Positions 1 through 64,000 of a DNA stretch of 64,000 nt are shown piece after piece. The notes under the pieces were generated by a model, which was not told the DNA's origin, did not search any database, and saw nothing but the letters and a program-made list of their open reading frames with translations. The DNA is from Narcine bancroftii (lineage: Eukaryota), in assembly GCF_036971445.1 (NCBI RefSeq), contig NC_091472.1:304854001-304918000 (forward strand), written 5' to 3'. The position numbers and the translations under genes are program-made. How positions within the stretch are numbered: the stretch's first letter is position 1; the number at the start of each line of letters is the position of its first letter.

Positions 1-599
1 TCTTTTTGTATGACAGAAAATATCATTATTCTGAGGTCTAGAAATGCTTCATTAATGTGATACTTTACTTACAAAAGCAAAAGCTTGATAAATTCATAGC
101 TACTCATATTCCAAACCAATGGAGTTTGTGTGGCTAGCAATAGATGCTGCTTTTAAATGCATGGAAAGTATGTGTAATCTCCTCAGACTAAATATAATCT
201 ACTTCAAGAAAATTAATTGCTACATCTTGAAGGTTGATGAGAAGTTTTCATTGGGGACAATTCTGGTTACCATCCAGTGCATCAACTATTAATGCATGTA
301 GCAAACCTAGACAGGAAAATGATGTTATGATAAAGGAGTCTTGTTTTAAGACAAGCCCATCTTTATTTCTTTTCAACTCCAATTAAGAACAATGCCCATC
401 TGAAGTCCAAGGATATTTGGAGAAAGTGTCAAATTCACAAGGATTACAAAATACAATCTTACTCTTGCAGCTACCATGTTAACTTAAAAAAGGTCTACTG
501 CACCCGATATATTTTAATCTAAGTGACAGTCTAAATGTTTGATTTTGGCTTTGTACTTTATTTATTCACAACATTTACAAATACTTTATAAAGTATAAG

Positions 600-1630
600 T
601 AGTATTACTCATCACTTCTACTCTCCTGGACATTTATATATGGTGAAGCTACTGCAGTAGTGTAGTTCCAAGAGTTTAACCAGTGACAATAAAAAAAATT
701 AAAATCATAATGGTTCAATTTGAAGGAAAACTTGCATTGGTGATCCTATGAACTTTCTCTGTGCTTTTTCTCACTGGCAGGTTATCAATTTCAAAGGTGC
801 AAAATCTAAAATAAATGTTGAAACTTATTTGTAAATGGTATGCACTCAAATGTTTTGCAACAGTGGAGAGAGCGAATATTTAAGGAAGTGGATGGGAACC
901 ATTAAAATTGCCCAGGATAATATCAAACTGAGTATTGTTGGAGTGCCTTGTTCCTTATTGATAATGGCAAGATTCTGGAGAAAAAAAAAGTGAGAAACTG
1001 CCAGCAAACTAGAGCATTGCCCTACTCATTCAGTGCAAGTATTGGTGTGCTCTCATTTAGTTAATTGACAGTGATCCCCAGAATGTTGACAATTACAATC
1101 AAATATTGAAGAGAGCTGGTTCATCTTATATTTGCAAGGCTCTTTTGTGAAGCAAATGTTACCCAACTGATCTGCTCAGTTCTTGCTTTATCTATGGAAC
1201 TAAAATAGAATTAAACCACTGCAATCAATAGAAAATTGTAAGATAACTGGTCATGTGACATTGGAAAGGTTATTGATGAGGCAACTGAAGACAAGTGGGC
1301 CCAAAGCAGCTCATGTAGTGATAATACCTGACCTTCATCAATCATCTTCCTCTATTCCAGTTTCAATTGCAGCGAAAACAACGAGTTTCCCCAATTCACA
1401 CCATCTACAGTTGTATTAGACATTTTTGGTAACTCATTCAGTAAAGCTATGCATTGAAGTCAAGGGGAGAAGCCACCGCGTTGCTGAAGGGTCTGGACCA
1501 AAATACTGACCGTCATATTTCCCTCCATAGATGCTTCCTGTCCCTCCAGCAATTTGATTTTTTTTTATATAAAGTTTGCATCACTCTCCACTATTTCACC
1601 CTTCTGCATTACGACAACTGCAGCAGTTTC
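600..1630 (-). mobile_element. Old degenerate CR1/L2-like LINE remnant
   Basis: Decayed RT-like LDF motif on the minus strand at ~1445-1470. No ORF; boundaries approximate. Confidence 0.3.
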
Positions 1631-2123
1631 TCTGACAGAGCCAAACTGATTTGACATAACCACGTTCAGAAAAAGTTATTTCACATTTAATCACATTATA
1701 TAAACAAATGTCTAAAATGGAGGTGAGAAGCACCGTGGAATAAACCTTTTAGCAAATAACAGTGTAATAAGACCACATTACATTATTTTAAAAAAAGGGT
1801 TCAAAAGTGTCCAGATGGAATACAATGAATAGACCAAGTATTTCAAAATAATCAGCCTAAATGATCATTCCTGAGCAACTATCCTTTTAAAAAATGGTAA
1901 GAACCCAATTATTTGACTCAGCTGGCAGACAAGACTTCAATTTGCTAAATTCTAGTTTAATTTTAAAACTACATTTTAATTCAAGAAATGAGTTCCTCCA
2001 TTATCAGGTGGCATTTGGTTATAGGCTGAAATACTCACACACTACATAACTAGAAATTAAGTTGCACCAATAAAAAAAATTAATAAGCCTGTCAAATTAT
2101 TTAAACTGATAATAATTACTTAC

Positions 2124-2311
2124 AGTAAAGGAAATAAAAATCCCGGAAGTGCCAAGGTTAATCGTTCAGTCCATTCTTCAGGAAAACACCACAAGTACAC
2201 AACTATAAAGGCTATAATATAAAGAGTGGATGAATAGAGTACAAGTCTTCCAACCCAGATCTTTTGAAGTCTTTGATTCTTTTCCTTGAATTCTTCCAAT
2301 ATATTTATTTC
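2124..2311 (-). CDS. LNPK: Lunapark (ER junction formation factor) coding exon with the two transmembrane segments
   Basis: Reverse complement reads ag|EINILEEFKEKNQRLQKIWVGRLVLYSSTLYIIAFIVVYLWCFPEEWTERLTLALPGFLFPL|gtaag, matching vertebrate Lunapark as I recall it (EIQALEEFREKNQRLQKLWVGRL...). 188 nt, canonical AG/GT. Not in the ORF track. Confidence 0.95.
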
Positions 2312-3719
2312 CTAATAAACAGAAGCAATTAAATTTAGCTCAACATCATATCACTAAATGTTTGTTTCAGACAGCTGGACAAATGTGCAACGTACACAGA
2401 CATATTATTCAACATCTTTATTGGTACCAAAACACACCATTAGACTGGAGCAGTCACAATACTCGTTGTCAAGTCTACTCAAATTTTCATAATACAAAAT
2501 CAGTTATTGTAATTTTTCCAATGCACACTTAAATCTTGCACACATCTAGCAGTCTAGGTTTTGAAAAGTAATTTTTTTTTAATAAATCAGATTGAAACTT
2601 GCATCCAATGGAAATGAGAAATAGGGAATGCAGGGAGATGGTAATGGAGCATAAACAGAAGAGGACTGTGGGACACGTTTTAGCAACAGAATTGTACAAG
2701 ACCACTCAAGGCCTTAGTGGTGGAATGGATAAAATTAATCAATCCTCAAAGCACAAAATTAGAATCAAAGATACCTTGAGAGCTTGCAAAGCTGAAAGTA
2801 TTATGGGAGGGCATGTGACACAAATAAGAACATAGAGCCAGGTGACAAAGATTTTAAAATTGCTAAGCTGTCTAAGCGTAGATCAGCACAGTCATTAAAT
2901 GAGCCTTGTAAGCCCAGGCTCAAGCTGCAAATGTTGGAATTCAATAAAAGACATAGAACATTAAATGGTCACAGATATGTATTTGGGGGGGTCATGGACC
3001 AGAAGGCCCTGTTACCATGCTGTATCTCAAAATTAATATTTAAAAAAATTTAAATTTCAACAATTTTGTACAAGATGCACAAGGATGGCCAGATAAGGAT
3101 TGTGGTAACCCAGATAGTGGATCTGGTAGAATATGACCCAAGTAGAAGTCAAAGTTATGTTACATCAGTGGAAGTAGCTTGCCTTCATGAAATTAACATT
3201 AATTTTTTTTTAAAATACAAGCAGTCTGACTTAGCTTTAAATGATTTACTAGAATAAGAATGGAGGTCAGGGAGCTAAATTTGTGGCATTGACCAAAAAC
3301 AATTACTTCAGGCTTTCTCTTCAGGATTCCTTTTAATGAAATATAATAAAGAAAAGGTAATATGCACAAAACTTCCTTTAGCCTATCAGAAGGCAAACAG
3401 TCACCATTAGCAGTGCCCAGTATGTTGAAGGATGAAAATAGAAAAGAACCAAGTATAACTACCACAGTAGATTCACAAGCAAAATTGAAACATCTTAATC
3501 TAATACAATAGTAAATGAATGTGCAGTTTTTTTTTAAAGTTAAACTCCAAATTGAAATTTGTGTCAAGTAACTATTCAATACACATTGTCCTTTCTATTA
3601 CAAAAGTGGACACTACAAATCATTTTAGAATGTAGCAATTTTTTTTTTTTAAAGTGGCAACCTCATCCTGCTGATTCTGTTCCCTTCCTGAATAAATCAC
3701 TTTCAACTTTTCGTTCTAT

Positions 3720-4602
3720 TGTTACGGGTTATATTATATTTTAGATTATAAATAAATGTCTTTAAAAGAGATAGATTGAGGGGGTTCAGTGTAGGTCACT
3801 TCGCAAAGTAACAAAACACATCTCATTTAAAATGCTAGAGCTTTGCTGAAGCCAGACATTCACGCAACAGTGAATTTTGCAAAGACAATGGAAATGCTTT
3901 GGAAGGAACTTCAGAAGGAACAATGTACAGGCAGAGTGCTGATAAAGATCTTTCAAGGATTGGGTTTGGAGCCCTGCAAGCAGTTCTGGTTTTTACAAGC
4001 AGATAGAGGCAAAACAGGATTTATCTTAGAGGGAGAGAGAAGTCAGTTCAGCAGTAGCTTTTAACATGGCAAGCTGGCAAGCTTCTTGAAAACCCCCATT
4101 TTGAAGACTAGTTGTGAGTTCTGAGTTCAGCCTGTTCAAAACCCTTGTAGTCCTCAAGAGGAAATGGTTGGCTTGAGTGTTTCTCCTGAAATTAGGGAAG
4201 CAAGAGGAACTCTGGTGACCTGGAAGATTATCATTTGGAAAACCCATGATGGTGCAAGTTTCTTTAGCAAGACACTGAAGTAACTGATAGGAGGGTATCA
4301 GTTTGTGTGTGTCCAACAAGCAGCAACTCTCTCTCAGAAATGAACAAGAACCTTCCTGAGTGATAACTATTTACCTTTAAGCACCAGAACCTAGTGAAAA
4401 TTTATAAATGTTGAATTCTGTGCACAATGAGAATTGCTTGATACTGGTGAACTTGGAGAAGTGAAAAGTGAATGATTGGACGATCAAATTTGATCCTGTT
4501 TTTATGTTTAAATAAAATTAAAAGCAACTTATGTTTAAGTAATCATTTGTCTTGGCGAATTTCTATTGCTGCTGGGTTTTGGGGTCCTCTGAGCTCATAA
4601 CA
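3720..4602 (+). mobile_element. Solo LTR (family A)
   Basis: Starts TGTTAC and ends TAACA, flanked by near-identical 4-mers CTAT/CCAT. Homologous in inverted orientation to 6872-7875. Confidence 0.75.
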
Positions 4603-6119
4603 CCATCATAACATGCATTTGAGTTTTTTCATCCTTGTGCCCTTTCATTCATCTCTATTCACTCCCTCAACCCAATCTCATCTCAGAATTCCCAATCCAT
4701 ATTAAAAGTTACAAGGAGATAACATCCTTGCACTTTGATTTGGGAGGAGAGAATTTTCAGTTTCAATGTCTATTATTACCATTATGCCATCATGTTTCTG
4801 GTTTCACCACAGCACCAAAAAGGACCCATATAATCAAGATGTATATTACATTCTTTAACAATGTTGCACAACTACTTGCTTGTGACCCCTCGCTGACCTT
4901 TGACACAATTAATCATACTCTCCTTTTTTTGTCCAGCTGCTTTTAAATCTTGGTTTTGGTGTAGAGTCTTTCCAAATAATTTTCTTAAGTTAAAATAAAT
5001 GAAATTCAGAAAATGAATGGAGTCTCCAAAGCTCTATTATCTGTAATAGCATGTTCAATTTCGACTTTTTAACTACCTCTATTCCAATTAGTTTCCAACT
5101 TCCTAGTAAGCTACAACTTTTCTATAACAATGGGAAGACCAAAGATACAAGTTTTAATTCTTGTTAAAACTGTTCCATCCCAGATCTTCCCCAGCCACAA
5201 ACCTGGGCCATATTGTTTTCAAACTTAATGGTGTTAGATCTGGAGCTGGACACAAGCTCAGAAGACTTCTATGCCACGGTCCTATCTTCACCATATTTAT
5301 TATTATAACCCTCATCCATGGCTTTGTTACAACAGAGACAACCAATCCTTCCTGGCCAACTCTCATTTTCCTTTAATGTAACCTCAACTGATGGTTTGCA
5401 TTCCAAATCCTGTTTATCCATACTCTCTGCCTGTAGAAAAAGTTTTGACTGTAACATTATCTCCATTTTCAATTTCCATCATGACCACACACCTTCTCAC
5501 TCCAAGCAGTTTTGCATAATATTCCACAAAGTTGGAGTTCTTTCAATTCTTAAATATGTGTCCACCTCTGCATTGGTGCCATCCAAGGTACACAATCTGG
5601 ATTTTTTTCCTAAAAAGATCTCCAACCTCTGGCCTTCTTTAAAAGAAACCCTCTAGGTAATCACCAAAATATTCTGTGGCTCAAAGTCAAATTATGTCTG
5701 ATTAAGCTTCTGTAAAATGCCCTGAGACACTCAAAATATCCCATAAACTTAAGATGGGGTTCCACTCGCTTTTTGTGAACTTGCAAACTCTGTTCCACTG
5801 TCATGCAAAAAATCATATGAATTGTTTTATAATGCTAATTCAATAAGTTGATTAATTATACACACATCAAAAAACAGCTCGATTCACTAGACAAGTTACC
5901 AAAGCCCAATAATCACCAAGCTAACCACAAATACTATTTTTCTGTCATCCTATGTTACCTTCTAGTTACAAACCAATGGGTGATACCGAAATAAAGCAGT
6001 GGGGCCATATTTTGCATTTGATCCACCGACAACTAGAACACTAAAGTTTTTCACTATTTTATCCATGTGGGATTTCCTAATTTTTCTAGTAATTAGATCT
6101 CAGGTTTAGCTTGATTTAA

Positions 6120-6871
6120 ACTTTTTTTATTTTCACACAAGCTTGTACAGCCATATACTGTGTCATGCCAACAATGGCAGTTCACATTCAAATATACATA
6201 TATTCATTTCCTTTATGACTACATATACAAGCCCTTGTCTCTACCAACCCCCCTCTCCCCATACATAAAACAAGACTACTCACTCAAACTTCAACACCAG
6301 GAAATAAATTAATCAGAGGCGCAGCTCTGTGGGCAGCCTTTGGGCCGATATTCATTCCTGACTTTCCTTGATTGGGATCAATGCAAGGGAGGAGGTCGCA
6401 GGAAGGAACAGGGAAACCAATCACCGCCATGTGCTTATGTAGGGTATATATGGCTGCCAGATCTTACAAAAGGTACTGTATTTGTTTCTCAGGTTACAAG
6501 TCATTTTCTCCAGGGGAGTGCAGCTCTGCATTTCCTTGCTTCATCATTCAATACTAAGACTAGGGTCAGACTTCCAAGTCGCCACAATGCACTTCCTGGC
6601 CACCGCCAATGCAATTAACACAAATTGGATTTGAAATTTAGACGACTTCATTGTAAGCCTTTCATCCATTATGTTTCCCAGCAGGAACAACTCTGAATCC
6701 TGTGGGAATCACTTGCCTATAATTTTCACCAGGATTTGGCCTGGATCTACCCAAAAGGACCTCACCTTGGTACATGACCAGGTTGCGTGCACGAACATCC
6801 TGGCCGCAATGCCACATCTGAAATATTGGTCCGAGAGTTCCAGTTTTAGACCTATTTTAGTTACTTGGGCT
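6120..6871 (-). mobile_element. Degenerate L1-like 3' end
   Basis: T-rich tail at the left and UTR-like C-rich stretch; adjoins the solo LTR at 6872. Confidence 0.35.
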
Positions 6872-7875
6872 TGTTACAAGCCCAGAGGACTCCAAAACTC
6901 AGCAGCATTATCAAGACAATGGTTACTTAAACTAAAGTTGCTTTTAATTTTCTTTAAACATAATAATAAGATCAAACTTTAACTTAATACTATTAACTCC
7001 CTTCTAACTCTAAGAACAGATGTATGTAATATGTATATGTTCAGGAAAGTTCTTTGATTCACAGTCCAATCATTCACTTCTCAATTCTCAATTCTCCAAG
7101 TTCACTTGTATCAGGCCATTCTTATACTGTGCACAGAATTTAACATTTATGAATTTTGACCAAGCTCTGGTGCTGAAAGGTAAATGGTTACCACTCAGGA
7201 AGGTTCTTGTTGGTTTCAGAGAGAGATTTGTGGCTCATTGGAGGAAATTAGTTTGTGTGTGTCCAATCAGTCATTTCAGTGTCTTGACAAAGAAACCTGC
7301 CCCATCATGGGTTTTACAAATGATAACCTCTTCTTCCAGGTCACCGCTGAGTTCCTCTTGTTTCCCTTATTTCAGGAGAAACACTCGAGCCAGCCAATTC
7401 TTTTTGTAAAGACAACAAGGGTTTTTAACAGGCTGAACTCAGAACTCACAACCTGTCTTCAAAAATGGGGACTTTCCAAGAAGCCTGCTAGCTTTCCATG
7501 TCACAGCCTCAACTGCTACTGTATAACTTGCCCCTCTCTCTTTCTCTCTCTCCTTCTGAGAAGAATCCTGTGTTTTTTTTTCCTCTCTTTGCTTGTAAAA
7601 ATCAGATGACCACTCCCAAGGCTCCAAACCCAATCTTTGAGAGATCTTATCAGTACTTGAACCTGGACTTTATTCCATTTGTATCTCCTCTTGAAGTTCT
7701 TTCCAAAGCAGTTCCATTTTCTCTCCAAAAATCAACCAGAGCCTCAACGTCTAACTTCAGCAAAGCTCTTGCATTTTAAATGAGATATCTTTTATGAAAT
7801 GACCTACACTAAACCCCCACAATCTCTCTTTTAAATAATGCATTTATCCATAACCATTCTAATATAACCCATACA
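6872..7875 (-). mobile_element. Solo LTR (family A), inverted copy
   Basis: TGTTAC...ATACA termini with GGCT/GGTT flanks. Shares long blocks (e.g. gttgtgagttctgagttcagcctgtt, gagtgtttctcctgaaat) with 3720-4602. Confidence 0.75.
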
Positions 7876-8008
7876 GGTTCCAACCCACCCCTACCCTTCC
7901 CCCTCTCCCCAAGATGTGTCAAATGATAATGAAGAGGATTAGTCATTTTATGCCTCTCTATTTATAGTTGCAAACTATAATGAGAGCATCAAAGTAAATC
8001 TTTTAGTA

Positions 8009-8227
8009 CAGGTAGTCCTCATCTTACGATGGTGTTACGTTCTGGCACTCCTATGTCAAAAAAATCTTGTCAATAAAGGGCAATGCAATCAGTGTGGGGA
8101 CCGACACAAGGCTGTCAGCAGACACTGAACATCATAGCCTAGCCAAAATTCAAAGTACAGTATGGATTTGAACCATCGTAACTTCGAAAAATTGCAAGTC
8201 AGACCATTGCAAGTCAGGGACTACCTG
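8009..8227. mobile_element. Tc1/pogo (Tigger-like) MITE
   Basis: TIRs CAGGTAGTCC...GGACTACCTG with a TA target duplication on both sides. Confidence 0.8.
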
Positions 8228-9179
8228 TATTCTGTTTGAGGTTTGATTACTCCCCACTTTGTGATTTTAATACTAATTCTTTTGAATGGAGTTTTTTTTT
8301 AATTGACAGGATGGGTTTAAGTAGAAAACAAAACTAGAACACTTTCCTTATTCACACAAAATAACCCAAAATCTCATTTTTTAAATAAATAAAGAATACA
8401 TTTTTTGTGAAAATGCAATATGCAAAATTCTCTCTTCTCAGTTTTGCAGAAATTATTTTTAAAAAAACAAGTAAAATAATGATTTGAGCAGAAAGCACCA
8501 TTTCCAAACTCAAAGCCAGCTTCTCTTGTGCACTTCGGTGGCAAGTTGATCCAAGGATACATTGGACTAAGTTGGTCTAATTCTATATTCATATTATAAA
8601 CTATAGGTCCATGTGACTTTCTGATTTGTGAACTTTGCGATGTTTCACAAATCAATGACTTGCTAGCCTACTAGAATTGACCCAAAAACAAATAGCAAAC
8701 AAGTAGAGTTTTAAATGACTAACATTCACATTTATTTTCTGTTATTACCTCATACCAATTTTATTAAATTCAGTTTCATAACTTACTGTGAGTAATGAAC
8801 CAATCAACAAGGAAACAAAGATGTGATTATTTTGTTTTCAGGATGTGAGATTCACTGTAAGGACAGCATTTATTAACCTTGAAATGACTAACTTTCTGGG
8901 CTATTTCAGAGTCAACTATTATTGATAAGTCTGGAGTCACATTTCAGCTAGATTAGGCAAGGATGGCAAATTATCTCACCTGAAGAATATTAGTGATTTT
9001 AATTTTTATTTAAAATGAGTTTATGAACATTACTAATGACTTTAAATTGCAGGTTATTTATCAAATGCAAGTTTAACTGTTAATTGAGATTTGAATTCTA
9101 GACATTGGACAACTTGTCAATTAGCAACCATTATTACTGTATTACATGCATAGAAAAATTACAAATTGAATAATGGTAC

Positions 9180-9221
9180 CTTATCAATTTTTTCCAAAAT
9201 TTCTACAGTGGAAGGCTTGGC
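9180..9221 (-). CDS. LNPK: Lunapark 42-nt coding exon
   Basis: tgcag|GCC AAG CCT TCC ACT GTA GAA ATT TTG GAA AAA ATT GAT AAG|gtacc = AKPSTVEILEKIDK (cf. human TKPSTVEVLESIDK). Phase 0/0 joins the flanking exons in frame. Confidence 0.93.
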
Positions 9222-10329
9222 CTGCATTAAAGACAGAAAGAAATTTTGAAAAACATTTACATATTTGTGTTCAAAGTAACTTTAAATAATTCAGTTATAC
9301 AAATAAAAGTTTACTGCTCAATTTACTATCGATGGGACCTCTCACCAATAGGTTTCAGTTTGAAGGCATCATATAATGAACAAAGATTTTTTTGTGATAA
9401 TGAGTTTATTATCATGTACAATGTACATGTGCACCAAAATACTCACTTCATTTAGTCAAAAATGTACTTAAATTAACAGAGTTTAAATAAAATAAATACA
9501 AAAGATATTGAAAATAAATAAAAACAATATTGACTTTGCACAATGCAGTCAGTCCTTTGGTGGTGTTGGAGCAGTCCATGTAACAAGGGAAAGTTCAACA
9601 GCGGATGGAATCAACAATGTACATGTTAACTACAAATGATAATTAAAGCTTTTCAGTACTGGTGGTACACTGCACAAATGAGAAGGAAGTAATAAAAGCT
9701 CATGGCAATTAGAAACCAGCAAGCACTACTTTTAGATACTACTTATTGATGCAAGGCTTCTATTCAACTTTAATACCACGTTTACTATCACAAGCAAAGG
9801 GGAGAGATTAATGTCAGTAAATTATCATTATTTGAAATAATAAATTCAGATGAATTACCTATGATGCAACCAAAGTTCAAAATCAAGAAAAATACAAAAC
9901 TAAAATCCTAGAGGTGCCATCACAAAATCTCATATATATTCCCCTCAGAACATCAGCAAGGACTTGTAATTGTGATAATAAAGTACAATTAAATTAATCC
10001 AACATCCAATTGTTCAGAAATCCTTCTTTTTCAGCATCCAACATTCCGATAAAGTGTGCCAGAGGTTAAAAGCGCAACTAGGGCATGTGACCAGAAGCAA
10101 GGCTCTCGAGGGCAGCTGAGACCATGATCCATTGTGATGTGCCAATGCTGGGGTCCAGAACACTAGATGCAAGGAATATGGGATGGTTTGCAGCCAGAGC
10201 AAAAGTCAGAATGCTCATATATTTTCTGCTCCTTTTACAGAAATCCTACAATACTGCCATAAAGAAGACCTGTCATTAAGCTGACTTTGCTTGTTTACAA
10301 TGAACCAATCAATTCCAGTTGAGCCAGTT

Positions 10330-11138
10330 TGTCATTTTACACAGCAAGCCAGCATTCTGGGAGAAAGAGAAGTGGGACGCATAACAACAGCAGCAACGTC
10401 TAGTGTGATGTATAACATACTTATTTGATGGCATACAAGACCCACTTTTTTCCCCCCCAGAAAAAGCTCAAAAATATCCCCTGGGTCTTGTATACAAAGT
10501 TGAAATTAGGGTGATAATGGTGAGTAACACCAAGTTATCATCGGTGCTGCATGGCTACCTAGCATCACTGCTATCTATCATTGGGGAATGGTGGCGGGCT
10601 ATCGGGGCAACGGGATCAGTGTGGGGACTGATGGCAGGCTGTCAGGAGACTCTCCTGTCGGCCCACTGTCAGACCCCACATTGGTCCACCCCCCACCAGG
10701 AGGGAGCAGAGCAGCGGGCAGCTAAACTGCCAGGTGAGAGCAGCACCGCAGAATCAGTTTGGGGACCCATAGCGGCAGATTGTTTTTATAAAATCTTTTC
10801 TGCTATAGCAAAGCTGCTTTTGTTTTCTCTTATAAATTATAGCAGTATTGCTATTAAATTGATTTTCCTAGTTGCAGGTTTTGTCCAAGTTGTAAAGGCT
10901 TACCCGCATATATGCTAAAAAAAATTCTTAATATTTCTTGCTGAAATGGAGAGGCCTATATGCCCAGGGTCTTAACTGCTGTCAAATATGGTACACATAC
11001 ACATCCTTTCCCATCCTGCTCTGCTTCTGCTTCCATGTTAAAGGAAGGACTGCAATAAACCACGGCCACCATTCTGTGTTTTTACACACAAGGCATGGCG
11101 TAATATTCCCACATTGAAATGGCTGTGTAAAAGGGGCT
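10330..11138. mobile_element. Harbinger-like MITE with a nested pogo-like MITE (~10418-10993)
   Basis: Outer inverted repeats ttttacacagc / gctgtgtaaaa. Inner imperfect inverted ends tatttgatggcatacaagaccc / gggtcttaactgctgtcaaata. Confidence 0.45.
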
Positions 11139-11567
11139 ATTGTATTCCAGAAAAGGCATGAAAATTATGCAAATATGCAAAAATGTGAAATAAGTGTTAC
11201 AGTATTCTTGGAAATACATTCAATAGTCCAGAAAATCAACATCTAACAAGGGGAAAGAGAAGTAAACATTTAAGGTTGAAGCATACAAGAGGAGGCACTG
11301 CATTTCCAAATCAATGTTTTAAGAAAAATGTTCCAACATCATATTTAGGGAGGAACAAATTCCAATTGAAAGGTGCCCCTATTAAGAAGGGAAAGTAGAA
11401 AGGTAAATTCTGAGAGACCAGAATCACAACAACAAAACTATTGTTCTAGGCTATCTTAATAACACATGTTGGTTTGACAGATAGAAACCAAACTTGATTT
11501 TGTGGAGTGAAATTCCCATTTTATGGGCATACTCCCCTTTCAAACTAAAAAAAATTTCATTTAGCAC

Positions 11568-11790
11568 CTGGGTGGCATGGGTGGCGTAGCAGTTAGCGCA
11601 ACACTTATATAGCCAGCAATCAGGACCAGGGTTCAAATCTGCACTGATTATAAGGAGTGGATAACTGTTTGTATGTCTCCCCGTGTCTGCGTGGGTTTAC
11701 CCCAGGTGCTCCAGTTTCAAAATGGACCAGTTAGTTAATTGGGTGGCACCAGCTCATGGGCCAAAATGGCCTGCATGTCTAAATTATTAA
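11568..11790 (+). mobile_element. tRNA-derived V-SINE (HE1-like)
   Basis: A-box (tggcgtagcagttagc), B-box (ggttcaaatc) and V-domain core tctccccgtgtctgcgtgggttt...gtgctcc. Confidence 0.8.
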
Positions 11791-11799
11791 AAATCTGAC

Positions 11800-14548
11800 C
11801 AAACAAATTGTTCAGTTGGATTTTTTTAAATTATTCATTTACACTATTTTCTTAAGAGTCAGAGCGATACAGTTCAGAATAAAATTCCTGAAAGGTATCA
11901 TTAATTTCTAAATCACCACTAACTTTATGAATTTCTTAGATTTGTCATTTGGCTACTGAAGCTTTTAATTATCTAATAGTTAACCTGTTTTATCTCCAGG
12001 AATATAGAATTGACTTTCAGCTTTTAAAAGCTAACTTTCAATTGGATACATAAGAAGCTCATATTTAGTTTTAATTTCAACATGCTACTTATATAAAGCA
12101 GGGTCTGGAGTCTGAGCGCATCTTTGATCTAATATTTTCAGTTGATTAGCTAAATCAGTTTTCCCTTGGTTAGCCTTTATCTCAATGCTTGCAGTACAAG
12201 AGATCATTTGTCCCCTAATAAAAGCCTTAAAAGAATCACAAACAACAAGATTGGAAGCCTCTTCCAAAGTGTATTTTTCAAAATAAAGAGTAAATTGTTT
12301 CTCCAATAACTTTTAAAATTCCTCATTAGATAGTAGGGTTGAATTAAAATGCCAATGTCCATTTATTTGGGGAAAACCAGGAAAGTTTAAAGATAGTAAC
12401 ACAGGAGCATGGTCAGAAATGACAATATTTTTTAATATGTACAGGATCAAATGAATGGGACCATTTGATTATCAATAAAAAGTTAATCTGTGAATGCATG
12501 ATGAACATAAGAAAAAAAAACAAATATTCCCCATCTTCTGGATGAAAAAAAGTCAAACAAATAATAAGTTTAATTTTTAAAATTGAATGAATAAAGCAGA
12601 TTTATTCAATGTGGCTGGCTTAGGAGACAATCAATCTAAAAACTTTAAAGTTAAAGCCTCCTCCCATCACTAATGAATAAAGACAAATCAAGCAAGAGTG
12701 AAAAAATGTTTTAAAAATCCAGTCATCCACATTCCGGGCATAAATGTTAGCAAACACAACTAATTTATTATAAAATGTCTTTGTCATAATAGCAAAGAGA
12801 CCATTTGTGTCTGAGATAACATTATGTTGAACAAAGGGAAATGAAGATCGATACCCCTCTGGATTTGGCCTGAAATGATGAGTGAAAATGAAGTCCATTC
12901 CTTCTTCTAAAAAGACACGCGTCACTATTATGAATATGAGTTTCTTGCAAAAAGATCATTGGGGCCTTTTTTTTTAAAGCATAAGCAAAAAAATCTTGTG
13001 TCATTTTACAGGATGATTCATCCCTTTGATGTTAAAACTAAGTAACTGAATTACTTGATTTTAACTCTTTAAAAGTAAGCTAACAAATAGGAAACCTATA
13101 TCAAACATACTAACCGAGCATCGAAAGTGTGATATACCAAGCCAAAACAAATTTTAAAAAAATATTAACACCCCTCCCTCCCTCTAAAGCCAGAAAGCCA
13201 ACCAAAAAACAGACGACACACAGCTAACTAAATTATCTATCCACAAAAAATTTCCTGCTGGAAAAACTGCAATGCTATAATGAAACCTTGAATGTGTTCC
13301 AATGAGACAAAATAAAGCTAGTGCAGTTAATGTCAACAGAAGCTGATATAACTATTATGTTTCCATAATAAAAAAGCAAGCAATCCCAATTAATGAGAAA
13401 AAAACCTTGAAGTAAAAACACAAATATTAATCCAAATAATTAATTCAGAATCAAAAAGCTTTACATTTTTATAAGCTAAATGATTTAAATATCAAAAGCA
13501 AACTAATGAAATGTATAAACTAAGGCATTAACTCATGTAAAGTTTATTCTATTAACTAAGCATTAAAAAAATTCAAGTAAATTAGCTACAGAGGATTAAA
13601 TAAACAGTTACTCAGAGGGAGAAAAAGTAGATGGCAGATATTCTTCCAAGAATTTCTGTGCTTCTTCAATGGTATGAAACCACATCAGTGATACGAAGGC
13701 TTACTATAAAAAGCAGAGGAGGCTTTAAACCTTGATTATAGCTTTCTGACAAAATCTTTTTTGAATTTACACACTCATTCATAACCTCAGATGAGTAATC
13801 CTTAATGACACCAATCTTCTGATTTTTGTAGTCAATTCTTCCTCTGCGACAAACTTCACATAATAAAAGCTCCTTAGTTTGAAATTCATTAAAGCAGACT
13901 ATAACCGAACGAGGTCTCTGACCGGGAATTTGTTTAGCAATCAATGATCTACGTGCATGATCAATCGCATGGAAAGTTGGCAGGACTACAGATTCAAACA
14001 ATTCAGCCAGTAAACTTGCAAAAACCTTAGTAGGTTGGCAAACCTCAATTGACTCTTCCAAACCCAGAAATCGATAGTTATTTCTACTGCTTCTATTTTC
14101 TAAATTAGTAATCTTCTGGGTTAATTTTTGATTAGTCTTTGACAAGTCTTTACAGAGCTTTTGAACATCAACCATTCTTCCATCCAAAGCATGTGAAAGT
14201 TCTTCATTATCTTGAATATACTTATCATGTTCTTCTAAGGTTTTTTGAAAAGAATCCAGTTTGGCATCCACCTGCTTAAATTCAATTCTGAATTAATTTC
14301 TGAATTGTAATTCATCAGAGGACTCTTCTATGATGTCGAAACAAATCTATGATAGACTCTAAAGACACAGGAGGATCTTCTTTTCTAGTAGTTTTATTTC
14401 TTGTAGCCATGTTAAAGACAAGTTACAGTCGTTAATCCAGTTAAATTCAGCAATGTAGAGTTTAAGAAGGATTTAAGAAGGTTGGAAACAATAAATTGGA
14501 GCAACTTCAAAAAGATGCTACTCCATCAACAGTCAGCAGGAAGTCTCA
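11800..14548 (-). mobile_element. L1-clade LINE, 5' half (5'UTR, ORF1, endonuclease part of ORF2), decayed
   Basis: ORF1 with coiled coil and LENRSSRNNYRFLGLEE...RPRSVIV (ATG ~14410). APE endonuclease fragments (IFLQETH, ANIYA.N, GGFN, SDHAPV) and FKAFIRGQMIS. Confidence 0.85.
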
Positions 14549-15354
14549 ACCTGCCCCATGTTAAAGGAGATATAGCCCTCTCACATTAAAGCTTTACCCT
14601 CTAGTAAATGACATTCTCAGTCTGAGTTAAATTCCACATGTCCCTTCCATTCTTCTCATGTTAATAAATTTTTATCAGGTAAAATAATATCAGCTTCCGA
14701 TATGCCAAAGAAAACAATTCAAATTTGTCCAACCTCTCCTTACCTCTAATACTCTCTAATCTAGGAAACATCCTGTTGCAACCAATCCCAAGCCTCCTTC
14801 ACCAACCTACCTGTGTTGAAAATTTCAGGGAGTTATGAACTTTCACGCCAAGATTCCTCTGTACAGTGCTGGTAAGGCTCAAGTTAGGCAAAAAACAAAA
14901 ATTCAGATGGGAAACATGGGGGTTTGGAAACACTAATTACGTTTCACAAGGGGATTGGAAATATACAAAACAGAATATTGAGCAGGCTCCATAAACGGAT
15001 GAGATTCTTCAAATAGCTCTTCCAAAGATTGCAGTTGTCAGGACCACAAGAAGGAAAAACAGCACTAAGGGGTAGTATCTTAACTTTAATAGAGGTAGAA
15101 AGAGATAGAGAAAAGTAGAAATAGAGAAAAGCTTTCACCCTCAGAATGGAGCAGGTCAAACTTTCTGCTAGAAAGACTAATTGAGGCAGAAATCTTAATG
15201 CCATTTTTTTTTTTTAAATTGTGACTGTGCTTTAAGCACTGAAATGTGCAAATCTATGGACAGAGATAGAAAGTGTGATTAGGCCATCAAGTTTTTTTTT
15301 GTGAAGCATGTACAGTATAGACCAGATTCCCACAATGGCACAGGTTGAAGTAGA

Positions 15355-17694
15355 GATGTCAAGAGTTGTCATCTTGATCCATGTCTATCACCAAGTATCA
15401 GTGGACCCAGAAGACATTCCAAGAACAGCAATAATTACCCCATTTGGGTTGTTCAAATTTTTATGAATGCCATTTGATTAAAGAATGTTGCTCAATCATT
15501 TCAACGGGTGATGGATGCTTTAGGACATGGTATGACCAATGTCTTCATTTACCTCGATGACATTTTAGAGGCCAATGTATTTGGAACATATTCGTACACT
15601 TTTTATTTGTCTTCAAGAATTTGAACTGACCATCAATCCAGATAAATGCATTTTTGGACAAGAAATTGATTTCTTGGGGAATAGGATTACTCAGGAAGGA
15701 GTGACTATTCTTGGGAATGGTAAATTTTTACTGCCGGTTTCTTCCACGAGCAGCTCATATTAAGAAGCCCCTTTTCAATTTACTGTCCAAAAAACACAGA
15801 ACCATCCATTAGACTGAAGAGAGAAACAATGCCTTCTTGAAGACTAAAGATTTGCTAGACTCATATGCCTAGCTACCCAGTTTGAAATGCACCCACTGCC
15901 CTTTCTACAGACACTTCCAGTATGGCTGTAGGAGGTGCACTTCATCAATATGTCAATGGGCAACAGAAACGGTTAGCATTCTTCAGCCACCACCTTCGTG
16001 AAGTAAAGAAAAAAAAATACAGTGCTTTTGATAAGGAGCTTTTGGCCATTTACTTGTTTATTCGACACTTCCATTATTTACTTGGAGGGCAGAGATTTTA
16101 CGACGTAAACTGACCACGAGCCCTTAATATTTGCGTTTTCCAAGGTCACAGAGCCCTGGTCAGCGTGACAATGGCAATTATCATTTATTTCAGATTTTTC
16201 CACCAAAATACTACATATTTCCAGAAAAGACAATGTAGTAGGTGATGCACTGTCCAGTTCTGCTCCACTCGAGGTTTTGTCTGTAGATCAAAGTATTGAT
16301 TACAAAGCTTTGGCCGCAGCCCAAGAACATGAGCATGAGACGAATGCTTATCAGACTGTAATCATAAACCTGCAGTTGGAGGATGTCCATTTTGGAATTC
16401 ATGGCAAAATACTCCTCCGTGATATATCAACAGGACACTCATGCCCAATAGTTCTTGCATCATGAGTATTTGACTCTGTGCATGGTCTCTCACATCCATT
16501 GATTAGATCAACCGTTCGTATGGTTTCCTACAGGTTTGCGTGGCACGGTCTCAAAAAAGACGTTACACAAATGGTGAGGTCCTGCATTGTGTGCCAGAAA
16601 GCAAATGTTCAGTGGGATACTAAAGCACGACTGTAATCTTTTCCAGAAGTTACTTGTCGTTTTGCTCACATCCATGTGGATACTGTTGGTCCGCTTCCTG
16701 TTTCAAGAGGATACTGTTATCTTTTTACAGTAATAGACAGGCTTACACGATGGCCTAAGGCCATCTGCCTATGGTAGATGCTATTGCAGATACGTGCTCA
16801 GTTCCTGGCCGTCTCATTTTGGTTTACCGGCGCACATTACTTCAGATAGAGGACCACAATTTACTTCCTCGCTGAGGACAGCCTTGTCTCACTTGCTCAG
16901 TTCAACAATTCATCATACGAATGCCCATCATCCCCAGGCTAATGGAATAGTGGAAAAATTTAATCAACATCTCAAGTCAGCCTTGATGGCTTGGTTAGAG
17001 GGCCCGCAATGGGCTGATGAATTACCTCAGGTATTACTGGGCATTAGAACAACTTCAAAGGAGAACCTCCAAGCTTTATCTGCTGAGCTCGTGTACTGCA
17101 CACCATTGGTGATCCCAGGGGAGTTCGTCCACTGCCATTCCAACTCCAAAGATGATCTTAAGAAATCGTTGAGCAGGTTAAGGGAGACTGTAGAAAAATT
17201 GACCCCTGTACCACCATCTTCGCATGGAGAACACTCTTCCTTTGTGCCTGAAGACCTCAAAAACTGCAAATAGGCCTTTAGCTGAAGGGGAACACTTGGT
17301 CAACCTTTGCAGATACCTTACAAAGGACCTTATACAATACTCAAACTAGGTTAATCTGTATTTTGGACATTGGAGGGAAGCCACAATCTTTCATCATTGA
17401 CAGGCTTAAACCAGCTCATGTAGACAAGTCTTCCTAGTCCATTGCAGAGGTCGACCACCTAAAAGAAAGACAAAACTTTCTGCCAGTTCTTGGGGGGGGT
17501 CCCGTGTAGCGGTGCCATGGCAGTACTAAAACTCCCTGAAGCATTGAACCGGCTATATGATGTCAGCGAGCATGATTCTGGTTTTTAAAAAGGTTGCGCA
17601 GGTGACAAAGAGCAAATCCATTTGATTCATTCTAAAAACATCTAGTGTGATTATTTCCTTGTGTCCACTGTGATTCCAGTGGCACAGGCTGTCA
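15355..17694 (+). mobile_element. 5'-truncated Gypsy LTR retrotransposon (RT-RNaseH-integrase, PPT, 3' LTR 17505-17694)
   Basis: TAIITPFG, YLDD, LAFFS, YSAFDKELLA, ITSDRGPQFTS, HPQANGIVE and GPY motifs. G-rich PPT then TGTAGC...TGTCA followed by ATAT. Confidence 0.88.
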
Positions 17695-18142
17695 ATATAT
17701 GTAATTTGTTTCTTTTGTTACACTTCGATAATCTATTTGACCGCCCTTCATGGTAGAAATAGAACTAAATTTTACTGTAAGTACTTATATGTTGACAGTT
17801 GTTGGGTCTTTTACATCCTCTTTATATAAACTAATAATCTGATAATTTGACATACTTTGAAAATATAGGCAAAATTTAGAATGTTTTTTTGGATTTCAGA
17901 GCTTTTCTCTTGCCAGCCCTTTTACATCTAATCATCTTTTTCAACCTTCTTTGCAAGATACCGTCTTTAAAACATTTAATGCTCAATCTGTGCCAGGCGT
18001 TAAAGACCTTTTTATTGGAAACAACTTCACTTCCTTTGAACAATTTGTGGTAAAATTCAACTTAACAAAAACTCATTTTTGTAGATATTTTGTTCAATCT
18101 CAGATCCCTGACTTTCGGCGAATCCCCCAGGCAAACATTCTT

Positions 18143-19464
18143 TTTTTTTTTTATTTTTCATACTATGAACCATACTAACCAAAATACACACAAATATTTC
18201 CCTCTTGAATATACACTGTCATTTTCTCCCCTTTTTCCCCCCTCCCTTCCCTCCCTCCTTCACCCTCCCTCCCCACCCACTCAACGTTCAACCTATATGA
18301 TACATTAAACCCATTAAACAATGTCATCACACAATGAAAATAAACAAGAAATTTGTGTCTTTTACTTTTACATACTGAGTCAGTTGATTTCGTCGTCTTC
18401 TCCTTCTGTCATTTTAGGCGGTGGAGGTCCGCGGTAGGACTTCTCTGTTGTGTTCCATGTACGGTTCCCAAATTTGTTCGAATACTGTGATGTTATTTCT
18501 TAAATTGTATGTTATTTTTACCAATGGAATACATTTATTCATTTCTATGTACCATTGCTGTATTCTCAGGCTCTCTTCTGATTTCCAGGTTGACATTGTA
18601 CATTTTTTGCTACAGCTAAGGCTATCATAATACATCTTTTTTGTGCTCCATCCAAATCGAGTCCAAGTTCTTTACTTCTTATATTACTTAGAAGAAAGAT
18701 CTCTGGATTTTTTGGTATGTTGCTTTTTGTGAATTTATTTAATACCGGGTTTAGATCTTCCCAAACCTTTTCCACTTTCTCACATGCCCAAATTGCATGT
18801 ACTGTTGTTCCCATTTCCTTCTTACAACAAAAACATCTATCTGATACTGTTGGGTCCCATTTATTTAACTTTTGGGGCATGGTGTATAGCCTGTGTAACC
18901 AATTATATTGTATCATGCATAACCTCATGTTTATTGTACTTCTTATAGTTCCGGAGCATAGCTTTTCCCATGTTTCATTATTTATCTTTATGTTTAGATC
19001 TTGTTCCCATTTTTGTTTAGTGGGATGAAAAGCTGGTGCAACATAGAAATTCACCAGTACTGCATCACCTGCTCAACATTTGGAAGAAGATTCATGCAGA
19101 AAGGAATAAAACAAATTATCAACTACCAAAATTAATATTGACGCAAAATCAACTAATCCATTTCACAATAGATAACCTTTCCTTTAGAGAATGGGAGAGA
19201 AAAGGGATCAAAAAAATAGAAAATTGTGTTTCAGGAAATAAATTATTATCTTTTGAACAAATGAAGGACAAATATGGTATAACTCACTGTACAATGTTTG
19301 CATACCACCAACTGCAAACCTACTTGAAGGACAAAATGGGAAGCAGACTGAGGTTACCAGAAGGAAGCAATTTTGAATATGTGATTACAGACACAATGAT
19401 AATTAAAAGATTTATAACAAACATGTACATCAAACTGCAAGAGAAAGAGAACAAGGAAAAAAAG
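18143..19464 (-). mobile_element. 5'-truncated, 5'-inverted L1 insertion
   Basis: Poly-T tail at the left and ORF2 C-terminus (C..C...H..C) on the minus strand to ~19025; the adjacent upstream ORF2 segment is on the plus strand. 14-bp TSD aggcaaacattctt at 18129-18142 and 19465-19478. Confidence 0.9.
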
Positions 19465-19892
19465 AGGCAAACATTCTTGATATACTCTTTGATTTACAAC
19501 TTTCTCATAAAGGCTGAATATCTCTTATTTATAATATTTTTTTGCTCGATTTAAGAATAGCCTCTTTAGTTAAAATCAAGAATTCTGATCTTCAAGAATG
19601 ATTGTGAACAGGATTTGAATCTTTTATTCTCGGAAGAGGTTTGAGACGATTTGTAATCCGATTAATACAGCCTCCTTTTGTGTATGACACATTTTGTTGC
19701 AATTTAAAGTGGTCTATAGAGTTAAATTGTCTTGTTTTTAATTCAGTTAAAATCCTCTAAGTGATAAATGTAAAATTGGGGATGCTTCTTTTGGTTAAAA
19801 TGTTCTGGACTTGCCCTAGTCTAGAAAAATTTTGTAAAGATACATTTCAAACATTTTCAGTGATTCTCAAGTTCAAATTCGAACTTTGCCCT

Positions 19893-22216
19893 GGGGGGGG
19901 GGCGTGGCAAGAGTCCAGACGTGTAATCTCGACCTCTCTGGCCAGACGTTTAAGAGCCCGCTTTTAACTCTTTGTTTTCAGGTTTAAATTTTTTTAAACT
20001 TAGTTTAAAGTATCAAGGAATTGTTATGGCATGGTAAAAAGATTAAACCTCAAGGACAGAAGAAACTACATTTTCGGAGTGTTGAAGATTTAGAGCATAA
20101 ACAGTATGCTACAATTTCAGGTTTGCTTTCTTTCAAGCCTAAACCACAGAGATTGCCTGTGGGAGCTGAAAAAATTACTACTACTCACTAGGAGAAGGAC
20201 ATTGCTGGAATTACCTGTTCTCAGAAGGAAGGTGCGTGTGCCCTCGACGTGGATCCTGATTCTGGCAGCCTGCCGACTTTAATGGAGGGGGCACACAAGA
20301 AGACGACTCCATTGCTTGAAATGCCCCAGGAAGTGCTCCAATCTGAATATCTTGATCTTTTCTGTGAGTTTTTGAAGCAACAACGGGTTGTGGGGGGAGA
20401 ACAGCGTCGGCCCCCTGAGGAAGTCCAGACCCGCAGTAAAACTGTTAAACTGCCTGTTGTTGAGATGCAGCAGGAGCTGCAGTTACCTGGTTCTGCCACT
20501 ACGCAAGAGAAAGCAGGGCTGAGCTTTTCTGAATTACTATATAAACAGCTAAGCCTTATCATTCAGCATAGGCTGAATGAAATATCTCAGAGGCTCAGTT
20601 TGGAACTGGATACAGTTAAAATACATGTGGAAGCATCTTGTGAGGATTTTAAACAATTTCAGGCTGATTTTTTGAAATGTCAACAACAAGTGGCTTCTAA
20701 TACAGAAAAAGTGTTGGAGGTGGAAAAATCCGTTACAGAATTGCGAGAACGTGAGAGGGAGTTAGAGAGGAAAGTAGATTATTTGGAGAATCAAAGTAGA
20801 AGGAATAATGTGAAGATTGTTGGTTTGCCAGAAGGTATGGAAGAACAAGATCCTCTTCGTTTTTTTACCGAATGGATTCCACAAATACTGGGGCACGAAT
20901 TTTTCTCTGGAGGTCTGGTATTGGAAAGAGCTCAGAGCCTTAAGAAGACCTTTGCCTGGTCAACCACCGAGACCCGTGATAATTCGATGTTTGAATTATT
21001 TGGACAGAGAAACGATACTTCGTTTAGCAGTGCAAAACGCGAGACAACGACAAGCTCCGTTAATGATTCAGAATAGTAGTTTTTTTTTAATCCTGATTTG
21101 AGTCGAGAGGTTATTCAGCGTCGGCGTCGATTTAATCCAGTTAAAGAAGTTTTGTGGCGTAAAGATTATGTCTACTTTTCGCTATCCGGCAGTGTTGAAG
21201 GTGTTTTGTGGAGACTTTCAATCTCGGTTTTTTGAGAATGAGCGTGAAGCAATGAGTTTTGCTGACTCGTTGCCAAATAAAGAGGTCAAAGACGTAGCCC
21301 ACCATTGTCTCCTAAAGAAAAATCTGGTTGTTCTGGAAATGGAAGAAATGGCAGAAATGGGAGAAATGGGAATGGAAAGAGACCGTTTCCTTGAAATGGG
21401 GTCACCGAGTCTGGAATTTCTTGTATGAATAGAAGAACTTTCTTATTTTTATTTTCTTTTTATGTCATTATGATATCTTGTTATTATTCTTTGTTTGGCT
21501 GGGGAGGGAGAAATTTGCTCTATGTTCTACTAGTCATCAGCCACTGGTGGGTGATCCACATCCAACTTTTGTTTAGGGATTACTACCTTTTAGTAGTTTT
21601 TTTTGGGGGGGGGTTTCTTTTTATCTTTTTTTAATTTTCATTTTATTTAGACTTTAATTAGTGGTTTCTTTTTCTCCTATTGGAGGGCCTATTTACATTG
21701 ATCTGAGTCTTTATATATTGATATTATTAGTTATTAGTAATATTAGTGGATATGTCAAAGTTGAAGTTTACTACTTTTAATGTTCGGGGTTTAAATAGCC
21801 CGATTAAGCGTAAGCATATTTTATCAAGTTCGATCTTTGGTAAAACATGTGTTCGATAGAGATATGATTTTACCTGAAATGATTAAATTTGAGACTTTTA
21901 GCATAATGAGATGAAATATTGTTTAATAATGGAAAAAAATTACATATGTTTCACAGATAACTATAGTTTTTTTATTAATAGGTGGTTGTTATATTCAGAA
22001 TATTTACATTTTGATTTATATTGACTAGATTTTAATATTTATGCTTTTCTTTTCTTTTTTTTCTTTTTTCTTTATGGCTCAGAGTTGGCTGAAAGAGGGG
22101 GGGTTTCTTTCCTTTTTTTTAATATAAATATAAAACATAACATTCATGCTTTGTTTATTGTTATATATATTACTTATTATCTGTATTTTGAACAAATAAA
22201 TAAAGTTTAAAAAAAA
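19893..22216 (+). mobile_element. L1 element with both ends and ORF1 but almost all of ORF2 missing
   Basis: G-rich 5' end and ORF1 (LENQSRRNNVKIVGLPEG; frameshifted). ORF2 start MSKLKFTTFNVRGLNSPIKRK at 21752 is followed within ~200 bp by the ORF2 C-terminal remnant (MEK.ITY), then AATAAA and an A tail. 12-bp TSD gaactttgccct at 19881-19892 and 22217-22228. Confidence 0.88.
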
Positions 22217-22689
22217 GAACTTTGCCCTTTAATTGCTCTATTTGGATCATTTCTAGATGAAGTTTTACTAACTCCAACTCAAAACCAAATTTTATCTTTT
22301 ACTTCATTGATAGATAAGCAATTTTGATTTAATGGACAGACAATACTCTACCTACACATACACAATGATTAATTGATATTATGCACACGTTTAGAAAAAA
22401 ATTAGATATGCTATTAAAGATTCAAATATTAACTTCCAAAAGACATGGGGGCCCATTTATGGATAAAGAATTAGGGCTGTTCTGAAGCTTTGGTGCTGTG
22501 CTGTCCTGTCCATCTCTAGGTTGTGGTTACTTGATTCCTATATGTCAGCTTAAACTTGCTTAATGGTAGGGGTTCTGAATTATAAGGTTTTTTTGTTTTC
22601 CTTTTCATTTTTTTAATTTACAATTCTATAAATGTACTGTTTAATTGTGCATAATGTAAACATCAAAACTATTTTTAAAAGAAAAACCA

Positions 22690-23310
22690 TTTATGTTTAC
22701 ATATTGAGAATTTGGGAAAGGCCAAATCCAAAAAAGTCTGGGAGTTTTTGTCAATGGAAGTTAACATGCAGATGTAGCAAGAGATGTGAAGGCAAATTCT
22801 GCATTGTCTTTTGTAGCAATAAGATTTCAGTTCAAAAGTACATTTCGTTTTTTGTGAGGCCATTCCTGGAGTATCATGTACAACTTTTCCCTTTTTCCAA
22901 AGCAAGATATGGTTGCTAAACAAGAGAGATGAAGATTCACCACATCAGTTCCTAAAATGGCAGGTCTGTCATACAAGAGACAGCTTCTATTCTCTAGTAG
23001 TGTTAAGAATGGGATAAGATGCGACCTCATTGAAATGTACAAAACTTGTCAGTTCAATAAGACAGGTTTACCTTTCTTGAGGAATCTCTCAAAGAAGGAA
23101 TAGAGCAATTGGGTCCAAGACTTAAAGAATGGCTCAATTTTTTCTTACTTCTGCAGAGTCTAAAGGTTCCATCATTAATTCAATTAAAAATAGATTGCTA
23201 TGTTTCTGGGTATTGATGAAATATGAAGTGCAGGAAGAAGACTTTGAGAAGATCAGCCATGATATCAGCCATGTTGAATGACACAACAGGCTTGAGGGGT
23301 TCCTTTCACT
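22690..23310 (+). mobile_element. Decayed CR1 LINE 3' fragment
   Basis: VRPFLEY and DLIEMYK-like CR1 C-terminal motifs with a CR1-type 3' UTR. Confidence 0.55.
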
Positions 23311-23713
23311 GGTGTTCTTCATATAGCACTTTAAAATGATAAAATGTTCAATTTTGCTTCTGCAAAACATTATTGATCAAAATTTGTCACCAAAGGAGAT
23401 ATTAGAGAAAATTAGATAAAAACATGACAGGCAGGAGTAGAACAAGCAGCTCCCTTTAACTAGCTCTACGAGTTAAATAGTATACTTGGTCCTTTATCTT
23501 ATCTCGCCTGTCCTCAGATCTTTTGATTTCCATTCATTTCAGTTATGAACAACATCCACTACCCTCAAGCAAAGAAATTTAAATATTTAAATTAGGACAC
23601 AAAATGTCCTAATTGGCCAATGCTTTACACTGAGACAGTAACCACTTCCCCAGCAAGCCCTCCCACTCTCCCCAAATTCTTGCCTTTCAGGTAGAGAATG
23701 TAAGTTCTCAACT

Positions 23714-24012
23714 AGGGTTTTTTAGACTGCAATGTCTGGAAAATAGCAGAAGAAATTAACATAATTACTCCCCATGTGGTCGTTCACACTGGGCCCCAAG
23801 TACCTGAGGGCCACAGTCCTGATGGTTGGGCGTCAACAAGTTTTTCCAGTATGATTTACATTGCAGGCTTCCTTGAAAATGTTGTAAGGGTCCTGCAGGA
23901 TAAAACGCAGGGCAGGAATTGACTCAAAATTCCTGCACATTCCTTTTTAGACTGTCCGTGTAACGGCAAAATTCCTTGAGGGTGCCATTACATGCCTGCA
24001 GTCTAAAACAAA
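23714..24012. mobile_element. Harbinger-like MITE
   Basis: Inverted termini ttttagactgca / tgcagtctaaaa. Confidence 0.5.
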
Positions 24013-25549
24013 ATATTAAGATCTACCCTGTCACTGCCCTCAAAACAGTATACATCTGAACTGGTCCATATACAAGTCCAGTGGGTTTAGGCTCACTCTA
24101 CTTAATTTCAACATGCAGGACAAAATCCTCACCCAAGAAATCAGTGAAAATGTACATTTCATGGTATTAATGGGAAATACAGGCTATCCCCAGGTTATGA
24201 ATACTCAACTTATGGAGACCCTTACATGAGCTCCCATAAAGTACCATGTGCACAGGTGTGTTCCCACAAACAACCATTTTCTTTCTCCCTCTATTTTTAG
24301 TGCTGTTCTCCTCAGCTTTGTGTTTTTTGACTTATTACAATACTGCTGAGGTACATTTACCATTAAGCAATTTTTGTGTATTTTCCGACTTGTGTTCAAA
24401 ACTAGTAAAACAGAATCCATTTGAAATCCATGTATGACCTACATTTCCCTCCTAAAGCACTCAGACCATACTTTTGTTGCTGTTTCAAAATCTTAATATC
24501 AAAATATTGTTTGAGCTTCATCACTTGTTCCAGTATGCTATCACCCAAACTTATAAATGTTGAATAAACTCTTGTGTGGCCACGCAGCACCTTAAAGAGG
24601 CAGTCATTCACAACAAAATCTGAAAGCAGAGTGGTCGACACAGAGCCATGAAGTAATTTGTAAATGATCATTTTTAAATCAAGACATTGCTTTACCCAAG
24701 AGATAAAGTAGGATGGGTGAACAGTATTGTGTGCAAATTAGGACAACGTCAGCATGGTTTTGTCTAAACTCAAGTTTACAAGGGGAAAAAAAACAAGGAA
24801 GACTAGCAAGTAAATGAGAATAGTAGGCAAGGCATGAACAAGAACTTCAGTGGCTAAGCTAAGAAGTATACTGATGTCCTTAGATTTGGTCACACTGGGA
24901 ATGAACATCAAACCACTGCCAGGAAGGGAAGAGTTTAATTACATTTCTTCCTGTGCCTGCAACATTGCTTCAGATATCCCCATAGGATTGATGGCCCTCG
25001 ACATGCTGTCCCCAAAAGGAAAATCTGAAAGGTACGAGTTATCACATGCATTATGGCCACTTATAACCTTCCTTTAATTCTTTGCAATCCCTCCTTCTCC
25101 AAACTGTCAGAATGCCAATGCTCAAGAATGAATGAGAATCACTGACTCAATCCATTTCCTTGTCAAATATCTGAAAATCTTTGACATCGCAATTCCAATT
25201 AGTTTTTGCTCTCAAAGTATTTTATTTGCAATGAAAGAGAATGACTACAGATTGAGTGTGATAATAAAATTAACAAAATCATATCACATGGGAGACAAAA
25301 AAGGAAGACGATTGGTCAATGCAGAGGGAACAAGGTCAAAGGAGCAAGTGGCAAGTTTAATGAACAAGCTAAAAAGCCGTGAAAGAAAATAACAGACACA
25401 AGGAGAAAATGGAAATTTGTGGATTGGGTAGACTTATGTATTGAGGGTGGGTTTGGGCAACTAATTTGCTTGTTAGTTTTACTTCAAGCTTACAACTTGA
25501 TCAAATGTCTATTTTCCAGCCTCCTGAAAAAAAAGTGAACAGTTTATAT

Positions 25550-28500
25550 TGTAGCAGCCGGTCACCGCGGAAAATGGGCCAACACTCCGGGTGGCGAGCA
25601 CATCCAAGAGCCAGAAGACCGCGCAGCGGCACTGCTCCCACAGCAGGCAAACCAGCTAAGGCAGCATGGGGGGGGGGGGGGGGGGGGGTGGTGTCTGTAT
25701 GTACCCCGACTGTTTAGACAGCATCTAAAGCCCAACGATGAGGATCCAGAAGCAATCCACTCAGTCACCTTGAAGCTGCCAACCTTCTGGACAAATCAGC
25801 CACATATATGGTTCAACCAGGCTAAAGCTCAGTTTTCAGATCTGGCAGATCACAGCAGAGTCCACTCAGTACTGCCACATCGAGAGTGCCTTGGACCATG
25901 ACACCACAAACTGAGTGGCCAATTTCATTCAGGGGCCTTCGTCAGAAGGCACCTACACTACTTTCAGAGACTTACTCATTGAGATCTTCGGGCTCTCACG
26001 TCGTGAAAAAGGGACACATCTGCTCCACTACGACGGGCTGGGGGACAGGCCATCCAATGACCCTGATGAATGATATGCTGCCCCTCAATGGAAAGAATGA
26101 ACCCTGCATAATGTTCATGCAGGCGTTTCTAGAGCAATTTCCTGAGGACGTTCAACTGCTCCTGGCGGACACCAACTTCAGTGACCGGCCCCCCCAGAAA
26201 GTCGCAGCATGAGCGGACATCCTATGGAAGCAGAAAAGAGAGTGCTCGGCATCCACAGGGCTTGTCGCTAAACCCAGACCAGCCCGCCAAAGGAACAGCA
26301 ACACCACAAGGGAGGTGAGTCCAATAACCAGTGGTGCTTCTATCACCACTGATGGGCTTCCAGAGCCCGCCAATGCCAACCACTGTGCACATTCCAGAAA
26401 AATACCGGGGCCAGCTATCACTGATGACCACGGTGACTGGCCAACAAGACAGCCTCCTGTATGTAAGAGACTGTCACTCTGGTCAGCGGTTCCTCATGGA
26501 CACAGGAGCAGAGGTCAGCGTCCTGCCCTCGTCGGAGCAGGAAACCAGAAACAGGCAAGTGCGCCCCACACTAAGGGGAACCAACAACAGCACGATCAGG
26601 ACCTATGGCACATGCAAAGTCCAACTGTAGTTGGGTGGCAGCCTCTTCTCGTGGGCGTTCACAATGGCACCCGTGGAACAGCTGCTCCTTTGGGCAAATT
26701 TCCTGTGCACCCAGCCTGCTGGTGGACCTGAAGGGTCAGAGACTGGTTCACGCAGACTTTCCCCTTCAAGGATGCCAGGCTCCCAGCTCCCCACCTGGAC
26801 TCTGCAGCAATCTACAGATGAGTACACTAAGATCCTGGCAGAGTTTCCAGCAGTGCTTAACCCCCAGTTCACTACAGAGATGCCCCAGCACGGAGTGCAG
26901 CATCACATCCTCACCCAAGGCCCACTATTCCACACACAAGCTAGACAACTTCCCCTCCAACTAGCAAAGGAAGAGTTCAAGAAGCTGGAGGAGCTTGGCA
27001 TAGTACAGCAGCCGAACAGTCCATGGACTTCTCCCCTGCACATGGTGCCCAAGGCCACTGGGGATTGGAGACCGTGCGGCGACTACCGCCGCCTTAACAA
27101 AGCCACAAGGCCATATCGTTACCCCGTGCCGCACATCCAAGACTTTGCAGCCAACCTGCACAAGGCGAAGATCTTCTCAAAAGTGGACCTTGTCCAGGGA
27201 TACCATCAGATCCCAATATGCCCTGTTGACATCTCCAAGAACGCCATCATCATCCCATTCGGCTTGTTTGAATTCTTGCGCATGCTGTTCAGGTTGAAGA
27301 ACGTTGCGCAAACTTTCCAGCGGCTGATGGATGCAGTGGGCCAAGATGTGGATGGCACCTTTGTCTACCTAGATGACATCCTTGTGGCGAGCAAAGACAG
27401 GAAAGAACACTTGGAGCACCTCCCCACCTGTCAGAGCAAGTTTGGACTGACAATCAACCTAGCCAAATACCAGTTTGAGTTGAAGACCATCGACTTCCTG
27501 GGCCATAGAATAACCAAGGAGGGGGCCACGCCACTAACCAGCAAGGTGGAGACCATCCAGAAGTTTCTTAGGCCAAGCACGACCAGGGGATTACAGGAAT
27601 TCATAGGGATGATCAACTTTTATCACAGGTTCATTCCCTCAGCTGCCAGAATCACGCGACCTTTGTTCACCCAGATGGCAGGCAAGGCAAAAGAGATAAC
27701 ATGGGACAAAGTGTCGGCAGAGGCCTTCGTGAAGGCTAAGAAAGCCATGGCGGACAATGCTCTTTTGGCACACCCCAGGGCAGATGCTCCAACAGGAACA
27801 GCGATTGGCGGTGTTCTGGAGTAGCAGATTGAAGAGAGTTGGCAACAGATGGCTTTCTTCAGCAAACATTTCCAGCCTCTGGAACTGAAGTACAGTGCTT
27901 TTGACAAGTTCCAGTACTTCCTCGAGGGCAGGACATTTACACCCTTTACCAACCACAAACCCTTGACTTTCGCCCTGGCCAAAATCTTGGAACCCTGGTC
28001 AGCTCACCAACAGTATCATCTGTAATACATCTCCGAGTATACCAGAGGTACAGCACGTCTTGGGCAAGGACAACATGTTGGTGGACGCACTATCCAGGCA
28101 AAACATCCACACGCTATTGAAGGGAGTGGATTTTGTGACACTAGCAAAGGTACAGCAAGAGTATGCGGAGATGGCCTAGTACAGGACAGCCATATCTGAA
28201 CTAAAAATCCAGGACATCCCAATCAGCACAGATAACACCACCATCCTGTGCGACATGGGCACCAGACAGGCCAGACCTATTGTCTCAGCAGCTTGGAGAC
28301 AACAGGTTTCCAATTCCATCCATGGGCTGGCTCACCCATCCATCAGGACCACAGTCTAACTGGTGGCCAGGAAATATGTGGCATGGTCTCCAGAAACAAG
28401 TCAGCGGGTGGGCGATGGTGTGCACACAGTGCCAAACAGCCATGGTACAGTGGCAAGACCCCACTATAGCACTTCAAGCCCAGGGGTTCCGCTACCTTTC

Positions 28501-53086: not shown

Positions 53087-55137
53087 ATTCCAGTTTATTA
53101 CGTGCAATAAATTATCTTATTTTTGAACTCAGATTTTATTCTAATTTCTGCGTTTAAACACAAGATAACAGACAGTAAATGTCCAAAACAACGGTAACAG
53201 AAACAAGGTAATAATGTTCTACAGTATATAGGAAGCCAAAGCTATTAACGTTAATTGTGGGTAAGAAATGCTTTAAAAGGCAGTATTAAAAGTTGCTCGA
53301 TGAAAATGGTGTTTTCTTCTCATGGATCTCGTGCAACAGCAGCGGCTTCTGTATAGTACAAAGGCATTTTAATTTTATTGTTTAACAATAAAACATAAGT
53401 TACAACATTCATTCAAATCATGGCAAACTACTGAATTACGAAATGAGATTCGGTCGACAGCAATACACCTTTTTTGTCATCTTATGAATTATTTGTTCTA
53501 CAAGTTAGCATTGTGTTATAGTTAGTAATCCTATTAAAATTTCAGATCATGACATGCTCGCTTAAAAAGCTTATCGATGAATAAAATACATTATTCCTGA
53601 AAACAATGGTGTTTCTGAGACATTGATAACAATGTGATTCAAGCTTAATATTCAATCTTGTGATTCAAAACAAATGAAGATTATGTCTAATTAATTCTGA
53701 AGCTTTGCAGTATTTTTAACTTAAGGTGTTAGATATATAAAGATGAACAGAATCGAGATGAACTCCACTGACCAAAATATCTGTCCTCTGGCGCCCTCGT
53801 CTGATTTATTCTATTACAACAGTCATATTGCTCCATGGCATCCCGAGAGTTTCTTTTTCCGGAGATTCGGAGGCATCAAGAAATAAGCTGACAAGTTAAA
53901 GGTAGAACACGCCTTGTTGTCCTCATGAGTTAACTTACGTATAGATCAATTATCTCATATCGAATCAGTTCAGAAGAGTTGATACAAAGGATAAATGCAT
54001 ATATTGACTTGCATGAACATTATATTTAACTGACTTCAGAGCTTTGTTATTTTGTGGAATAACAGTGGGTTGCCCAATGCCATTGTTAAACACTGGATAT
54101 CAATGAAGATTTGTAATTGTCGAGATCAAGTGGTTCATGAAAAATAAGGACAGAAATTCAGATTTGAATAAGTATCCTATAACCTAAAACTCTGAATCGT
54201 GAAACTATAATCTCATTATAACTGGCGACTTTTTGTGGACTGTAAATAACGTTATTTTTTTGATTGGCATATTGCTAGTTCATTAGTGTTAAATATAACA
54301 GTAAGAAACTGGCAAGGGCATTGGAAATTAGTTTCATATTGAAAATCCACTATTCCATGTTCTGATTCTTCTTTCCATCCTTTATATTGTAATTATGTCA
54401 ATGGAAAGTTTTAATCGGATAGAAAGGTCATACAAGTGTTGAAAGCTGGAGAGAAAAAAAATCGATCACACTTCGGTGTGCCGCAGTAGTTCATTTCAGC
54501 GCCCTCAAAAAGGTTTACAATAATAGACTAAATATTTGCTATTTCATCTCATGCTGGTATGCGAGGTGTAATTCTGGGGTTTTAAGGGTTATAGCAGGCA
54601 ATAAAAGCTTCTTAAATGCTTTTTTTTTGTCTGACGGTTTCATTTCAGATTACAGTCACAGTTCCACTACGTTACTGTTCCACTCTGGCGTTCGAAGTAA
54701 AAAAATAAAGAGGTCTTTCCTGATCCAGGTAACCAGCAGCTGAGCATTGTCATTTAAGTTAATCAGAAAGACGGGGATTATACAAATGAGCTCAGAACTC
54801 AGCATTGACCTTGGGTCAACAGCTACAGTACAGATGTGTCATTCTGAAATGCAGTTCATGTCCTTGAAGTTTGTTCACTAAGTTCAATTTGCAAAGAGTC
54901 CACACTGTGTTTTATTTGCGAACTGCAGTAGAGGCACAGCAATAAAAAGATCAGGTAGTTTAGACCAAGGTGTAGATAGTTCGAGCCATTTCTGGGAGGT
55001 GGAAGTTAAACTACTTGTACATTGCCCGCACCAGTATTTTGAACAAAAAATTGAGCTTTCAAGTAACGACAAAACGTATTTGAGAGATTCTAGCTGCAAG
55101 GTTTGGCGTGAAGACGATCGTTTAGTAAAATTGTAAG

Positions 55138-55663
55138 ATGGATTTAACTTCGCTGCAGTACAAACTGGCGTTAGAGACATCTAGCGATAAGACAGTAACG
55201 CTGCAAGGTGGAATACGTCCAATTGATATGAAACCAGTACTTTCGGAGAACATTGGATTTTCGCCTTCAGTTTTTCCTTCTGCTTTGAAACCAATTCCAA
55301 GTGGAAGATACCACGGATTCTATTCAGAAGATATTTCAACTTGTACCTCGCATGGAAAAGGAAATGGGGAGATAGTTGCAATCTCACCTGAGGCGGGTCA
55401 ATTCACTGCCAACCAACTTCAAAGTGACAGTCATATACCTTTGTTTAGTAACTACCGCCACAATCCCTGCATTAGAGGCGAAACCCCAACAAGCTCATCA
55501 ATTGATCAGAATTGGCCATTAGAATATACCTTGACTGCACCTGCTCAGGTCCAGCCATATCCCAGTGACCCGGACACGTCTGCTTTCAGCTATTCCCAAT
55601 GTTACGGAGCAGCCATTTCTGGAGCAGCATTTCATACAAGTCCCAACGGCCCAATGCATTTAG
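55138..55663 (+). CDS. HOXD14: Homeobox D14, exon 1
   Basis: Open 175-codon ORF MDLTSLQYKL...QNWPLEY...GPMHL G|gtcagt. Phase-1 donor matches the exon 2 acceptor. Confidence 0.85.
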
Positions 55664-56361
55664 GTCAGTCTGTGAGTGTATATCTGACATGTAGTGATGG
55701 CTAACGTGGAACAATAATCCCATTGCTTTCGATATGTGTTTTAAAAAATACACGGCTAGTATTTTCTTGTGTTATAACACCACTCGACGATTGTGTTTAA
55801 CTTACATGCAGTTGCAGAGCATTTAATTTTATATATTTTTTAGAAAACTAAAGCCATCACACTGTAGGAAATATGTTTCTATCTAAAGAAAACCTAAAAC
55901 GCTTATGACGTCCATTCGACCAATTTACACAAGGAAAGTGATCAGTTGTTTCCTATCTATTCTTCAAGAACTATTTCAAAAATCAAATTGAATTTTCCTG
56001 TTTGTAGTCAAAGTACTTTAACATTGGGAGATAAGTCGAAAACCAAATTCTCGTCATCACACTTTCAAACACGTTGGAATCTAAATGAGAAAATGAATTG
56101 TATATTCAAATATATTTCAGATGCTTAAAAGTAGGCACAAAATTACTTCTTAAAGATGAACGATGGAAGGAATACATTAAATTGAAACTAATTTCAGTCT
56201 TTATCAGCATTGTGGTGGTAAAATGCTAACTTCAATTACAATACCACATTGTGGTTCGGCTAACAATGACTTGCATGTACAAAAATAAATTATAGGTAAA
56301 TGTTATTGCTTTAGATTCATGTTAAACTTTCTTATGGATATGTATGTTACCCCGGTTTTAG

Positions 56362-56537
56362 GATTTATGTCGCAATGGTCACCGTCGCCAAATCCAGAAA
56401 ATAGAAGAAAGAAAAAACGAATCCCTTACAGCAAGCAACAAATTGCTGAACTGGAAAAAGCTTTTGAAAAAAACCGATTCCTCACTCCTGAAATGCGATT
56501 AAGTATTTCTTTCAAATTAGGTTTATCAGAAAGGCAG
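56362..56537 (+). CDS. HOXD14: Homeobox D14, exon 2 (homeodomain helices 1-2)
   Basis: tttag|GFMSQWSPSPNPENRRKKKRIPYSKQQIAELEKAFEKNRFLTPEMRLSISFKLGLSERQ|gtaag. AbdB-type KKRIPYSK. Confidence 0.93.
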
Positions 56538-56702
56538 GTAAGACAAGTTTTTTTTTTCCCATCCCAAGATGGATAAGGGAAATACCAGCCCGCAGATGCT
56601 GTCTTTCTTAATTGTCAACAGGTGGACGCATTTGTCCCCTGGTACATTAAACCGACACTCTTCCTCTTATCTTCTGGTTTAAAATGACCTTCTGCTTTTC
56701 AG

Positions 56703-56789
56703 GTAAAAATATGGTTCCAAAACCAGCGACAAAAAGAGAAAAAACTTATTCGCATGCAATCGATACACTCAAGCTACCCTGGACTGTAA
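56703..56789 (+). CDS. HOXD14: Homeobox D14, exon 3 (recognition helix and C-terminus)
   Basis: ttttcag|VKIWFQNQRQKEKKLIRMQSIHSSYPGL*. WFQNQR and the intron-split homeobox are diagnostic of paralog group 14; located between Evx2 and HoxD13. Confidence 0.94.
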   Translation, partial: VKIWFQNQRQKEKKLIRMQSIHSSYPGL

Positions 56790-57226
56790 CAAAGGAACAG
56801 CCGTGTGTAAAGGAAGCATGGCTTTGACTGGTAAAAATATTTTCCAGCATCACTTCTCTTGAGACATACCCGCATTCAACAAGCATCTTCGTTTTCATAA
56901 GTTTTCGAACAAGTACCTGCATGGAAATGTTTTTATTGACTTTTTGTTTTGCAGTGATGTTGCTAAAGACGATAAACGAATACTTACACCACGAATTTAA
57001 TTCTTTGATTTGTTAATATAATTATTATCTGATAATCCAATATGTTTAACGTGTGTATGATTTTTAGAATGCGGCAATGATTCTCTGAAGGTGAACTTAA
57101 ATGTTGAAACGATTATGTTGGTAAGGATTGTGGAGGGTTTGCAGGTGTATCTTTGCAATTTAATTTTTTTTAATTTTCAAATTTAAAATGATTTGAAACA
57201 CTGCATTGTACAAAACATTGTATTTT

Positions 57227-57232
57227 AATAAA
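57227..57232 (+). terminator. Candidate HoxD14 polyadenylation signal
   Basis: AATAAA ~440 nt after the stop, preceded by TGTA motifs. Confidence 0.55.
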
Positions 57233-57316
57233 ATCGGCAACTTTGTGAAGGCGCTACTTTGCAGTGGTATACATTAAGTCTATTTTACCTCGTCTTTCTA
57301 AAACACATCACAATAT

Positions 57317-57392
57317 CTCTGTCTGTCTGTCTGTCTACCTATCTATCGATCTCTATCGATTATCTCTCTACCTACCTACCTACCTATCCATC
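57317..57392. repeat. Compound tetranucleotide microsatellite (TCTG/CTAT/CTAC)
   Basis: Read directly, just after the HoxD14 poly(A) signal. Confidence 0.85.
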
Positions 57393-60300
57393 TGTTCATT
57401 TTCCAATTTTATTTCATGGTGATTTCTTTCTTGAGAATTTGATATTCCCTTCGTTTTTAGGTTTAGTCATTAAGTAGTTCCTGAACGAAAATGTTAAAGT
57501 GGAAGTTTAGTGAGCTTCTGGACTTTCACTTGCAAAGCTTAATTTGTTTGGAACTAAGCACATGATTCCACTGCAAATATAATGAATTAACAAGTGAAAA
57601 GAGTTTCCTTAAATACAACTTGCAGATTTGTTATGTTTTCTGCTCTGTGAAATTTTATATTTTTGTTGTCGCTGTAGTTTTTCTCTCCAAAATTTGATAG
57701 TTCTGCAACAGAATTATTAAAACTAACAAAGAAACGAGTTTTGCTTCAGAATTATCATTCCTTATTTTACACGTTTTACTTATGTGAGATGCGTTTTGAC
57801 TTTGAAAACATAATTATCCATTCTCTCGATTGTTCATCGATTACACCAACAACTAAAAATGTATGAATGGCACAAAAAAAAGCCATAGTTTCTCGGTTCC
57901 CAATTTCTCCAGAAGAAATTTCTCCGGCGGAGATCTTCAGGAAATTCAAAATATCCAAAAATGCTCTGGCGATAACTTTTTTTTTTAAATGATGCCATGG
58001 GATGTTATGTGTCCATTTGCGAGAACTGATGTGAATTCAATTCATCATCTCATTTCAAAGACGATGTTGAACTGGAATATCAAACTAGATGCAAGAATCT
58101 AACCTATGTTCGGCGATCGTTCTCTTATCTAAATAGTCCAATGCATAAGATAAAAGAAGTTTGGATTTAATTTAAAACACAACATCGCAGCATATCCAGA
58201 GAAATTGTTTATAAATGATGGTAAACCATAATAATCCAAGAGAAACCTGTTATTAATTGGCTAGTTGCACTGAGAATCATTCGAATGTATGCTTGTCCGA
58301 TTATACCGTTTTTCAGATGCTTATCAGGACAAAGATTCATTTGCTTAAAGACATTGTGCATATTATATCACTCTTAACAAAACTACTCACAGAATGAATT
58401 CTAGTTTGAAATCGCCCTTTTGTGTGGAGCAAATAATTCAAGAACGGCAAAATGCAATGATCTGTAGTGTCAAGTTAACATTCAGGTAATCTTGACACGA
58501 TAATGTTAACTTCGTGGTAGGATAAGGTAACATAGCAGAAACTCTTTCAGTTTATTTNNNNNNNNNNNNNNNNNNNNNNNNNNNNNNNNNNNNNNNNNNN
58601 NNNNNNNNNNNNNNNNNNNNNNNNNNNNNNNNNNNNNNNNNNNNNNNNNNNNNNNNNNNNNNNNNNNNNNNNNNNNNNNNNNNNNNNNNNNNNNNNNNNN
58701 NNNNNNNNNNNNNNNNNNNNNNNNNNNNNNNNNNNNNNNTGCTCCTGCCTTTTTTAATGATTTAATATCTGACTACTGTTGATATGGAAATCTTCGAGTT
58801 CTACTTTCGCCAAGAACAAATGGAAAATAGACAATTGCTACAGATATCGAAAAATATGCATTAACAGTTCTACCTGTGTTTCCATTCCTCTCAACCTTTT
58901 CATGCTCAGATCAGTTGGCTTTCATGTTAAAAATTGACTATCAAGTTTGCCTCCTTGATATTAAACTAGAATGCCTGCTCTACACATATATACAAATATA
59001 AACATCGTAATGTAAAAGGTAATACTAAATTTAGTCTTCACCCTCTGGTGCAATGAATCATGCCATGTGTGTGGTCCACTGAAGGCTGCCTTTGTTCGTG
59101 GCTCCTGTTGTACCAAAGTCAAGACCAGAAAATTGTGCAAAAGTAAATAGGTATGTGCATCATACTTTAGTCAAGAACACTGTTGATCACCGTGAACTCA
59201 CATTTCAGTCATTAAAGCTTTTGTGAATGCATTGTAAGACATTATTAAAGACATTATTAAACAGTTGAATGATCGTTATTATTAGCAAATTCAGTGTTCA
59301 AGGGATTTAATTTTAAATACTAAATTAACCTTTATTTATTGGCTACATCATATTGGAATGATACTCATTTGAAAATGTTAATGTACTCTACAGATCAAAG
59401 CATCTTTTATTTCTTAATTCTGAAATTAATTCGAAGTATATTGCATAACATGCCATTCTTATTTGGTACTAAAAACATATATTTTGCATTCTAAGTATCA
59501 ACTTCCACATCTTTTCGCGCGACATTACTTTTTGCTTATTGGCAAGTTTTATATGTCAAATAAAATTATTTTATTGTTGGATTTGACCGGTAAGTTCGTT
59601 TCCACATAGATTTTTAAAGGATTCCCTGTTCTGATACATGATTTTGAACTCAGATGGGGAATGCTGAATTGGGGGAAAAAATTTCTACCTGTTTTAAAGA
59701 TGTAGTGATTGTGTTGGCAGCATATTAGCAGGGGTAGGTCCTCACAACAGCAATATGGTGTTTTGAATGTGTTTGTTATGCGAAGAAGGGGTATACTTTT
59801 TTAAATAATGTTTTACAGAGGCTTTCTTTGATTAAATACATTGCCTTTATAATAATTACAAAATATTATCTACAGATACACGGACACTTTATCTCTGAAA
59901 TACATGAGATACTTGGGGCATAAGGAATAATGTTCGGGCTTGCAATGGAGTAAAATACTTCAGCAATGCTAACTGGAACCCACGTTTCCAAGTTGAAAGA
60001 GGAGGCGTTCGTTTTAAGCGTTTATCTAGTTGGTAATTACGTTAGATGAAATACATATTTCGTTCCATTTGTCATTGTTGGTGGATTTCATCTATTTTAG
60101 TTCAAAATTAATGATGATTACAGGTTATTATTGATGCAAATCAGAAATGTCGCAAATAACATTGATTTAATATCAGTGATCATTTGGAATTTATTTTCAA
60201 TTGCAGATTAGGTCCAACGCAATTTGTATACTGAGTAGCCAGGTCTTGATAATCAATCATTCGTTGTGTATTGGCAAAATAAGATATATTTTCTGGTGAG

Positions 60301-63300
60301 TAATCTGGTTGTATTGCACTATTAATAACGATCACCCCAATACTCTACATGTATTCAAACATGATTCATATAGCTTGTTACAGAGTGGGATTCAGTTATG
60401 GAAAAACTGGATACATTTTTTTGATCACTGTATCTATTATTGTTGTCTAAAAAATACGTGTGTATTTTAATATCTATTTTGCTGTGCCTACGTTTTAAAT
60501 TGAATGAAATGGCTTTGCCCGAATTGAATGACCCGTTCGGTAGCAAGATCGGTTTCAAATCATTCAAGATTGGCCAAAATTGTAACATCTTTCTTAAAAT
60601 AACTGAAAAACAAATCGAACAAGTTATCAAATTAAACTTCTTGACACGAGAGAGTGGACGTTGTCCACATATATCTTTTAACAGGTATAATTTTGAGCCA
60701 AGTAAAGAATCGATCTATGCGGCCTTGACCATCAGAATAATATTCTGGAGCATTTTAAACCATAAATATGATAGGCTACTTCTAGTAGGACCAACCTAAT
60801 TTTTTTTAAGTACCAGGGGAAACCACGGAAACTGTATAGAGTTAACGATTTTTTTTTAATGTTCGAAAGAAAATATCCCAGCCACGATTTCCCACAAAAT
60901 TTACAAAGCGACATTGAAAATTGCATGTCGAACATTCCTTAATAATTAGAAACAATAAAATAATATAATTGTGGATTAAAAAAATCACATTCAAATAAAG
61001 TCTTTGATGTGTATGTAAATAAGTTAAAACGTTACATTTGCTTGCCAAGTAATTTCAATATATTACATGGGAATACTGCTAATATACCAAAATAAAACGG
61101 ATTTATTTATATTTATAATTGCCGATTTGGATTCTACATGTTTCATTTGTTCTAGAGGCCGTCCATTCCCCTGCAGCCACATTTATTGCTCATTGCTAAT
61201 TGCCTGATAAATTAACAATGGGCTTTCTAGTAGAATCCTGTTTGAATTTTAACTCAACTTGCTAACGAAAATGGCGTTCTGCTATTAAAGAGAATTTAAT
61301 AACCAATCTAACGCATCCCTGTAAGAAAAATTAGTGCCACATTTTATTTAGTTTGTCGCGAAATGTTGTATTTAAATAATATATTAACATCTTAGAAATG
61401 CCATATTTTTTCGAATCTATTATTAATCACAACTAACGTATTTTTTTTTCCGAATTCTCACTTAATTCCCCCTGAACCGTTGAACTGCTTTAAACCGCTA
61501 TTTACCGTCTTTCCCCCTCTATTTTATTTCCTCCTCAACCCACCCACCCCCTCTCCACCTTGACCTTGGCCTTCGTCTACTTCCGGAAAGAACCCCTTTG
61601 TCTGCATACCAGAGATGCGAGCAACTTGAGAGGGCGACTTAGTTTTTTAAAATCCAATCATGTATTTTCCCGGAATTCTAAATAACAACAGCTACCCGAA
61701 AACTAATGTTAGCAAATCCTCCAATGTGAAAGTAGGAGTTACTAATTTTATATTTTTTTTCTCTCTCTCTGATGTGGGTGCAATTCATATGCTTTCAAAT
61801 AATCGCGATGGATTTTTTTTTAAATGATTCGAGGGCGCAAAGGATACGATTTGAACTCAGTTGATAGTTCTTTCAGATTATTAAATTGCAATTAGAGTTG
61901 ATTTATTTAAATATTAGTTTACCGTCAGTGAAGGGAAGGTATATTTTTTCAAATGAAGGAAGTAAATCAAATGGTTCACAGAAATTAATGCACGTGATTC
62001 AATTCAAAAACCATAGATCCCACTTGTGGTTTGTTCCTGTGAAATAACAACTTTTCTTGATTCTTCCCCCCACCCCATCTTCTCAAAAACAAATCGCCGG
62101 GATTCAAAACGACTTTTTAAAAAAAAATATTATCACAATCCTAATTTTCCTCTCGCGTGGAATTGAATTGCTTGACATTTTCAATTATTGTCGAAACCGT
62201 GTCATGTTTCTCTGAGTGGCAACATAGTCAACGAATTTGCCAGTGCAAAGACTCGCTTGGCGAAAGCAGGTAAACCTACTCTCTTAACTAGTGAGATGAC
62301 CCCCTTCAAGACACCACAATATTCTGAAAACTAGGTCACAACGACTGATCTCTTTCCATTATCCATTTAAAATTTGTGGAATGTTACTCTTCCTAGTTTT
62401 GTAGCTCCATCTGATCTATACATTTTATTTAAATATTTGCACATTTCTTCCTTTTCGTGAATCAGAACATTGAGAGAACATCCATTGCTCGGAAAAATAA
62501 TCTCTAAAGAGTGTACGGCTTGGTTTAACATATAAAATATATATTGATTTTACTTCTCGTGGTGGTAGACAATTCACATAGCATTTATTGTTGATAGATT
62601 TCCGTAATCTAAAGGTGTTCTATTCCACAGAGCTGAATTATTTAGTATACGTTTTGTTTTTGCTTCTGCCCTGAAGTCTGAGATAACAATTGGGTTAAAC
62701 GAACCAGGCACTCGAATTTTGCTAAAATGTTCACCTAAAAGCTAGATAGGTTCAGATTTTTGCTAAAAAACGTAGCCAATTGAGAAAGCCGGTGATTCCA
62801 AACTCAGGTTTTTAGTCTGCTTGAGATATATCTCTGAAAGTTCTTGCACGGTCCTATTACTCTCAGGAGTTGACAATTTAGAATAACTGAATTTTCTCAA
62901 TACAGACTATAAACTCAGCTCTGGTATGGGAACATTTTGTTCTGTTATGCAATAGCACAATTCGAAAATTACAGCGCTGAGAGGAAAAAAGACTAAGGTT
63001 CAAGTAACTTTCACTCGATTTTTTTAAAAGTATCAATTTAAGAGTGATTGCTTTAAGAATTAAATAGACAAAAGAGAAAATGTGATCTTTAAAATCTGCT
63101 TCGAGGTGGTTTTGTCGATGTTATCACGAAGAACACATTTTGATACTAAAAGGGTTGAAACCGGGATTCTTCCTCAGAATTCATGAAAATGCAAAAATCT
63201 ATCACCACTCTCTCCATTCTGTAAGTGTGACAACAAACATAATCCCATTTGCAAGTAATTTTCGCATGTTCCTCAATGCTTAATCTAAATTTAAGAAATC

Positions 63301-63552
63301 CTCAAAAACTCTTCATGTATTCAATACTTGTAAGGAACTGACACTTCAAATAATATAAAATGTTTTATGTCATGAATATTATCCCATGTAAATATCAATT
63401 AAACTGCATTAGTTGTAGTATTGCCGAGAAATAGCGATCCTCTTTTTTTAACTTATTTCACAGTTTCGATTATTTTATTTAATTTTTTGGGGAAAAAAAA
63501 TTAAGATCGGGAAAAGAGGGCAGTGGGTCTGAAGCGAGATCAACCGCGGAAT

Positions 63553-63654
63553 GTCACGTGGTCAAAACCGACCTATCGCGTTTCACTCGCGCAATGCACA
63601 CTCTCATCAGTGAAAATAAGCACCTCTTTCCACTCCGAGACTGCTTTTATAAAG
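63553..63654 (+). promoter_or_regulatory. HoxD13 proximal promoter (E-box and TATA-like motif)
   Basis: GTCACGTGG at 63553-63561 and TATAAAG at 63648-63654, just upstream of the coding region. Confidence 0.6.
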
Positions 63655-63682
63655 CAGTACTTAGTTTGCAGTGGGTCGTGAT

Positions 63683-64000
63683 ATGACAGCTCTTCTTTCA
63701 GCCCCTTGGAGGACTGATACTGTCAGATACCTGCACAGCAGAAACAATACGAATAATCCGGAGATGGAAGGATTGGGTGGGAACGTCCCTTCAAATCAAT
63801 GCAGGAATTTCCTATCTGCCTCTGCATTTGGAGCTCATCACAACTCCTTATCTTCGGGACCTGCTTACTCAGGCGGAGATCGGACGCATTCTGTCACTTC
63901 TGAACCAGCTAAGCAATGCAGCCCATGTCCAGCTCCTCCAAGCCCTTCAAACCCAGCCTTCAGTTATGGCTATCACTTTGGAAGCAGCTATTACAGTTGT
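63683..64000 (+). CDS. HOXD13: Homeobox D13, exon 1 (5' part, runs off the window)
   Basis: MTALLSAPWRTDTVRYLH...MEGLGGNVPSNQCRNFL...EPAKQCSPCPAPPSPSNPAFSYGYHFGSSYYSC. QCRN, KQCSPC and YGYHFG..YYSC are Hox13 N-terminal motifs. Alternative ATG at 63764. Confidence 0.92.
   Translation, partial: MTALLSAPWRTDTVRYLHSRNNTNNPEMEGLGGNVPSNQCRNFLSASAFGAHHNSLSSGPAYSGGDRTHSVTSEPAKQCSPCPAPPSPSNPAFSYGYHFGSSYYSC

What the first reader, a model, noticed from the sequence alone, without database searches (positions are those of the whole stretch)
55138..56789. Intact three-exon HoxD14 between Evx2 and HoxD13
Seen: three exons splice in frame (526+176+87 nt, GT-AG introns of 698 and 165 bp) to a 262-aa protein with no stops. 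The homeodomain is interrupted between ...LSERQ and VKIWFQNQR, and a poly(A) signal follows. Known: Hox14 is a rare paralog group kept in cartilaginous fishes, coelacanth/lungfish, cyclostomes and a few basal ray-finned fishes, and lost in tetrapods and teleosts; the split homeobox and WFQNQR are its hallmarks. Inference: the gene is functional here and easy to miss, because the ORF track recovers it only in pieces.
Basis: partly seen in the sequence, partly recalled or inferred. Interest (0 to 1): 0.75.

Follow-up and report, generated by a model that had tools for sequence, protein, structure and literature searches.

The report
Ordinary intact HoxD14 of electric ray
This is an intact copy of HoxD14, a known posterior Hox gene that sharks and rays normally keep and that likely acts around the embryonic hindgut and cloaca; the same protein is already in public annotation of an electric ray under a wrong name, so the finding is ordinary.

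Summary
Three exons (526+176+87 nt; GT-AG introns of 698 and 165 nt) give a 262-aa protein without stops. It is identical to RefSeq XP_069786641.1 of the electric ray Narcine bancroftii, there named 'Hox-B9-like'.

It meets the published Hox14 hallmarks: three exons, WFQNQR, and an intron between homeodomain residues 44 and 45. Trees place it with Hox14, apart from Hox13 (99/97), and in the HoxD14 clade, apart from HoxA14 (98/95).

One small addition: the ancestral intron-1 acceptor seems lost, and an in-frame acceptor 6 nt downstream is predicted to replace it, removing two residues. The protein evolved faster than in sawfish but not faster than in skates.

Transcription, splicing and dN/dS were not tested. 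The AATAAA is weak evidence (37% chance). No earlier scan finding on Hox14 turned up.

The parts
55138..55663 (+). HoxD14 coding exon 1 (residues 1-175 plus one base; phase-1 donor)
   Evidence: The start matches the first Met of all 12 rows. The same donor position is implied by a skate-like read-through protein (P0005) that continues G-Q-S, as this window does.
55664..56361 (+). Intron 1, 698 nt, GT-AG
   Evidence: A branch-point-like YTNAY at 56331 has its A 27 nt before the end of the AG, and this AG is the first one after it.
56354..56355 (+). Position of the inferred ancestral intron-1 acceptor; reads GG here, not AG
   Evidence: Inferred from protein alignments: 7 of 7 other rays read H-L-A-[L/F]-G at the junction and Narcine lacks two residues. 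The genomic frame still reads V-L-G in register. A little-skate model that reads into the intron end aligns there. No ortholog DNA was available.
56362..56537 (+). HoxD14 exon 2 (176 nt); homeodomain residues 1-44 at 56406-56537
   Evidence: Pfam Homeodomain E 2.8e-20 on the whole protein.
56538..56702 (+). Intron 2, 165 nt, GT-AG, splitting the homeobox between Q44 and V45
   Evidence: The little-skate model P0013 reads into an intron at the same point with the same V-R-Q start. The other in-frame AG in this intron (56621) leads to a stop.
56703..56789 (+). HoxD14 coding exon 3 (87 nt): homeodomain residues 45-60 with WFQNQR at 56712-56729, short tail, TAA
57227..57232 (+). AATAAA, candidate poly(A) signal
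   Evidence: weak, found in 37% of 5000 shuffles.
48264..50813 (-). Neighbour: three-exon Evx-type homeobox gene (taken to be Evx2)
   Evidence: ORF translations; split homeodomain hits. The Atlas gave an 'EVX2 fragment' cluster at 0.82, a lead only.
63683..64000 (+). Neighbour: 5' part of exon 1 of a Hox13 gene (taken to be HoxD13), cut by the window end
   Evidence: Pfam HoxA13_N E 8.5e-29; first Met uncertain (63683 or 63764).

Best explanation
This is the ray ortholog of HoxD14, a three-exon gene with an open 262-codon frame between an Evx gene and a Hox13 gene, which likely makes a working posterior-class homeodomain transcription factor that is predicted to act in the embryonic hindgut/cloacal region, as reported for shark HoxD14. 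Shown: exon structure, open frame, hallmarks, orthology and a homeodomain more constrained than exon 1. Inferred: the transcript is spliced at both GT-AG introns, with intron 1 ending at an in-frame acceptor 6 nt downstream of the ancestral one, so the protein lacks two linker residues. Also inferred: the homeodomain binds DNA through helix 3 (I47, Q50, N51) and the N-terminal arm (R5) like other Abd-B-class Hox proteins (general homeodomain knowledge, recalled). Expression around the hindgut/vent, and perhaps in posterior fin mesenchyme, is carried over from catshark, paddlefish and bowfin. Control by the regulatory landscape on the Evx2 side of the cluster is an extrapolation from Hoxd13.
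For: Exact in-frame splice, identical to RefSeq XP_069786641.1. Homeodomain tree of 43 rows: all 19 WFQNQR rows form one group (99/97) apart from 12 Hox13-like rows; 6 of the 8 of these scanned carry HoxA13_N, and P0001 does not. Full-length tree of 25 rows: Narcine lies in a ray clade (100/99), inside a clade with named horn shark and paddlefish HoxD14 (98/95), apart from coelacanth/lungfish HoxA14 (100/100). Identity to sawfish is 75% in exon 1 and 92% in the homeodomain. All 12 homeodomain positions invariant among 26 other WFQNQR proteins are kept (2 of those 26 are not Hox14). All three length differences from relatives keep the frame. Expression in other species comes from passages in PMC5054437, PMC4778128 and PMC8423624.
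Against: No transcript, junction read or dN/dS was obtained for this gene. At conserved sites the excess of changes in exon 1 over the homeodomain is not significant (20 of 111 against 4 of 56, Fisher p=0.065). An open frame alone is modest evidence: under neutral drift 30-55 amino-acid changes would include no stop in about 2-12% of cases. The protein changed faster than the sawfish ortholog (36:9, 34:8, 36:8 and 28:10 unique changes). The ancestral intron-1 acceptor appears lost. Bowfin shows that WFQNQR and the split junction can persist in a pseudogene.
Confidence: 0.88

Rival explanations
1. The gene is HoxD14 but in early decay. Loss of the ancestral intron-1 acceptor impairs splicing, selection is relaxed in electric rays, and the frame is still open only because too little time has passed.
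For: GG at the inferred ancestral acceptor. Faster change than sawfish (4 of 4 tests p<=0.0035) and than stingrays (8 of 12 tests p<0.05, uncorrected and not independent). Homeodomain changes R2K and T41S at positions nearly fixed in other Hox14 proteins. Bowfin and gar hoxd14 are pseudogenes.
Against: The rate does not exceed that of skates (1 of 8 tests p<0.05; about 0.21 against 0.21-0.23 changes per site from the ray node). Homeodomain changes are few, mostly conservative and outside positions 47-55. The substitute acceptor is in frame, is the first AG after a branch-point-like motif, and has 65% pyrimidines upstream against 71% for intron 2. All length changes keep the frame.
Confidence: 0.07
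2. The acceptor shift is an artefact of the assembly or of protein-level inference, and the true protein keeps the two residues like other rays.
For: The inference rests on proteins and on one mis-spliced skate model, not on ortholog DNA; no reads were laid on the site.
Against: There is no AG at 56354-56355. Narcine has one extra codon there relative to skate, which is more than a one-base error. The RefSeq protein has the same two-residue gap, although it may derive from the same assembly.
Confidence: 0.04
3. The gene is a tandem duplicate of Hox13, or a Hox14 of another cluster (A, B or C).
For: The best natural matches among solved structures are HOXB13 and HOXA13 homeodomains. Source names include 'Hox-B9-like' and 'Hox-B13a-like'.
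Against: No chain among the 60 shown is named Hox14. Trees separate the protein from Hox13 and from HoxA14. It has no HoxA13_N domain. Exon 1 is 59% identical to named horn shark HoxD14 and 23-27% to the three HoxA14-clade proteins.
Confidence: 0.01

Closest known systems
RefSeq XP_069786641.1, 'homeobox protein Hox-B9-like' of Narcine bancroftii (P0001)
   Same: All 262 residues are identical to the spliced model.
   Different: Only the name: it is a HoxD14, not a Hox9.
Horn shark (Heterodontus francisci) HoxD14, D0IN01 / ACY39976.1 (P0007)
   Same: Same clade, WFQNQR, 65% identity overall, 83% in the homeodomain, same place between Evx2 and HoxD13 (passage in PMC3509897).
   Different: 266 aa against 262. 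Narcine lacks one residue late in exon 1, two at the exon 1/2 junction and one in the tail.
HoxD14 models of other rays (Pristis, Hemitrygon, Hypanus, Mobula, Rhinoraja, Amblyraja)
   Same: One clade (100/99); 67-79% identity; all carry other Hox names or none.
   Different: All 7 keep A-[L/F] before G at the exon 1/2 junction. The Narcine branch is longer than sawfish and stingray branches and equal to skate root-to-tip length.
HoxA14 of coelacanth and lungfishes; cyclostome Hox14
   Same: Paralog group 14, WFQNQR, 77-78% homeodomain identity.
   Different: Separate clades; exon 1 only 19-27% identical.
Bowfin and gar hoxd14 pseudogenes (PMC8423624)
   Same: Same locus; bowfin keeps WFQNQR and the split junction.
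   Different: Those are described as pseudogenes (bowfin with many stops); this frame is open.

Membership tests
Vertebrate Hox paralog group 14 | Three coding exons (PMC3509897 passage) | tested here: met
   526+176+87 nt with GT-AG introns; genomic model only.
Vertebrate Hox paralog group 14 | Helix-3 motif WFQNQR instead of WFQNRR | tested here: met
   At 56712-56729.
Vertebrate Hox paralog group 14 | Intron splitting the homeobox at the conserved position | tested here: met
   Q44|V45. The little-skate model leaves the homeodomain at the same point, and so does the paddlefish HOXD14 entry.
Vertebrate Hox paralog group 14 | Groups with Hox14, not Hox13, in phylogeny | tested here: met
   99/97 support, 43 rows x 66 columns. 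The bootstrap had not fully settled; the Hox13 rows are unnamed and were recognised by motif and Pfam.
HoxD14 (as against HoxA14 and other clusters) | Clade with named HoxD14 proteins, apart from HoxA14 | tested here: met
   98/95 support, 25 rows x 267 columns; no B14 or C14 protein was in the set.
HoxD14 (as against HoxA14 and other clusters) | Lies between Evx2 and HoxD13, on the strand of the Hox genes | tested here: inconclusive
   An Evx-type gene and a Hox13 gene flank it in the expected orientation. Their paralog identity (Evx2, D13) was not established by a tool.
HoxD14 (functional gene) | Spliced transcript, hindgut/cloacal expression | not tested
   No reads were laid on the locus; no expression data for this species.
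HoxD14 (functional gene) | Purifying selection (dN/dS well below 1) | not testable with these tools
   No ortholog DNA was available. The protein proxy points to constraint (92% against 75%), but the site-class test gave p=0.065.
Hox paralog group 13 | HoxA13_N domain, WFQNRR motif, Hox13 clade | tested here: not met
   No HoxA13_N hit; WFQNQR; outside the Hox13 clade.

The most novel reading that the evidence does not exclude
Electric rays lost the ancestral intron-1 acceptor of HoxD14 and now hang on a substitute site while the protein drifts. This would be an independent Hox14 loss caught at its start in a cartilaginous fish, the step before the transcribed pseudogene seen in bowfin.
Probability: 0.08. 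Interest if true: 0.4.

Novelty: already known. Interest (0 to 1): 0.12.

Why it matters
It matters little as a discovery. HoxD14 has been known from sharks since the description of paralog group 14 (cited), and a preprint states that HoxA and HoxD gene content is unchanged across sharks and rays. The practical value is annotation. Of 26 source-named Hox14-clade proteins retrieved, only 4 show a Hox14 name in the displayed text (names are cut short), so name-based surveys would miss the gene, here filed as 'Hox-B9-like'. The acceptor shift is a small example of splice-site turnover that keeps a frame. It would matter more only if it marked the start of gene decay.

Tried and rejected
Expression. 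The run search gave 'no RNA holder listed'. One run of uncertain kind (X1) held 0.34 of the sampled words and two held next to none. None was laid on the locus, so this is no evidence either way, and junction support remains open.

Genome. No whole genome is held for this window, so there is no synteny beyond the window, no search for other Hox14 copies and no genome-wide rate control.

dN/dS. Not possible without ortholog DNA; replaced by protein-level proxies.

Poly(A) signal as evidence of function: rejected (37% of 5000 shuffles).

Alternative acceptors. For intron 2, the in-frame AG at 56621 leads to a stop. For intron 1, the in-frame AG at 56295 has only 35% pyrimidines upstream and would add 22 residues; the in-frame AG at 56397 would drop 12 residues of the linker. 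Neither fits the ortholog lengths.

Electric-ray-specific acceleration: not upheld against skates.

Atlas searches on the neighbours were uninformative. Rfam found 0 matches in 46000-64000.

Earlier scan findings. The words hoxd14 and hox14 occur in none, and the 8 listed were on other genes; none by sequence or place.

Literature. Kuraku 2008 is not held. I found no paper on Narcine HoxD14 or on this acceptor shift in searches for Hox14/HoxD14 (30 of 65 listed), Narcine+Hox (3 papers; the one opened has 0 occurrences of HoxD or Hox14), WFQNQR, HoxD14+skate, Hox clusters+batoid+elasmobranch+genome, 'Hox D14' and skate/PG14 terms. The library lacks most subscription papers.

Full report
Observation. 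Joining window 55138-55663, 56362-56537 and 56703-56789 gives 789 nt, 262 aa and a TAA stop; both introns (698 and 165 nt) begin GT and end AG. The second intron lies between homeodomain residues Q44 and V45, and WFQNQR follows at 56712. An AATAAA sits at 57227, but 37% of 5000 shuffles of the 500 nt after the stop contain one, so it adds little. The surroundings hold a three-exon Evx-type gene on the minus strand (about 48264-50813) and the start of a Hox13 gene at about 63.7 kb (HoxA13_N, E 8.5e-29).

What it is. A search with exon 1 alone returned 8 proteins among 30 candidates; the 7 that carry a name are from cartilaginous fishes. The best, P0001, equals the spliced translation letter for letter. 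It is RefSeq XP_069786641.1 of the electric ray Narcine bancroftii, named 'Hox-B9-like'. I infer the species from this identity. The same list holds horn shark HoxD14 (D0IN01/ACY39976.1), 65% identical. A profile search added shark, chimaera, sturgeon, paddlefish, coelacanth, lungfish, lamprey and hagfish proteins (best 120 of 699 listed), and a second search supplied unnamed Hox13-like proteins; 6 of the 8 scanned carry HoxA13_N.

Trees. In a homeodomain tree of 43 hand-picked rows, all 19 WFQNQR rows form one group (99/97) apart from the 12 Hox13-like rows (66 columns, bootstrap not fully settled). In a full-length tree of 25 rows, Narcine falls in a ray clade (100/99) inside the clade with named horn shark and paddlefish HoxD14 (98/95), apart from coelacanth/lungfish HoxA14. 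Left out of that tree were the mis-spliced little-skate model P0013, the exon-1 read-through P0005 and the short isoform P0020. The published hallmarks are three exons and WFQNQR (PMC3509897, passages) and the split homeodomain junction (PMC8423624, passages; PMC3707753, passages). All are met. The Evx2 and HoxD13 names of the neighbours follow from this and from the published order Evx2-HoxD14-HoxD13; no tool established them directly.

Is it functional? The evidence is indirect. The frame is open, and the three length differences from relatives (1, 2 and 1 residues) all keep the frame. Identity to sawfish is 75% (131 of 175) in exon 1 and 92% (54 of 59) in the homeodomain. All 12 positions invariant among 26 other WFQNQR proteins are kept (two of the 26 are unrelated proteins, so the invariant set is understated). 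Against this, the site-class test is not significant (20 of 111 against 4 of 56, p=0.065). An open frame would survive 30-55 neutral amino-acid changes in about 2-12% of cases. Bowfin keeps both hallmarks in a pseudogene. No transcript evidence was obtained and dN/dS could not be computed.

Rate. Relative-rate counts show more unique changes in Narcine than in sawfish (4 of 4 tests p<=0.0035), often more than in stingrays (8 of 12 tests p<0.05) and seldom more than in skates (1 of 8); the tests are uncorrected and not independent. From the ray node, Narcine has 0.21 changes per site, skates 0.21-0.23, stingrays about 0.13-0.14 and sawfish 0.05. There is no genome-wide control. The rate is therefore within the ray range.

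Narcine lacks two residues at the exon 1/2 junction, where 7 of 7 other rays read H-L-A-[L/F]-G and 16 of 17 other cartilaginous-fish rows read A-[L/F/V]-G (the chimaera row differs). The donor has not moved: a read-through protein close to the skates continues G-Q-S exactly as this window does. The six bases before the used acceptor still read in register as V-L before G. A little-skate model that wrongly includes the intron end aligns there as Y-V-T-A-F-G against Y-V-T-P-V-L-G. The simplest reading is that the ancestral acceptor stood at 56354-56355, where this sequence has GG, and that splicing moved to the in-frame AG ending at 56361. That AG is the first after a branch-point-like motif at 56331. 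This is inferred from proteins, without ortholog DNA or reads. It most likely is compensated splice-site turnover; it is also the only hint that the gene could be weakening.

How it likely works. The protein is a posterior (Abd-B-class) homeodomain factor. R5, I47, W48, F49, Q50, N51, R53 and K55 are present; their DNA-binding roles are general homeodomain knowledge, recalled. Its nearest natural solved relatives are HOXB13 and HOXA13 homeodomains. Catshark HoxD14 is expressed in cells around the hindgut and not in neural tube, somites or fin folds (review PMC5054437, passages). Paddlefish HoxD14 is also expressed in posterior fin buds (PMC4778128, abstract and passages), and the bowfin pseudogene in vent, tailbud and fin. 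PMC12675288 (passages) argues that the 5' HoxD regulatory landscape first served the cloaca; extending this to HoxD14 is my inference. I therefore expect a narrow hindgut/cloacal role here (0.88 for an intact, working gene).

Known or new. The gene is known and the protein is already annotated, under a wrong name. The Squalomix preprint states that HoxA and HoxD content shows no gain or loss across sharks and rays (10.1101/2025.06.08.657570, passages; its supplementary figure S5, which may list HoxD14 per species, was not seen). PMC3038165 (passages) documents HoxA14 in lungfish. Powers and Amemiya 2004, Kuraku 2008 and Feiner 2011 were seen only as citations in these papers. I found no paper on the Narcine gene or the acceptor shift. 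Verdict: observation confirmed, interpretation supported, novelty 'already known', interest 0.12.

Noticed in passing
Database proteins P0001-P0029: Hox14 proteins are widely misnamed by automatic annotation (Hox-B9-like, C10-like, D12-like, A7-like, hhex-like, nob-1-like, php-3-like). Only 4 of 26 source-named Hox14-clade proteins show a Hox14 name in the displayed text.
   Followed up: partly
P0013 (Leucoraja erinacea, XP_055494781.1) and P0025 (Polyodon HOXD14 entry): Both database proteins appear mis-spliced. P0013 reads into both ends of intron 1 and into the homeobox intron; P0025 leaves the homeodomain right after the split point. Neither has WFQNQR.
   Followed up: partly
P0003 (Pristis pectinata): The sawfish HoxD14 model lacks one residue at the end of the homeodomain, yet is the slowest-evolving ray copy.
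   Followed up: no
window 48264-50813 (-): The Evx-type gene also has an intron inside its homeobox, two codons later than in HoxD14 (after K46). Its last exon encodes a long polyalanine run followed by a serine run, in a 66% GC stretch.
   Followed up: no
window about 13600-38100: Retroelement-like remains lie on the far side of the Evx gene: a reverse-transcriptase ORF at 26631-27821 (Pfam RVT_1, E 3e-23) and a weak integrase-like hit at 16737-17270. Other ORFs there look like LINE pieces by recall and gave no or only weak Pfam hits.
   Followed up: partly
window 57320-57390: A short run of tetranucleotide repeats begins about 90 nt after the candidate poly(A) signal.
   Followed up: no
window, whole: The window holds 1,047 N in a few runs; none lies inside the HoxD14 gene.
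   Followed up: no
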